NCBI GenBank assembly: GCA_009835395.1
Contig: VXXM01000014.1
Location: 3,091 to 67,090 of the forward strand
DNA: 64,000 bases
Direction of reading: 5' to 3'
From: Acidimicrobiia bacterium
GTDB taxonomy: Bacteria; Actinomycetota; Acidimicrobiia; Acidimicrobiales; CATQHL01
In this document: positions 1 through 64,000 of the stretch, in pieces
Layout of the letters: the number at the start of each line of letters is the position of its first letter
Position numbering within the stretch: position 1 is the first letter of the stretch
Notes under the pieces: generated by a model
Database searches by the model: none
What the model saw: only the letters and a program-made list of their open reading frames with translations
What the model was told of the DNA's origin: nothing
Program-made: the position numbers and the translations under genes

Positions 1-838
1 CGATGACCTCGGCGGCCTGGGTCACCTCGAGCAGGCCCATGTGGACGTTGCCGGCGATCGTGAGCAGCAGACCCCGGGCACCCTCGATCGAGGACTCCAG
101 GAGAGGGCTGGCGATGGCCTTCCGAGCCGCGCTGGCGGCCCGGTCCTCACCGGAGGACGTGCCGACGCCCATGAGGGCGGAGCCGGCGTCGGACAGAACC
201 GCCCGCACATCGGCGAAGTCCGTGTTGATGAGCCCGGGCGTCGTGATGAGATCGGTGATCCCCTGCACGCCCTGCAGCAACACGTCGTCGGCCATCTGGA
301 AGGCGTTCAGCAGGCTCGTGTTCTCCGACACCTCGTTGAGGAGGCGATCGTTGGGGATCACGATCTGCGTGTCGACCTTCTCCTTGAGCCGCTGGATGCC
401 CTGCTCGGCCTGCAGCGCCCGCTTCCGGCCTTCGAACCGGAACGGCCGGGTCACCACCGCGATCGTCAGGGCGCCGAGGTCGCGTGCGATCTCGGCGATC
501 ACGGGGGCCCCGCCCGTGCCGGTCCCGCCGCCTTCGCCGGCGGTGATGAAGACCATGTCCGCACCGTCGAGCGCCTCCCGCAGCTGCTCGGCGGCCGCCT
601 CCGCCGCATTCTCCCCGACATCGGGATCGCTGCCTGCTCCCAGGCCCCGCGTCAGGTCGCGCCCGATGTCGATCTTGATGTCGGCGTCGCTCATGAGCAA
701 CGTCTGCGCATCGGTGTTGACCGCCACGAATTCGACACCGCGAAGTCCGGATTCGATCATTCTGTTGACGGCGTTCACGCCACCGCCGCCGACGCCGACG
801 ACCTTGATGACGGCCAGATACTGGTGTGGGGTGCTCAC
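1..838 (-). CDS. ftsZ: Cell division protein FtsZ (3' end runs off window edge)
   Basis: Absent from the ORF track because no stop is in the window. Manual translation from GTG at 838 (preceded by GGAGG) gives [28 protein letters not shown] and the tubulin signature [11 protein letters not shown]; last gene of the dcw cluster. Confidence 0.97.
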
Positions 839-951
839 GGGATCCTCCCGGGATTCCTGCGGCGCGAGCCGCGTCTGTTTGTCCGGTGCTGCCTGATGCC
901 TGCCGGTAATTGGTTTGCGGTTGCTGGTTTCCGGCTTCTCAGGCCAACGGT

Positions 952-1003
952 AGGCTAATATAAAGCTGAACTTGAGCCTTATATCAGCCTCTTGTATAAG
1001 AGG
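952..1003. promoter_or_regulatory. AT-rich palindromic operator candidate upstream of ftsZ
   Basis: AGGCTAATATAAAGCT-N7-AGCCTTATATCAGCCT (952-990, 14/16 paired) plus overlapping CCTCTT-GTAT-AAGAGG (988-1003) in the ftsQ-ftsZ spacer. Confidence 0.55.
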
Positions 1004-1007
1004 AAGT

Positions 1008-1799
1008 CTACTGACAAGGAATCCGCCGCGTCAACACCGGATTGGCGGGTAGACGAACATCCAGAGTGTCCATACAGCGGAGGTTGACCCGCTCGATGAT
1101 GGTGTGCACAGCCAGCACTTTGGCGGCCATCTCCCTGGAGTCCCCGAGCAGCACCCGACCGGCTCCATGCAAGTCCAGCACATACCCCTCGGGTCCCACT
1201 TGGATCGACCTGACCGCCCCGCGGACCGGTTCATACAGTTCCGCGGCAACCGCCACGGCGCCACGTTGCGCCGGTTCCAACCAGTCCCCCGGCGTCGCCT
1301 GTGCAACATTCAATCCGACGATCGGCACCGGGGAGCCGGAGAATCGCTGCTCGACGGAGAGCACCCGACCGTTCTCCTCCACGAGGGCCCAGCCGCTCCC
1401 TGTCGCCAGAGCCGCGAGTGGCGATCGCTCGGTGACCGTGAAGCGGACGACTCCGTCCCAGGATCTCGTCGAGTACACCTCCTTCACCCAGGGCAGGCGC
1501 GCGATCCGTGTCCGGGCGGAGGCCAGGTCGAGCCCCACGAGTGGCGCACCCGTTCGGACGCCGGCCGCCGCGAGGACCTCATCGGTCGATGTGCGGACCG
1601 CTCCGTTCACCTCCAACCGGTCGACATCCAGCATTTCGCTCTGCGTGGCCAGATAGCCGGACAGCAGCACCAGGGCGACCGCCAGGGTCAACCACAGCAT
1701 GCGTCGGCGCCGCACCTCCTTGGCTCGTGTCGCGGCATCCACAGCAGCACGACGCTGTGCGATACGGGGGTGTGGAAGGCCCGGTGCGTGCACTGTCAT
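1008..1799 (-). CDS. ftsQ: Cell division protein FtsQ/DivIB
   Basis: Single TM helix followed by POTRA-like region (LEVNGAVRT...LPWV...VTER) and C-terminal LDVR motif; position between murB and ftsZ. Confidence 0.9.
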
Positions 1800-2758
1800 G
1801 ATTGGCTCCCAAAGGGCTTCTCGAATCCCACGAAGTGGGTCTCGGGTTGGAGTCGCACGCCGCTGTGCGCCTCGACTCGCCGCGCCACCTCCGCCATGAG
1901 CGACATCACATCGTCTGCCGACCCGCCGGTGTCAGCCTGGATGAAGTTGGCATGCAGCGTGGACACGCAGGCCGAACCGATCCGGAGGCCCTTGCAGCCG
2001 GCGGCATCCACGAGGCGACCGGCGGAGTCTCCCGGCGGGTTCATGAACACCGAGCCCGCATTCGCGCCGCCGGGCTGGTGCCGGCGGCGCCAGGCCACCA
2101 CCTCGCGGATGAGCTGCTCCTCCCGGTCGCGCCGGCTGGGTTGCAGACGAATCTCAACCTCAGCTACAACGTGAGAGAATGTCAGCGCGGAGCGCCGGTA
2201 GCCGAGCGCCAGGTCCTGGGGGCCCGCACGCCACTCCCCGCCGGTGGCAAGGTCCACGATCTCCGCCCTCTCGAGTACCTCGCTCATGTCCGAGCCGTGC
2301 CCGCCGGCATTCATGCGCACCGCGCCTCCGACGCTGCCCGGAACCCCGACGGCCCAACCGAAGCCTCCGAGGGCAGCGGCGGCACACTGCCGCGCCACCA
2401 CCGGTAACGGCGTCGCCCCACCGGCGGTGACCGCCGGGGCATCGATCCGGGTGACGGCGAATGCCGCGCCGAGGCGGAGCGCCACGCCGTCGAACCCTGC
2501 GTCGGCGACGAGCAGGTTGGACCCCAACCCAACCACGAGAACCCCCCAGCCCTCCTGCGCCACGGCCTGCGCCAGACGCCGCAGGTCGTTCAGCGATCCG
2601 ACCTCCACGAGCACAGCGGCGGCTCCACCAACCCGGTAGGTGCTCAGTGCCCCGAGCGGCGCGCCGCCGGTGACCCGGCTCTCCGGCAACGCGGACGCCA
2701 GGTGCCGTGCTGCAACGGACCAGTCGCCGGCGGTCGCCGGTGGGTGAGGTTCCGTCAT
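1796..2758 (-). CDS. murB: UDP-N-acetylenolpyruvoylglucosamine reductase
   Basis: Motifs TYRVGG, GLGSNLL, GVPGSVGGAVRMNAG, GYRRS, AGSVFMNP, HANF. Confidence 0.96.
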   Translation of the reverse strand: MTEPHPPATAGDWSVAARHLASALPESRVTGGAPLGALSTYRVGGAAAVLVEVGSLNDLRRLAQAVAQEGWGVLVVGLGSNLLVADAGFDGVALRLGAAFAVTRIDAPAVTAGGATPLPVVARQCAAAALGGFGWAVGVPGSVGGAVRMNAGGHGSDMSEVLERAEIVDLATGGEWRAGPQDLALGYRRSALTFSHVVAEVEIRLQPSRRDREEQLIREVVAWRRRHQPGGANAGSVFMNPPGDSAGRLVDAAGCKGLRIGSACVSTLHANFIQADTGGSADDVMSLMAEVARRVEAHSGVRLQPETHFVGFEKPFGSQS

Positions 2759-4167
2759 GATCCGAGCTCGCCGATGAGTTCGTCGGGCAGGGTGGTGAGG
2801 TCACCGGCGTTCAGCGTGAGGCAGAGGTCTCCCGGCTGCAGCTCGTGAGCCAGATAGCGCTGAAGGTCGCGCCGATGGGGGAACCATGCGACCCGCTTGT
2901 ACGGCTCGACGTCCAGCAGCGAGTCCACGAGCAACTTCCCGCTGATTCCGGGTCGGGGCGGCTCGCCTGCTGCGTAGACGTCGGTGAAGGCGACCAGGTC
3001 GGCGTCGGCGAACGCCTGGCCGAAATCGCGCCAGAGGGCCGCGGTCCGGGTATAGCGATGCGGTTGGTAGACGCAGACGATGCGCCGCCATCCGCCGGCA
3101 CGGGCCGTCGCCAGGACCGCGGCCACCTCGCCGGGCAGATGTGCGTAGTCGTCGATGAAGGTGACCCCGCCGGCGCTGCCCCTGAACTCGTACCTGCGGG
3201 ACACGCCGCCGTAGTGAGCCAGAATCTCGGCGCTGCGAGCCAGCGGGACGCCCAGACCTTCGGCGCAGGCCATCGCCGCGGCAGCATTGCGCGCATTGTG
3301 CAATCCCGGCACCGGCAGTGTCACCCGAGAGTCGTCGCCGCCACGATGCTGCAGCGTGAATTCGATGCCGGTCCGCGCCGTGGCCAGATCGGTCAGTCGA
3401 TAATCCGCCTCGCCGGCGGTGCCGTAGCCGAGCGCGCCCGGGTGCCTGGCGGCGAAGCCCCGGCCCCAGGGATCGTCCAGGCACACCAACCGGAAGCCCG
3501 CGACTCCGGCCAGGAACTGCTCGAAGGCTCCGTGCAGTCTCTCGAGACTTCCGTACCGCTCCAGGTGATCGGGTTCGACACTGGTGACCACCGCCGCCTC
3601 GGGCTCGAGTTGCAGGAAGGTGCCGTCGCTCTCATCGGCCTCCACCACGAGCCATTCCCCCGTGCCCCATACCGCCCCGCTGCCGATCTCGTTGACATCG
3701 CCGCCGACGATGAACGAGGGCCGGCAGCCCGCCTCACCGAGAATCAGAGCCAACATGGAGGAGGTGGTCGTCTTGCCATGCGTGCCGCCCACCGCCAGGG
3801 TCCGCCGCATCCGGCAGACGGCGGCCAGGATGTCGGCGCGGGTACACACCGGGATTCCGGCGCGGCGCGCCGCGGTGACCTCCACATTGCCGTCATCCAC
3901 AGCGCTCGAGCGCGCAACCAGGTCGGGTAGGCGACCCGTCGGCAGCTCGGCGCCGGTGGTGGCAGGTTCGAGGACGTGCTCCGCCCGGTGCCCCACGGCG
4001 ACTCCCAAGCCGCGGGCTCTGAGCCGTTCGAAGGCCACCGAGGCCTTCAGGTCCGACCCCGTCACCACGTGCCCGGCATCGGCGAGCACCGTGGCGATGG
4101 CGCTCATCCCGGCACCGCCCACACCCACCACGTGCACGTGACGGACCTCGTCGAGCGCGACGCTCAC
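2755..4167 (-). CDS. murC: UDP-N-acetylmuramate--L-alanine ligase
   Basis: GVGGAGMSAIA, GTHGKTTT, EADESDG, DDYAHLP, QPHRYTRT. Confidence 0.97.
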   Translation of the reverse strand: MSVALDEVRHVHVVGVGGAGMSAIATVLADAGHVVTGSDLKASVAFERLRARGLGVAVGHRAEHVLEPATTGAELPTGRLPDLVARSSAVDDGNVEVTAARRAGIPVCTRADILAAVCRMRRTLAVGGTHGKTTTSSMLALILGEAGCRPSFIVGGDVNEIGSGAVWGTGEWLVVEADESDGTFLQLEPEAAVVTSVEPDHLERYGSLERLHGAFEQFLAGVAGFRLVCLDDPWGRGFAARHPGALGYGTAGEADYRLTDLATARTGIEFTLQHRGGDDSRVTLPVPGLHNARNAAAAMACAEGLGVPLARSAEILAHYGGVSRRYEFRGSAGGVTFIDDYAHLPGEVAAVLATARAGGWRRIVCVYQPHRYTRTAALWRDFGQAFADADLVAFTDVYAAGEPPRPGISGKLLVDSLLDVEPYKRVAWFPHRRDLQRYLAHELQPGDLCLTLNAGDLTTLPDELIGELGS

Positions 4168-5342
4168 GGGCCCGCACCCTCACCGGCGGCGGCAACCAGC
4201 AGATCGACCACCCGCCGGGCGGCGTCGGGCCGGCCGAAGCCGGCGGCGGCCTGCTGCATGCACTCCAGCCGCACCGGATCGGCGAGGAGGTCGGATATCG
4301 CAGTCGCCAGGCGCGGGCCTCCGAGTTCGGAATCCGGGATGACCAGCGACGCACCGGCCGCCGCCAGCACCGCGGCATTGGCGCTCTGGTGATCGCCGGT
4401 GGCGCCCGGCAGGGGGACCAGCAGGGAGGCGCGACCCACAATCGCCAACTCGGCCAGGGCGCTGCCACCGGCACGGCTGAGGACCAGATCAGCCGCTGCC
4501 AGCGCCGTCGGCATGTCGTGCTCGTAGGGCACCCTCTCGTAGTGGAGTCCCTCGCCGCCGGCCCCGCCGCCTGCTCTCCCGCTGCTGCAGCCTCTCCGGG
4601 CGTCCGCCGCGGCGTCCCCGGTGACGTGGCGCACGGCCAGATCGGCGCGCTCGGCCAGAAGCTCGCAGGCCGCCTCGACGGCCGCGTTGAGGCGGCTCGA
4701 ACCCTGGGAGCCGCCGATCACCAGCACGAGCCGCCGCCCCTCGCCGACACCCAGAGCAGCGCGAGCCCGATCGCGGTCGTCGCCCGCCGTGGCCTCGCTC
4801 CCGGTCCCCGGATGCAGAGCGGCGACGCCGGCCCGTACCGGGAGCCCCGTACGCACCGCGCCCCTGAGTTGAGCCTCCTCGTAGGCCACCGCGCAGGCCT
4901 CCGCCCAGCGCGCCGTCAACCGGTTGGCGGCACCAGGCCTGGCATTGGCCTCGAGCACGACCACGGGGATCCCCCGCAGGCGGGCAGCCACGGCGCACGC
5001 CGCGCTGACGTAGCCGCCCTGCGCCAGCACCACCCGGGGCGAGGTACGGCCGAGCAGCCGCCAGCCCTGCCAGACGCCGCGCGCCAGAGCCCAGGCCGCA
5101 ACCAGGTTCGCCCCGGCGAGGCGCCGCCGGAAGCCGCGGGCGCTGATCGCCGTCGCCTCGTAGCCGGCCGAGACGACGATCTCGGAGTCCAGCGGGCGCC
5201 GGCTCACGACGAAGTGGACCCGGCCGTGCCGGGGATCCTCGCCGGTGCCGAGCGCCTCCGCCACCGCCAACCCGGGATAGACGTGCCCGCCGGTGCCGCC
5301 GCCCGCGATCACCGCCCAGACGCACTGGGAGCGACCGCTCAT
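4164..5342 (-). CDS. murG: Undecaprenyl-PP-MurNAc-pentapeptide GlcNAc transferase
   Basis: C-terminal part of ORF 4164..7139; ATG at 5342 overlaps the ftsW stop. Motifs GGGTGGHVYPG, GGYVS, GGSQG, SRAGG, DHQSANA. Confidence 0.95.
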   Translation of the reverse strand: MSGRSQCVWAVIAGGGTGGHVYPGLAVAEALGTGEDPRHGRVHFVVSRRPLDSEIVVSAGYEATAISARGFRRRLAGANLVAAWALARGVWQGWRLLGRTSPRVVLAQGGYVSAACAVAARLRGIPVVVLEANARPGAANRLTARWAEACAVAYEEAQLRGAVRTGLPVRAGVAALHPGTGSEATAGDDRDRARAALGVGEGRRLVLVIGGSQGSSRLNAAVEAACELLAERADLAVRHVTGDAAADARRGCSSGRAGGGAGGEGLHYERVPYEHDMPTALAAADLVLSRAGGSALAELAIVGRASLLVPLPGATGDHQSANAAVLAAAGASLVIPDSELGGPRLATAISDLLADPVRLECMQQAAAGFGRPDAARRVVDLLVAAAGEGAGP

Positions 5343-6535
5343 GCGCTCCGCCCCTGGCGCGCAACGTTCATGAGGATGCCGGCGGCCGCCAGGTTCACGA
5401 TCAGGCTCGAGCCCCCGTAGGAGACGAACGGGAGCGTCACGCCCATGGTGGGAAGCAGGCTCTGGGCCACCGCGATGTTGGTGAAGGCCTGCAGCACGAA
5501 CCAGCCGCTGATCCCCGCCGCCAGGAACGCCCCGTAGGGGTCGGGGGCGTCGCGGACCACGCGAATCCCCAGGATCCCCAGGGACAGGAACAGCGCCACC
5601 ACCACGAGCGCGCCGATCAGTCCCAGATTCTCGGCGATCGTCACGAAGATGAAGTCGGTGTGGGCGTAGGGCACGTACGCCAGATTGGACCGCGCCCCTC
5701 CCGGTCCGACCCCTGTCAATCCGCCCGAGGCGATCCCCACCTGCGCCTGCACGGCCTGGTAGCCCGCGCCGTATGGATCCGACCAGGGATCGAGGAAGGA
5801 GACGACACGCTGGCGCCGGTAGCCGATCAGCATCGTGAACAGCACGACCGCCCCCGCCCCCAGCGCCACGAGCGCCGCCACGTGCCGGGTCGGCAGCCCC
5901 GCCACGAACAGCATCGCCAGCAGGATCCCCCCGAGGAGCACGACCGTGCCCAGACTGGGTTGCGCCAGGACGAGCCCCGCCATCACCCCGAACACCACCA
6001 GCAGGGGCAGCAGCGTCTGGCGGACGCTCGCCACGCGGTCCAGCCGGCGTGACAGCAGCGACGCGGCGAACAGCACCAGTGCCAGCTTCGCCGCCTCCGA
6101 GGGCTGGATCACCAGGCCGCCGATGCGGATCCAGCGCGCCGAGCCGTTGCCGACCTGCACCAGCGGCGACGGGACCAGCAGGCAGGCAAGTGCAGCCAGG
6201 GTCGCCACGACCGCCCCGGTGGTCACCAGCGGCGCCCGCCAGCGGTGGTAGTCGACCCGGAGTGTCACGACGCAGGCGGCGAGGCCGAGTGCCAACCACA
6301 GAGCATGCCGCTTGGCGTGGAAGAAGGGATCCCCGGTGGCCTCGATGGAGGTGACCGTCGAGGACAGGACCACCATCACGAGTCCCAGCAGGCTCACGAG
6401 CACCAGCACGACCGCCAGGGCACCGAAGGTGCGGGTGTTCCGCCCGACCGGCGGGCTCCGCAGGGCCTGCAGCGGCGTCGCCTGGTGTCGGCGGCCGGCG
6501 GCAGCCTGCGCGCGGCCGGCGGTCACCGCGGTCAC
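5339..6535 (-). CDS. ftsW: SEDS peptidoglycan polymerase FtsW
   Basis: Multiple TM helices; GSARWI, IQPSEAAK, PYAHTDFIF, LPFVSYGGSS. Confidence 0.95.
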   Translation of the reverse strand: MTAVTAGRAQAAAGRRHQATPLQALRSPPVGRNTRTFGALAVVLVLVSLLGLVMVVLSSTVTSIEATGDPFFHAKRHALWLALGLAACVVTLRVDYHRWRAPLVTTGAVVATLAALACLLVPSPLVQVGNGSARWIRIGGLVIQPSEAAKLALVLFAASLLSRRLDRVASVRQTLLPLLVVFGVMAGLVLAQPSLGTVVLLGGILLAMLFVAGLPTRHVAALVALGAGAVVLFTMLIGYRRQRVVSFLDPWSDPYGAGYQAVQAQVGIASGGLTGVGPGGARSNLAYVPYAHTDFIFVTIAENLGLIGALVVVALFLSLGILGIRVVRDAPDPYGAFLAAGISGWFVLQAFTNIAVAQSLLPTMGVTLPFVSYGGSSLIVNLAAAGILMNVARQGRSA

Positions 6536-7863
6536 TCCGGGCCTCCCTCGCCGACCGCGGCGCGCACCAGCGCGGCAAAGTGCTCGCCCCGCTGGCGGTA
6601 CGACTCGTACCAGTCGAAGGAGGTGCAGCCCGGCGACAGCAGGATCGCCTCCCCGGGCAGGGCCATCTCCCCTGCCGCAGCCACCGCCCCCGCCATGTCG
6701 GTGGCCCGCCGCACGGGCCGGGAGCCGGCGAAAGCGGCGCCCACCTCGCCGGCGGCCTCGCCGATGGCCACCACGGCCCGTATCGAGGCGGCACCGGCCA
6801 GTCCGGCGAGATCGAGTCCCTTGTTGCGCCCGCCGGCAATGAGCACGAGCGACTCGAACGCGCCGCTGGCGGCGAGCACCGCCTCGGGCGTCGTGGCCTT
6901 CGAGTCGTCGTACCAGCGGTTGGTGTCGGTCTCGGCCACCAGTTCCAGCCGGTGCGGGAGCCCGCGGAACGATTCCAGAGCGACGCGCACGTCCTCTGCG
7001 GGCGCGCCGGCCGCCAGGGCACAGGCGGCGGCGGCCTCGGCGTTGCGCAGATCGTGGGGGAACCTTCTCGGCAGCCGCGCGATCTCGACCAGTGGCTCAC
7101 CGCCGACCCGGAGTGAGTCGCCGCAGGTGGCGACGTCACTCGCCGGCCGTCCGAAGGTCACCACCCTGCCCGCGGCCGGGCGCCGGGCCGCCACCACGGG
7201 GTCGGCCTCGTTGACCACAGCCACGTCACCGGCGCCCAGGTGCCGCCAGATGCCCGCCTTGGCCTCCTCGTAGGCCTCCAGGGAGGCATGCACGTCCAGA
7301 TGGTCGGGAGAGAAGTTCAGCCAGGCCGCGACGCTCGGTCGGAAGGAGCGGCTCCGACCCAACCGGAACGAGGAGGCTTCGGCCACGAAGACCGCCGGGG
7401 CGGGATCGTCGATGGCGCTCACGAGCGGCAGGTCGTTGTTCCCCGCAGCCACCGCCCCGGTGCTCGGAGCCAGTGCTGCGGCCACCAGGGTCGTGACCGT
7501 CGTCTTGCCGTTGGTCCCGGTGACGGCCACGACGGGGCGGTCGTCCCAGGCGGCTGACAGGTCGAACTCGCTGAGGATCGCGGTGCCCGCGCCGGCTGCG
7601 GCGCGCATCGCCCGGTGACCGTCCGCCAGACCCGGCGTGGGCAGGAAGGCACCGCAGCGGCTCATCAGGACCGCCAGCTCGCCGTCGGGAGGCGACGCCT
7701 GCAGCACCCCGCCGGCCTCGGCCACCGCCTGCTGCACGCCCGCCCCCGGCGCGTCGTCGACGGCGATGAACTCGCAGCCGCGCCGGCTCAGCGCCCTGGC
7801 CACCGCCCGGTTCGTGGCACCCACCCCCCAGAGCAGGAACGGACCGTCCGCTGGACCGATCAC
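6532..7863 (-). CDS. murD: UDP-N-acetylmuramoylalanine--D-glutamate ligase
   Basis: C-terminal part of ORF 6532..8625; GTG at 7863 overlaps the mraY stop. Motifs VTGTNGKTT, EASSF, PDHLD, LPHRLE, DDSKAT, LSPGCTSFD. Confidence 0.95.
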   Translation of the reverse strand: MIGPADGPFLLWGVGATNRAVARALSRRGCEFIAVDDAPGAGVQQAVAEAGGVLQASPPDGELAVLMSRCGAFLPTPGLADGHRAMRAAAGAGTAILSEFDLSAAWDDRPVVAVTGTNGKTTVTTLVAAALAPSTGAVAAGNNDLPLVSAIDDPAPAVFVAEASSFRLGRSRSFRPSVAAWLNFSPDHLDVHASLEAYEEAKAGIWRHLGAGDVAVVNEADPVVAARRPAAGRVVTFGRPASDVATCGDSLRVGGEPLVEIARLPRRFPHDLRNAEAAAACALAAGAPAEDVRVALESFRGLPHRLELVAETDTNRWYDDSKATTPEAVLAASGAFESLVLIAGGRNKGLDLAGLAGAASIRAVVAIGEAAGEVGAAFAGSRPVRRATDMAGAVAAAGEMALPGEAILLSPGCTSFDWYESYRQRGEHFAALVRAAVGEGGPE

Positions 7864-8918
7864 GGCGAGTCCCCCGCCGCCGACCGCGACTCGAGCAGCG
7901 GGAAGTAGTCGGCGTAGAACAGACCCAGCGCCACCGCGGTGGCGAACCCGGCAAGCAGCCAGAACCGCACGATGACCCACGTCTCGTGCCAGCCCCGCTG
8001 CTCGAAGTGATGATGCACCGGCGCCATCGCGAACAGCCGCCGCCCTCCCATCGACTTGAACACCCCGATCTGCAGGATCACCGACAGGCCCTCCATCACG
8101 AACAGGGCGGCCATGATCGGCAGCAGCAGGTGGGTGTTGGTCGCCAGGGCCAGGCAGGCCAGGGCAGTCCCGATGGCGAGCGCCCCGGCATCGCCCATGA
8201 TGATCTGCGCCGGGGCCGCGTTCCACCACAGGAACCCGACGCAGCCGCCGAGCATCGCAGCCCCCACGACGGCCAGATCCAGGGCGTGGGGCAGGTCGTA
8301 GAGGTCCACATGCCGGAACGCCCAGTACCCGATGATGGTGAAGGCAGCGAAGTTGAAGATGCTCGATCCGGCTGCCAGACCGTCCAATCCGTCGGTGAAG
8401 TTGACCCCGTTGGCCGCCCCCACGATGATCAGCACGGCCCAGAGGCTCCAGCCCACCGGGCCCATGTCCCAGCCGATACCCCCGGCACGCGTGAACGACA
8501 ACTCGGTGCTGACGTTGGTCGCCAGGACGGTCGCCGCGGCGAAACCGCCGCCCACGGCGCAAAGCCCCAGCATCTTGGCGCGCTTGCTGAGTCCCTTGCT
8601 GTGCGCACGGGAGACCTTGAGCCAATCGTCCAGCGCCCCCACGGCGGTCGCCCCCAGGATCGCCAGCATCACGAACAGCCCCGTGCGGGTGTAGATGCCC
8701 CCGTGGATGAAGTGGCTCCCGGCGTAGCCGGCGCAGGCGCCCCCGACGACGGCCAGCCCGCCCATCGTTGGCGTGCCCTGCTTGTGGGCGTGTGTCTCGG
8801 GCCCGTCGCTGCGGATGGGCTGGGTGAGGTTCCGGGCCCGGAAGAAGGCGATCAGCAGGCGCGTGCCCGCCAGGGACACGACGGTGGCGATGGCGGCGGC
8901 GAGCAGGAGGCGGATCAC
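7860..8918 (-). CDS. mraY: Phospho-N-acetylmuramoyl-pentapeptide transferase
   Basis: GTPTMGG, LDDWLK, NFTDGLDGLA, MGDAG, MAPVHHHFE. Confidence 0.97.
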   Translation of the reverse strand: MIRLLLAAAIATVVSLAGTRLLIAFFRARNLTQPIRSDGPETHAHKQGTPTMGGLAVVGGACAGYAGSHFIHGGIYTRTGLFVMLAILGATAVGALDDWLKVSRAHSKGLSKRAKMLGLCAVGGGFAAATVLATNVSTELSFTRAGGIGWDMGPVGWSLWAVLIIVGAANGVNFTDGLDGLAAGSSIFNFAAFTIIGYWAFRHVDLYDLPHALDLAVVGAAMLGGCVGFLWWNAAPAQIIMGDAGALAIGTALACLALATNTHLLLPIMAALFVMEGLSVILQIGVFKSMGGRRLFAMAPVHHHFEQRGWHETWVIVRFWLLAGFATAVALGLFYADYFPLLESRSAAGDSP

Positions 8919-10351
8919 GTCGTCGCCACCCCCGCCACGGCGCCCAGGACTTCCCGCACCACCGCGACGTCGTCGAAGGGAAGCGACCTCCCGCCGATGA
9001 TCTGCCGGGTCTCGTGTCCCTTGCCGGCGACGATCACGACGTCATCCGGCCGCGCGCCGGCCAGCGCCGCCGAGATGGCGCGCCGACGATCCGGCTCCAG
9101 CTCCGCGGCGCCGTCGGGCACACCGGCCATGACCGACCGGGCGATGTCGGCCGGATCCTCGCCCCGTGGATTGTCGGTCGTGATGATGATCCTGTCGGCA
9201 AGCCGGGAGGCGATGGCTCCCATCGCCTCCCGCTTGCCTTCATCCCGCTCGCCGCCGCAGCCGAAGACCACGGTCAGGCGAGACGGCGCGGGCACCAGGT
9301 TCCGGCCCGCGCGCAGCAGCTGCTCCAATGCCGCTGGAGAATGCGCGAAGTCCACGATCACCACCGCAGGCGATTCGGTCACCACTTCGAAGCGGCCCGG
9401 CAGGCGCGGCGCACGCCGGAGCCCCTCTGCGATCTCGGCCACCGATGTGCCGAGCGCCTCGGCGAGCGTGGCCGCCACCACCGCATTCGAGATGTTGAGT
9501 GCGCCCCCCAGGGGCAGCGTGACCTCGACCCCGCGCCAGCGGAAACGGCTGAAACGCGCCGCCACCTCCAGCACCTCGGCGTCGTCCTGCGAGCAGCGTC
9601 GCACCTCGCCGGTCAACTCGGCGGCGAGGCGCCGGCCCCAGCGGTCGTCGGTGCAGACCACCGGCAGGGAGGTCCTGGCGTCGCTGAACAGGCTGCGCTT
9701 GGCCCGGTAGTAGCCCTCCATGTCCCCGTGGTAGTCGAGGTGCTCCGGAGAGAGGTTGGTGAAGGCGGCGGCGGCGAACCGCAGCCCCTCGACGCGCTTC
9801 TGGGAGAGCCCGTGCGAGCTGACCTCCAGGACCGCGGCGCCCGCCCCTGCCGCCCGCGCCGAGGCCAGCCGGCCGGCCAACTCGGTCGCCCTCGGCGTGG
9901 TGAGGGTGCCGCTCAGGGTCCCGATCGCAACACAGCGCCGACCGGCGCCCTCCAGGATGCTGCTCAGCAGATGGGTGACAGTGGTCTTGCCGTTGGTGCC
10001 CGTCACCCCGGCCAGTTGCAGGTGCTCCTGCGGTGATCCGGCACCGGCAAGTGCCAGGGGACCGACGGCGGCGCGCACCTCGGGCACCACCAGCTGCGGC
10101 AGGCTCACCGGAAGGGCACGCTCGGTGACCAGCGCGGCGGCGCCGGCCTCGGCGGCCCCCGCCGCGAAGTCGTGACCGTCGCTGGATGCTCCCGGCATGC
10201 AGCAGAACAGGGCCCCGGCACGCACCTCGCGGGAGTCCTCGCAAACCACCGTGATCGGCGGGTCCTCGGACCGCACCCCGGCCGGGAGGTGCAGCCGGGC
10301 GGCGATCCCGCTGCGCCGCTGCAGCGACCGGAGGGTCGCCCGCTCAGTCAC
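8915..10351 (-). CDS. murE: UDP-MurNAc-tripeptide synthetase (meso-DAP-adding type)
   Basis: VTGTNGKTT, EVSSH, EHLDYH, DFAHSP, DNPR (DAP specificity motif), AGKGHE. Confidence 0.96.
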   Translation of the reverse strand: MTERATLRSLQRRSGIAARLHLPAGVRSEDPPITVVCEDSREVRAGALFCCMPGASSDGHDFAAGAAEAGAAALVTERALPVSLPQLVVPEVRAAVGPLALAGAGSPQEHLQLAGVTGTNGKTTVTHLLSSILEGAGRRCVAIGTLSGTLTTPRATELAGRLASARAAGAGAAVLEVSSHGLSQKRVEGLRFAAAAFTNLSPEHLDYHGDMEGYYRAKRSLFSDARTSLPVVCTDDRWGRRLAAELTGEVRRCSQDDAEVLEVAARFSRFRWRGVEVTLPLGGALNISNAVVAATLAEALGTSVAEIAEGLRRAPRLPGRFEVVTESPAVVIVDFAHSPAALEQLLRAGRNLVPAPSRLTVVFGCGGERDEGKREAMGAIASRLADRIIITTDNPRGEDPADIARSVMAGVPDGAAELEPDRRRAISAALAGARPDDVVIVAGKGHETRQIIGGRSLPFDDVAVVREVLGAVAGVATT

Positions 10352-12140
10352 GGGAGTCTCCCGCCGGCAGCGCCGCCAGGATCAAGTGCTGCTCGTGATC
10401 GGACGGCGGCGGCACCTTGAGGCGGCGCAGGGCGATCCGGGCCAACTCGGCGAACGCCGGCGCAGCCGCGCTCCCGCCGTAGATGGTGGTCGTGGGTTCG
10501 TCGATCACCACGATCAGCGAGAGTTCCGGATCCGACGCCGGGAGGAATCCCACGAACGTGGCGATATAGCGGTAGTTCCCAGCCGCGTCCTCATAGCCGC
10601 CGTCGGGGTGCGGCTTGCGGGCGGTGCCGGTCTTGCCCGCCACCTCGTATCCGTCCACGGCGGCCTGCCGTCCCGTCCCGCTCTCCACGACCTCGCCCAG
10701 GATCCGGCGCATGTGGATGGCCGCCGCGGCGGACACGACCCGCCGCGGTTCGAGCACGGGTTGCGGGCTCATGGGCTCCCCGCCGGGCGCGGTCACGTCT
10801 GCCACGATCCGCGCCGGGACGTAGACGCCGTCGTTGGCGATGGTGTTGAATGCCTGCAGCAGCTGCAGTGGCGTCAACGAGACGCCCTGGCCGATGGCGA
10901 TGGTGGCCAGAGAGGTCCCCGACCAGTCCGACACGCTCGGCAACAGACCGGCGGACTCGCCGTAGAGCCCGAGCCCGCTGCGTGCCCCGAGACCGAATCG
11001 GCGCAGGTAGTTGTCGAGCTCGGCGGCGCCGAGCCGCTGTCCCCAGAGGATCGTCCCGATGTTGGATGACTCCACGACGATGTCGCGCACCGAATACTCC
11101 AGCACGGGGTGTGGCGAGTAGTCGCTGAACTGTGAATCGTGCACGACCAGGCGGTCGGGCACGGCCCTGGTCGTGGCCGGGCTGGCCAGCCCGGCGTCCA
11201 GAACGGCGGAGAAGGTGAGTCCCTTGATCGCCGATCCGGGCTCGAAGGCCCAGGTGATGGCCTTGTTCTCAGCGCCGGTGAGCACCTCCCCCGAGTCGTC
11301 GCGGGTTGCGGTGGACATGGCCAGGATCTCGCCGGTTGCCGGGCGGCCGAGGATGATCACCCCGCCGGCCGCGTCGGTCTCGCGCACCTGGGCTGCCAGG
11401 ATGCGAGCTGCCTCGAACTGGAGCATCCCGTCGATGGTGAGCCGCAGATCGGCACCGTCGACAGCGAGCACCGACTCGCTGACCCCGCCGGGCACGCTGC
11501 GGCCACCCGGATACATCTCGCGCAACTCCGAACCGTCGCTGGCGGCCAGCAGGTCGTCGTGGAGCAATTCGATGCCGGAGATGCCTGCGTGGTCGGTGCT
11601 CACCGAACCCACGATCTCCACGGCGAAGTCGCCCAGCGGGTACGTCCGGTGCAGTTCCGGAACCGTGCCCACCCCCTCCAGCCCCAACTCGTGCACGCCC
11701 GCGGCCTGCTCGGGTGGTACCTGCCGCTGCAGGTAGACGAACTGGCCCGGCACCGACATCTTCTGGGCCAGCGGCTCCACCTCGGCACCGAGGGTGGGGG
11801 CCAGGGCGCGTGCCACGGTGAGCGGGTCGCCGATCCGGGAAGGATCCGCGTAGACCGCCGACCACTCCACCGACGTCGCCAGAGGCTCACCGGAGCGGTC
11901 CAGGATGTCGCCGCGCACGCCAATCACGGCGCTCTCCTGCAAGCGGTGGTCCCTGGCCCAGGCCAGGATCTGATCGTTCTCACCGAACTGAAGCTCGAAA
12001 GTCCGCGACACGAGCCCGGCGGCCATCGCCAGCATCGCCAGCACGAGCACCGCCCGGCGGCCACCCGACCGGTAGCCCGGCGGCCCGGCGACGGCAGCCC
12101 GGCCCGTGACGTGCGAGCGGCCACGGTCGGATCTGCTCAC
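10344..12140 (-). CDS. ftsI: Class B penicillin-binding protein FtsI/PBP3
   Basis: RGDILDR dimerisation domain; SxxK (EPGSAIK), SSN and KTG motifs. Start inferred at the GTG overlapping the ftsL stop. Confidence 0.93.
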   Translation of the reverse strand: MSRSDRGRSHVTGRAAVAGPPGYRSGGRRAVLVLAMLAMAAGLVSRTFELQFGENDQILAWARDHRLQESAVIGVRGDILDRSGEPLATSVEWSAVYADPSRIGDPLTVARALAPTLGAEVEPLAQKMSVPGQFVYLQRQVPPEQAAGVHELGLEGVGTVPELHRTYPLGDFAVEIVGSVSTDHAGISGIELLHDDLLAASDGSELREMYPGGRSVPGGVSESVLAVDGADLRLTIDGMLQFEAARILAAQVRETDAAGGVIILGRPATGEILAMSTATRDDSGEVLTGAENKAITWAFEPGSAIKGLTFSAVLDAGLASPATTRAVPDRLVVHDSQFSDYSPHPVLEYSVRDIVVESSNIGTILWGQRLGAAELDNYLRRFGLGARSGLGLYGESAGLLPSVSDWSGTSLATIAIGQGVSLTPLQLLQAFNTIANDGVYVPARIVADVTAPGGEPMSPQPVLEPRRVVSAAAAIHMRRILGEVVESGTGRQAAVDGYEVAGKTGTARKPHPDGGYEDAAGNYRYIATFVGFLPASDPELSLIVVIDEPTTTIYGGSAAAPAFAELARIALRRLKVPPPSDHEQHLILAALPAGDSRD

Positions 12141-12523
12141 GGAGCCGGAGGGATGGCCGGGTCCAGGTAGTTGATCGTCTCCGGCGGCACCATCCCGAGG
12201 CGGTCCCGGGCCTCGGTGGCCAGCCGCGCCGGCGACAGCAGTTCGGCACGCCGTAGCCGCAACTCGCGGTCGAGGCTGACCGCCTCGTCGATCTGGTGGT
12301 CCAGCTGGTCGATGCGTCCCTGAGCCTGCGTGACCACGGCCTGGAGGACACCGATGGCGAACAGCCCGCCGAGCAGCACGATCACCACACGCACGACGAT
12401 GCGGCGGACCGCCTTCGACCTGGGCCGCTCTCGCTCGACGACCCGGAGCCGGGACTGCGTGCCTGCCTGTGGGGCGGCCGGACGCGGGGTGGCCGGACGC
12501 GAGGTGGATAGCGCCCTGCTCAT
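12137..12523 (-). CDS. ftsL: Cell division protein FtsL-like
   Basis: Small protein with one TM helix, a coiled coil and LSPARL...LGMVP; lies between rsmH and ftsI. Confidence 0.8.
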   Translation of the reverse strand: MSRALSTSRPATPRPAAPQAGTQSRLRVVERERPRSKAVRRIVVRVVIVLLGGLFAIGVLQAVVTQAQGRIDQLDHQIDEAVSLDRELRLRRAELLSPARLATEARDRLGMVPPETINYLDPAIPPAP

Positions 12524-13467
12524 GCCGCCGCCTGAAGCTTCTCGAAGGACCGTAAGCGGGCACTCGAGGCGCGCGGGTTGCGCCGGGTCTCCTCCGGTGC
12601 GGGTCGCGCCGGGCGCCGCGAGAGCAGTCGGATGCCGGCGACGGCGCCGCAGACGCAGGGAAGCCTCGGCGGGCAGGCACAGCCGCCGGAGGCGGCGGCC
12701 GCCAGGGTGTCCTTCACGACACGGTCCTCCCCGGAGTGGTAGCTGAGCACCACTCCCCGGCCGTCGGGCACGAGGCGGTCGATGGCCTGCGTGAGCGCAG
12801 GGGCGATCTGGGCGATCTCATCGTTGACCGCGATGCGCAGCGCCTGGAAGCTGCGCTTGGCGGGATGCCCGCCGCGCCGACGGTGGCGGGCAGGTATGGC
12901 GGCGCGCACGACCTCGGCCAGCACGACGGTGTCGGGCAGCGGGCGGCGAGCCACGATGGCCCGGGCGATCCGGTGGGCATGCGGTTCGTCGCCGTAGCGC
13001 CGCAGCAGGCTCGCCAGGCGCTCGAGGGGCCATTCGTTGACGATCTGGGAAGCGCTGAGCTCGGCATCGGGTCCCATGCGCATGTCGATCGGTCCGGCAG
13101 CCCGGTAGCTGAAGCCCCGGGCGGGGGTGTCGAGCTGCATCGAGCTGACGCCGAGGTCGAAGATCACGCCCGAGAGCGAGCAGATCCCCAACTCGGCGAG
13201 CGCCGCGCCGAGCTCCGCGTAGCGGCAGCGGAGCAGCCGGACGCTGTCGGGAAGTCGCCGGGCGGCGGCGGCAAGTGCGGCCGGATCCCGATCCAGCCCG
13301 ACGAATCTCAGATCGGGGCGATGCTCCAGGAGGGCGGCGGTGTGACCGCCTGCGCCGACCGTGGCATCCACGAGGACGCCCGGCGGGATCGGCTCCAGCA
13401 CCTCGGTGACCTCTCGGACCATGACGGAGTCGTGCCCGCCGATCCCGGGGCCCTCATGGACGGCCAC
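12520..13467 (-). CDS. rsmH: 16S rRNA m4C1402 methyltransferase
   Basis: DATVGAGGH, DRDP, DLGVSSMQLD, RGFSY, FQALRIAVNDE, SYHSGEDR, NPRASSARLR. Confidence 0.97.
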   Translation of the reverse strand: MAVHEGPGIGGHDSVMVREVTEVLEPIPPGVLVDATVGAGGHTAALLEHRPDLRFVGLDRDPAALAAAARRLPDSVRLLRCRYAELGAALAELGICSLSGVIFDLGVSSMQLDTPARGFSYRAAGPIDMRMGPDAELSASQIVNEWPLERLASLLRRYGDEPHAHRIARAIVARRPLPDTVVLAEVVRAAIPARHRRRGGHPAKRSFQALRIAVNDEIAQIAPALTQAIDRLVPDGRGVVLSYHSGEDRVVKDTLAAAASGGCACPPRLPCVCGAVAGIRLLSRRPARPAPEETRRNPRASSARLRSFEKLQAAA

Positions 13468-13485
13468 GGTGCCGTTGCACCCGCG

Positions 13486-13615
13486 GTTCGCCGCTCAGCA
13501 ATCCCCCGGCTGCCAGGACCTCGCGGCGATTGTTGCCGTCGCAAGGAAGGTGGCAAGTGGGCGGAGTAGGGATTGGCTGTCCTCCTGCCAGCCGGGGGAT
13601 TGCTGAGCGGCGAAC
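13486..13615 (-). ncRNA. Long hairpin between mraZ and rsmH, mraW-RNA-motif-like
   Basis: 33-nt inverted repeat (13486-13518 / 13583-13615, one mismatch). It encloses a small minus-strand hairpin TTGCC-ACCTTCCTTGCGAC-GGCAA with a CUUCC loop. Location matches the actinobacterial mraW RNA motif. Confidence 0.6.
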
Positions 13616-13632
13616 GAGCGCGGGCCGGTCGC

Positions 13633-14103
13633 TCACAGCCAACTGCTCTCGGACCAGGGATCCAGGCCCGCCTCATCGGCGTAGGCGCCGGCCCCACCGA
13701 CCGTCTCCAGCCAGACCTCGCTGTTCCACAACTCGATCCGCTCGCCGACGCCCGCCACGAAGACGCGCGCCTCGCTCTCGGCGGTATCGATGCTCAGCAC
13801 CTCGCGCAGCGGTTCGGGCACGACGATGCGTCCCTGCGCGTCGGGCCGAACGGGGTAGCCGTTGCCGGAGAACCAGCGGAGCAGGTTCTGCCCGGAACCC
13901 CGGGAGCGAACCTCCTCCTCGAGTCGCCGGTAGGCCGCGTCGAAAGCCTTCTGACGCCATAGCCCCAGACAGGGGCTGCCGGGAACACGACCCAGGACGC
14001 AGCGGTCCTCGGCATCCAGCCCGCCGCGGAACTCCGGCGGGAGCGAGACGCGCCACTTACCGTCGATGGAGCGCTCGTGGCTGCCGGAGAATGTTCTGTC
14101 CAT
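13633..14103 (-). CDS. mraZ: Transcriptional regulator MraZ
   Basis: FSGSHERSIDGKWRVSLPPEFR and PDAQGRIVVP repeats, GVGERIELW; first gene of the dcw cluster. Confidence 0.93.
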   Translation of the reverse strand: MDRTFSGSHERSIDGKWRVSLPPEFRGGLDAEDRCVLGRVPGSPCLGLWRQKAFDAAYRRLEEEVRSRGSGQNLLRWFSGNGYPVRPDAQGRIVVPEPLREVLSIDTAESEARVFVAGVGERIELWNSEVWLETVGGAGAYADEAGLDPWSESSWL

Positions 14104-14183
14104 GGCGTGTGGTGTCTCACCAACTCAGCGCCGTGCATCGCGCTCGGCGCGGCTGTTCTGAACGGGGTGCGGTATCGGGATTC

Positions 14184-14234
14184 AGTATAGGGACTGCTCT
14201 CCCTTGTTCACCACAATAGACCACTTCTCCCCAC
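14184..14234 (-). promoter_or_regulatory. dcw promoter with MraZ-binding direct repeats
   Basis: Minus strand reads GTGGGGAGAA GTGGTCTATT GTGGTGAACA AGGGAG (10-nt period GTGG boxes starting at 14234, 14224, 14214), followed by a TATACT -10 at 14189-14184. Confidence 0.75.
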
Positions 14235-14324
14235 TCAGCAAGGCAATCGAGCCACCGGAAGGGATCCGGCAGACCGCCCGAACACCTCGCACAGGTGGTC
14301 GAGTCCCGCCGCCGGCGCGATGCC

Positions 14325-15041
14325 CTAGTGCTCGTTCCCGCCCACCTGCAGGACACCGAGGAGGGCTTCCAGTATCCGGTGCTCAGGGAGGTCCAAACCT
14401 GCGGCACAGCCGGCCAGATCGCGCTCCAGCGCGCCGCGCCGCGCCGCCGGCAGCACGAGCAGGTCGGCCAGCGCCGCGGGATCCCATCGCAGCAGCACGC
14501 CGCACTGGAACCGCGCCCCGGCACCGGTGCGCCGCTGGGACAGGCCGATCACCTTCCGACCCGCCACGAAGACCTCGCCGGGGCCGCGTCCGGCGAAGCA
14601 GACCAGCGATCCCCACGTGCCCGGCTCGTAGCGACCCTCGTGAACCTCCGCGGCGATCCCGCTGCGGCGCAGGGCTCGCCGCCACAGCTCGCCGAGCCAA
14701 CCGAAGGAGCATCCGGTGTCGGGATGCCACAGCGGATCGCTCCGGGGCACCACCATGTCCACCCACAGCAGATCGGCTGGTGAGACGAGCACCACTCCCC
14801 CGCCCGAGCGACGCCGCAGCACCGTCAGGCCGCGCCGGCGCGCCTCCGTGGCGTCCACCGCGCCGGGGCGCTGGCCGCTACCGAGGACGACAGCGCCCCC
14901 GGCCGGCCGCATGACCCAGATCTCCCGGCACCGAACCGAACCGGCCTGGGTCCCGTGCAGACTCCGTACCGAGCCGCTGCGCTCGATGATTCTCCAGGGT
15001 TCGGGGGAACCGCCCGACGCCGCGGCCCCGCCGCGGCTCAC
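14325..15041 (-). CDS. Lipoate-protein ligase A family protein
   Basis: VVLGSGQ, LRRRSGGGVVLV, LVCFAGRGPGEV, GRKVIGLSQRR. Start inferred at the GTG overlapping the HNH gene stop. Confidence 0.8.
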   Translation of the reverse strand: MSRGGAAASGGSPEPWRIIERSGSVRSLHGTQAGSVRCREIWVMRPAGGAVVLGSGQRPGAVDATEARRRGLTVLRRRSGGGVVLVSPADLLWVDMVVPRSDPLWHPDTGCSFGWLGELWRRALRRSGIAAEVHEGRYEPGTWGSLVCFAGRGPGEVFVAGRKVIGLSQRRTGAGARFQCGVLLRWDPAALADLLVLPAARRGALERDLAGCAAGLDLPEHRILEALLGVLQVGGNEH

Positions 15042-15547
15042 GCCGACAGGGCTCTGTCGTCGTGCAGGTAGGCACCCCAGTGGTCGGGGACCTCGCCGGC
15101 GCTGAGACGGATGAGGGTGGTCCACGTCGGCGGTCGGGGTGTGCGCCGGAGCCGCATGCCGATCTCGCTGGGGAGTCGGTCACGCTTGCGCGTGTTGCAG
15201 CGCCCGCAGGCCGCCACCACGTTGTCCCAGGTGTGTCCCCCGCCGCGGCTGCGGGGCCGGACGTGGTCGATGCTGTCGGCCCGGTGGCCGCAGTACTGGC
15301 AGCTGTGATCGTCCCGTGCCAGCACGCCCCTCCGGCTCAGCGAGCCTCGCCGCAGGTACGGCACCCGGACGTAGTACTGCAGGCGAACGACCGAGGGGAT
15401 CGGGAGACTCAGGTTCTCCGACCGGAGCTCCACACCGCTGAGGTGCACGGCGTCGGCCTTCCCGTCGAGCACCAGGACGGCGGCGCGGCGACCCGGCACC
15501 ACACTCAGCGGCTCGTTCGTGGCGTTGAGCACCAGGGCCTGGGTCAT
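15038..15547 (-). CDS. HNH endonuclease (stand-alone, McrA-like)
   Basis: LVLNATNEPL N-terminus; RDDHSCQYCG, SIDHVRPRSRGG, WDNVVAACGRCN. Confidence 0.9.
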   Translation of the reverse strand: MTQALVLNATNEPLSVVPGRRAAVLVLDGKADAVHLSGVELRSENLSLPIPSVVRLQYYVRVPYLRRGSLSRRGVLARDDHSCQYCGHRADSIDHVRPRSRGGGHTWDNVVAACGRCNTRKRDRLPSEIGMRLRRTPRPPTWTTLIRLSAGEVPDHWGAYLHDDRALSA

Positions 15548-15581
15548 GGCCCAACAAGCTAGCCCCGTGGCGCGCGATGCC

Positions 15582-15842
15582 TCACCCATGCCGGGTGCGG
15601 GCCCGTCTGAAGGACCGCGCCCAACCCAGCCAGGCCAGGACCTCGGCCACCGTCGGCTGCCGCTGGGGATCGCCGTAGGCGGTCACCGAGCGGAACGTCC
15701 GGTACCGCCTCGAGGCGACGGTCGGCAACTGGCGCAGCGCCTCCGGCCAGAGGCGCGGCCGGCGAAGGACCGCGCAGCCCACCGCCAGGAACAGGCCGCC
15801 GGAGCGGTGCCGCCACCGAATGCGACTTGTCGGGCCCACCAC
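15582..15842 (-). CDS. Small hypothetical protein
   Basis: 86-aa ORF co-oriented upstream of the HNH gene (AVLRRPRLW...FRSVTAYG...VLAWLGW); fills the gap before moxR. Confidence 0.55.
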   Translation of the reverse strand: MVGPTSRIRWRHRSGGLFLAVGCAVLRRPRLWPEALRQLPTVASRRYRTFRSVTAYGDPQRQPTVAEVLAWLGWARSFRRARTRHG

Positions 15843-15935
15843 CGGCGTACCCTAATGGGGCGCACAGGTCCCGATGGCGAACGACCGCCGGGACCCTCGC
15901 GGTACCGCAGGCGAGTACACACCGGATCTGCCAGA

Positions 15936-16925
15936 GTGAGCAACGCCAACCCCGAGTCGCCATCCACCGCCCCGGCCCTCGGCGGTTTCGCGGCCACCTT
16001 CGAGGCCATCGCCGCCAACGTCGAGCGGGTCGTCAAGGGCAAGCGCAGGCTGGTCAGGCTGCTGCTTCTCTGCCTGTTCGCCGAGGGGCACGTGCTGCTG
16101 CGCGACCCGCCCGGCGCCGGCAAGACGGTGCTCGCCAAGACGGTGGCGCGCACGCTCGGGCTTGAGTTCGGCCGCGTCCAGTTCACGCCTGACCTGCTGC
16201 CCAGCGACGTCGTCGGGGTGTCGCTCTGGAATCCGGTGCGAAACGGCTTCGAGTTCAGGCCGGGGCCGGTGTTCGCCGGACTCCTGCTGGCCGACGAGAT
16301 CAACCGGACGTCGCCCCGCACCCAGTCCGCACTGCTCGAGGCGATGGCCGAGCGCCAGGTCACGGTGGATGGCACCACCCACCGTCTTGCCTCGCCCTTC
16401 CTCGTGATCGCCACGGAGAACTCCGAGGAGATCGAGGGCACCTTCCCGCTACCCACCAGCCAGGTCGACCGCTTCCTCATGAGCCTCAGCGCCGGTTTCC
16501 CGGATCGCGCCGCAGAGGCGGAGATCCTGGACTCGCATCTCGCCGGGGACCCCCTGGAGGACCTGGCCGCCGTCACCGATACAGCCTCGGTCCAGGCCAT
16601 GATCGAGGCGGCCCGAGCGGTGCACGTGGCTCCGGCGGTCCGCGACTACCTCGTTGACCTGGCCTTCAACAGCCGCGCTCACGGCGCCATCGCCGGCGGG
16701 ATGTCGCCGCGCGCCGTGCTGGGCCTGCAGCGCGTGGCGCAGGTGAGGGCAGCCGCCGCCAGCCGGAACTTCGTCCTGCCCGACGACGTGAAGGACGTCG
16801 CCCGACCGATCCTGCTCCACCGCATCACCCTGCACCAGAGCGCTCAGTTCAACGGGATGACTCCCGCGGCGGTCATCGAGGAGATCCTGACCGACACCCC
16901 CAGCCCGCCGGTCAGCGTTCGCTGA
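15936..16925 (+). CDS. MoxR family AAA+ ATPase
   Basis: GHVLL..PGAGKT, RVQFTPDLLPSD, LADEINR, TQSALLEAM. Start inferred at GTG 15936. Confidence 0.93.
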   Translation: MSNANPESPSTAPALGGFAATFEAIAANVERVVKGKRRLVRLLLLCLFAEGHVLLRDPPGAGKTVLAKTVARTLGLEFGRVQFTPDLLPSDVVGVSLWNPVRNGFEFRPGPVFAGLLLADEINRTSPRTQSALLEAMAERQVTVDGTTHRLASPFLVIATENSEEIEGTFPLPTSQVDRFLMSLSAGFPDRAAEAEILDSHLAGDPLEDLAAVTDTASVQAMIEAARAVHVAPAVRDYLVDLAFNSRAHGAIAGGMSPRAVLGLQRVAQVRAAAASRNFVLPDDVKDVARPILLHRITLHQSAQFNGMTPAAVIEEILTDTPSPPVSVR

Positions 16926-16935
16926 TCTGACCCAG

Positions 16936-18072
16936 GTGACCCGGGCCGGCGTACTGGCGCTGCTCTCCGCCCTGGTGCTCGGGGCGGCCGCCCTGCTGTT
17001 CGGGCTGCCGGAGTTGTTCCTCACCGCTGCGGTGTGCGCCGGGTTGGTGCTGCTCGCCGGCGTCGGTACATTGCTGCGTCCCCCGCTGCGGGCGGTGTGC
17101 AATCCGGCGCGGCGACGAGTCAGTTGCGGCACCCCGCTGAGAGTCCAACTCCGTCTCAGCAACACGGCCCGGCGGCGCGCCACCCCGCCCGCCGACGTCT
17201 TCGACGATGCGAGCGACCATCCGGGCCCCGTTCTGCGGCTGGGGCGCATGCGGTCGGGAGCGGTCGTCGAGGACCACTACCACCTCCCCACGCACCGGCG
17301 CGGTTGGCGTGACATCGGCCCCCTCTGGCTCGAGACGGAGGACGCCTTCGGGCTGGCGCGCCGTCGCCACCTCCTGACCCCGCGCCGCCGCGTGCTGGTC
17401 TGGCCCGAGATCGCCAACCTCGACCCCCTGGCGGAGACCATCGAGTTCGCCACCGAACGGCGCAGGCAGGCCCAACTCGTGTGGGGATCCGCCACGGACT
17501 TCCACAGCCTCCGCAGATTCGAGCCCGGTGACGATCCGCATCGGATTCATTGGCCGTCCAGCACCCGCTACCAGGAGCTGCTGGTGCGCCGATTCGAGAC
17601 CGTCCAGCGCCCGGAGACCCTGCTGTTCCTGGAGACCGACGAGGGGGCCGCCACGCCCGAGATCTTCGAGGCGATGGTCTCGGCCGCCGCCGGGCTGGCC
17701 GTGGTGGCCGCCGTCGAGTCAGGGTCGGTCCGGCTGCTGACGAGCAGCGGTGCGGAGGTACGCGCCACGGGCACCCCGACCGGCGTGCTCGACGCCTTGG
17801 CCCTCGTCGAGCAGATCCCCACCGGCAGTCGACCCACCGCGCGGCTCCCGGTCGGCGCGGCCCGGATGATCCTGCTGGCGGTCATGGGCGGCACCGTCGG
17901 CGAGTCGTCGTTGCCGCTGGATCGATTCGGCCCCCGACGGATCATCTGCAGCTTCTGGCAGGACGAGCCTCCGGCTGAGCACCGTGACGTTCTGGCCATC
18001 GGGCCCGGCGAATCGATCACCGAACGCTGGGACGAGTTCCGGATGCTGCGCAGCGGCCCGCGAACCGGATGA
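16936..18072 (+). CDS. DUF58 domain protein
   Basis: N-terminal TM helices; DAFGL, FHSLRRFEPGDDPHRIHWPSS, ELLVRRFE; follows moxR. Confidence 0.88.
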   Translation: MTRAGVLALLSALVLGAAALLFGLPELFLTAAVCAGLVLLAGVGTLLRPPLRAVCNPARRRVSCGTPLRVQLRLSNTARRRATPPADVFDDASDHPGPVLRLGRMRSGAVVEDHYHLPTHRRGWRDIGPLWLETEDAFGLARRRHLLTPRRRVLVWPEIANLDPLAETIEFATERRRQAQLVWGSATDFHSLRRFEPGDDPHRIHWPSSTRYQELLVRRFETVQRPETLLFLETDEGAATPEIFEAMVSAAAGLAVVAAVESGSVRLLTSSGAEVRATGTPTGVLDALALVEQIPTGSRPTARLPVGAARMILLAVMGGTVGESSLPLDRFGPRRIICSFWQDEPPAEHRDVLAIGPGESITERWDEFRMLRSGPRTG

Positions 18073-20372
18073 GGCGCTCGGCAAGCCCGTCGAGCCGCGC
18101 GCTGGCAGGGGAACTGCTGGCGACGGCGGTCACGCTGGCAACCCTGGCGGGAGGTGTCCGCCTCTTCGACGGCACCTCGTTCGTGGCCCCGGTGCTCGGC
18201 GCGGCCCTCCTGGCGCACCTGCTCGTGGCCCTGATGCGCCGCGCCGGCCGCGGGGTGGCGCTCAGCGCACTCGTCTCGCTGGTGAGCGTGGCGGGACTCC
18301 AGGTGTGGGTGCACTACCCCCGGACGACCACCTACGGAGTGCCGCGGCGCGCCACGTTCGAGGCGATGGGAGCGGACCTCGGCGGCATCTGGGAGTTGCT
18401 GCGATCCTCGCGGGTGCCCCTCAGCGAGGACACCGGCCTGCTCGTCGTCGCCGCCGCGGTGGCCTGGTTGCTGGCCCTGCTGAGCGACTGGGCGGCCTTC
18501 CGCGTCGGGGCCCGCGGCGAGGCGTTGGCACCGGCGGCGATCTTGCTGGCCCTCGTGGCGACCTTCGGGACCACCGACGGCACGATCCTCTACCCCACCG
18601 TCAGCGTGGCCTGCGCCGTCGCCTTCGCCCTGGCGCACGCCACGGCACGATCGGGGGCCCGACCCGTCGTCGGCGCCGCACCGAAGCGCCGGGTGCGCCT
18701 GCCTCGGGGACTCGTGGCGGGGGCACTGGCGGTCGGCGCCGGCGCACTGGTCACCACCGCGCTGCTGCCCTCACTCGACGACGGACCGCTGCGGAAGCTG
18801 CTGGACCCGTCGGCGCCTGCAACCGACGGCGGCCGGAAGGTCGTTCTCAGCCCTCTCGTGGCGGTCCCGGGCCAGCTCTTGCAGAACCCGGATCTGGAAC
18901 TCTTCGTCGTCCGGAGTACCGGGCGGTCCTACTGGCGCCTGACCGCGCTGGGAGACTTCGACGGAGCGGTCTGGTCCCTCGACGAGAGCACCGGCGCGGC
19001 CGGCGAGTCGCTGCCCACCCTCGCGGCGACCTCGGGGCCGGTGAGCGAGTTCACCCAGAGCTACAGGATCGGCGCGCTGGCCGCCGTCTGGCTGCCGGCG
19101 GCGTACCAGCCCGTGGCGTTCGAACCCCTCGGCACACCGTTCGAGGCCAGCTTCGAACCGATCTCCTCGACACTGCTCGTGGGTTCGGGCCGCGCCGACT
19201 CCGACGGCCTCTCCTACACGGTGCAGTCGGCGGTGCCGCGCTTCGAGGGTGCCTTCCTCGGGTCGCTGCGGAACGACCCCGAGGACGTACCTGCGGGCTT
19301 CGTGGATCTGCCGGCGGACTTGAACGCGTCGCTCGCCGAACTTGCCCTCCAGGTCACCGCCGGACGGGACGGGCCGTATGAGCAGGCGCTGGCGCTGCAG
19401 GACTGGCTACGGGACGGATTCGACTACGACCTCGATGTCGCGCCGGGCCATTCCAGTGACCGGCTGGAGGCATTCCTGTTCAGCGAGCGCCGGGGATACT
19501 GCGAGCAGTTCGCCGGCGCCTTCGCCACCCTGGCCAGGACCCTCGGCCTGCCGACGCGGGTGGCGGTGGGATTCACCCCGGGGGTGGCCCTCGAGACCGA
19601 CGCCACCGGCAGAACGCTCTACAGCGTGCGCGGGCAGCACGCCCATGCCTGGCCCGAGGTCTACATCAGCGGCGCCGGCTGGGTGGCGTTCGAGCCGACC
19701 CCGGGGCGCGGCGCGCCCGGAGCCGAGTCCTACACCCTGGTTCCCGAGCAGCAGGACTCACCACTGGAGTCCCCGGCTCCGGCAGTGCCCGATCCGCCCG
19801 GACCCGGGCCCGACGCCGACTCGCCGGCCCCCGCCCCTCCGGCGCCGCCGAGCGGCGGCGAGTTCGCCACCGAGGGTGGCGGCACCGGCGCGGCGCGCAT
19901 TCTGGCGCTGGCCGGGCTGGCGCTGGCCGCGGCCGCCGGCGCCGCAGGCCTCTACGCCGCCGCCACCGCCGGGCTCCGCTCACTGCAGCGCCGGCGCCGG
20001 CGCCGCTGGGCCGGCGCGGACGCCGGCCGCGGGGCGATCGTCGCCTGGGAGGAGATCCTCGACCTGCTGCGCCCGCGACGCATCAGGCCGCACCTTTCCG
20101 AGACACCGCTCGAGATGGCCCAGCGAGCCTCCCGGTTGCTCGGGTCGGCACCGGAGCCGTGGCGGCGGCTCGCCTTCTGCGTCTCGGTGGCGGCGTTCGC
20201 CGGCGGCCCGATGCCCGCCGAGCTTCAACGGCAGGTGGCTACGGCGTCCTCATCGATCAGCGCGGACCTGCGGGAGACCCGGACCGCGGCGCAGCGGCTG
20301 CGAGGCGTCGTGGACCCGCGCCCCTGGGGGGTGCTGGTAAGAGTGGTGGGCCGCGGAGGAGCGGCCCGCTAG
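18069..20372 (+). CDS. Membrane transglutaminase-like protein (TgpA/DUF3488)
   Basis: N-terminal TM helices; catalytic GYCEQFA, RVAVGF, HAWPEVY..GWVAFEPTP. Confidence 0.9.
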   Translation: MRRSASPSSRALAGELLATAVTLATLAGGVRLFDGTSFVAPVLGAALLAHLLVALMRRAGRGVALSALVSLVSVAGLQVWVHYPRTTTYGVPRRATFEAMGADLGGIWELLRSSRVPLSEDTGLLVVAAAVAWLLALLSDWAAFRVGARGEALAPAAILLALVATFGTTDGTILYPTVSVACAVAFALAHATARSGARPVVGAAPKRRVRLPRGLVAGALAVGAGALVTTALLPSLDDGPLRKLLDPSAPATDGGRKVVLSPLVAVPGQLLQNPDLELFVVRSTGRSYWRLTALGDFDGAVWSLDESTGAAGESLPTLAATSGPVSEFTQSYRIGALAAVWLPAAYQPVAFEPLGTPFEASFEPISSTLLVGSGRADSDGLSYTVQSAVPRFEGAFLGSLRNDPEDVPAGFVDLPADLNASLAELALQVTAGRDGPYEQALALQDWLRDGFDYDLDVAPGHSSDRLEAFLFSERRGYCEQFAGAFATLARTLGLPTRVAVGFTPGVALETDATGRTLYSVRGQHAHAWPEVYISGAGWVAFEPTPGRGAPGAESYTLVPEQQDSPLESPAPAVPDPPGPGPDADSPAPAPPAPPSGGEFATEGGGTGAARILALAGLALAAAAGAAGLYAAATAGLRSLQRRRRRRWAGADAGRGAIVAWEEILDLLRPRRIRPHLSETPLEMAQRASRLLGSAPEPWRRLAFCVSVAAFAGGPMPAELQRQVATASSSISADLRETRTAAQRLRGVVDPRPWGVLVRVVGRGGAAR

Positions 20373-20418
20373 CCGCTCTGCGCCGGTGCGAATCACCGGC
20401 GCGCCGGGGTGACCGCTG

Positions 20419-20802
20419 TCAGTCGCCTCGCTGGTCGCGGTTGAAACGGTCGCGCATCCGCTGGCCGGGCGTGCCACCCTCATCGCGCCAGGCGCCGCTG
20501 AGGGGATTGCGCGAGATCTGCTGCAGCCCGGCCTTGCCCACCAGCCGGGCATTCCGCTCGAAGAACATCGCCGAGGCCAGCATGATCAAGAAGCCCACGA
20601 ACGACAGCCAGAACGACGTCGACAGCGTGAAGATCATGAAGACGATGCCGGCGATGAATCCCAGAACCGACCGCCTCAGGTTCCGGAACCCGTGGCGGAA
20701 CACCGTGGTGGAGCGGACCTCCTCGGCCAACTCCGGGTCTGTCTCGTAGAGGTTCGCCTCGATCTCGCTGAGAATCCGTTGCTCGTCCTCCGACAGCGCC
20801 AC
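20419..20802 (-). CDS. DUF3040 domain membrane protein
   Basis: ALSEDEQRILSEIEANLYETDPELA followed by two TM helices; typical dinB neighbour. Start inferred. Confidence 0.85.
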   Translation of the reverse strand: MALSEDEQRILSEIEANLYETDPELAEEVRSTTVFRHGFRNLRRSVLGFIAGIVFMIFTLSTSFWLSFVGFLIMLASAMFFERNARLVGKAGLQQISRNPLSGAWRDEGGTPGQRMRDRFNRDQRGD

Positions 20803-20911
20803 AGGCCTTGCTCCCTTCACGTTCGACAGCGGTTCCGCGCCGAGCCGATCGACGGCCGGCGGCTGCTCCCAAGTCTCGCACACGCGGCGCTCCGCCACAA
20901 CGCACTTGTGC

Positions 20912-22141
20912 TCACCGAGCGCGTTCGGCTCCTTCCGGCGTCGCCGGCGAACGAGCCCCGGCCGGGGTGATCACTTCCGAGCCGAACCGGGCCCTGAGTT
21001 CGTCGAGTGCCTCGCCCAGCGCCGCCGCCGGTCCCCCGGCGGCCTCGTCCAGGGTGAGCTGCTCCCCGCCGCCGACGGTCAGCGTGCCGGCGCCGATCCC
21101 CAGGAGCCGCACCCCGGCGTCGACCTCCAGACCCTCCAGCAGGCTCCGCGCCGCCCGTGCGATGTACGGGGCGTGAGCGGTGGCCCGCGCCAGGGAGCGC
21201 GACCGGGTGAGCGTCCGGAAGTCGCCGAAGCGCAGCTTCAACACGATGGTTCCGGCGGTGCAGCCGGCCTCCCGCAGGCGCGAGGCCAGGGCGTCGGCCT
21301 GCCGGAGGGCCTCGGCCTGCAGGGCGCTCCGGTCCGAGATGTCATGGGGAAAAGTCACCTCGCTGCTGAGCGATTTCGGCGCCCGCCAGGCAACGACGGG
21401 CCGGGGATCGTGCGCCGCGGCGAGTTCGGCCAGACGGCGCCCGTGGGCCGTGCCGAAGGCATCGATGAGGGTGTCGGTCGGCAGCGCCGCCAGCTCGCCG
21501 ACCGTCCCCGCACCCAGGTCACGCAGCCGGCGCCGTGTGGCCGGTCCGACCCCGGGCAGCGACCGCACCGGGAGTCGGTGCAGGAATACCAGCGCCTCGG
21601 ACGGATCCACCACGACCACTCCCCGGCCGGGGCGCACACCGCCGGGCGTTGCCTGGGGTTTGGCCTGCTCGGAGGCCAGCTTGGCCAGCAGCTTGTTCGG
21701 GGCGACCCCCACCGAGCAGGTGAGGCCCTCGGTCCGCGCCAACTCGGCGCGTATCCGCCCGGCGATCTCGGCCGGTGCGCCGAACAGGCGCCGGGCGCCG
21801 GTCACGTCCAGGAACGCCTCGTCCAGCGAGAGCGCCTCCACCAGGGGGGTGTAGCGACCGAACAGCTCCATGATCCTGCCGCTGAGCTGGCGGTAGTAGT
21901 CGTGATCGGCAGGCAGGAACACGCCTCCAGGGCACAGCGAGCGCGCCCGCCGGGTGGGCATGGCCGAGTCGACACCGAACCGCCGGGCCTCGTAGGAGGC
22001 CGCCGCCACGACGCCGCGGTCGCCGGTTCCCCCGACGATCACCGGCCGGCCGGCCAACTCGGGGCGCCGCAGCACCTCCGCCGCGGCGAAGAAGGCGTCC
22101 ATGTCCACGTGCAGCACGTTGGCCGCACCAAGTTGCGGCAT
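20912..22141 (-). CDS. dinB: DNA polymerase IV
   Basis: LHVDMDAFFA, AASYEARRFGV, SLDEAFLD, NKLLAKLAS, VRLLGI. Confidence 0.96.
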   Translation of the reverse strand: MPQLGAANVLHVDMDAFFAAAEVLRRPELAGRPVIVGGTGDRGVVAAASYEARRFGVDSAMPTRRARSLCPGGVFLPADHDYYRQLSGRIMELFGRYTPLVEALSLDEAFLDVTGARRLFGAPAEIAGRIRAELARTEGLTCSVGVAPNKLLAKLASEQAKPQATPGGVRPGRGVVVVDPSEALVFLHRLPVRSLPGVGPATRRRLRDLGAGTVGELAALPTDTLIDAFGTAHGRRLAELAAAHDPRPVVAWRAPKSLSSEVTFPHDISDRSALQAEALRQADALASRLREAGCTAGTIVLKLRFGDFRTLTRSRSLARATAHAPYIARAARSLLEGLEVDAGVRLLGIGAGTLTVGGGEQLTLDEAAGGPAAALGEALDELRARFGSEVITPAGARSPATPEGAERAR

Positions 22142-22175
22142 GCGGCCACGCTAGGTCGCACTCGGCACCGCTGCG

Positions 22176-22517
22176 ATGACGGCGGGCCGTCCTAGCCTGG
22201 TTCGGGTGATTGGCACCGAGGCCGCCACTCCCTCCCGGTCGGCGCTGCCGGGACGCCGCGCGCGGGCCGTGGCCGCCTTGGCGATCCTCCTTGCAGGGGT
22301 CTGCGGCGGGCTCATCGGCTATGCCCTCGTGGACGTGAGCTGCACGGGCGACTGCGGCTGGCAACTCGGCGTGGGCACCCTCGTGGGTGCCGTGGCGAGC
22401 GCCTCGGGCGTGGCGGTCGTGGCCTCCCTGACGCTGCGGGCCTCCCACGAGTGGCGGAGTGGCCGGCGAGCCGCCTCGGGGGCCACCCGGCGGCCCGTCC
22501 GCCGGCGAGCCCGGTGA
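22176..22517 (+). CDS. Small two-TM membrane protein
   Basis: Two hydrophobic helices flanking CTGDC; stop overlaps the start of the next gene. Confidence 0.7.
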   Translation: MTAGRPSLVRVIGTEAATPSRSALPGRRARAVAALAILLAGVCGGLIGYALVDVSCTGDCGWQLGVGTLVGAVASASGVAVVASLTLRASHEWRSGRRAASGATRRPVRRRAR

Positions 22518-23365
22518 CTGCCGGCGGCACCGACCTCGAAGCCCTCCGGCAACTGGCCGTCGAGTTGGCCACCGCGGCCGGCGACGTCGTCGCCGAACAC
22601 CACGGCCGCGCCGCCCCCGTCGGCGTCAAGTCCTCCCGCACCGACCTGGTGACCGCCACCGATCGCGCCGCGGAGTCCCTCATCACCTCGCGCCTGGAGC
22701 GCGCCCGGCCCCACGACGGGATCGTCGGCGAGGAGGGTGCCTCCCGCGCCGGTTCCTCGGGGATCACCTGGTTCATCGATCCCATCGACGGCACCACCAA
22801 CTTCGTGTACGGGCACCCCGGCTACGCGGTCTCGGTGGGCGCCGCCGCCGGTGGCCGGCCTCTCGCCGGCGCGGTCGTCGACCCGCTGCACGGGGAGGTC
22901 TTCTCGGCGGCGCGCGGTGGCGGCGCGTTCTGCAACGGCGAACGCCTGGCGGTGAGCAGCACGGTCGATCTCGGGTCGGCCCTCGTGGCCACCGGCTTCG
23001 GCTACAACGAGGCGGACCGGATCCACCAGGGCACCGTCGTGGCGGGCCTCCTCGGCCGGGTGCGCGACATCCGCCGGATGGGCTCGGCGGCCCTGGACCT
23101 CTGCTCGGTCGCCTGCGGCCGGGTGGACGCCTACTACGAGTACCGCCTCTGCCCCTGGGACCACGCGGCGGGAAGCCTCATCGCCTCCGAGGCCGGCGCC
23201 GTCACCCGCAGCCCCGTGCTCGAGCCTCCCAGCCGCTCCGGAGCCGGCGCCGTCGGGTTCGTGCTCGCCGCCGCTCCCGGCGTGGCGCCCGCCCTTTGTG
23301 ACCTCCTGGCCGAACTCGGAGCCTGGCCCGGCGGAGCCCCGGCCGGCGGCGTCCAGGACCTCTGA
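22514..23365 (+). CDS. suhB: Inositol monophosphatase family (SuhB-like)
   Basis: DLVTATDRAAE, GEEG, DPIDGTTNF, RRMGSAALDLC, PWDHAAG. Confidence 0.88.
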   Translation: MTAGGTDLEALRQLAVELATAAGDVVAEHHGRAAPVGVKSSRTDLVTATDRAAESLITSRLERARPHDGIVGEEGASRAGSSGITWFIDPIDGTTNFVYGHPGYAVSVGAAAGGRPLAGAVVDPLHGEVFSAARGGGAFCNGERLAVSSTVDLGSALVATGFGYNEADRIHQGTVVAGLLGRVRDIRRMGSAALDLCSVACGRVDAYYEYRLCPWDHAAGSLIASEAGAVTRSPVLEPPSRSGAGAVGFVLAAAPGVAPALCDLLAELGAWPGGAPAGGVQDL

Positions 23366-23395
23366 GCACGGCAGCAGCCCGCGAATTGGGGCAGC

Positions 23396-24085
23396 ATGGT
23401 GACCATGGCCACGCGCATCCTGACCGTGGAGGACGACGAGCGCATCCGCACCTCCCTGCGGCTGGCCCTCGAGGACGAGGGCTGGGAGGTGCAGGAATCC
23501 TCCAACGGCGAGGCCGCGCTGAGCATCTTCCGGCGCCAGCCCGCCGACGTGGTGCTGATCGACATCATGCTGCCGGGCGTGGACGGGTTCGAGGTGTGCC
23601 GCTCGCTACGGCGGATCAGCAACGTCCCCATCGTCATGGTCACCGCCCGGGAGGACACCCACGACATCGTGGCCGGGCTGGAGGCCGGCGCGGACGACTA
23701 CCTCACCAAGCCGTTCGCACCCAAGGAGCTCTCGGCGCGCATCCGGGCGCTGCTGCGGCGGGCCCGCACCGCCGAGGGACCGCTCACGAACTTCATCTTC
23801 GCCGACCTGGAGGTCTTCGCTGAGGAGGGCGTCGTACGCCGGGGCAGCCAGGAGATCAACCTCACCAAGACCGAACTCCGTCTGCTCGTCGAACTAGCCT
23901 CCAGTCCCGGCCGCACCCTCAGCCGGGAGGTGTTGCTGGAGCGCATCTGGGGCTACGGCTACTTCGGCGACAGCCGGCTCGTTGACGTGCACATCCGCCG
24001 TCTCCGGACCAAGATCGAAACCGACCCTGCCAATCCCCGCCACGTCGTGACCGTCCGCGGCGAGGGGTACAAGCTGCAGCCGTAG
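23396..24085 (+). CDS. OmpR-family response regulator (MtrA/AfsQ1-like)
   Basis: VEDD, DIMLP, GADDYLTKPF; winged helix DSRLVDVHIRRLRTKIE. Confidence 0.95.
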   Translation: MVTMATRILTVEDDERIRTSLRLALEDEGWEVQESSNGEAALSIFRRQPADVVLIDIMLPGVDGFEVCRSLRRISNVPIVMVTAREDTHDIVAGLEAGADDYLTKPFAPKELSARIRALLRRARTAEGPLTNFIFADLEVFAEEGVVRRGSQEINLTKTELRLLVELASSPGRTLSREVLLERIWGYGYFGDSRLVDVHIRRLRTKIETDPANPRHVVTVRGEGYKLQP

Positions 24086-24090
24086 AAACC

Positions 24091-25470
24091 GTGGCCGCGC
24101 GCGTCTCCCTGCGGCTGCGCGTCAGCCTGGTCTTCGGACTCGGTGCGCTCGTGCTCGCCGCCGGCCTCTCGCTCATCACCTACGAGTTGACACGGGACAA
24201 CCTGCTGACCCGCCGGGAGGACACCTCGCTGGCGCGCGTCCTGTTCAACGCCACCCAGGTCAGCCGGCTCATCGACGCCGAGTCGACCGAGCAGCAGTTG
24301 CGCGACCTGCTGCAGAACCTCTACACACCGCTCGGCGCCCGCCCGGTCATCCGCTTCGGCGATCTCTGGCTCTCGGCGAATCCCGTCGAGTTCAGCGAGC
24401 CGCAGATCGATCCGCTCCTCAAGGACACCGTGGCGCGGGGTCGCGCCGCGCAGATGCGCTACGTCGTGGGGGAAACCCCCTTCGCCGTCATCGGCATTCC
24501 CTACTTCGACATCGACGCCGCCTACTACGAGGCGGTGCCGCTCGACGACATCGCCGACACGCTCAGCTCACTGTTGATCGCGCTCCTCACCGGGAGCGCC
24601 ATCACGGTCCTCGCCGGCATCGGCATCGGCATCTGGGCGGCGCAGCGCGCCGTGCAACCGCTCACCGACATCGGTGAGGCGGCCGAGGCCATCGCCGCCG
24701 GCGATCTCAACACGCGCCTCGAGGGCGCTGACCCCGATCTGGAGCGGCTGTCGCGCTCGTTCAACCAGATGGCCAGCGCCCTGCAGGACCGCATCGAGCG
24801 AGACGCCCGCTTCGCCTCGAACGTGAGCCACGAGTTGCGCTCGCCCCTGATGACGCTCACGGCCTCCCTGGAGGTCCTGCGCAGGCGCCAGGGGGAATTG
24901 CCGGTGCGGTCCCAGACGGCACTCAACCTGCTCACCGCCGACCTCGAGCACTTCAAGCAGCTCGTCGCGGACCTGCTGGAGATCTCCCGCTACGACGTGG
25001 GTGCCGCCGCCCTGGAACTCGAGGAATTCGAGATCATCGAGTTCGTCCAGCAGGCGGCTCGCGCCGCCGGGCACACGCCTCGCGTCACCCGCGATCCCGA
25101 CACCGAGGGCCTGGTGCTGCGGGCCGACCGGCGGCGCCTGGCGCAGGTCATGGCGAACCTGCTGGAGAACGCCCAGAACCACGCCGGCGGCGCCACCGAG
25201 ATCCACGTGGAGCGCTTCGATGCCTCGGTGGAGATCTCGGTGATCGACGCCGGACCGGGCGTGAGGGCCGAGGACCGCGACGTCATCTTCGACCGCTTCT
25301 CACGCGGCAGCCGGCAGACCTCGGGGGGGCGTTTCAGCGGTACGGGGCTGGGGTTGGCGCTCGTGGCCGAACACGTTCGCCTGCACGGCGGCTCGGTCCG
25401 CGTGACCGAGCGGGCCGACGGCGCCTCGGGCGCCCGATTCGTCGTCACACTCCCGGTGAACGAGCTGTGA
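24091..25470 (+). CDS. HAMP-domain sensor histidine kinase (MtrB-like)
   Basis: Two TM helices, HAMP domain, SHELRSPL H-box, NLLENA, DAGPG, GTGLGL. Confidence 0.95.
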   Translation: MAARVSLRLRVSLVFGLGALVLAAGLSLITYELTRDNLLTRREDTSLARVLFNATQVSRLIDAESTEQQLRDLLQNLYTPLGARPVIRFGDLWLSANPVEFSEPQIDPLLKDTVARGRAAQMRYVVGETPFAVIGIPYFDIDAAYYEAVPLDDIADTLSSLLIALLTGSAITVLAGIGIGIWAAQRAVQPLTDIGEAAEAIAAGDLNTRLEGADPDLERLSRSFNQMASALQDRIERDARFASNVSHELRSPLMTLTASLEVLRRRQGELPVRSQTALNLLTADLEHFKQLVADLLEISRYDVGAAALELEEFEIIEFVQQAARAAGHTPRVTRDPDTEGLVLRADRRRLAQVMANLLENAQNHAGGATEIHVERFDASVEISVIDAGPGVRAEDRDVIFDRFSRGSRQTSGGRFSGTGLGLALVAEHVRLHGGSVRVTERADGASGARFVVTLPVNEL

Positions 25471-26105
25471 GTTCCTTGCGCAGGCCCCCTGTCCGGCGGT
25501 CCCTTCCCGCACTGCTGGGGGCGCTGGCGACGCTGGTCACCGCAGCGGCCTGCGGCGTGCCGCAGGATCCGGCGCCGCGTATCCTGGACGCCTCGGACCT
25601 CCCGGAGGAGTTGGCGATCCCCGCCACGACGACGACCTCAACCGAGGCGCCGGTACCTCGCCAGAGCGTCTACCTCTACTTCGTGGACGGTGAGATCCTG
25701 AGCCAGCCCGTCGAGCGTGAGCTGGCCACACCCGCAGGCCTGGTGGCCGCCCTCGATGCACTCATCGAGGGGCCGACCGAGGAGGAAGCCTCGGCGGGGC
25801 TCACCTCGGTGATTCCCGCCGAGACGGTCGTCCTCGGCAGCGATCTCACCAACGGCGTGCTGCAGGTGAATCTCGCCGAGGGGGCGCTCGAGCAGATCGA
25901 GGGCGCGCTCCAGAGCCTGGCGATCGCCCAACTGGTCTACACCGCCACCGAACTCCCCGGCGTGGACTGGCTCTGGGTGCTGATCGAGGGCGAGCCTCGC
26001 GCTCTGCCCACCGACGAGGGCGACGTGGAGGCGCCGGTGGGACGGGTGCACTACGCCTCGCTGGGACCGCCCGGACCACCGCCCGGACCCGGCGGGGGCG
26101 GCTAG
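25467..26105 (+). CDS. GerMN-domain lipoprotein
   Basis: Lipobox AAACG; LYFV, LIEGPT...GLTSVIP, AQLVYTAT. Confidence 0.85.
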   Translation: MSSLRRPPVRRSLPALLGALATLVTAAACGVPQDPAPRILDASDLPEELAIPATTTTSTEAPVPRQSVYLYFVDGEILSQPVERELATPAGLVAALDALIEGPTEEEASAGLTSVIPAETVVLGSDLTNGVLQVNLAEGALEQIEGALQSLAIAQLVYTATELPGVDWLWVLIEGEPRALPTDEGDVEAPVGRVHYASLGPPGPPPGPGGGG

Positions 26106-27133
26106 GAGCGGCAGGCCTCGGCCACCTCCCAGAGCCCGTCGGGTATCGGCTTCAACGCCGCGGTCGCATCCTCCAGCGGCACCAGGCCGATCCTGCCGGC
26201 CTCCACCGCCACCATTCGGCCGAACGCGCCTGCGTGGGCGGCGTCCACCGCCGCAACTCCGAAAGAACTGCACAGCACGCGATCGAAAGCCGTCGGGGTG
26301 CCGCCGCGCTGAGTGTGGCCCAGCACGGTGATCCGGGTCTCCAGATCGGTACGCCGCTCGATCTCGGACGCCACGATGGCACCGATCCCGCCGAGGCGGA
26401 CATGCCCGTATTCATCGACGCCGGGCTCGGGCACCTCCAGGGTGCCCGGCACCGGCCGGGCGCCCTCGGCCACGACGACCACCGAGGACTGGGCGCCACC
26501 GTCGTGCAGGCTGCGCAACTCCGCAGCGATCGCGGCGATGTCGAACGGGCGCTCGGGCACCAGGATGGCGGCGGCACCGCCGGCGATGCCCGCCCACAGC
26601 GCCACGTGACCGGCGTGGCGGCCCATCACCTCCACGACCATGACCCTGTGGTGCGATTCGGCGGTGGTGTGCAACCGGTCGATGGCGTCGGTGGCGGTCT
26701 GCACCGCGGTCTCGAAGCCGAAGGTCAGCTGGGTACCCCCCACGTCGTTGTCGATCGTCTTGGGCACGCCCACGAGGGGCACACCGAGGTCGCGGTGCAG
26801 CCGGTGCGCCACGCTCAGAGTCCCCTCACCGCCGACGACGATCAGCGCCTCCACAGCCCGGCCGGCCAGCACATCGACCACTCTGGCCGGGCCATCGGCG
26901 GTCATGTAGGGCTGGATGCGCGAGGTACCGAGGATCGTGCCGCCCCGGGCCAGGATCCGCGCGGCGCGCTCGGGAATGATCGGGACAGCGTCGTCCTCGA
27001 CGACTCCCCGCCATCCGTCCCGGAAACCCAGCACCTCGTCTCCCCAGCGCCGGGCGCCGTGCAGCACCACGGCCCGGATCACGGCGTTCAGACCCGGACA
27101 GTCGCCACCACCGGTGAGGATGCCGAGCCGCAC
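26102..27133 (-). CDS. pfkA: 6-phosphofructokinase (likely ATP-dependent)
   Basis: TGGGDCPGLN, GGTILGTSR, GGEGT, PKTIDND, EVMGR, LGHTQRGG. Confidence 0.95.
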   Translation of the reverse strand: MRLGILTGGGDCPGLNAVIRAVVLHGARRWGDEVLGFRDGWRGVVEDDAVPIIPERAARILARGGTILGTSRIQPYMTADGPARVVDVLAGRAVEALIVVGGEGTLSVAHRLHRDLGVPLVGVPKTIDNDVGGTQLTFGFETAVQTATDAIDRLHTTAESHHRVMVVEVMGRHAGHVALWAGIAGGAAAILVPERPFDIAAIAAELRSLHDGGAQSSVVVVAEGARPVPGTLEVPEPGVDEYGHVRLGGIGAIVASEIERRTDLETRITVLGHTQRGGTPTAFDRVLCSSFGVAAVDAAHAGAFGRMVAVEAGRIGLVPLEDATAALKPIPDGLWEVAEACRS

Positions 27134-27139
27134 GGAGAC

Positions 27140-28315
27140 TCAGCCGAGCGCGGGCAGGGCCTTGCGCAGGTTCCGCACAGCCTGGCCGATGCGCTGCTCG
27201 TTCTCGATGAGTGCGAAGCGCACGAAGCCCTCGCCGCCGGGGCCGAACCCGCCGCCGGGCGAGGTGGCCACACCAGCCTCGGTGACGAGGAAGGAGGCGA
27301 AGCCGACCGAGTCCATGTGGCGGTACGGCTCCGGGATCGGCGCCCAGACAAACATCGATCCCTTCGGCGGATCCACGTGCCAGCCGATACGCGCCAGACC
27401 CTCGCACAGGCTGTCGCGGCGACTCTGGTAGGTGTCGCTCACCAGCTTCGGGTAGTCGGCCGCCTCGTTGAGAGTCACCGTGGCGGCGATCTGGACAGGC
27501 TGGAACGTGCCGTAGTCCAGGTAGGACTTGAGCTTGGCGAGTGCAGCCACCACCTCGGCGTTGCCCGCCATGAAGGCCACTCGCCAGCCGGCCATCGAGA
27601 AGGACTTGGTGAGCGAGTAGAACTCCACGGCCACGTCGAGGGCGCCGTCGGCCTCCAGGATCGACGGAGGCCGGTAGCCGTCGAAGGCGATGTCGGCGTA
27701 GGCGAAGTCGTGGACCACCAGGACGTCGTGCCGGCGGGCGAAGTCCACGACCCGCTGCATGAAGTCCAGATCTACGCAGGTGGTGGTCGGATTGTGCGGG
27801 AACGACAGCAGGATGACCCGCGGCTTGGGCCACGAGTACTCCCAGCGCTGCCGGAGCACCTCGTCGAGGTCGTCGCCCACCGAGAGCGGGATGTTGCGAA
27901 TCTCCGCGCCGGCGAAGAGGGGCGCGTAGAGGTGGATGGGATACGACGGCGCCGGCACCAGCACGGCGTCGCCCGGCTGCAGCACCACCCACATCAGGTG
28001 CGAGAGGCCCTCCTTGGCGCCGATGGTGTTGATGATCTGCGTCTCGGGGTCGAGTTCGACGCCGAACCGTCGCAGGTACAGGTCCGCCACGGCGCTGCGG
28101 AGCTTGGGAATCCCCCGGCTGAGCGAGTAGCGATGGTTGCGGGGGTTGCGGGCGGCCTCGGCCAGTTTCTCCACGGCGATGTCGGGCGACGGGATGTCCG
28201 GGTTGCCGAAACCCAGGTCGATGATGTCCTCGCCGCGGCGACGGCCCTCCACCTTGAGGCGGTCGATCACCGAGAAAACGTACGGCGGGAGATTGGTTAT
28301 GCGGCGGAACTCCAT
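27140..28315 (-). CDS. Class I/II PLP aminotransferase (AlaC-like)
   Basis: [37 protein letters not shown]. Confidence 0.92.
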
Positions 28316-28326
28316 CGCTTCCGAGG

Positions 28327-29316
28327 CTAGCGAGCGCGCCCGCCCGCTCGGTGCAGGTCCGGCCCGCCGAGGGCGTCCCGCGCCAGGTGGGCCGCGCCGA
28401 TGACCCCCGCCCGGTCGCCGTGGCGGGCTCGCCGCACCTCCACGGAAGGCCTCCTGCCCTGCTCCACGAAGATCTTCGCCAGGGCGTCGCGCACCGGCGC
28501 CAGGAACACCTCGCCCAGTTCGGACAGTCCCCCGCCGAGCACGATCACCTCCGGCGACAGCACCAGGATCAGGTTGTTGAGCCCCAGCGCCACCCAGGAG
28601 GAGAACTCGCGCAGCAGTCGGCGCGCCACGGGGTCGCCGGCGGTCGCCAGCTCCCCCACGTGCTCACCCCGGAGCGCGTCGATGCGACCCGCCGCCCGGT
28701 CCCTGAGCGCCGGCGCCTTCCCGGCACCGGCGGCTTGCCGAGCGGCTCTCCCGAGCGCCTCTCCGGAGGCAAGCTGTTCCCAGCAGCCGCGGCGGCCGCA
28801 CAGGCACTCCGGACCGTCAGGGGCCACGATCATGTGCCCCGCCTCGCCGGCCAGGCCGTGCGCGCCGCGCCGGATCTCGCCGTCGAGCAGCAGCGCCGCT
28901 CCGATCCCGGTCCCGAAGGTGACCAGCAGGGCATCGGCGAGACCGGACGCGGCCCCACCCTCCATCTCGCCGCGCAGGGCCGCGGTTGCGTCGTTCTCCA
29001 CCACCACCGGACGGCGCAGCCGCTCGGTCAGCAGCGAACGCAGCGGGAAGTCGGCAATGGCGGGAATGTTCGGGGATGTGGCCACCACACCCGACCGGTC
29101 CACGAGCCCGGCGCACCCCACACCGAGCGCGGCGACCGGCTCGGCCAACGCCTCCTCCATCCCGCACACCATCTCGCAGATCACCTCGACGATGCCGGCC
29201 ATGCTGCCGGGGCGGTCGCTGCGCCGGGCATCGTGCGCCCCGGCGCCGGAAGCGAGCACCTCGGCCCGGATGTTGGTCCCACCGATGTCGAAGCCCGCCA
29301 GGCGCCCCGACATCAT
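28327..29316 (-). CDS. ROK family sugar kinase (glucokinase-like)
   Basis: [33 protein letters not shown]. Confidence 0.9.
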
Positions 29317-29392
29317 GACAGCGGCACCGGCATCGGTGGGTTGGAGCCGACGCGGGAGCGCGGCCCGGGCTGGTTGTCGCCGGCCGCAGGTT

Positions 29393-29866
29393 TCACCCGC
29401 GGCGCTGCGCCCGCTCCGCGCTGACCGACTCGATGCGGCGCCGCAACTGGTCCAGCGCCGCCTGCATGATGCGCGACTCCGCCCGGCGCTTCACGAACCC
29501 GGGCACCGCCACCGCCAGTTCGGCCGCGAGCGAGTAGGTGATGAGGGTCTTGCCCTCGTCGTCGGCCGACGGCGCCAACTCGTACTCACCGTCCAGGTGG
29601 CGGACCTGGTCGCCCTCGACGAGCCGCCACGCCACCCGCAACGGGTTCGAGCCGTAGAAGTACTTGAGCGTGTAGGTCACGCTGCGGCCCATCGCCGCTG
29701 CCCGGAAAGCGACGAGACCGCCCGCACCGCTGTCGTCCCGCCGCAGCACGCGGGCCTCCTTGATGTCCGGCACCCACTGCGGGTACTGCTCGAAGTCCAC
29801 GACGACGTCGAAGCAGTCCGACGGCGAGGCGTTCACCAGCATCCGGCGCGTCGAGAACTCAACCAT
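29393..29866 (-). CDS. SRPBCC/START-fold (polyketide cyclase-like) protein
   Basis: DFEQYPQWVPDIK, LDGEYEL, VPGFVKRRAE. Confidence 0.85.
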   Translation of the reverse strand: MVEFSTRRMLVNASPSDCFDVVVDFEQYPQWVPDIKEARVLRRDDSGAGGLVAFRAAAMGRSVTYTLKYFYGSNPLRVAWRLVEGDQVRHLDGEYELAPSADDEGKTLITYSLAAELAVAVPGFVKRRAESRIMQAALDQLRRRIESVSAERAQRRG

Positions 29867-30332
29867 CTCGCCTCCGCGCGGTGTGCGGGGGCCGGCTGGG
29901 AAAGTCGCCGTGCCCCGCACCCCAGAGAGCTATCACGCCCAAGCCGTACACACCCGCAAGAATACCGAACGCGAGCGGTCCAAAGGGGCGAACCGCAGCG
30001 CCGGTGAGCCCGGCGGCGAACTGCAACCCGGCGGCGAGCCGCAACTCGGTGCGCACCGACCGGGGCGCCCCCGGCATTCCGATGAAGGCTGCCATCGTCG
30101 AGAGCTGCTCGGCACGGCTCCGGCGCACCGCCACGGCGTACGCCCGCCCGAAGGCGAGACTCCCTGCGCCGAACAGCGCCAGCGCCACGGCCTGGGCGGC
30201 CGTACCGGCTCGATCGGGCCACGCCGCACCCAGCACGATCGCAACACACAGCACCGCCGTGCCGACGCGGGAGGCCACGAGCAGCCACTGCCAGGGCGGA
30301 GCGTCACCCGCGGCGGGCGCCGGGGAACTCAA
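29859..30332 (-). CDS. Hypothetical membrane protein
   Basis: C-terminal part of ORF 29859..30773 with about four TM helices; TTG start overlaps the glycosyltransferase stop. Confidence 0.65.
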   Translation of the reverse strand: MSSPAPAAGDAPPWQWLLVASRVGTAVLCVAIVLGAAWPDRAGTAAQAVALALFGAGSLAFGRAYAVAVRRSRAEQLSTMAAFIGMPGAPRSVRTELRLAAGLQFAAGLTGAAVRPFGPLAFGILAGVYGLGVIALWGAGHGDFPSRPPHTARRRDG

Positions 30333-31483
30333 CTCAGGGCGCGGCACAGGTCCCCGGCCAGGTGGTCGTAGCTGAACCGCGCCTCGGCTCGCCGGCGCGC
30401 CGAGGCGCCCATACGGTGGCGCCGATCGGGATCGTCGAGCATCGCCGCCAGGCTGTCGGCGACCGCCGCGGCGTCGTCGGGATCGGTGACCACGAGCCCG
30501 CCGGTGCCGTGCTCGACGGCTTCGGCTGCTCCCCCGCTCTCGCCGGCCACCTGCGCCACCCCGGCGGCCGCCGCCTCCAGGAAGACGATCCCGAATCCCT
30601 CCTGCTCGAGGCCCGCCCAGCGCCGGCGGCACAGCATGGCGAACAGGTCCGCCGCGCCGTACAGCTCGGCCAACTCGCTCTCTGCGACCCGCCCGAGCAG
30701 GCGTGCGGGCGCGCCGGTCCGGCGAACGAGCCGCTCCAGTCTCCCGCTGTCCCTGCCCGCGCCGGCGATGCACAGGCGCAGACCGGGGCGGCCGGACGCC
30801 AGGCGGGCGACCGCCTCGATCAGCCTGTCGATGCCCTTGCGGGGCACCAGCCGGCTGACGCAGAGCACCAGGGTCTCACCGTCACCCACGCCGAGGCGGT
30901 GGCGCGCCGCCCGCCGCCGTTCGCCGGACAGCGGCACGAAGCGCTGGACGTCCACCCCCGGCGGCACGTAGTGATCCGGCGCCATGTCGGGGCACAGCCG
31001 CCGCGCCTCGCCGGCCGCGTAGCGGCTGGCGGAGATCACGACCTCGGCCCCCGCCAGAGTGCGCCGGAGTGCCCCGGCGGCGAGCGGCAGGCGCGCCGGA
31101 ACCGTCACCTCGGCACCGTGCAGAACGACCCCGTAGGGAACCCCCAGGCGCGGCCCCAGTGCGCCCACGGGGACAGCGGGGTCGAACACGACCAGTTCGG
31201 CGCCGGTGGATGCCAGCAGGTCGCGGATCTCCCCCAGCACCTTCGGCGTGGGCAGCAGGAAGGCGGCCGCGCTGCGCACGATGGGATACGCCTCGGTGGC
31301 GTCGAAGGCGGCGGCACCGGGGTGCGGGCGGGTCAGGACGCAGAACAGATCGGGGGGCAGCCGCCGCCAGAGTTCCCAGAGGTAGTTCTGGATCCCCCCG
31401 ACCTTCGGCGGGTAGTCGTTGGTGACCAGCAGGTGGCGGCGCGGGCGGGGCTCGCCGCCGGCTGCATCGGGCGGCTCGCTCAC
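30329..31483 (-). CDS. GT4 glycosyltransferase (PimB-like mannosyltransferase)
   Basis: LVTNDYPPKVGGIQ, VSRLVPRKG, EGFGIVFLEAAA. Confidence 0.9.
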   Translation of the reverse strand: MSEPPDAAGGEPRPRRHLLVTNDYPPKVGGIQNYLWELWRRLPPDLFCVLTRPHPGAAAFDATEAYPIVRSAAAFLLPTPKVLGEIRDLLASTGAELVVFDPAVPVGALGPRLGVPYGVVLHGAEVTVPARLPLAAGALRRTLAGAEVVISASRYAAGEARRLCPDMAPDHYVPPGVDVQRFVPLSGERRRAARHRLGVGDGETLVLCVSRLVPRKGIDRLIEAVARLASGRPGLRLCIAGAGRDSGRLERLVRRTGAPARLLGRVAESELAELYGAADLFAMLCRRRWAGLEQEGFGIVFLEAAAAGVAQVAGESGGAAEAVEHGTGGLVVTDPDDAAAVADSLAAMLDDPDRRHRMGASARRRAEARFSYDHLAGDLCRALS

Positions 31484-32598
31484 GAGTCGCCCGCCGGGCC
31501 GTCCCCGGGGCCGTCGCCCGGGTCGCCGCCCGGGCTGGCCGCGGGGGCGGCCGCGGGTACCGTCGCAATCTCCGGTTCCAGCCCCAGGCGCTGCGCCGCC
31601 CAGGTCGCGTGGCGGGCCAGCATCCGGTCGGGATGCCGCTGGTAGCGTCGCAGCGTCCCCACCACCTCGGGATCACTGCCGTCAGCGATGTTGCCCAGCA
31701 CAACGAGGGCGTTGCGCCGCAGGTAGCGCGGATCGCGGGCAGGGATGTACCAGCGCCCGTGACGCTCCATGAGTTCCTCGTCGGCGGCGCCCAACAGGTC
31801 CAGGACATCCACCGAGGCCTGCTCACCGACCTCCGCCGCCTCCGGCATGCGCCGGTTGGGCGGACAGACCTCCTGGCAGTCGTCACAGCCGTACAACCGG
31901 TCCCCGAGTGCTTCCCGGAACTCCATGGGGAAGTCGCCGGTGGCCTGCAGCAGCCATGCCAGGCAGCGGCGGGCGTCGACGACTCCCGCAGCGACGATCG
32001 CGCCCGTGGGGCAGCCGTCCAGGCAGCGCCGGCAGGGACCGCAACCGTCGGGTACCCGCTCGCCGGTGGGCGGCAGTGCCGCATCGGTGACCACCGATCC
32101 CAGCACCACCCAGCTTCCCGAGTTCTCCAGCAGGAGGTTGCTGTTCTTGCCGTAGTAGCCCAGGCCGGCCCTGCGCGCGGCCTCCCGATCCACCAAGGCG
32201 TTGTCGTCGGCCACGACGACGGTCCGGTACCCGTGATCGGCCAGCACCCGGGCGGCCGCGCCGAGGGCGGACCGCAGCGCGCCATAGACGTCATCGCTGG
32301 CGTAGCGGGCAACCCTGGCCACCGGACGACCCGGGACGGGCTCCGATGCCGTGGCGCGGGCATAGTCCAGCGCCCCCACCACCAGCGCGGCCGCCCCCGG
32401 GAGGATCCGTCCCGGGTCGGTGGAACGCTCGGGGTTGCGGTAGGTGAACTGCATGCCGCCGTGGTGACCCTGCGCCTTGCGGCGGTGGAGGATGCGCCGC
32501 GTGCTCTCGAACACCTCCACCGGCGCCACACCCACGGCGGCCAGCCCGGCTCGCCGCCCCGCCTCCAGAACCTCGCTTCGCAGACCCGCCGGCGGCAT
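31480..32598 (-). CDS. queG: Epoxyqueuosine reductase
   Basis: VARYA, DREAARRAGLG..GKN, CGPCRRCLDGCPTGA, DARRC, YGCDDCQEVCP, LRRNA. Start inferred at ATG 32598. Confidence 0.93.
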   Translation of the reverse strand: MPPAGLRSEVLEAGRRAGLAAVGVAPVEVFESTRRILHRRKAQGHHGGMQFTYRNPERSTDPGRILPGAAALVVGALDYARATASEPVPGRPVARVARYASDDVYGALRSALGAAARVLADHGYRTVVVADDNALVDREAARRAGLGYYGKNSNLLLENSGSWVVLGSVVTDAALPPTGERVPDGCGPCRRCLDGCPTGAIVAAGVVDARRCLAWLLQATGDFPMEFREALGDRLYGCDDCQEVCPPNRRMPEAAEVGEQASVDVLDLLGAADEELMERHGRWYIPARDPRYLRRNALVVLGNIADGSDPEVVGTLRRYQRHPDRMLARHATWAAQRLGLEPEIATVPAAAPAASPGGDPGDGPGDGPAGDS

Positions 32599-32738
32599 GT
32601 CCCCCGCCGGTTCGTGCCCGCTCGGGCGACGCACGACGCGCGACGGTGCGAGCCGCGCGGGACCGTCGTACCCCTCGATGCGTCCGGCCGTCACCGCCCC
32701 GAGCGTAGGCGTCACGGGCCCCTCGATGGCCTCTACCC

Positions 32739-35700
32739 CTACCCGGAGACCCCCACCGAGGGTGCCAGATCCAGGCGGGCTCGACGCCGCTGCTCGTAGA
32801 GACCGAGCGCGTGGAGGGGGAAGTACTGCCGGTACAGGCCGTAGTCCAGAATCGCCGTGCGGAAGAACACTCCGGCCCCGTCCTGCCGGGGCCATCCTCC
32901 AGCCGCGTCCTGGGTGTCCAGCAGGAATCGAGCGCCCTGGACGATCGCCGTCCAGTCCGAATCGTCCGCCTCGAGCAGCGCAAGCATCGCCCACGCGGTC
33001 TGGATGACCTGACTCTCGGTATGGGCGACGTAGCGACCGGCCAGGCAGCCGCTGTGGTGCTCACCCCATCCCCCGTCGGGCCGCTGGCGATCCAGCAGCC
33101 ACCGGCACGCCCGGCGCAGCGCCGGATCGCCGGGGCGGGCCCCCGCGGCAAGCAGACCTCTGACCCCGAAGAAGGTCCCGTAGATGAACTGAACGCCCCA
33201 GACACCGCGCCACGATCCGTCGCACTCCTGGGTCCGGCGGAGCCACGCCTCGCCCCGGGAGATCGCGCCCGTGACCTCCGGATCCGCGACTTCCGGGGAG
33301 TGCTCCCGGCAGGCGGCCAACGCGGCGAGGCAGGACGCGGTGCATTCGACATAGGAACGCTCGGTCATCGACTCGCCGAACATCTCGGCCGGATTCAGCC
33401 ACTCGAGGCCGACCGCGGAGCGCCGCGCTTCGTAGCTGCCGAACCCGCCGTCGCGGTTCTGGCCGCGCAGCATGAAGCGGACCGCGTCGCCGAGCACCGC
33501 CGCGCCCGCGGCCTCGCGGTCGCCGGCGATCAGCCCGAGCACCGCTTCGGCGGTGCAGTCGGTCACAGGCCAGCCGTGCCACCGCCCGGCGAGACACCAG
33601 CCGCCCTTCGGGTCGGTCCGGTAGGCCTCACCGAATCCTTCGAAGCTGGTATCGATCTGTTGCCGCCCCAGGAAGTCGGCCCCGCGGCGCAGTGCGCTCT
33701 CGGTACCGTCGAAGCGCGGCACGGTCGCCAGCGCCTGCAGGGAGAACCCGGTGTCCCACGAGGCGGTTCTGGCTCCGCTGACACGCGTCCCGCCCTCGGC
33801 GTCCTCCCAGATCCAGCCGTCCAGCCGCGCCAGAGCCTGCCGGCAGTCGCTGTCGTCGGGGTCGCGCAGCCACAGGGCGAGAATGTTGAGGAAGCCGCTG
33901 ACCGGCGAGATGCTCCGATGGGTGGTCGTCCGAAGTTCCCACCTGATGTGCCGGATCATCGACTCGGTACATCGGGCCCGTCGACCCTCGCTGTGGAACC
34001 GTTCGTACCACCGCGCAAGCCCGAGGCCGGCCCGGAGCCACACACCGGGTCGGGCGAAGAGATCGGCGTCCCGCAGGCGATTGCGACCGGCGGAGAAATC
34101 GACGTTGGCGTACCCCTGGGGAAACAACTCCTCCCGGATGGCGGCGACCACCGGCGTGACGGGGGCTCGGAAGCGAAGCGGGTAGACGGCCGCCATCGCC
34201 AAATAGATGAGCCGAGTGTGGCAGTACCACCTCGAAGGATGCAACGCCGTCCAGCGCGGCAGGCTCCACAGTTCCGGCAGAACGGCGTTGACGCCTCGCC
34301 AGTCGTAGAGGCCGACGAGCGCCAACCAGAACTTCCCCCAACTCGGGATGCCCAGAACCCCCTCTGCCTGCAGGAATCGCCGGGCCGGTTCGATCAGCGG
34401 GTCATCTCGCTCGACACCGAGCAATCGTGCCGCAACGTAGACGAGGGTGGTGACGAACAGCTGGGGTGGGGCGTGCTCGTGCAGACCCCACGAGCCGCCT
34501 TCGAGACGGGACCGCTCGAAGTAGCGCAGCACGAGCCGTCGGCGGTCCGCATCGAGCGGCCGTCCCAGAATGTGGTGCAACAGCACGTACTGCGCGGTGA
34601 GCATGGGACACCACGCCATCTCGCCCTCCCAGGCGCCGTCGGCGCCCTGGAGGCTCACCAACCGCGCGCTCGCGCTCCTGAGTGTCGGGCCGGCGTCAGG
34701 TGACGCGACCTCCTCCGGGCGGCTGGGCCGGCGGTCCCTGGTTCTCGACGGCATCGACACCAGGAAGCCGCGAGCCAAGGTGTCCCGAGCTCGCTCGTCC
34801 TTCTGTCCACCGGCGTGCCGCGCCCGACGCAGCAGCCGGATCCCGCGCAGGACCCAGCCGAGGCGAACCGCCAGGGCACGCACGGTCCCGTTGGCCTGAC
34901 GCCAGGCGGATCGGTCGCAGGATCTCGGAATCTCGCTGACCGCGGCACGGGCCGCCATCGCCCCACTGGCCAGCCCCAGGCTGGCTATCGATGTGTTCTC
35001 GCAGGCGAGCAAGCCGATCGTCCGGTCGCGGACCGCGGGACTCTCTCGCAAGCGCCGGTAGACCGTGTGCCTGAGCGCCACGGATTCGACCCGATGATCA
35101 GCGAAGATCTCGTACAGACCCATGGCGAGGAGTTCCGGTGCCCGGGTCGCCTGGAGCCGCCTCTTGGTGAAGTCGCGAAAGCCCCGCCCTTCGGCCAGTG
35201 TCAGGGCATCGCCGAAGCCGAGGGTCATCCCCACGGCCGTCAGCGGGTGGTAGTGCCCCGCGGCGTCCCCGATGAGGACTCGCCGTGGGCTCCCGTATGT
35301 GGCGCGCGGCCTCAGCGCATTGGCCGCGGCAAGGAATCTGCGCGCCCGCAGCGCTTCGACGAACGCAGGCCTCAGCACCTCCGGCATCCAGCCGGCATAC
35401 GAGTCCGACATCACGGCGACCAGGTCCCGCGGCGAGTGTCCCAACGGAACGTCGACGATCACCCGGACGGAATCCTCGCCCAGGCGATAGATGAGAATCG
35501 GCCCCGGTCCACCGCAGACCACGTGCCCGTAACCCTCCAGCGGCAGGCTCACCCCACTCAGTTCGATCCCCATCATCCGCGAGCAGTTGCTCGGGCTCGT
35601 CCAGAGACCCAATGATCGACGCACGACCGATGACCGCCCGTCCGCACCGACGATCAGCTCGGCCTTCAGGGATTCGTCGGTGCCATTGCGGGTGAACGTG

Positions 35701-36113
35701 ACCGAGTGGTCCTCGACCGCCCGCACACGCGCATGCAGCACGAAGTCGACCCCCGGCTCCTCCTCGACAGCTTCACGCAAGCGCGAGACGAGCACCTCGT
35801 GTTCGCACACCAAGCCGTGAGACCCGTCCGGGTACCGGAGCACGATCGGCTCCGACCGGTCCTCGGGGAATACCGCGAATCCCTTGCCCTTGGCGCTCCG
35901 CGGCTGCGTCTCGAGCCCTATCCCGAAATCTTGGAGTATGCGCACAGCGGGGGGATGCAGCCACTCGCCCGCAAGCCGTTTCGAAGTATTGGGGTTTGCC
36001 TCGAGCAAGGCCACCGAGGCGCCTCGACGCGCGTGAGCGAGCGCGCACAGGCTGCCTACCGGACCCGCGCCGACGACGGCTATGTCGTAGCTCGGGGCAG
36101 TGGTGCCGCTCAC
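32739..36113 (-). CDS. Squalene epoxidase (monooxygenase) - oxidosqualene cyclase fusion protein
   Basis: N-half: GAGPVG, RLAGEWLHP, GADGRSS, LIGDAAGHYHPLTAVGM (SQE/SQMO family). C-half: QW repeats (QGADGAW, QNRDGGF, QECDGSWRGVWG, QRPDGGWGE, QDAAGGW), IPSWGKFWL, PELW, WYCHTR, VTDCTAE, LNPAEMFG, YVECT, YRQYFP (OSC family). One uninterrupted frame. Confidence 0.9.
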   Translation of the reverse strand: MSGTTAPSYDIAVVGAGPVGSLCALAHARRGASVALLEANPNTSKRLAGEWLHPPAVRILQDFGIGLETQPRSAKGKGFAVFPEDRSEPIVLRYPDGSHGLVCEHEVLVSRLREAVEEEPGVDFVLHARVRAVEDHSVTFTRNGTDESLKAELIVGADGRSSVVRRSLGLWTSPSNCSRMMGIELSGVSLPLEGYGHVVCGGPGPILIYRLGEDSVRVIVDVPLGHSPRDLVAVMSDSYAGWMPEVLRPAFVEALRARRFLAAANALRPRATYGSPRRVLIGDAAGHYHPLTAVGMTLGFGDALTLAEGRGFRDFTKRRLQATRAPELLAMGLYEIFADHRVESVALRHTVYRRLRESPAVRDRTIGLLACENTSIASLGLASGAMAARAAVSEIPRSCDRSAWRQANGTVRALAVRLGWVLRGIRLLRRARHAGGQKDERARDTLARGFLVSMPSRTRDRRPSRPEEVASPDAGPTLRSASARLVSLQGADGAWEGEMAWCPMLTAQYVLLHHILGRPLDADRRRLVLRYFERSRLEGGSWGLHEHAPPQLFVTTLVYVAARLLGVERDDPLIEPARRFLQAEGVLGIPSWGKFWLALVGLYDWRGVNAVLPELWSLPRWTALHPSRWYCHTRLIYLAMAAVYPLRFRAPVTPVVAAIREELFPQGYANVDFSAGRNRLRDADLFARPGVWLRAGLGLARWYERFHSEGRRARCTESMIRHIRWELRTTTHRSISPVSGFLNILALWLRDPDDSDCRQALARLDGWIWEDAEGGTRVSGARTASWDTGFSLQALATVPRFDGTESALRRGADFLGRQQIDTSFEGFGEAYRTDPKGGWCLAGRWHGWPVTDCTAEAVLGLIAGDREAAGAAVLGDAVRFMLRGQNRDGGFGSYEARRSAVGLEWLNPAEMFGESMTERSYVECTASCLAALAACREHSPEVADPEVTGAISRGEAWLRRTQECDGSWRGVWGVQFIYGTFFGVRGLLAAGARPGDPALRRACRWLLDRQRPDGGWGEHHSGCLAGRYVAHTESQVIQTAWAMLALLEADDSDWTAIVQGARFLLDTQDAAGGWPRQDGAGVFFRTAILDYGLYRQYFPLHALGLYEQRRRARLDLAPSVGVSG

Positions 36114-36224
36114 CGGCTGATCCCCGCCGGCGGACGGCGGTCACGCGGGCAGAGGGCACGCAGCCGGCACGGTTTCTCGGGACCCGCCATCCGGCCACCG
36201 TAGTTCGGGGCCGCAGAGCGGGAG

Positions 36225-37298
36225 TCAGTGATCGTCGGCGAGGCCGCGGGACACCTCCACCCAGCGGGACAGCTTGACCGCCGCCGCTCCGCTGTCGAGC
36301 GCCCCCGCCGCCAGCCGCAGACCCGCGGGGAGGTCGGCGGCGAGATCACCCACGACGAGCCCGGCGGCGGCGTTCAGGCACACGATGTCCCGCCAGGGCA
36401 CGGCTTCGCCCGCCAGCAGCGCCTGAGTCGCCGCCACCCCCGCGGCCAAGTCCGCGCCGGCCAGATCGGCCAGGCCGACGGTCGCCAGGCCCAGCTCCTC
36501 CGGCGTCACGGCATAGCGCTCGATCCGCCCCTCGCGCAGCTCGATCACCCTCGTCGGCCCGATCGTGGACAGCTCGTCGAGGCGGGGATAGCCGTGCACC
36601 ACCATGGCGCGTTGCGTGCCGGTGACGGCCAGCACCTCCGCCATCCGCTCGGCCATGGCGGGGTCGTTCACCCCGATCACCTGGCGCCGCACGCCCGCGG
36701 GGTTCGCCATCGGACCGAGGTAGTTGAACGCCGTGGGTACGCCGAGGCTGCGCCGCGTCGGGCCGGCATGGCGCAGCGCCGGATGGAACAGAGGCGCCAG
36801 GCAGAAGGCGATACCGACCTGCTCGAGGCTGGCGGCGACGCCTGCCGGTCCTAGGTCCACCACCACACCGAGGGCCTCAAGGAGGTCGGCGGAGCCGCAG
36901 GCCGACGACACCGCACGGTTGCCATGCTTGCAGACCCGGGCACCGGCGCCGGCTGCCACGAGTGCCGCCATGGTCGAGATGTTCAGCGTGCCGCTGCCGT
37001 CGCCGCCAGTGCCGGCGGTGTCGATCAGTCCCATCGCCTCGGCGTCGACGTCGACCTCCAGCGCCGCCGCCCGCAACCCCTCGAGCAGCCCGGCCAACTC
37101 GGCGGCCGTCTCGCCCTTGGTGCGCAGGCCGATCAGCAGCCCCGCCATCTCGGCCTCGGAGGCCTGACCGGTCAGCATGGCGTCGGCCGCCGCCCGCGCC
37201 TGGACTCCCGACAGGTGCTCGCCCGCCACCAACGTCCTGAACAGTTCGGCGAAATCCAGCCGGCTGCCGGTGCTCGGGACGTCGGGATGCTCGGACAT
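36225..37298 (-). CDS. trpD: Anthranilate phosphoribosyltransferase
   Basis: KGET, DTAGTGGDG, NIST, KHGNRAVSSACGSAD, FHPA, LGPMANPA. Confidence 0.95.
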   Translation of the reverse strand: MSEHPDVPSTGSRLDFAELFRTLVAGEHLSGVQARAAADAMLTGQASEAEMAGLLIGLRTKGETAAELAGLLEGLRAAALEVDVDAEAMGLIDTAGTGGDGSGTLNISTMAALVAAGAGARVCKHGNRAVSSACGSADLLEALGVVVDLGPAGVAASLEQVGIAFCLAPLFHPALRHAGPTRRSLGVPTAFNYLGPMANPAGVRRQVIGVNDPAMAERMAEVLAVTGTQRAMVVHGYPRLDELSTIGPTRVIELREGRIERYAVTPEELGLATVGLADLAGADLAAGVAATQALLAGEAVPWRDIVCLNAAAGLVVGDLAADLPAGLRLAAGALDSGAAAVKLSRWVEVSRGLADDH

Positions 37299-37392
37299 GC
37301 TGTTTCCTCGGTTCTCAGGGGTTCTCGGTCGGTCCGAACCCGCAGGGATGCGTTCGGGCGCCCACCTGAGCGGGCGGGGATCTACCTCTAGC

Positions 37393-38865
37393 ATGCCAAC
37401 CGTGTCCGGCCGTGCCGCATCCGGCCCCGTAAGGATCCTGGTGATCGACATCGGGAGCACGAGCGTGCGAACGGCGGTCGTTGACGCCTCCGGCCATCTC
37501 CGCCACACTCGCCGCCTGCCGACTCCCCGGCGCTCACCCGCTCCGGGGCTCCTGGAGTTCGATCCGGTCGCCCTGGCCGATGCCGCCATGACCGCCGCCA
37601 CGGCGACACTGAGCGAGGCGGGGGCGGTGGACGCCGTCGGCATCGCCAACCAGCGCGCCTCCACGGTGGTGTGGGATCGCGCCTCGGGCGCTCCGGTGGG
37701 CCCCGGGCTGGGCTGGCAGGACCTGCGTACTGCACTGGATTGCCTCAGCCTGCAGAGCGAGGGGCTGCGCCTGGCGCCCAACCAGCCCGCCACCAAGGCT
37801 GCACATCTGATCGGCGCCGCCGGCGCACCGCCCGAGAGACTCTGCGTCGGCACGCTGGACTCCTGGCTCGTCTGGAACCTCACCGGCGGGACGCAGCACC
37901 TCACCGACGCCACCAACGCCGCGATCACCGGACTGTGCCACACCGACCGCGTGGAGTGGGACCACGCCGTCGCCGAGAGGCTCGGCATCCCCGCCGCCGG
38001 CCTGCCTCGCATCGTCGACAGCAGCGGGCCGCTGGTCGAGGCCGCGGCGCTCCCGGGGAGCCCGTTGATCGTCGGCGTGGCCGGCGACCAGCAGGCGGCA
38101 CTCGTGGGAGCCGGCTGCGTGCGGCGCGGTGACGTGAAGATCACATTCGGAACCGGAGCCACACTGGACGCCTGCCTGGGACCCGGCGACCCCCCAGCGG
38201 AGGTCCGCGGTCCCACCGGCACCTTTCCGATCGTCGCCTGGCAGCAGCACGGGCAGGTGACCTGGGGCATCGAAGCCATGATGCTCAGCGCCGGCAGTTG
38301 CGTCGCCTGGCTCTGCGAGTTGGGTCTGCTCGAGGATCCCGGCCGCTCCGACGCCGTCGCCGCCGGCTCCCTCGACAGCGCCGGCGTGCGCTTCGTCCCC
38401 GCCCAGATGGGCCTCGGCACGCCCGACTGGGACTTCGGGGCTCGCAGCGCCTTCACCGGTCTGACCACCACCGCCGGTACGGCCCATCTCGTGCGCGCCG
38501 TGCTGGAGGGCGTCGCGCACCGCGGGGTCGACATGCTCGAGGCGGCTCGCGCCGACAGCGGCCTGGAGCTCGCCGAGGTGGTCGTGGACGGGGGCATGAG
38601 CGTCAATGGCACCTTCCTGCAGGCACTCGCCAACGCCTCCGGACAGTGTGTGCGCGTCGCCCCCGAGGTGGAGTGCACTGCCTTGGGCGCCGGCTACCTG
38701 GCGGGCCTGGGAATCGGGGCCTGGGACGGCTGGGACGAGGTGGCCTCGCTGCGAGCGCCGACGCGGACCGTCGAGCCTTGCCGGCAGGCGGATCGGGCCG
38801 CCTGGCAGGAGGCCAAGCGGCGAGCCGCCGGCTGGCATCCCGACCTCAGCGCCGTCTCCTTCTGA
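37393..38865 (+). CDS. FGGY-family carbohydrate kinase (glycerol kinase-like)
   Basis: IDIGSTSVR, ANQRAS, WQDLRT, GDQQAAL, KITFGTG, GLGTPDWD, DGGMS. Confidence 0.88.
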   Translation: MPTVSGRAASGPVRILVIDIGSTSVRTAVVDASGHLRHTRRLPTPRRSPAPGLLEFDPVALADAAMTAATATLSEAGAVDAVGIANQRASTVVWDRASGAPVGPGLGWQDLRTALDCLSLQSEGLRLAPNQPATKAAHLIGAAGAPPERLCVGTLDSWLVWNLTGGTQHLTDATNAAITGLCHTDRVEWDHAVAERLGIPAAGLPRIVDSSGPLVEAAALPGSPLIVGVAGDQQAALVGAGCVRRGDVKITFGTGATLDACLGPGDPPAEVRGPTGTFPIVAWQQHGQVTWGIEAMMLSAGSCVAWLCELGLLEDPGRSDAVAAGSLDSAGVRFVPAQMGLGTPDWDFGARSAFTGLTTTAGTAHLVRAVLEGVAHRGVDMLEAARADSGLELAEVVVDGGMSVNGTFLQALANASGQCVRVAPEVECTALGAGYLAGLGIGAWDGWDEVASLRAPTRTVEPCRQADRAAWQEAKRRAAGWHPDLSAVSF

Positions 38866-38942
38866 ATGCCCGAGCCACTCCGAGCCGGAGATCGCGCCAG
38901 CGCAAGGTGCCGACGGCCCGGCGACTCTGGCAGACTGTCAGC

Positions 38943-39312
<370 letters not shown>

Positions 39313-39314
<2 letters not shown>

Positions 39315-39798
39315 ACCGAACCCGGGGCGGGCGGGGCGCGACCGCCAGCCTCCCGGCGCGCAGGAAATCCCGCCGGCGCGCCGGATCGGCCAGCCCGAAG
39401 CGCCGCCACGACCACCACAACGCCGCCGCACCGATCAGTTCCATACCGACCAGCAACCAGATCGGCCGCAGGCCCCTTCCGGCCACCTCGCCGGCGCCCA
39501 GGGGCCACCAGAACGTCTCGGTGCGCAGCCAGGCGCCGTCCAGCACGAGGTGGCAGAAGAGCCCGATCGGCACGCCCAACCAGCGACGTTGCACCAGACG
39601 CCTGCCCCATCCTCCGAGCATGACCGCGGTCATCGCCCCGATCGGCAACAACAGCGAGTCCATGATCCACAGCGCCTCGACGGCGAGCGCCAGGGAGGGC
39701 ACCACCGCGCCGGCCAGCACGAAGCGATAGTCCAGGCCGCGGCTCGAGAACACTGCCGCAACAGCCGGGACGGCCAGCCCGGCGAACCAGAGCAACAC
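39313..39798 (-). CDS. Membrane protein, possibly metal-dependent hydrolase-like
   Basis: Hydrophobic; LDYRFVLAG, HLVLDGAW, FWWPLG. Confidence 0.65.
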
Positions 39799-39802
39799 TG
39801 GC

Positions 39803-40591
39803 TCAGATGACGAGGATGCGCCCGCAGGAGGGGCAGTTGGCCGTCCCCTTGTCGTCCTCTCCCGGGGGAGCCTCCCCCACCTCGGGAAGCCTTCGCAGCC
39901 GATCCACCTCCATGAGCGGCAGCGTCAGATGGCAACCCATGCAACTCGTCGCCTCGAGACGTGCCACCGCCACGCCGCCGATCTGGGAGCGGAGGCGCTC
40001 GTAGCGTTCAAGCAGGCCGGAATCCACGTCCTTGCCGACATCGGCGCGGGCGAGGCGCACCTGATCGAGTTCGGCGTCGATCTCGGCGGCCGCGGTCCCC
40101 AGCCGCACGTTGACCGAATCCATTCCGGCTCCCAGTTCCCGGTGGCTCTGGCTCAGCGACGCCAGTTCGGTGGCCGCGGCCTCGAGGTCTTCCATGACCT
40201 CCAGCAACTTGTCCTCGACCACGCGCTGACGCCTCCCGAGGGCGGCCACCTCCTCCTCGAGACTCTGCAACTCGCGGACTGCGGTGACCTCGCCGGAGTA
40301 GAGCAGGTTTCGCTCGCGGTCCCGTTTGGCCAGAACCAGTGCCAGATCGTCGTCATAGCGTCGTTGGAGCCGCTCCAACTCGGCGTGTTGCTGCCGGGCC
40401 GCCGCGATGCGCTCGGCGAGTTCCTCGCTCTGGCTCTCGAGTTCCCGTAACTCGGCCCGTTCGGGCAACTGCGCGTGGCGATGCTCGAGCTGCGCGATCC
40501 GGGTGTCGTGTGCTTGGAGTTCCAGGAGGCGTTCCAGAGGGTTCACGTCTCGCCGCTCGGTTCTCGCCTGTGCCTTGCCATTGCTGCTCAC
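39803..40591 (-). CDS. Coiled-coil / C4 zinc-ribbon domain protein (DUF164-like)
   Basis: LLELQAHDTRI, long coiled coil, YERLR..GG, CMGCHL, CPSCGRIL; usual rnpB neighbour in Actinomycetota. Confidence 0.9.
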   Translation of the reverse strand: MSSNGKAQARTERRDVNPLERLLELQAHDTRIAQLEHRHAQLPERAELRELESQSEELAERIAAARQQHAELERLQRRYDDDLALVLAKRDRERNLLYSGEVTAVRELQSLEEEVAALGRRQRVVEDKLLEVMEDLEAAATELASLSQSHRELGAGMDSVNVRLGTAAAEIDAELDQVRLARADVGKDVDSGLLERYERLRSQIGGVAVARLEATSCMGCHLTLPLMEVDRLRRLPEVGEAPPGEDDKGTANCPSCGRILVI

Positions 40592-40648
40592 GACCCTAAA
40601 CGAGACCGGTGGCGGCGCTCAACAACACCCTGGCCGATCCCCGGTCCC

Positions 40649-40740
40649 GAATGGACGACGCCCCGCCGAGGGGGGGACTTCGACGGGGCGTCCATTCACC
40701 ATCACGGCAGCCTGTGCCGGGGGTGAATTCCAGTGCCGCT
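40649..40740 (-). ncRNA. Candidate 6C-like small RNA (two stem-loops with C-rich loops)
   Basis: Minus-strand hairpin GAATGGACGCCCCG...C7 loop...CGGGGCGTCGTCCATTC (40649-40697), preceded by a weaker stem CGGCA...CCCCC...TGCCG. Confidence 0.35.
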
Positions 40741-40800
40741 AACACGGCAAATTGTGACGGGCAGGCTAACGAGCCCGCACCGCGCCCTCGCTGCCGGAGG

Positions 40801-40816
40801 TGTGACATCGGCCACA
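40801..40816. promoter_or_regulatory. CRP/GlxR-like binding site
   Basis: TGTGA-CATCGG-CCACA, a 9/10 match to TGTGA-N6-TCACA, in an intergenic region. Confidence 0.45.
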
Positions 40817-41017
40817 GCCGGCGCATCGCCGGAGGGCGGTCGGAGCCAGGTGACGTGCCGATTGGCCGGAACGACCGCGAGGGGTATACACTAGGCGTCG
40901 CGACCAAGTCGTCCTTCGGAGGGGATGGCGGGTCTGGAGAGAATCTCGCTGATCCCGGCTGCTCCAACAGTCCCAGGCCCGCCCCCTCCACCGCAAGCCC
41001 GCTCGCAGGGGATCCGG

Positions 41018-41092
41018 TGGGCGCTGGCGGACTCGAACCGCCGACCTCTTCCTTGTAAGGGAAGTGCTCTGGACCAACTGAGCTAAGCGCCC
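41018..41092 (-). tRNA. tRNA-Val(TAC)
   Basis: GGGCGCT acceptor stem, anticodon loop CTTACAA, T-loop GGTTCGAGTCC; CCA not encoded. Confidence 0.96.
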
Positions 41093-41103
41093 GGAACCGC
41101 AGG

Positions 41104-41847
41104 CTATCCACCGCACGCCTCGCGCAAGTCGGCCAGCAGGCTCCCGGTGGCCGCCGCCAGCAACCTCCGGCGGGCCCCCGCGTCGGTCGTCGTGAGTTCC
41201 CGACCCGCGGCGTCGACGATCTGTGCTCCCGCCTCCCGGCACACCAGCAGCGCCCCGAGATAGTCCCACGGTCCATGCGAGTGGCAGTCCACGAAACCGT
41301 CGAGGCGACCGTCGGCCACCGCGCACAGATCCAGCGCGGCGGCGCCGAATGCCCGGTACTGGCGCCAGCGGAGGTGCCGGGGCGGATAGCCGGAGAGACC
41401 GATGAGCGCCTCGGACAGACTGCCGACCGACGAGGGCCGGATAGGCCGGCCGTCCCGGTGGGCCCCGCCGCCGCGCGTCGCGCTGTAGCGCTCACCGGTG
41501 GCGAGGTTCACCACCAGCGCGGCAAGGGCCCCCCGGTCGTCCACCGCGCAGAAGCTCGTGGCATACCAGGGGATGCCCTGCGCCGCGTTGGTGGATCCGT
41601 CGAGAGGGTCGAGCACCACGATGACGGGGCGGTCCTCGCCCTGCAGCCCGGACTCCTCACTGCAGACCCCCAGTCCGGCCTCCAGCAGCGCTCCAGTGGC
41701 GACCTCATCGGCTGCGAGATCGGAGCGGTGCTGGCCAGGCCGGGTGCCCGCCAAACCCCAGTCCGCCAGCGACGCCAGGGTGGCGGCCACCGAGCGGGCG
41801 GTCTCGGTGAACAGCGACAGCAGGTCCTCCGGCGCGATGGGTGCCAC
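41104..41847 (-). CDS. Inositol monophosphatase / FBPase family protein
   Basis: SDLAADE, SEESG, DPLDGSTNA, GAAALDLC, PWDYLG. Start inferred. Confidence 0.85.
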   Translation of the reverse strand: MAPIAPEDLLSLFTETARSVAATLASLADWGLAGTRPGQHRSDLAADEVATGALLEAGLGVCSEESGLQGEDRPVIVVLDPLDGSTNAAQGIPWYATSFCAVDDRGALAALVVNLATGERYSATRGGGAHRDGRPIRPSSVGSLSEALIGLSGYPPRHLRWRQYRAFGAAALDLCAVADGRLDGFVDCHSHGPWDYLGALLVCREAGAQIVDAAGRELTTTDAGARRRLLAAATGSLLADLREACGG

Positions 41848-41923
41848 GCTAGGTCGACTCCCGGCACTCGCCTCGACAGCCCCGACCGCTAGGGTGGTCG
41901 CGCCCCGACGCCAGCGATCCCAC

Positions 41924-42505
41924 ATGCCGAGGAGCCGTCCATTGTCCATCGTCGACTTTCCCGGGTTCGTCACCGACCTGAAGTTCCACGCGGCCGACGG
42001 GGGTTTCCACTACCACGAGGATCATCACTGCATCGACATCACCACCGGACGCCAGTGGTGGGAGATCCAGTTGCACCCGGACTACGACTGCGACGGGCCT
42101 CTCGAACTGCACATCGTCGTCGACCTGGATCCCCGCATCCAGATCGCCTTCGAGGACGAGGTGAACAAGCTGCCCGAGGACGCCGAATGGCCCGAGGAGG
42201 GGTTCGACCTGATTGTGCGCTTCCACTGGCGGCTTCCACCGCTGCCGAACAGCCCCAACCTGCTGGAGTTGGCGACCGAGCTCTCCGCCATCGGGGGCAC
42301 CGCCCTGCCCCTGCACGTCTGGGCGGCGGACACCATCGCCACGGTCACCGACGACGTCGCCAGGACAGTGCACGTGGAGTCGGAGCGGGCGGTACCGCTG
42401 GCACACCTGGTCGGTGAGCACGACTTCCTCGACGAGACGTTCGGCCTGATCGGGACCGTCACCCGCTACCTGCACGATCGGGCGCCCGCCTGGTTGGGCG
42501 AGTAG
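41924..42505 (+). CDS. Hypothetical acidic protein
   Basis: C-terminal part of ORF 41498..42505 (IVDFPGFVTDLKFHA...); GC3-rich codons; no family recognised. Confidence 0.7.
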   Translation: MPRSRPLSIVDFPGFVTDLKFHAADGGFHYHEDHHCIDITTGRQWWEIQLHPDYDCDGPLELHIVVDLDPRIQIAFEDEVNKLPEDAEWPEEGFDLIVRFHWRLPPLPNSPNLLELATELSAIGGTALPLHVWAADTIATVTDDVARTVHVESERAVPLAHLVGEHDFLDETFGLIGTVTRYLHDRAPAWLGE

Positions 42506-42549
42506 CCCGCCGCGGCACGGCCGCGCGGCCGGATCCGCGCCTCGGGCCG

Positions 42550-42622
42550 TGGGCTCGGTGGGGATCGAACCCACGACCAAACGATTATGAGTCGTCTGCT
42601 CTGACCACTGAGCTACGAGCCC
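42550..42622 (-). tRNA. tRNA-Ile2(CAT) (lysidine type; elongator Met not excluded)
   Basis: GGGCTCGTAGCTCAGTGGTCAGAGCAGACGACTCATAATCGTTTGGTC...; anticodon arm resembles bacterial Ile2. Confidence 0.88.
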
Positions 42623-42666
42623 GGCGACAACCTAGCCCCCCGGTCGCGGCACGGCGGCCTCGCAAG

Positions 42667-42739
42667 CTCCGGGGGTGGGGCTCGAACCCACGACAAACGG
42701 CTTAACAGGCCGGCGCTCTGCCAACTGAGCTACCCCGGA
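42667..42739 (-). tRNA. tRNA-Asn(GTT)
   Basis: TCCGGGG acceptor stem, anticodon loop CTGTTAA, G discriminator. Confidence 0.95.
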
Positions 42740-42769
42740 TCGGACTCTCACGATACCAGCGGGACAAAC

Positions 42770-43696
42770 TCAGGATTCTCGCATGAGTTCCCGGAGTTCC
42801 TCCCCCAGACCGCTGCGGCGCAGCCGGGAAAGCGTGCGCGCCTCGATCAGGCGGAGGCGCTCCTTCGTGACACCGAACTGGCCGCTCAGTTCGGCCAGAG
42901 TCCTTATACGACCGTCGACGAGCCCGAACCGCAGGCGCAGGAGCCGCCGCACCCGTTCATCGTCCACCGCGGCGAGCGCCTCCTCGGCCGCCTCACGCAC
43001 GGCCGCGCTGTGCAGTCGCTCGATCACCACGTCGTCGGGACCCGAGTCGGGACCGTCGGTGAGCATCTCCGCCAGCGACGTGTCCTCGCCGACCGGCGAC
43101 TCGAGGGAGACAGGCGAGGCGCGCAACTCGCGCACCTGCGCAACCTGATCCTCGGAGATGTCGCAGTAGCGCGCCAGTTCGGCCAGCGTGGGCGCCCGAT
43201 GATTCTCCTGCTCGAACGCCTGCTCGGCGCGGTAGATCTGCGTCGCCGCCGCCGCCAGGTGGGACGGCATGCGCACCACCGCCGCCTGGTTCTTGATGGC
43301 ACCGAGCATGGCGCTGCGGATCCAGGATCCCGCGTAGGTCGAGAACCGCCAGCCCTTGTCGGGACGGAATCTGGCGGCGGCCGCCATGAGCCCCACGTTG
43401 CCCTCCTGGACGAGGTCGGCGAACGGAACCCCGCGCCCCTGGTAGCCCCTGGCGAGGTAGACGACGAGGCGTAGATTCGCCTCGGTCAACCGGCACCGTG
43501 CCGCCTCGCCTTCCCGCACCCGCCGCTGGAGCTCCTTGCGGGACGCCGCCTCCGGCTCATCGCCCCCATCGCCGTCCAGGATCGCCTGCGCCGCCAACCC
43601 GTCCTGCACCTTGCGGCCCAGGGCACACTCCTCCTCCGCGCTCAACTGCGCCAGGCGGCCGATGCCGCTGAGGTAGGTGGTGAAGCCTTCGGTCAT
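42770..43696 (-). CDS. Sigma-70 family factor (RpoD/SigB-like, no region 1.1, divergent)
   Basis: YLSGIGRLAQLSAEEE (1.2), ANLRLVV, DLVQEGNVGL, FSTYA, SLESPVG, LRFGL, GVTKERLR; ATG overlaps the dnaG stop. Confidence 0.9.
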   Translation of the reverse strand: MTEGFTTYLSGIGRLAQLSAEEECALGRKVQDGLAAQAILDGDGGDEPEAASRKELQRRVREGEAARCRLTEANLRLVVYLARGYQGRGVPFADLVQEGNVGLMAAAARFRPDKGWRFSTYAGSWIRSAMLGAIKNQAAVVRMPSHLAAAATQIYRAEQAFEQENHRAPTLAELARYCDISEDQVAQVRELRASPVSLESPVGEDTSLAEMLTDGPDSGPDDVVIERLHSAAVREAAEEALAAVDDERVRRLLRLRFGLVDGRIRTLAELSGQFGVTKERLRLIEARTLSRLRRSGLGEELRELMRES

Positions 43697-45486
43697 CGCT
43701 GCGGATCCTCGCCGGCGGACGACTCCTCGGCGAGCAGCAGGACCAGCCGCTCCGCGACTTCGGGGGGCCAGTTCTGGGTTCGCATCTCGGCGCAGGCGAG
43801 CTGAACCTCCGCCAAGCGCCGCCCGAGACCCGCGTCGCCGGTCGTCCGGGCCGTCCGCGTGACCTCGGTGATCCAGCGTGAGGCGGCGTCGAAGACGAAG
43901 CGGCCGGTCACCTGCTCGGCATGCTCGGGTATCTCCCGCACCGCGAGCCGCGCCAGCACCGTGGCGGCCTCGCCCTCGGCGACGTCGGTCAACTGCACCA
44001 GCGGCGTACCGTCCGCCAGCAGGCCGAAGATCCTGCCGTGGAGTTCGGAGGCGAAGAGCCCCGGGTCGATCCACGCCGGCAACTGCTCGGGGGCGTGCAT
44101 GCGCAGCAGCAGCATCTGCTCCTCGATGCTCGGCTCGGAAGGGAGCGACGTACCCGCCGCCGGTGCCCCCGGCCCGCCGTCGGGGCCGGAGTGCCGCCGC
44201 AGCCGCGCCACCTCCTCACGGAGGCGGTCCGGGGGCAGACGGCAATGGTCCGCCACCTCCATGAGGTACTGGTCCCGGACGATCGTGCTCGGGTGCTCGT
44301 CGATCACCGCCAGCGCCGCGTCGGCGGCGCGCACCCTGCCCTCGGTGGTGTTCATGTTGCCCCTCCCCAGCGCCCGATCGATCCGGTAGGCCAGGAAGGG
44401 GCGCGCCTCCGCCACGCGCTCCCGCAGGTCCTCGGGATCGCGGCGCGCCAGGTCGTCGGGATCGCTGCCCGCCGGCAGATCGGCCACGTACACGTCGAGT
44501 TGATGGGCCCTCTCCCACTGGTAGATACGCTCGGCCGCGGCGGAGCCCGCCGCATCGGCGTCGAAGGCCAGCACGATCCGGTCACAGAACCGCCGCATCG
44601 TCTTGACGTGATCCTCGGTCAGCGAGGTGCCGCAGGTGGCGACCGCTTGCGGCAGTTCGGCGGCGTGCAGCCCGATCACGTCGGTATATCCCTCGCAGAC
44701 GATCACCTCGCCGGCACGCACCATGGCCTCCTTCGCCCAGTTGAGACCGTAGAGCAGACGGCTCTTGGCGTACAGCGGCGACTCCGGGCTGTTCTTGTAC
44801 TTGGGCCCCGAGCGTTCACCGGCATCCGGCAGGATCCGACCGCCGAAACCGACCGGGTCGCCGCGCACGTCGAACACCGGGAACAGGACGCGGTTGCGGA
44901 AGTTGTCGATGAGCCCACCGCTGGAACTCACCACGGCCAGCCCCGTCTCGGTCAGAACCTCCGCGGAGGTCCTCGACCGCAGTGCCGCGAGGAGCGCGTC
45001 CCACGCCGACGGCGCCCAACCCACCTTGAAGCTCCGCACCTCGTCGCCGGTCAGGCCGCGGGATCGCAGGTAGCTGCGCGCCGCCCCGGCGTCGGGATGC
45101 TGCAGCAGCCGCTCGTGGTACCACTCCGTCGCCGCGGCCACCACCTCGGTCAGCTTCTTGCGCCGCCCGCTCTGCGCGGCCTCTCCCTTGCTGTCGTAGC
45201 GGAGGCTGATGCCGGCGCGGGCGGCCAGCATCTCCACGCTGGCGGCGAAATCGAGCCCTTCGGTCTGGCGCACGAAGGTGATGGCGTCACCCGAGGCGCG
45301 GCAGCCGAAGCAGTAGTAGAGCCCCTCCTCGGCGTTCACCGAGAACGACGGCGTCTTCTCGGAGTGGAAGGGGCAGAGGCCCTGCCAGCGCCGCCCCGAC
45401 TTGCGCAGCGCCACGGTGTTGCTGATGAGGCCGACGATGTCAGTGGCCTCGCGGACCCGGGCCACGTCCTCGGCCAGGATTCCCAC
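43693..45486 (-). CDS. dnaG: DNA primase
   Basis: CPFHSEKTPSF..CFGC zinc finger, GFGGR, KYKNSPE, EGYTDV, FDADAAG, DPDD. Confidence 0.97.
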   Translation of the reverse strand: MGILAEDVARVREATDIVGLISNTVALRKSGRRWQGLCPFHSEKTPSFSVNAEEGLYYCFGCRASGDAITFVRQTEGLDFAASVEMLAARAGISLRYDSKGEAAQSGRRKKLTEVVAAATEWYHERLLQHPDAGAARSYLRSRGLTGDEVRSFKVGWAPSAWDALLAALRSRTSAEVLTETGLAVVSSSGGLIDNFRNRVLFPVFDVRGDPVGFGGRILPDAGERSGPKYKNSPESPLYAKSRLLYGLNWAKEAMVRAGEVIVCEGYTDVIGLHAAELPQAVATCGTSLTEDHVKTMRRFCDRIVLAFDADAAGSAAAERIYQWERAHQLDVYVADLPAGSDPDDLARRDPEDLRERVAEARPFLAYRIDRALGRGNMNTTEGRVRAADAALAVIDEHPSTIVRDQYLMEVADHCRLPPDRLREEVARLRRHSGPDGGPGAPAAGTSLPSEPSIEEQMLLLRMHAPEQLPAWIDPGLFASELHGRIFGLLADGTPLVQLTDVAEGEAATVLARLAVREIPEHAEQVTGRFVFDAASRWITEVTRTARTTGDAGLGRRLAEVQLACAEMRTQNWPPEVAERLVLLLAEESSAGEDPQR

Positions 45487-45627
45487 GTTCAGCCTCCGCC
45501 GGCGCCCGGACCTGCGGCAACGGTGGCCTGGGGCAGGCGGGAGAGGGTCATGCCGGCAAGTTACCAGCCGTCATTTTCCCCGGCCCGGGGTCGCCCGCGC
45601 CGCGCCGCCGGCGGCGGCGTCCCGGAC

Positions 45628-47001
45628 TCAGCGGGCGAGCCGTTCGTGCAGGTATCCCACCAGGTCGGCGATCGCCAGACGGTCCTGGGCCATCGAGTCC
45701 CGCTCCCGCACGGTCACCGCGCCGTCCTCCAACGTCTCGAAGTCCACCGTCACGCAGTACGGGGTGCCCAACTCGTCTTGGCGGCGGTAGCGGCGGCCGA
45801 TGGACTGCGTCACGTCGAAATCCACCATCCAGTGCGGCGCCAGCCTCCCCAGCACCTCCCTCGCCCGTTCGATGAGATGCTCCTTCTTCGACAGCGGCAG
45901 CACCGCCACCTGGTACGGGGCGAGGCGGTGGTGCAGGCGGAGCACGGTCCGGTTCTCGCCGCGCACCTCCTCGGTGTGGTAGGCGGCCAGCAGGAATGCC
46001 ATCATGGCCCTCGTCGCCCCCGCCGCCGGTTCGATCACGTGTGGCACGTAGCGCTCCTCGGTGGCGGGGTCGAAGTACTCCAGTTTCTCGCCCGAGTGCT
46101 CGGCGTGGCGCCGCAGGTCGTAGTCGGTCCGGTTCGCCACGCCCTCCAGTTCGCCCCAGCCCCAGGGATAGCGGAACTCCACGTCGGAGGTGGCGTCGGA
46201 GTAGTGGCTGCGCTCGTCGGGGCCGTGGGGGCGCAGCCGCAGCAGGTCCTCGGGGATGCCCAGGTCCACGTACCAGCGCAGCCGCTCGGCGCACCAGTAC
46301 TCGAACCACCGGGAGGCCTCGGCGGGAGGCACGAAGAACTCCAACTCCATCTGCTCGAACTCCCGCGTGCGGAAGATGAAGTTGCCGGGAGTGATCTCGT
46401 TGCGGAACGACTTGCCGATCTGGGCGATACCGAAGGGGGGCCGCAGCCGGCACGCCCGCTGCACGTTGGCGAAGTTCACGAACATGCCCTGGGCGGTCTC
46501 GGGCCGCAGGTAGACCTCGGCGCCGGTCTCGACCACCGGTCCGGCATGGGTGCGGAACATGAGGTTGAACTGCCGGGGCTCGCTAAAGGCCCCCCGCGCG
46601 CCGCACTCGGGACAGCGCTCGGAATCCTCGAGCTGGTCCTCCCGGAAGCGGTGCCCGCACTCGCGGCACTCAACCAGCGGATCGGTGAAGCTCTCCAGGT
46701 GGCCCGACGCCTCCCAGACCGCCGGCGGCGAGAGGATCGCGGCGTCGATCCCCACGACGTCCGGGCGCAGCTGCACCATGGCACGCCACCAGGCCTCCTT
46801 CACGTTGCGCAGCATGAGGGCGCCGACCGGGCCATAGTCGTAGGTGGACCGGAAGCCGCCGTATATCTCCGCCGACTGGAAGACGAAGCCGCGCCGCTTG
46901 CACAGGTTCACCACGGCGTCGAGGCGCTCGCCGCTCTGCTCGGCGGCCCGATCACGCGCCGGGGTGTCACCGGTGGCTTCCGAAGGGGCTGTCTCGACCA
47001 C
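45628..47001 (-). CDS. glyQS: Glycine--tRNA ligase (alpha2 type)
   Basis: KRRGF, YDYGP, LRPETAQG, GKSFRNEITP, RTREFEQME, IGRRYRRQDE. Confidence 0.97.
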   Translation of the reverse strand: MVETAPSEATGDTPARDRAAEQSGERLDAVVNLCKRRGFVFQSAEIYGGFRSTYDYGPVGALMLRNVKEAWWRAMVQLRPDVVGIDAAILSPPAVWEASGHLESFTDPLVECRECGHRFREDQLEDSERCPECGARGAFSEPRQFNLMFRTHAGPVVETGAEVYLRPETAQGMFVNFANVQRACRLRPPFGIAQIGKSFRNEITPGNFIFRTREFEQMELEFFVPPAEASRWFEYWCAERLRWYVDLGIPEDLLRLRPHGPDERSHYSDATSDVEFRYPWGWGELEGVANRTDYDLRRHAEHSGEKLEYFDPATEERYVPHVIEPAAGATRAMMAFLLAAYHTEEVRGENRTVLRLHHRLAPYQVAVLPLSKKEHLIERAREVLGRLAPHWMVDFDVTQSIGRRYRRQDELGTPYCVTVDFETLEDGAVTVRERDSMAQDRLAIADLVGYLHERLAR

Positions 47002-47010
47002 GCCCGCAGG

Positions 47011-47835
47011 CTACCGGTGGGCGCGACGCCCTCTCGCCTCGGCGCTGCGGCCCCCCGCGGCGCCGACGGGCCCGAGCAGCGGCGGCACGCGCAGACGTCG
47101 CTCGATGTGCTGCTCCAGCACCGCCACGCCGAGTCGCTCCACGGCCTCGGCGGCCGTCCCCTCCGGCCGTGCCAGGGCGTCGGCAAGACGCCCCCCGAGG
47201 ATCTCCCGCAGGACCGTGACGGTCTCGGCGTCGACTGCCGGCGCCGCCGGTGGCCGGCACCTCCGGCAGGCCAGGCCGCCGTGGGCGATGTCGAGGGCGA
47301 CGAACTCGGCGACCGCGCCGCAGTGCACGCAGCGCTCGACGTCCGGCGCCACTCCTTCGAGTTGCGCCAGGCGCCACAGGAAAGCACCGACGCTGAGCAC
47401 CGACGGGTGACTCACCAGCGACTGCAGCCCGCGCAGCAACCTGTCGTAGAGGTCGGGCGCCGGTGTCCGCTCGAGGGTCAGACGATCGACGGCCTCCAGC
47501 ATCGCCATCGCCCGGCCGAGGAGCACGAGGTCCTCCCGAAGAGCGGTGAGCTGCTCCACGTTGCCCGCACTGTCCGCGCCGGTGATGGTGTCGAGTTCTC
47601 CCCGGCCCCGCCACAGCGAGATGTCGACGAGACTCGCCGGCTCCAGACGTGCCCCGAATCGGCTGCGGGTGCGGCGAACGCCCTTCGCCACACCGCGGAT
47701 CTTGCCGTGATCCCGCCCCAGCAGGACGATGATGCGGTCCGCCTCGGCGAGGCGGTAGGTCCGCAGCACCACCGCCCGATCCCGGTACGGGCCGGTCCAG
47801 TCGGGCGCGCTCACGGGTACGCCTGCGGAGGCCAT
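47011..47835 (-). CDS. recO: DNA repair protein RecO
   Basis: VVLRTYRLAEADRI, VAKGVRRTRSRFGARLEP, CVHCG...CRRC. Confidence 0.93.
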   Translation of the reverse strand: MASAGVPVSAPDWTGPYRDRAVVLRTYRLAEADRIIVLLGRDHGKIRGVAKGVRRTRSRFGARLEPASLVDISLWRGRGELDTITGADSAGNVEQLTALREDLVLLGRAMAMLEAVDRLTLERTPAPDLYDRLLRGLQSLVSHPSVLSVGAFLWRLAQLEGVAPDVERCVHCGAVAEFVALDIAHGGLACRRCRPPAAPAVDAETVTVLREILGGRLADALARPEGTAAEAVERLGVAVLEQHIERRLRVPPLLGPVGAAGGRSAEARGRRAHR

Positions 47836-47848
47836 GCCCGGCAGCCGC

Positions 47849-48568
47849 TCACCTCTGCAGCCCCCCGAAGCGGCGCTCGCGTCGCTGGTACTCGGCGACC
47901 GCCTCGAACAGGTGGGCCCGGCCGAAGTCGGGCCAGAGCACGTCCAGGAACACCATCTCGCTGTAGGCCACCTGCCAGAGCAGGAAGTTGGAGAGGCGAT
48001 GCTCGCCGGAGGTCCGGATCACCACGTCGGGGTCGGGCATGTCGGCGGTGGTGAGATTGGCGCGGATGGTCTGCTCGGTGACCTCGTCGGGCGGCATCCC
48101 GGAGGCGACGATCCTGCGCACCGCCTCGGTCAACTCCGCCCGACCTCCGTAGTTGAACGCCACGGTCAGCGTGAGTCGCTCGTTGGCGGCAGTGAGTTCG
48201 GCCGCCGCATCCATCTCCGCCAGCAGGCTCCGGGCGAGGCGGCGGTCGCGCCCGCCGATGAACCGCAGCCGCACGCCGCGCTCGTGCATCTCGTCGCGCC
48301 TCGCCGCCAGGATCGACCGGTTGAAGTCCAGCAGGAATCGCACCTCGTCGCGCGGCCGGGTCCAGTTCTCCGTCGAGAAGGCATAGACGGTCAACCACTG
48401 CACACCGATCTCCAACGCCCCGTCGACAGTGTCGAACAGGGCGTCCAGCCCGGCCTCGTGTCCGGCGGTGCGCGGCAGCCCGCGCCGCGCCGCCCAGCGC
48501 CCGTTGCCGTCCATGACGCACGCCACGTGCGCCGGCACGGCGGAGAGATCAACAGCGGAATCGCTCAT
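47849..48568 (-). CDS. uppS: Undecaprenyl diphosphate synthase (cis-prenyltransferase)
   Basis: HVACVMDGNGRWA, YAFSTENW, NYGGR, IRTSGEHRLSNFLLWQ. Confidence 0.96.
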   Translation of the reverse strand: MSDSAVDLSAVPAHVACVMDGNGRWAARRGLPRTAGHEAGLDALFDTVDGALEIGVQWLTVYAFSTENWTRPRDEVRFLLDFNRSILAARRDEMHERGVRLRFIGGRDRRLARSLLAEMDAAAELTAANERLTLTVAFNYGGRAELTEAVRRIVASGMPPDEVTEQTIRANLTTADMPDPDVVIRTSGEHRLSNFLLWQVAYSEMVFLDVLWPDFGRAHLFEAVAEYQRRERRFGGLQR

Positions 48569-48678
48569 GGGGCACCTGTGGGGCAACTCGGCACAGCGCC
48601 GTTCGTCAACGTCATTTGTAGCAGTACCCGCGCCCGATGAGTGGCCTGCCGTGCCGGGGGGATTGTTACCCTGCGGGA

Positions 48679-50604
48679 GTGAGCCTCGCCGAGCGGAGCC
48701 TTGCGCTGCTGGCGGCGGCGACCGAGGCGCTCGACGAGGCGGGCGAGCACCGCCCGGGCCAGGAGCAGATGACCGAGGCGGTGGCGCGAGCCTTCGAGAC
48801 CGCCCGGCACCTCGCCGCCGCTGCGGGCACCGGCACCGGCAAGTCCCTGGCCTATCTCATCCCCGCCGTGCTCAGCGGTCGGCGGGTGGTCGTGGCCACG
48901 GCCACGAAGGCGCTGCAGGATCAACTCGCGACCAGGGAGCTGCCCTTCCTGGCGGACCTGCCGGAGTCGCGGCGACTCCGTCCCGGCGGCCGGCCGTTCC
49001 GCTGGGCGGTGCTGAAGGGACGCTCCAACTACATCTGCCGGCAGCTCGTTGCCGAGGCGACCCGCACCGGCCTCCAACTCGAACTCGGCGCTCCGGGCGC
49101 GGCGAACGGTGCATCCGGCGACGGCGACCGACGAACCGGTGCCGGCGAGGACTTGGCGCGCCTGCTGGCCTGGTCCGACCTGTCGGTCACCGGTGACCGG
49201 GCCGAGGTCGACTGGGAGCTGCCGCCGGGAGCCTGGGAGCGCCTGAGCGTCGACGCCACGCAGTGCCCCGGCCGCAAGCGCTGCCCGCAGGGCGGCGCCT
49301 GCTTCGCCGAGGCGGCCCGCGAGCGGGCCGAGCGCGCCGACATCGTCGTCGTCAACACCCACCTGCTGGTGCTGCACCTGCTCGGGACGCCGCTGCTGCC
49401 GGCCCACGATCTCGTGGTCGTCGACGAGGCGCACCAGTTCGAGGACACGGTCACGGCCATCGCCGGCGTGAGCCTCACCGAGCGCAGCCTGCGCAACGCC
49501 GGCCAGGAGGTCAACGCGGTGATCGCCCGGGCGGGGGCGCCGCTGGCGAGTTCCGGCCGCCGCATCGCCGAGATCCTTCCGGCACACCACGGCAGGCGCC
49601 TGGCGGACGACGGCCCGCCCGAACTCACCGAGGCCCTCACCCTGACCGGAACCCGGCTGGCGGCGGTGGTCGCCGAGTTGCGCGACGCCCAGCCCGGCGA
49701 CGACGACGCCGAGGCACAGCGGCTGAGGGCGCTCGGGGCGGTGTCGGCACTCGCCGAGGACGTGGCCGCGCTGCTGGCGCGACCGGAGGGCACGGTCGCC
49801 TTCGTGGCGGGATCCGCCGCCGCTCCCGAACTTCGCCTCGCCCATCTGGAGGTCGGCGAGATCCTGCGCGAGCCCCTCTTCGCAGAGCGGACCGTGGTGA
49901 TGACATCGGCGACCCTCGGCGCCGCCACACCGACCGCTCTCGGGCTCGAGCGCGACGACTACCGGCATCTGGACGTGGGCAGCCCGTTCGACTACCGGGC
50001 GGCCGGGCTGCTCTACTGCGCCGCCGACCTCCCGCCGCGCAACTCCCCGGCGTTCACCGAGGCGGCGATCACCGAACTCGAGCTGCTCGTCAACGCCGCC
50101 AGGGGGCGCACCCTGGCCCTGTTCACCAGCCACCGGATGCTGGCGCAGGCCGCCGAGGCCCTCGGGCCTCGACTTCGCTGGCCGCTGCTGCGCCAGGGCG
50201 ACCTTCCCCCGCCGCAGCTCCTCGCACGCTTCGCCGCCGATGAGGCCTCCTGCCTGTTCGCCACCATCGGCTTCTGGCAGGGAGTGGACGTGCCCGGACC
50301 GGCGCTGACTCTCGTGACCCTGGACCGCCTCCCGTTTCCCCGCCCCGACGATCCGCTCCTCAGCGCCCGGCGGGAGCGCATCGGCGAGGACGCGTTCCGC
50401 CTCGTCGACCTCAGGCGCGCCTCCATACTGCTGGCACAGGGGGCCGGTCGCCTGATTCGAACCGACGCGGACCGGGGTGTCGTGGCCGTGCTGGATCCCC
50501 GCCTGGCCACCGCCCGCTACCGGGAGGACCTGCTGGCGGAGGTGCCCCCGCTGCGCCGCACGGTGAAGAGGGCCGAAGTCCTGGAGTTCCTCGCCTCGCT
50601 CTGA
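48679..50604 (+). CDS. dinG: DinG/YoaA-family ATP-dependent helicase
   Basis: GTGTGKS, KGRSNYIC, Fe-S cysteines, DEAH, TSATL, FWQGVDVPG, QGAGRLIR. Confidence 0.92.
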   Translation: MSLAERSLALLAAATEALDEAGEHRPGQEQMTEAVARAFETARHLAAAAGTGTGKSLAYLIPAVLSGRRVVVATATKALQDQLATRELPFLADLPESRRLRPGGRPFRWAVLKGRSNYICRQLVAEATRTGLQLELGAPGAANGASGDGDRRTGAGEDLARLLAWSDLSVTGDRAEVDWELPPGAWERLSVDATQCPGRKRCPQGGACFAEAARERAERADIVVVNTHLLVLHLLGTPLLPAHDLVVVDEAHQFEDTVTAIAGVSLTERSLRNAGQEVNAVIARAGAPLASSGRRIAEILPAHHGRRLADDGPPELTEALTLTGTRLAAVVAELRDAQPGDDDAEAQRLRALGAVSALAEDVAALLARPEGTVAFVAGSAAAPELRLAHLEVGEILREPLFAERTVVMTSATLGAATPTALGLERDDYRHLDVGSPFDYRAAGLLYCAADLPPRNSPAFTEAAITELELLVNAARGRTLALFTSHRMLAQAAEALGPRLRWPLLRQGDLPPPQLLARFAADEASCLFATIGFWQGVDVPGPALTLVTLDRLPFPRPDDPLLSARRERIGEDAFRLVDLRRASILLAQGAGRLIRTDADRGVVAVLDPRLATARYREDLLAEVPPLRRTVKRAEVLEFLASL

Positions 50605-50624
50605 GGCCCGGGCGGCCCGGGCCC

Positions 50625-51479
50625 TCAACTGCAGTAGCGCTCCACGGCGCCCGGTCGGTCCTGCCAGTTGGGATCCACCGAGACGTGCAGCTCGAGGTAG
50701 GCCCCCTTCGGCAACTGCCGGCGCACCTCGGTTCCCACCCGCTTCAGGACCTCGCCGCGATGCCCGATGACGATGCGGCGCTGCGAATCCCGCTCGACGA
50801 GGATCTCGCAGCGGATGCGCGGCCAGTCCCACTCCGTGACCTGCGTGGCGATGGCGTAGGGCAGTTCGTCGCGCACCACCGCCAAGAGCTGCTCCCGCAC
50901 CAACTCCGCAACCGCCACCTCGTCGGGTATCGCGCTCACCATGCCCTCGGGGTAGTAGGGCGGGCCCGGCGGCATCCGCGCCAGCAGATGCTCCACGAAC
51001 GCCTCGACACCCTCGCCGGTGCGCGCCGAGAGCGGGAAGTACGCCGCCGCGGGCACCTCCGAGAGCCGCGCCAGCTGCTCCAGGAGTCGGGCCGGCGAGG
51101 CGACGTCGATCTTGTTCACCACGACGACGCCATCGGCGGGGAGCTTCGCCGCCACAAACCGGTCCCCGGGCCCGAAGGGAGCCGTCGCGTCGACGACCAG
51201 GCAGGCCACGTCCACGTCGTCGAGCGCCTCGGTGGCGGTGGCGTTCAGACGGGAGCCCAGCGCCGTGCGCGGCTTGCCGATGCCGGGCGTGTCCACGAAG
51301 ACGACCTGGACGCCGGCGCGGTGCAGCACCCCGTGGATGGCGCGCCGGGTGGTCTGCGGCTTGTCGCTGACGATCGAGACCTTCGTTCCGCACAGCCGGT
51401 TCAGCAGCGTCGACTTGCCCACGTTCGGCCGCCCGACCAGCGTCACGAAGCCGGACCGCAGCTCCCCCTCAGGACTCAC
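50625..51479 (-). CDS. era: GTPase Era
   Basis: GRPNVGKSTL, KPQTTR, DTPG, NKID, KH domain. Confidence 0.96.
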   Translation of the reverse strand: MSPEGELRSGFVTLVGRPNVGKSTLLNRLCGTKVSIVSDKPQTTRRAIHGVLHRAGVQVVFVDTPGIGKPRTALGSRLNATATEALDDVDVACLVVDATAPFGPGDRFVAAKLPADGVVVVNKIDVASPARLLEQLARLSEVPAAAYFPLSARTGEGVEAFVEHLLARMPPGPPYYPEGMVSAIPDEVAVAELVREQLLAVVRDELPYAIATQVTEWDWPRIRCEILVERDSQRRIVIGHRGEVLKRVGTEVRRQLPKGAYLELHVSVDPNWQDRPGAVERYCS

Positions 51480-52729
51480 GGCGGGGGTGACGTGCCGAGT
51501 TCGGTCACCAGCACCCGGGCGATGCGGCGGCGCTGGACCCGCTCCACGAGGAAGCGATGGCCGTTCACGTCGAGGCTCTCACCCTCCTGCGGGACGCGCC
51601 CCAGAAGGGTGAAGATCAGACCTCCCACCGTGCTCCAGCGCCCCGAGGGCAGTTCCGCCTCGAGCGCTTCGGACAGTTCGCTGAGCGGCACCCGGCCGCT
51701 CACCCGGAACCTGCCCTCCTCCAGCTTCTCCACCAGCGCGTGCTCCACATCGAACTCGTCGGTGATCTCCCCCACCATCTCCTCGAGCAGGTCCTCGAGG
51801 GTGACGAGGCCGGCGGTGCCGCCGAACTCGTCGATGACGATCACCAGATGGGAACGCCCGCCCTGCATCTCGGCCAGCAACTCGGCGGTCCGCTTGGTGT
51901 CGGGGACGAATCCGATCTCGCGCATCACCTCGCCGACGGGCCTGCCGTCACCCTCGTCGCGTACCGCCGCGATGAGATCCCGCACGTGGGCGAGGCCCAC
52001 GATGTCGTCGATCCCCTCGCCGTAGACGGGGATGCGGGTGAGGCCGTTGAACAGGGCCACCTCGAGCGCCTCGGCGACGTTGAAGGTGCGTGCAATCGCC
52101 ACCATGTCGGGGCGCGGCACCATGACCTCCCTGGCGATGGTGTCGCCGAAGGAGATCACCGACTCGATGAGACGGTGCTCCTGCGCTTCGATGCTCTCGT
52201 CCGCGGCCGCCAGCTCGGCGACGGCCAGCAACTCCTCCTCCGAGACCGCCTCGGGCTCGTCCCGCTCGTTCTGGCCGAATCCCCCCGCCCGCTGCGGCAG
52301 CTGCACGAGCCAGCGCAGCGGCGTGAACACCACCAGGACCCGCAGGAACGGGGCAACGAGGCGCGCCACCCGCTCGGGCCGGCGCATGGCCAGGGACTTC
52401 GCCCCGACGCCGATGGCGAGGTAGAGCACGACCAGTTCGACGACGAAGGCGATACCCAGCGCGCCGGCTCCCCAGCGTCGCTGCGCCAGGAAGGCGACGA
52501 GGGTGGCAACGCCCAGATGGCTGGCCAGGACCAGCCCCAGCACCAGGCCGAGAACCTGCCGGCGGCGTTCCAGCAGCCAGCCCAGCGGGCTGGTCTCGTC
52601 GGGCTCCTCCTCGAGCAGCACCCTGGCCCGGCTCTGGCGCAACCGGGTGAGGCTCGTCTCGGCAGCCGACAGCACGACCGCGCACAGGCTCAGAACCGCC
52701 ACGGCCGCGATCGCCAGCGCCTCGGCCAT
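51476..52729 (-). CDS. CNNM/CBS/CorC hemolysin-family protein
   Basis: AAETSL, REVMVPR, RIPVY, DEFGGTAGLVTLEDLLEEMVGEI. Confidence 0.92.
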   Translation of the reverse strand: MAEALAIAAVAVLSLCAVVLSAAETSLTRLRQSRARVLLEEEPDETSPLGWLLERRRQVLGLVLGLVLASHLGVATLVAFLAQRRWGAGALGIAFVVELVVLYLAIGVGAKSLAMRRPERVARLVAPFLRVLVVFTPLRWLVQLPQRAGGFGQNERDEPEAVSEEELLAVAELAAADESIEAQEHRLIESVISFGDTIAREVMVPRPDMVAIARTFNVAEALEVALFNGLTRIPVYGEGIDDIVGLAHVRDLIAAVRDEGDGRPVGEVMREIGFVPDTKRTAELLAEMQGGRSHLVIVIDEFGGTAGLVTLEDLLEEMVGEITDEFDVEHALVEKLEEGRFRVSGRVPLSELSEALEAELPSGRWSTVGGLIFTLLGRVPQEGESLDVNGHRFLVERVQRRRIARVLVTELGTSPPP

Positions 52730-52732
52730 CGC

Positions 52733-53379
52733 TCAGCCCGCCCTCCGGGGATCGCCTGTCGTTGCGGAGGCGCCGCGCGCCCCGGGCCGGTGGAGACGGG
52801 CGAGCAGGGTCCGGGTTCGCCGCTTCATCCTGAGGGACTCCAGCGGGCCGGCGTGGTCGTGTCCGAGCAGGTGCAGCACACCGTGCACGATGAGCAGGGC
52901 CAACTCGTCAGCGGGCGCGTGGCCCGCCTGGACGGCCTGGCGGACCGCGACCGGCGGGCAGACGATGACATCGCCCATGAGCAGCGGGGCGTCTCCGGCC
53001 GGGGCGGCGCGGAGGGCGCGCCGGGCGCTCGTCTCCACCGGGAACGCCAGGACGTCGGTCGGATGGTCGCTCCGAAGCCAGACGGCCGCCAACTCGGTGA
53101 TCTCGGCCTCGTCCACGAACGCCAGCCCCAGCTCGGCAGGGCGCCGGACCCCTTCGCCGTAGGCGGCGGACGCCGCCAGCAGACCCCACCGGTCGAGGTC
53201 GAGGTCCTCCCCCCCGGGACCGGGGTCGGGGCCGCACCGGTCCACCACGTCGACGGCCACGGGTCCGTGCACGACCCGCCGCCGGCGCGGGGGGTCCTCG
53301 TCCTGGTGCCCGGCGCGTGGCTGCCCGCCGGCCGAAGGTCGCCTCCGGTCACCCGGAGAGTCCTCGGGCCCGTCCTCGC

Positions 53380-53383
<4 letters not shown>
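52733..53383 (-). CDS. ybeY: rRNA maturation endoribonuclease YbeY
   Basis: PTDVLAFP, GDVIVC, HGVLHLLGHDH. Confidence 0.92.
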
Positions 53384-54378
<995 letters not shown>

Positions 54379-54468
54379 GGCAACCCGGACGGGGCGACCT
54401 GGCTACCCGCTTGCAGTTCGGAGTGGGCGCCGGTCAGCGCGCCGCACGTGAGGAGGTCCGGCAAGCGA

Positions 54469-54750
54469 CTAGCTCTCCGGTGACGACTCTTCCTCGCCTG
54501 CGCCTGAGGCCTGCGCGGGGATCGGATCCGGGTACAGATGCTTCAGGGTGCCGGGTTCGACGCGTGATTGCTCGATGAACGCATCGACGTCACTCGCCTT
54601 GAACCGGAAGACCCGCCCGAAGCGATACGCCGGAAGCTGCCCGATATCCACAAACCTGTAAATCGTCCGGGTCGTCAGGCCGAGACGCCTTGCCGTGTCT
54701 TCAGTGCTGAGCCAATCGATGTCCGACTCTACCATGTCCGTGAACCTCAC
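54469..54750 (-). CDS. Excisionase-like HTH (HTH_17) DNA-binding protein
   Basis: WLSTEDTARRLGLTTRTIYRFVDIGQLPAYRFGRVFRF. Confidence 0.88.
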   Translation of the reverse strand: MRFTDMVESDIDWLSTEDTARRLGLTTRTIYRFVDIGQLPAYRFGRVFRFKASDVDAFIEQSRVEPGTLKHLYPDPIPAQASGAGEEESSPES

Positions 54751-54914
54751 AACCTCGTGTCGTTCCCATCCCCCTAGTGCATTGGTGCTGCACTACGGAG
54801 ACAAACGGTCGTAGCACCTTGTGACAAGTTGCCCGTCGCCCTGGAAACAGAAACCAACGCACATGATGTTAGTGGATGTCACCGCCCCGGGGGTGGCAAC
54901 CGCCTCGGGCCGGC

Positions 54915-55919
54915 TCACAGGGCGCCGTCGACCTCTTCCGGCATCGCGACGTCGAGCAGGATTTTTCCGAAACTGGCGTTGGACTGCATGTAGATGTGCG
55001 CCTCGACAACCTCGTCGAGGCCGTAGCGCCGGTCTATCACGGTCCGGAGCCGTCCCGACTCGAACAGCGGCAGGACCTCTCTGGCGAAACGCCTGCTGAG
55101 AGCGATCTTCTCCTCCAGCGGGCGCGCCCGCAGCACGGTGCCCACGAGACGGGCCCGCTTGGCCATGAGGCGTCGCAGGGGGACGGTCGCCTCACCGGCC
55201 CCGAGCAGCCCCACCTGCACGATCGAGCCGCGCACGGCCAACGCCGACAGGTTGCGGGCCAGGTTGTCGCCGCCGACGATGTCGACCACCACGTCGGCGC
55301 CGCGCCCGCCGGTCAGGTCGCGGGTCGCCTCGACGAAGTCCTCGCCGCGGTAGTCGACCGCCAGGTCGGCGCCGAGTGCGCGGCATCGCGCCAGCTTCGG
55401 CGCCGAGGCGGTCGCCACCACCGTCGCCCCCAGTGCTCTGGCGAGTTGGATCGCGGCGGTCCCCACGCCCGAGCCGCCGCCGTGCACCAGCGCAACACGG
55501 CCCGACGTGAGACCGCCCTGGCAGACCAGTGCGTCCCAGGCGGTGATCCACACCTCGGGAATGGCGGCCGCGTCCGCCAGCGCCATCCCGGCCGGTGGCC
55601 GCAGCGCCATGCGCTCGTGGGTGACAAGCTGCTCGGCGTACGAGCCGCCGCTGGTGAGTCCCATGACGGGGTCCCCGGCGACGAGACTCCCCACCCGCGC
55701 GCCGACCGCGGCGACCCGCCCGGCGAACTCGAGTCCGAGGATCTCGACGGCGGCCTCGGGCCCCGGGTACCGGCCCATGCGCTGCAGCAGGTCGGCCCGG
55801 TTGAGGGCCGTCGAGACGACGTCCACGAGAATCTCGTCGGGCCCGGGGACCGGCGGCTCGACCTCCGCCAGCCGCAGCACCTCGGGACCGCCGTAGCCGG
55901 CCAGGACGACAGCGCGCAC
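54915..55919 (-). CDS. NAD(P)H-quinone oxidoreductase (zeta-crystallin/PIG3 family)
   Basis: NRADLLQR, LGLEFAG, PEVWITAW, HGGGSGVG, GTVLRAR, GKILL. Confidence 0.93.
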   Translation of the reverse strand: MRAVVLAGYGGPEVLRLAEVEPPVPGPDEILVDVVSTALNRADLLQRMGRYPGPEAAVEILGLEFAGRVAAVGARVGSLVAGDPVMGLTSGGSYAEQLVTHERMALRPPAGMALADAAAIPEVWITAWDALVCQGGLTSGRVALVHGGGSGVGTAAIQLARALGATVVATASAPKLARCRALGADLAVDYRGEDFVEATRDLTGGRGADVVVDIVGGDNLARNLSALAVRGSIVQVGLLGAGEATVPLRRLMAKRARLVGTVLRARPLEEKIALSRRFAREVLPLFESGRLRTVIDRRYGLDEVVEAHIYMQSNASFGKILLDVAMPEEVDGAL

Positions 55920-56786
55920 CTAGACGAGCCTACCGCCGCCGCCACCGGCGCTCGGCGGGTCCGGGCCGGGGCCTCGGGTGCCGCTCGAGGAGTCAGGTGG
56001 CTGTCCGGGTTCCCGGAGCATGTCGCGAATCATCCGCAGCGCTATCACGATCAGCAGGGCGGCGAAGAGCGCCGAGGAGACCGGCGACGGGATCACGCCC
56101 GCCAGCATCCCGCCGCCGAATGCCGACAGCATGCCCCCCGCCCCGATCACCAGAGCGCCCCGGAGGTCGACGTTGTCGTTGCGCAGGTTGCGCAGCGTCC
56201 CCACGATGGCGGTCGGGAGAACCACCAGCAACGAGGTTCCCTTGGCGGTCACGTCGCCCAGCTCGAAGAGCAGCACGAGCGCGGGAACCACGATCACGCC
56301 TCCTCCCACGCCCATCAGACCCGCCACCAGGCCCACCAACACCCCGCAGCCCACGAGGCCGAACGCCACGGCCACGGTCAGCGAGAGTTCGCCGGCGGCT
56401 TCGGCTGTGCCGGCCAACATGCGTCCCGCCGTCACCGCCAGGAGCAGGACGAACACCACCTGCAGCGTGCGGATGCGGACACGGTTGAGCAGCTCCACCC
56501 CCGCCAGCACGCCGAGTCCCGAGCCGGCGAAGATCAGCGATGCGGCGACGACGTCCACCGCGTCATTGAGCGCGTAGGCGACGACGCCGGCGGCGGCGAA
56601 GAGGGCCGAGGTGGCGAGCGACGTGCCGTGCGCAATCCGCTGACGAAAGCCCCCCAGCAACATCAGGCCGGGGGCGATGAAGATCCCCCCGCCCACGCCG
56701 AACAGCCCCGCGATGAAGCCGGCGGCAACGCCAACCCCGGCGAGAACCCACCGCGGGCGAGCTCGCTCGCCGTCGGCCCCCCTCAC
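55920..56786 (-). CDS. TauE/SafE sulfite exporter family protein
   Basis: Duplicated GLFGVGGG / GLMGVGGG...AHGTSL / AKGTSL; GTG start overlaps the upstream stop. Confidence 0.88.
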   Translation of the reverse strand: MRGADGERARPRWVLAGVGVAAGFIAGLFGVGGGIFIAPGLMLLGGFRQRIAHGTSLATSALFAAAGVVAYALNDAVDVVAASLIFAGSGLGVLAGVELLNRVRIRTLQVVFVLLLAVTAGRMLAGTAEAAGELSLTVAVAFGLVGCGVLVGLVAGLMGVGGGVIVVPALVLLFELGDVTAKGTSLLVVLPTAIVGTLRNLRNDNVDLRGALVIGAGGMLSAFGGGMLAGVIPSPVSSALFAALLIVIALRMIRDMLREPGQPPDSSSGTRGPGPDPPSAGGGGGRLV

Positions 56787-57700
56787 GCCTGCGGGCTCGC
56801 CTCGGTTGCCGGATCGGCCCCCTCTCGCTGCTCCCGGCGCCGGCCGCCCGCGTACTCGAATCCGAAGCGACCCTTGATGCAAAGATGCCCGGACGTGACC
56901 TCGTGGTCCTGCGGCGAGGTGACCCGGAAGATCTCGTCGTCCTGGGTGTGCAGTTCCAGGTTGCAGCCGACGCCGCAGTAGGGGCAGACCGTCGTGGTCA
57001 CCGCCTGGGCCTCGGGGTCGAACCGGCCCGATTCACGGAGGTCGTACTCCCGGGTGAAGATGAGCGCTCCCGTCGGGCACACCCCGATGCAGTTGCCGCA
57101 GTACACGCAGGCCGACTCGGGCAACTCGACGTCGTACTCGGTGGATATGCGGGCATCGAATCCCCGACCGGCCACGGCGATCGCGAACGTGTATTGGGCC
57201 TCGGTGCCGCAGGCGTCGACACACTTGTAGCAGAGCACGCAACGGTCGTAGTCCCGGACGTACAGCTCGTCGTGGCGCCGTACCGGCTCTGTCACCCGTG
57301 CCCGGTCGGGCCCGTGGCGTTCGGGGTCGGTTCCGTACTCCTCGAGCCAGCGCAGGATGTCCGCCTCGGCGCGGGAGAGATCCACCGACGAGGCGAGCAA
57401 CTCCAGGACCATGCGGCGCGAGGCCCGCACCCGGTCGCCGCCGGTGCGGATCTCCATGCCCTCGGTCACCCGGCGTGAGCAGGCCGGGACCAGGGTGCGC
57501 GAGCCCTCCAACTCCACGACACAGACCCGGCAGGCGTTGACGGGTGTGATCGTCGGGTCCCAGCAGATCGTCGGCACCTCCACCCCGGCGTCGCGGCAGA
57601 CGTCCAGGATCGTGCAGCCCTCGGCGGCGGACCGCTCGGCGCCGTCGATTCGCACCGCGACCTTGCGGCGGGGTATCCCCACCGGCACCGGGTTGCTCAT
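56783..57700 (-). CDS. 2Fe-2S/4Fe-4S protein (N-terminal module of FDH alpha / NuoG-like)
   Basis: PTIC...ACRVCVVE...PAC; CVLCYKCVDAC; CVYCGNCIGVCPTGAL; CPYCGVGC...LCIKGRFG, then stop. No Mo domain follows. Confidence 0.88.
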   Translation of the reverse strand: MSNPVPVGIPRRKVAVRIDGAERSAAEGCTILDVCRDAGVEVPTICWDPTITPVNACRVCVVELEGSRTLVPACSRRVTEGMEIRTGGDRVRASRRMVLELLASSVDLSRAEADILRWLEEYGTDPERHGPDRARVTEPVRRHDELYVRDYDRCVLCYKCVDACGTEAQYTFAIAVAGRGFDARISTEYDVELPESACVYCGNCIGVCPTGALIFTREYDLRESGRFDPEAQAVTTTVCPYCGVGCNLELHTQDDEIFRVTSPQDHEVTSGHLCIKGRFGFEYAGGRRREQREGADPATEASPQA

Positions 57701-59463
57701 CGCCGCGCTCCGGCGCCGTCGAGCAGTCCCAGACGCCGGGCGGAGCCCACCGCCGCGGCCGCTGTGTGTCCCAGCCCGCAGATCGAGGCGTCGCTCATCA
57801 CGGTGTCCAGGTCGTCGAGCAGGTCGGCGTCGCCCGGTTGCGCCGAGCCGGAGCGCAGGCGCACGATCGCCTCGTTCTGGCGGACGGTGCCCACCCGGCA
57901 CGGGACGCACTGCCCGCAGGACTCGTCACGGAAGAACTCGGTGATCCGCTCCACGATGTCCCCGATGTCCGCAGCGTCACCGAAGACGGTGACCGAGCCC
58001 GAGCCCAGTGTGAGCTCGGCCGCTCGAACGTCCTCGAAGGTCAAGGGCACGTCGCTCGCCCCGGGGGGCACGAAGACTCCCGCGGCCCCGCCCAACAGCA
58101 CCGCCCCGGGAGAAACCGGGGCGCCGGCGAGTGCCAGCAGCTCGCCGAGAGGCGTGCCGAACGGCACCTCGTAGACACCCGGACCGCTCACGTCGCCGGC
58201 CACCGAGAAGAGTTTCGTGCCGGGACTCTCGGCGGTGCCGACGGCGCGGAAGCCTGCCGCGCCGCAACCGAGGATCACCGGCACATTGTGGAGCGTCTCG
58301 ACGTTGTTGACCACGGTCGGCCGGCCGAACAGTCCCACCTCGGTGGGGAACGGCGGTTTCGACCGGGGCTCGCCGCGGTAGCCCTCCAGCGAGTTGAACA
58401 GCGCCGTCTCCTCGCCGCAGATGTAGGCACCGGCGCCCCGCCGCACGTCGATGTCGAAGGTCAGGCCGCTGCCGGCCACGTCGGAACCCAGCAGCCCGTG
58501 CCGGCGGGCCTGCTCGACGGCGGCAATGATCCGCTCCTCAGCACCGGCGTACTCCCCCCTGATGTAGACGTAGCCCTGCGAGGCGCCGACGGTCACCCCG
58601 GCAATCGTCATGGACTCGACGAGGGCGAAGGGATCTCCCTCCAGCAGCACCCGATCCTTGAAGGTGCCCGGTTCGGACTCATCCGCGTTGCACACGACGT
58701 AGCGATCCCGCTGCGCCGAGGCGGCGACGGCCCGCCACTTCACGCCGGTCGGGAAGGCGGCTCCTCCCCTGCCCCGGAGCCCCGAGTCGGCGATCTCGCG
58801 CAGCACCGCCTCCGGTCCCATCGCCAGCGCGACCCGCAGCGCCTGGTAGCCGCCGTGCGCCCGGTACTCCTCGAGGCTGGTCGGGTCCACGACGCCGATG
58901 CGGCCCGTCAGCCAGGCGGGCCCGGCGGCAACCACCCGCGGCGGCGCCTCCGCCGCACCCTCGCCGGCGAGAGCGTCGGCCACCGATCCCGTGGCCGTCC
59001 AGCGGGCCGCGTCGTCCCCCGCGCGCTGCACGAACAGGGCAGGGGCCCGGTCACATTGGCCGAGGCACGGGCTCGGGTGCACGCCGACCTGCTCGCCACG
59101 GTGGTGACCGGTGTGCTCGGCAGGATCGCGGTAGCCGGGGTGGACGCGGCAGGCGATGTCGTCGCAGACATGGACGACCGTCCGAGGACCCGCCTCGGTG
59201 CGCAGCAGGGCGTAGAAGGTGGCGACTCCGAACGCCTCGGCGCGGGGCACCTCGAGTCGCTCGCAGAGCGCAGCCAGCGCTTCCGGACTTATCCAGCCGA
59301 TCCCGTCCTGCAGGGCGTGCAGCGACGGCAGCAACAGGTGCCGGCGATCCGGTCCTCGCCGGATCACCCGGCTGTCGACAGGGTCGTGGCGACGCCCGAC
59401 GGCCCCGTCCAGAACACGCACCTCCGCCGGTGTCGGGGCGCCGACCGGCGGTCGCGACTCCAT
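57697..59463 (-). CDS. NuoE-NuoF fusion-like NAD(H)-binding flavoprotein (FDH/diaphorase subunit)
   Basis: VATFY, CDDIAC, CLGQC; SGLRGRGGAAFPTG, NADESEPGTFKDR, GAYICGEETAL, ESCGQCVPCRVG, SICGLG. Confidence 0.92.
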   Translation of the reverse strand: MESRPPVGAPTPAEVRVLDGAVGRRHDPVDSRVIRRGPDRRHLLLPSLHALQDGIGWISPEALAALCERLEVPRAEAFGVATFYALLRTEAGPRTVVHVCDDIACRVHPGYRDPAEHTGHHRGEQVGVHPSPCLGQCDRAPALFVQRAGDDAARWTATGSVADALAGEGAAEAPPRVVAAGPAWLTGRIGVVDPTSLEEYRAHGGYQALRVALAMGPEAVLREIADSGLRGRGGAAFPTGVKWRAVAASAQRDRYVVCNADESEPGTFKDRVLLEGDPFALVESMTIAGVTVGASQGYVYIRGEYAGAEERIIAAVEQARRHGLLGSDVAGSGLTFDIDVRRGAGAYICGEETALFNSLEGYRGEPRSKPPFPTEVGLFGRPTVVNNVETLHNVPVILGCGAAGFRAVGTAESPGTKLFSVAGDVSGPGVYEVPFGTPLGELLALAGAPVSPGAVLLGGAAGVFVPPGASDVPLTFEDVRAAELTLGSGSVTVFGDAADIGDIVERITEFFRDESCGQCVPCRVGTVRQNEAIVRLRSGSAQPGDADLLDDLDTVMSDASICGLGHTAAAAVGSARRLGLLDGAGARR

Positions 59464-59530
59464 CGTGCCAGCCTAGGAGTGCGGTTCAGCGTCGCAGAGT
59501 CAGCCCCGTCACGCGGCCGGAAGACACCAC

Positions 59531-61921
59531 TCAGGCGGCGGAATGGCCTCGCAGCAGCTCGCGCAGGCGCGGCGGGCTCAAGTTGGCCTGCGTGATGGGC
59601 ACGCCCAGTGGCACCAGCGCGTCGTGGACCGCTGCGGCGAGTGCCGCCGGCACAACGATGAGCGCCCCCTCACCTGCACCGCGGTAGCCGCCGATCAGAT
59701 CCGAGGGCGTCTCGCGGTGGATGATCCTCGGCTCTACGACGTCCCCGAACGTCGGGATCGCGTAGTCCAGCAGCGTCGTCGTGAGGGGCTGGCCGTTCTC
59801 GTCGTAGTGCAGTTCCTCGAAGAACGTCTGCCCGATGGCCTGCATGACCGCGCCGTGGATCTGCCCGTCGAGTATCACCTGGTTCATCACGGTCCCGCAG
59901 TCGTGCACGATGGTGAGGTCACCCACGCTCACCACTCCGGTGGCTGGATCCACCTCCACGACCGCGGCCGCAGCGGCCGTGGCATAGGTGGCGGCGACGT
60001 TCATCTTGCCGCGCTCGTCGGGGAAGGGGCTCGTGTTGAACGAGTCGTAGCCCACGATGACCGACAGGCCCGGGTCCATGCCCGGCGGCAGCAGGAAGGT
60101 GTGGAGGTACGCCGCGGAAGCGATCTGGGCGAACGGGATGGCCGCCTCGCCGAAGCGGAAGAACCCGTCGGAGACGGTGATCTGATCGGCGGGCGCGTCC
60201 AGCAGTCCGGCGGCGATGGCGACCATCTTGTCGCGCACCTGGCGCGCGGCCTTGATGACCGCTCCGCCGCCCATCACGACCGAACGGCTGCCCCAGGTGC
60301 CGCTGCCGTAGGGCAGGACTCCGGTGTCACCGTCGCTGACGGTGACGTCGTCGGGGCTGATGCCCAGTTCGTCCGCCGCCGCCTTGGCGAAGATGGTCTC
60401 GTGCCCCTGGCCCTGGGACTTGGTGCCGACCACCACGTTCACCTTGCCGTCGGGCTGCACCGCCAGCATCGCCATCTCGTAGACGCCGAACTGCCCGGCC
60501 AGACCATGGATGTTGGGAGCGGTGGCCTCCACCATTTGCGCGATCCCCACCCCGACGAGACGGTCCTCGGTCCGCGCCTCGTCGCGCCGACGGCAGGCTG
60601 CGTCGTAGTCCGCGCCCTCGAGGAGGTCCGAGAGTTGGTCATGGAAGCTGCCGCAGTCCAGCACGGCGCCGGTGGCAGTCACGTAGGGGCGTTGCTCGTC
60701 GGGGATCATGTTGATCCGGCGCATCTCCACGGGATCGATGCCGAGCTTCTCGCCCACCAGGTCCAGCACCCGCTCGATCAGGAATACGGCCTGCCCCTGG
60801 CCGTAGCCGCGGTAGGCGCCCATCGGCGCCTTGTTGGTCGCCACGCAGCGCAACTCGAAGGCGTAGTCCTGCAGGTCGTAGCAGTTGGGCACGATGGCCG
60901 TGGTGACGATCGCAGGCCCGGCGCCGATGACATAGAGCTCCGGCGACCCGACATCCGCGATGATCTCGGCGCGCAGCCCGAGGATCCGCCCGTCGTTGCG
61001 GTACGCCGCCTCCACGTTGTGCACCTGCTGGCGCGAGTGCACGCTGGCGGTGAGGCTCTCGGTGCGGTCCTGCTTCCAGACGACCGGGTGGCGGACCCGC
61101 ATCGCCAGCACCGCCACGAGCGCCTCCTCGCGAACCATGTGGACCTTGTTCCCGAAGCCGCCGCCCATGTCGGGCGCCACGACCCGGATCTTGGCCTCGC
61201 TCAGTCCGGTGATCTCCGCGAGCACGGTGCGCAGGAAGTGCGGGATCTGGGTGGAGGCGTGCAGCACCAGACGGCCCGTGGCGGGGTCGAACTCCCCGAG
61301 TGCACCGTGGCCGTCCAGCGGCAGTCCGATGATGCGGTGGTGCGTGAACTTCTCCTCCAGCACCCCGTCGGCGTTGGCGAACGCCGTCTCGGTGTCGCCG
61401 TGAGGGCCCGGGATGTACAGGAAGACGTTGTCGCCCCAGTCCTCGTAGAGCTGCGGCGAATCCCCCTCCAGCGCCGCTTCGACGTCGCTGACCGCCGGCA
61501 GTTCCTCGTAGTCGACCTCGATGAGCTCGAGGGCGTCCTCGGCGATGTAGCGGCTGTCGGCGACCACGGCGGCGACCGCCTCACCCACGAAACGCACCTT
61601 GTCGACCGCGAGCACCGACCAGTTGATTTGGCGCAGCGTCGGGATCGCTTCCAGGTGGTGGTTGAACGTGCCGGTGTCGGCGGCCAGTTCGGCTCCCGTG
61701 AACGCGCCGATCACTCCGGGCAGCGTGAGGGCACCCGAGACGTCGATGTCGCGGATCCGGGCATGGGCCAACGGGCTGCGCAGGATGGCGATGTGCTTCA
61801 GATCCGGCCTCTGCACGTCGCCCAGGTACTCACCCTGGCCGCAGAGCAGCCGGGTGTCCTCGCGGCGGAGGGTTCCCGTAGTGGTCTCCGGCGGTGCCAC
61901 CGGGGGCGCGACAGCGGTCAT
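59531..61921 (-). CDS. Xanthine dehydrogenase family molybdopterin-binding large subunit (CoxL-like, not form I CODH)
   Basis: RREDTRLL, RSPLAHA, GGGFGNK, AYRGYG, QGQGHET, GQIHG, GAGEG. Confidence 0.92.
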   Translation of the reverse strand: MTAVAPPVAPPETTTGTLRREDTRLLCGQGEYLGDVQRPDLKHIAILRSPLAHARIRDIDVSGALTLPGVIGAFTGAELAADTGTFNHHLEAIPTLRQINWSVLAVDKVRFVGEAVAAVVADSRYIAEDALELIEVDYEELPAVSDVEAALEGDSPQLYEDWGDNVFLYIPGPHGDTETAFANADGVLEEKFTHHRIIGLPLDGHGALGEFDPATGRLVLHASTQIPHFLRTVLAEITGLSEAKIRVVAPDMGGGFGNKVHMVREEALVAVLAMRVRHPVVWKQDRTESLTASVHSRQQVHNVEAAYRNDGRILGLRAEIIADVGSPELYVIGAGPAIVTTAIVPNCYDLQDYAFELRCVATNKAPMGAYRGYGQGQAVFLIERVLDLVGEKLGIDPVEMRRINMIPDEQRPYVTATGAVLDCGSFHDQLSDLLEGADYDAACRRRDEARTEDRLVGVGIAQMVEATAPNIHGLAGQFGVYEMAMLAVQPDGKVNVVVGTKSQGQGHETIFAKAAADELGISPDDVTVSDGDTGVLPYGSGTWGSRSVVMGGGAVIKAARQVRDKMVAIAAGLLDAPADQITVSDGFFRFGEAAIPFAQIASAAYLHTFLLPPGMDPGLSVIVGYDSFNTSPFPDERGKMNVAATYATAAAAAVVEVDPATGVVSVGDLTIVHDCGTVMNQVILDGQIHGAVMQAIGQTFFEELHYDENGQPLTTTLLDYAIPTFGDVVEPRIIHRETPSDLIGGYRGAGEGALIVVPAALAAAVHDALVPLGVPITQANLSPPRLRELLRGHSAA

Positions 61922-62391
61922 GACTGCGCCTCGGCGGTGCCGGCGAGGGCTTCCAGCGCGCCGACGATGTTGATGTAGCCGGTGCAGCGGCAGAGATTGC
62001 CCGACATCCACTCCACGATCTCGTCCCGGCTCGGGTGCGGGTCGGCCTCGAACATCTCCAGCGCCGTGAGGACCATGCCCGGCGTGCAGTAGCCGCACTG
62101 CAAGCCGTGGTGGGTCGACAGCGCCTGCTGGATCGGATGCAGCGCTCCCGGCGATCCGACGCCCTCGATAGTGCGCACCTCGGCACCGTTCACCTGGACG
62201 GTGAACATGAGGCAGGACCGCACGCTGGCGCCGCCGACCAAGACGGTGCACGCGCCACAGGCGCCCTGTTCGCAGGCTGCGTGAGCCCCTGTCATGGAGA
62301 GGCGGTCCCGCAGCGTGTCGAGCAGCAACTCGCGCGGCTCGACGTCGACCTCCGCGGCCTCGCCGTTGAGAGAGAACCTGACATCTGTCAT
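61918..62391 (-). CDS. 2Fe-2S small subunit (CoxS-like)
   Basis: CEQGACGACT, RSC, QCGYCTPG, NLCRCTGY. Confidence 0.95.
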   Translation of the reverse strand: MTDVRFSLNGEAAEVDVEPRELLLDTLRDRLSMTGAHAACEQGACGACTVLVGGASVRSCLMFTVQVNGAEVRTIEGVGSPGALHPIQQALSTHHGLQCGYCTPGMVLTALEMFEADPHPSRDEIVEWMSGNLCRCTGYINIVGALEALAGTAEAQS

Positions 62392-62439
62392 GAAGATCCA
62401 CTCCTCATTGCATTCCTCCTTCTCGTGATCGGAGCGCGC

Positions 62440-63321
62440 TCAGCCGCGGCCGGCCGATCCTGCCCGTCCCCAGGCTCTTCGCACAGCATCGGCGGCGAGC
62501 ACGGCAGCGAGCTCGCGGCGATATTCGCCCGAGCCGTGCACGTCTCCGGTCGGGTCCGACGCCGCGGCCACCCGCCTGCCCAGTTCGTCCGCTCCGCCGT
62601 CGGTCAGAGCGGACTCGCCCAGCAGGAACTCTCCCGCCGCGCTCAGGTCCATCGGGATCGGGCCGAGACCGCAGCCGGCGACCCGAAGCCGGTCACATGC
62701 ACCGCCCTCGTCGCGGTGCAGTATGACGGCCACACCCGCGGTGGCGAAGTCACCGTGGCGAAGGACGAATTCCGAGAACGCGCCCCCGTCGCCCTCGCTG
62801 TGCGCGGGAATCTCCACCGCGGTCAGCAACTCGGCGGGCTCGAGGCTGGTCATGAAGGGCCCCGCGAAGAACTCGGCGGCGGGAACCGTCCGCTCACCGG
62901 TGGTGCCGCTGGCAACCACATTCCCATCCAGCGCCACGAGCAGTGCCGGCAACTCGGCCACGGGATCGGCGTGGGCAATGCTGCCACCGAGCGTGCCCCG
63001 GTTGCGGATCCCGACGTGGCCGATGAGCCCGGCCGTCTCGGCGACGATCGGCGCTTGGCGACGCACCGCCGGGTCGGTCTCCAGGAAACGGTGGCGGCAC
63101 ATGGCGCCGAATCGCAGCGTGCCATTGCGGGCCTCGAAACCCGACAGCGCCCCCAGGCCGTTCACATCCACGAGCAGGCTCGGACGAGCCAGGCGCAGGT
63201 TCATCAGCGGTACGAGGCTCTGCCCTCCCGCCAGCACCCGGGCGTCCTCGGAATCGGCCAGCGCCTCGGTGGCCTCGGCGACCGACTCCACGGCGACGTA
63301 TTCGAATCTTGCGGGTTTCAC
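62440..63321 (-). CDS. FAD-binding medium subunit (CoxM-like)
   Basis: MKPARFEY, LAGGQSL, IRNRGTLGGSIAHADP. Confidence 0.95.
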   Translation of the reverse strand: MKPARFEYVAVESVAEATEALADSEDARVLAGGQSLVPLMNLRLARPSLLVDVNGLGALSGFEARNGTLRFGAMCRHRFLETDPAVRRQAPIVAETAGLIGHVGIRNRGTLGGSIAHADPVAELPALLVALDGNVVASGTTGERTVPAAEFFAGPFMTSLEPAELLTAVEIPAHSEGDGGAFSEFVLRHGDFATAGVAVILHRDEGGACDRLRVAGCGLGPIPMDLSAAGEFLLGESALTDGGADELGRRVAAASDPTGDVHGSGEYRRELAAVLAADAVRRAWGRAGSAGRG

Positions 63322-63368
63322 CTTGTCGCTCCAATCCTCGCTGCCGCAGATGCCAGCCGGCCGATCGG

Positions 63369-64000
63369 CTAGCTGGAATTCGACGGCCAGTGCCGCTCGT
63401 AGCGGCTAACCAGCCAGCGGTTGAACTGCGCCAGGGTCTCCTCTTGCCACGAATAGCGGCCGCGCGGCGCGAACACCGAGTTCAAGCCCTTCTGCACCAT
63501 GCGGTCTGCGTAGACATCCTGCACGTTGAAATTATCAACCCCCTGCTCGGCCTGCTCGAAGAGGTACTCGAACATCGGGTCCGCCAGCGCTGAGGCCTCG
63601 AAGCAGTACCCGATGTGGATGGTGATCTCGCCCGGCCCGTCCGGACTGATGATGAAGTAAGCGATCTCGTCCGGCACGATCGCCAGCGACAGCGTCGGCG
63701 GGATCAGGACGAACGAACCACGCCGCCGCTGCGCTTCGGTGAGGTTCGCGAACACGGGCAGGATGCACTTCTTTGTGGGGTTGAAGGAGCCGTCGATATC
63801 CGTGAAGTGCTGGATGCGACCGATGGCCCCGTCGTCGGGATCCCAGGGCAGGTAGTCGTTGAGATGGCTGGGGGCGAACGTCTGGAGTGGGCCGTGCAGC
63901 CGGCTGGCGTGGTAGGGGTCATTGAAGTTCTCCATCATGACCTTCCAGTTCCACGGCAGGTTCGGCAGCGTCTTGCCCTCGCGGGTCACCGTGTCGGGAA
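63369..64000 (-). CDS. Rieske ring-hydroxylating oxygenase alpha subunit, C-terminal catalytic domain (5' part outside window)
   Basis: NWKVMMENFNDPYHASRLH (mononuclear Fe ligands), QD...VQKGL, GRYS...E. Confidence 0.85.
   Translation of the reverse strand, partial: PDTVTREGKTLPNLPWNWKVMMENFNDPYHASRLHGPLQTFAPSHLNDYLPWDPDDGAIGRIQHFTDIDGSFNPTKKCILPVFANLTEAQRRRGSFVLIPPTLSLAIVPDEIAYFIISPDGPGEITIHIGYCFEASALADPMFEYLFEQAEQGVDNFNVQDVYADRMVQKGLNSVFAPRGRYSWQEETLAQFNRWLVSRYERHWPSNSS

Follow-up and report, generated by a model that had tools for sequence, protein, structure and literature searches.

A continuous gene joining squalene monooxygenase- and oxidosqualene cyclase-type domains in the genome of a probable Acidimicrobiales sponge symbiont

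Two questions are raised by a long frame in the genome of an Acidimicrobiia bacterium: (i) is it a genuine gene that joins a squalene monooxygenase (SQMO) to an oxidosqualene cyclase (OSC) and (ii) what would such a protein make? The frame occupies positions 32739..36113, (-) strand, of a 64,000-nucleotide stretch of contig VXXM01000014.1 (hereafter the window), which comes from a 95-contig metagenome-assembled genome (MAG). The ORF listing and translation give 1124 aa plus a stop codon in one frame, as the original prediction had it, beginning with a GTG codon at 36113 that is preceded 7 nt upstream by a GGGGA Shine–Dalgarno-like motif (36121–36125). The gene is a real, head-to-tail fusion of an SQMO (aa 1–449) and an OSC (aa 475–1124), and we consider it likely that its product is a functional, bifunctional squalene epoxidase–OSC of an Acidimicrobiales sponge symbiont. 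The predicted actinobacterial host agrees with the labels of the nearest syntenic relatives (Acidimicrobiales/Acidimicrobiia). At the window's locus the fused gene is solitary, flanked by trpD and a QueG-like gene; the downstream neighboring frame (31480–32601) has a Fer4_16 domain in a domain search, and synteny at this neighbor is seen as conservation at the DNA level only. A scan of 32300–36500 returned no promoter-like sites and two terminator-like sites, both within the CDS; chance alone would yield 1.1 such sites. No RNA data set was among the sequencing runs listed as holding the locus.

A frame of this length might arise from an assembly or binning artefact that joined two separate genes, but we regard this as barely conceivable. 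The same continuous frame is present in 80 of 80 independent species genomes, each with a single uninterrupted tblastn match running from query aa 12 or earlier to at least aa 1100, and several of these genomes are titled whole chromosomes. A search for full-length fused homologues had been suggested, and 120 of 120 among the matches listed keep the SE-then-OSC two-domain frame, which, with the 80 loci, puts the open frame well beyond chance. The junction is also crossed, with no indels or joints, by contigs from the independent sponge-metagenome sequencing of other studies (a 5.6-kb contig of run X5 covering 33449–36500 and a 1045-nt contig of run X4 covering 34329–35373). Finally, the length of the junction between anchors is conserved across the family, at 114 residues in 63 of 81 members (range 110–120). 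The artefact check proposed with the original prediction thus comes out in favor of a real gene, based on the 80 loci and the bridging contigs.

The N-terminal domain (aa 1–449; 34767..36113, (-) strand) consists of an FAD/substrate-binding core (aa 1 to ~310) and a C-terminal helical part (aa 295–449). Pfam FAD_binding_3 matches aa 9–307 and Pfam SE (PF08491) matches aa 150–309 with 80 bits against a cut-off of 20.1, the latter spanning model positions 1–163 of 276 only, which counts against our main reading. Human SQLE is the best PDB match by sequence (6c6n, E = 8.8e-27; the next match is at 2.1e-10) and, in a Foldseek search, by fold (6c6r, TM 0.82, versus 0.67 for PqsL and 0.73–0.78 for p-hydroxybenzoate hydroxylases); with the Pfam result, this supports the squalene-epoxidase-type assignment made originally. 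The motifs on which that assignment drew are all where they were placed: GAGPVG, a GxGxxG dinucleotide-binding motif (aa 15–20; 36054..36071, (-) strand; G15, G17 and G20 invariant in 81/81), RLAGEWLHP (aa 46–54), GADGRSS (aa 156–162) and the GD flavin-binding motif GDAAGHYHPLTAVGM (aa 282–296; 35226..35270, (-) strand; G282, D283, P290 and G295 invariant in 81/81). The FAD fingerprints GxGxxG, DG and GD thereby correspond to GAGPVG, GADGRSS and GDAAGH, and are invariant in all 81 family members.

An Arg/Pro-rich linker had been predicted at about aa 400–475. Its flexible part stands, but amounts to ~25 residues, a coil tether at aa 450–474 (34692..34766, (-) strand) in which aa 458–468 have pLDDT <50 in the AlphaFold model; the rest is the normal helical C-terminus of an SQMO. 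This end of the SQMO domain (aa 376–449; 34767..34988, (-) strand) forms Arg-rich amphipathic helices, identified from the hydrophobic moment and from AlphaFold helices at 376–393, 401–434 and 437–449, that are conserved in stand-alone SQMOs and contain no transmembrane segment (maximum KD-19 of 1.36). They are probably a membrane-interface element. Stand-alone bacterial SQMOs (460–480 aa) align to query aa 1 to ~456–475 and are 50–68% identical to aa 1–470 of the fusion, and stand-alone OSCs begin 20–35 residues ahead of query aa ~480, which favors a head-to-tail origin. The full-length model has a pTM of 0.64 and gives no confident inter-domain interface; it lends no structural support to channelling of the epoxide, which was raised originally as a possibility and stays conjectural.

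The C-terminal domain (aa 475–1124; 32742..34691, (-) strand) is identified as an OSC by Pfam, by TIGR01787 and by its match to human OSC. Pfam SQHop_cyclase_N (aa 479–772, 168 bits) and SQHop_cyclase_C (aa 786–1107, 170 bits) complete, with SE and FAD_binding_3, the set of Pfam matches that had been expected. The domain is built of alpha-alpha barrels, with five canonical QW-type motifs (aa 489, 885, 962, 1010 and 1068), and passes the broader squalene/oxidosqualene cyclase model TIGR01787 (489.7 bits, cut-off 322.7); the squalene-hopene cyclase model TIGR01507 is not reached (256.9 versus 431.1). TIGR03463 (osq_cycl) is the best-scoring NCBIfam model, yet its 733.7 bits lie below the cut-off of 851, a further point against our main reading. 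Human OSC (1w6k) is the best PDB match (E = 7.4e-129), with a fold TM of 0.84 and an rmsd of 2.3. Within VTDCTAE (aa 850–856), the DCTAE motif (aa 852–856; 33546..33560, (-) strand) supplies the catalytic acid D852 and C853 (human D455 and C456), both invariant in 81/81, as is C924 (human C533). These features bear out the prediction of an OSC-type domain having DCTAE, not DxDD, and at least five QW repeats. All residues matching human H232, Y237, W387, D455, C456, Y503, C533, W581 and F696, which have described roles in the human enzyme, are invariant in the 81 members.

The cyclase product is most likely lanosterol, as predicted from V850 (33564..33566, (-) strand), which corresponds to human position 453 and is valine in 81 of 81 members. 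According to the available text of PMC4919349, V at this position of bacterial OSCs correlates with lanosterol and I with cycloartenol; position 453 is the only one that holds in bacteria, and among the bacteria that Wei et al. tested, V453 and lanosterol went together without exception. Eukaryotic lanosterol synthases have T381 and C/Q449; the fused family has instead A381 (next to an alignment gap) and H449, both in 81/81. Human position 98 is M in 76/81 and V in 5/81, and position 444 is L in the window's clade only and F in 76/81. Because these four positions, which affect what eukaryotic OSCs make, deviate from the eukaryotic pattern, the product could differ from lanosterol.

MAGs whose labels span 11 phyla carry the fusion, and most of them are sponge symbionts. 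Of 80 related loci, 60 have it in an ERG24–CYP51–fusion(–SMT) cluster, with CYP51 directly preceding it, while in the window's genus it lies outside this cluster. No canonical CYP51 was found in the window's genome, which counts against our main reading. The same genome does encode an SMT, a Rieske/KshA_C oxygenase, an MMPL/sterol-sensing transporter, a P450, two ERG4/ERG24 reductases and a hopanoid cluster, and the 'minimal' pathway originally envisaged does not fit this inventory. Contig C46 carries two SQS_PSY genes, an amine oxidase, a polyprenyl synthase, the genome's true squalene-hopene cyclase (SHC; a separate 653-aa gene) and an HpnH-like gene. In a tree made up of OSC 50%-cluster representatives, the query and, as the outgroup, the genome's own SHC, the query falls among the OSC representatives, and all six fused representatives and the query group in one clade of 11 (SH-aLRT 100). 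The fusion thus marks one clade of bacterial OSCs in this tree. The clade also holds four representatives that are unfused as listed (P0245, P0248, P0251 and P0263) and may be stand-alone genes or truncated calls; they may reflect one origin followed by later fissions, or several fusions. A metagenome scan with the closest of these, P0245, found one locus (L104, 54% identical) with the gene order SQS – HMG-CoA reductase – OSC and no SQMO upstream. The available text of PMC10070321 places sponge-metagenome OSCs in bacterial OSC Group 1, and by analogy only, the window's protein may belong there as well.

How well does a bifunctional, lanosterol-forming enzyme stand against other readings? The protein could be bifunctional and make cycloartenol, parkeol, an arborane-type alcohol, another triterpenol or a mixture. 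The departures at A381, H449, position 98 and the clade-only L444 favor this, as does the TIGR03463 score under its cut-off, but CYP51, an enzyme that normally acts on 14-methyl protosterols such as lanosterol, directly precedes the gene in most related loci. H449 is the cycloartenol-synthase state in the available text of PMC4919349, but that same text gives the full lanosterol correlation for the valine that is invariant here, and the available text of PMC7074536 interprets this valine, present in MsbE as well, as lanosterol-type; a product other than lanosterol therefore seems unlikely to us. Less probable again, and in our view very unlikely, is an N-terminal domain that acts on a substrate other than squalene, or that also forms 2,3;22,23-dioxidosqualene or epoxidises a longer or mero-terpenoid chain, leading to a non-sterol cyclised terpenoid. 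The partial SE match and an identity to human SQLE of only about 24% could be read this way, and sponge holobionts hold epoxide-derived merotriterpenoids to which the available text of PMC5618424 assigns no origin. Weighing against it are the wide lead of SQLE over other monooxygenases (E of 8.8e-27 versus 2e-10; TM 0.82 versus at most 0.78), a partner domain that is a sterol-type OSC, and the sterol tailoring genes CYP51, ERG24 and SMT that accompany the fusion in most lineages.

It could also be argued that one domain is a dead remnant, leaving a single step, or that the gene is decaying in a CYP51-less lineage. The lack of a canonical CYP51, the L at position 444 and a TGA within the frame of one genus member (G303) point in this direction, but that TGA is the sole internal stop among the genus genomes keeping the gene, which is retained in 15 of 17 other genomes of the genus (14 uninterrupted and 1 split over two contig ends). 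The checked catalytic and cofactor residues are, moreover, intact in 81/81, and both domains are under purifying selection, with dN/dS against 7 clade members of 0.10–0.17 for SE and 0.12–0.23 for OSC, compared with 0.31–0.50 for the junction (aa 376–480). A dead domain or a decaying gene is thus extremely unlikely. A more speculative extension of the bifunctional reading, which we hold to be possible but improbable as a whole, is that the fused enzyme feeds a CYP51-less route comprising the SMT, the Rieske oxygenase, a GPP34-linked non-CYP51 P450 of contig C25, the ERG4/24-type reductases and the sterol-sensing transporter, leading to 14-methylated, side-chain-alkylated lanostane-type sterols or involving a new C-14 demethylase, and that the 25-residue tether, fixed in length, channels the epoxide between the two monotopic membrane enzymes.

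Our preferred model, a bifunctional squalene epoxidase–OSC, would operate as follows. HpnCDE-type genes beside the separate squalene-hopene cyclase would supply squalene, which the N-terminal FAD monooxygenase domain would convert with O2 to 2,3-oxidosqualene. Across the ~25-residue tether that links the two domains, D852 of VTDCTAE would protonate the epoxide and the OSC domain would cyclise it, most likely to lanosterol. A single chain would fix the ratio of the two monotopic enzymes at 1:1 and co-locate them at the membrane surface, so that less of the epoxide probably escapes or is over-oxidised. The fusion probably originated when the two genes of an adjacent or overlapping sqmo–osc pair became linked head to tail without any inserted linker. 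A small number of ancient transfers would then have carried it into sponge-associated bacteria of many phyla, with vertical inheritance within the window's genus.

The original prediction left room for such fusions being undescribed, but many public MAGs carry the fusion and it is mentioned in the available text of PMC7074536 (as msbE) and of PMC10070321 (in the Methods). These papers and the preprint of the latter are the only mentions in the literature searched, which lay outside subscription journals, and within that scope we found no assay of any fused member; the available text of PMC7306690, PMC8237579, PMC12324236 and PMC13483135 contains no relevant use of 'fusion' or 'fused'. With this fused gene common among sponge bacteria and already in print, the finding is solid but not new. 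What is added here is the marking of one OSC clade, the end-to-end joining with a length-conserved tether, retention under purifying selection in members whose labels span 11 phyla and, in the window's genus, a position outside the ERG24–CYP51 cluster in a genome lacking a canonical CYP51. Bacterial sterol synthesis matters for how sterane biomarkers are interpreted, the sponge biomarker debate among the cases, and for the question of where the eukaryotic pathway came from. One gene for squalene to protosterol would make sterol capacity easy to recognise in uncultured sponge symbionts, would be handy for engineering and would serve as a natural test of whether a reactive epoxide is channelled when two membrane-surface enzymes are fused.

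Human squalene epoxidase (PDB 6C6N/6C6R) is 22–24% identical to the N-terminal domain and, unlike the fusion, has an N-terminal membrane anchor. Human lanosterol synthase (PDB 1W6K), at 35–36% identity, shares the D–C catalytic pair, H232, Y503 and V453, but differs at positions 98, 381, 444 and 449. Squalene-hopene cyclase (the genome's own; PDB 2SQC) has the fold and QW repeats in common with the OSC domain, but DxDD where the fusion has DCTAE. In Methylococcus, Gemmata and the myxobacteria, the same two reactions are encoded by separate, usually neighboring genes, giving two polypeptides in place of one, as described in the available text of PMC4919349 and PMC7306690. The 'fused SMO/OSC homologs' of metagenomes and MAGs in the available text of PMC10070321 have the same architecture and the same type of source, namely metagenomes of sponge symbionts in which SMTs also occur; their N-terminal parts were cut away before tree building, and the study did not address the fusion as such. 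For msbE of a sponge symbiont from another phylum, the available text of PMC7074536 describes a single gene that likewise has the epoxidase at the N-terminal and the cyclase at the C-terminal end, with a valine taken as lanosterol-type, noted flavin-binding residues and a function assigned by annotation. The cluster around msbE also contains a sterol reductase, a lanosterol demethylase homologue, an oxidoreductase and a Rieske oxygenase; the window's gene, by contrast, is solitary.

The gene at 32739–36113 (minus strand) is a single open frame of 1124 codons that starts with GTG and carries a GGGGA motif 7 nt upstream of that start. The original prediction of a squalene monooxygenase (SQMO) fused to an oxidosqualene cyclase (OSC) is correct. 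Each motif it listed lies at the residue given, including DCTAE at aa 852–856 (nt 33546–33560, minus strand), and its claim of at least five QW repeats is borne out by five canonical QW-type motifs. The Pfam models it anticipated are all found far above their cut-offs: FAD_binding_3 (aa 9–307), SE (aa 150–309), SQHop_cyclase_N (aa 479–772) and SQHop_cyclase_C (aa 786–1107). The top NCBIfam model is TIGR03463, an oxidosqualene cyclase subfamily, with 733.7 bits, short of its 851-bit cut-off. The protein clears the general squalene/oxidosqualene cyclase model (489.7 versus a cut-off of 322.7) and falls short of the hopene cyclase model (256.9 versus 431.1).

Both halves resemble solved human enzymes. 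For the C-terminal 649 residues, human lanosterol synthase (1W6K) scores E 7.4e-129, versus only ~1e-51 for squalene-hopene cyclases (SHCs). For the N-terminal 475 residues, human squalene epoxidase (6C6N) scores E 8.8e-27 and the next-best solved structure 2e-10. In the 1W6K alignment the fusion retains the counterparts of human H232, Y237, W387, D455, C456, Y503, C533, W581 and F696, residues with catalytic roles in human OSC. A full-length AlphaFold2 model built from 63 fused sequences has a mean pLDDT of 85.7 and a pTM of 0.64. Foldseek aligns it to human OSC with a TM-score of 0.84 on the target (rmsd 2.3 Å) and to human SQLE with 0.82, other flavin monooxygenases reaching at most 0.78.

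One condition set for refuting this reading, an assembly artefact in which the junction really contains a frameshift or stop codon, is ruled out by three lines of evidence. Of 8000 candidates scored in a word-indexed comparison with 5.8 billion proteins, 1529 reached E ≤ 0.001; all 120 homologues listed among these, one of them (P0002) the window's own protein, are 1091–1168 aa long, are 68–100% identical and combine Pfam SE and cyclase domains, and they are the full-length fused homologues originally sought. With one genome scanned per prokaryotic species, relatives turned up in 524 stretches; each of the best 80, several of which sit in records titled whole chromosomes, gives one unbroken tblastn alignment that starts at query residue ≤12 and ends at ≥1100. 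Finally, contigs assembled from public sequencing runs show zero insertions, deletions or joints over 32400–36500. One, of 1045 nt (run X4), spans 34329–35373 without differences from the window, and another, of 5606 nt (run X5), spans 33449–36500 and comes from a study different from the likely source study.

Stand-alone bacterial SQMOs (~460–480 aa, 50–68% identity) cover 95–100% of fusion residues 1–470 and end opposite residues ~456–475, and stand-alone OSCs start 20–35 residues ahead of residue ~480. The fusion model is helical over residues 295–449, with a long helix at 401–434, and coil at 450–474, where pLDDT falls below 50 at 458–468 only. From these matching ends and the helices reaching residue 449, the segment taken for an Arg/Pro-rich linker is indeed Arg-rich but is mostly the normal amphipathic helical C-terminus of SQMO. 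The two genes are thus fused end to end with no added sequence, and no transmembrane segment was found anywhere along the protein. Across the junction the anchor-to-anchor distance is 114 residues in 63 of the 81 family members (the window protein and the 80 best loci) and never leaves the range 110–120, so that the tether is length-constrained.

Sequence conservation argues that the function of both halves is being maintained. The GxGxxG, DG and GD flavin motifs and the OSC catalytic counterparts listed for the 1W6K alignment are invariant in 81 of 81 aligned members. Relative to seven members of its own clade, the window protein has a dN/dS of 0.10–0.17 over aa 1–375, 0.31–0.50 over aa 376–480 and 0.12–0.23 over aa 481–1124. 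Relative to one locus, L021, dS is 0.136 in the OSC part (window 32742–34670) but 0.51 in the SE part, suggesting recent intragenic recombination between close lineages.

The gene almost certainly encodes a working SQMO–OSC enzyme, and such an enzyme would probably make lanosterol, our best guess for the cyclase product. The position equivalent to human 453 is valine in all 81 members. Wei et al. (PMC4919349) report that V453 accompanies lanosterol and I453 cycloartenol without exception among the bacteria they tested, and that the other two eukaryotic marker positions fail in bacteria; Mohanty et al. (PMC7074536) apply the same valine to the fused homologue MsbE. Weighing to some extent against a simple lanosterol reading are the states at positions 381 (A), 449 (H, the cycloartenol state), 98 (M in 76 members, V in five) and 444 in the family alignment. 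The last, an active-site aromatic position (aa 841, window 33591–33593), is F in human OSC and in 76 of 81 members and L in the window protein and four close relatives, and the product outcome in the window's clade may differ. Substrate channelling within the fusion we keep as an idea.

For the history of the cyclase, an exhaustive HMMER search with the OSC domain against 1.84 billion 50%-identity representatives gave 5141 matches at E ≤ 0.001. Six of eight long representatives scanned with Pfam carry SE and cyclase domains (P0242, P0243, P0246, P0247, P0249 and P0250), and another, P0301, has no SE. A different natural fusion, P0308 (1022 aa), joins a squalene/phytoene synthase (aa 29–327) to a squalene/oxidosqualene-type cyclase (aa 388–1020) and clusters with P0280 (852 aa) in the OSC tree. 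A quick maximum-likelihood tree was made from 58 rows hand-picked from 150 listed and covering most of the domain, leaving out fragments and two-stretch matches such as P0250, with the genome's own SHC as outgroup. The query falls within an OSC clade together with all six fused representatives (P0074, counted as fused from the protein search, and five Pfam-confirmed ones). This single 11-row clade (SH-aLRT 100) holds every fused row, so the fusion is restricted to one OSC clade. Four unfused rows lie inside it with unresolved placement, a pattern that would fit either one fusion event followed by fissions or more than one fusion event.

By record title the 80 loci span 11 phyla: Pseudomonadota (41), Actinomycetota (13), Nitrospirota (7), Binatota (4), Acidobacteriota (3), Thermodesulfobacteriota (2), and Verrucomicrobiota, Nitrospinota, Rhodothermota, Chloroflexota and Gemmatimonadota (one each), with five loci unlabelled; these labels come from MAG records, and labels and bins may be wrong. 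The gene tree needs 11 phylum-label changes (minimum 10), and the Actinomycetota loci form one clade (support 99). Cross-phylum identity is nevertheless 65–77%, in our judgement well above what inheritance since these phyla diverged would leave, and the picture is one of a small number of old transfers, after which the gene passed down vertically. Of 17 other genomes in the genus, 15 have the fusion, one with an internal TGA and one split across two contig ends. The TGA case (G303:C1:650066–653407, 75% identical, a single in-frame TGA) may reflect pseudogenisation, a sequencing error or recoding. The fusion was found in none of three genomes from a second genus in the family, none of 20 from other families of the order and, at E ≤ 1e-100, none of 300 sampled other genomes of the class.

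Sponges are the common habitat: runs containing at least one fifth of the fusion's sampled words, from three studies, are all recorded as sponge metagenomes, three of four runs tried gave contig pieces at ≥99% identity to the fusion region, and many family members bear sponge-related names. Of the seven closest of the 80 loci (84–90% identity), six have titles naming them as MAGs of Acidimicrobiales or Acidimicrobiia, and the seventh is called simply 'bacterium'. They share with the window (G+C 67–75%) upstream TrpD and FGGY kinase genes, L021 having no TrpD or FGGY match, and downstream QueG-like, GT4, SRPBCC, ROK, aminotransferase and PFK genes; the neighbours in the window are housekeeping genes. 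Just 3′ of the fusion and the QueG-like gene, window 29393–31483 encodes an SRPBCC protein (Polyketide_cyc2, lipid-binding fold) and a GT4 glycosyltransferase, a pair syntenic in all seven relatives; a tie to sterol handling would be pure speculation.

The suggestion of a 'minimal' pathway does not survive inspection of the whole genome (3.16 Mb, 94% complete). Outside the window, a sterol-tailoring cluster (contig C25:17800–24900; L016:8863–15847) encodes a sterol methyltransferase (SMT) with Sterol_MT_C, a Rieske/KshA_C oxygenase, an MMPL transporter with a sterol-sensing domain and a P450, and two ERG4/ERG24 reductases lie on contigs C18 and C2. There are also four FA_hydroxylase and two 3Beta_HSD matches; EBP was looked for in this genome and not found. 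Two of the FA_hydroxylase matches (sterol desaturase/ERG25-type) and a weak 3Beta_HSD match fall within 5 kb (C80:21900–26800) in what may be a further sterol-modifying locus, the other two lying elsewhere. Squalene would be supplied by the hopanoid cluster on contig C46, which has two SQS_PSY genes, an amine oxidase, a polyprenyl synthase, a 653-aa SHC and a radical-SAM/DUF3463 protein. A metagenome contig (L104:118–4246) shows another order of early sterol genes, with squalene synthase, HMG-CoA reductase and an unfused OSC consecutive and overlapping at their stops and starts.

The C25 P450 is not CYP51-like (nearest solved match, taxadiene hydroxylase, 1e-23) and follows a GPP34 domain in one 720-aa frame (L016:13685–15847). 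Nineteen of the 80 loci, counted by their GPP34 matches (there are 22 P450 matches, some weak), likewise have a GPP34 domain paired with a non-CYP51 P450 no more than 8 kb from the fusion. The pair is an uncharacterised sterol-associated module. No close CYP51 was found in the window's genome, where the top tblastn matches are 22–30% identical over ~190–360 residues, nor any at E ≤ 1e-20 in three single-contig genomes of the genus; only one of the 17 other genus genomes (G315) has a canonical CYP51, adjoining its fusion.

The fusion is not undescribed. Fused epoxidase–cyclases are noted by Mohanty et al. (PMC7074536) and Brown et al. (PMC10070321), and the window protein is a further member of a fused family common in sponge-symbiont genomes. 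Term searches of reviews and evolutionary papers gave no mention of it, and the full-text literature covered, with most subscription journals and supplements outside its scope, yielded no study or assay of the fused enzyme. Most interesting are the CYP51-less setting in this genus and a family whose fused members have seemingly never been assayed.

Among the relatives, an ERG24-like gene lies upstream of the fusion in 61 of 80 loci and an SMT within its flanks in 52. In 60, a same-strand P450 ends at the start of the fusion and shares ≥70% identity with the L031 P450, which matches Methylococcus CYP51 at E 1.6e-102; four of the remaining 20 have too little upstream sequence to judge. Kelly et al. 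(PMC9531527) describe ERG24–CYP51–LSS clusters in 115 of 537 Ircinia MAGs from 10 phyla, the available portion of their text making no mention of a fusion. The clustering of the fusion with ERG24 and CYP51 in the relatives agrees with these clusters.
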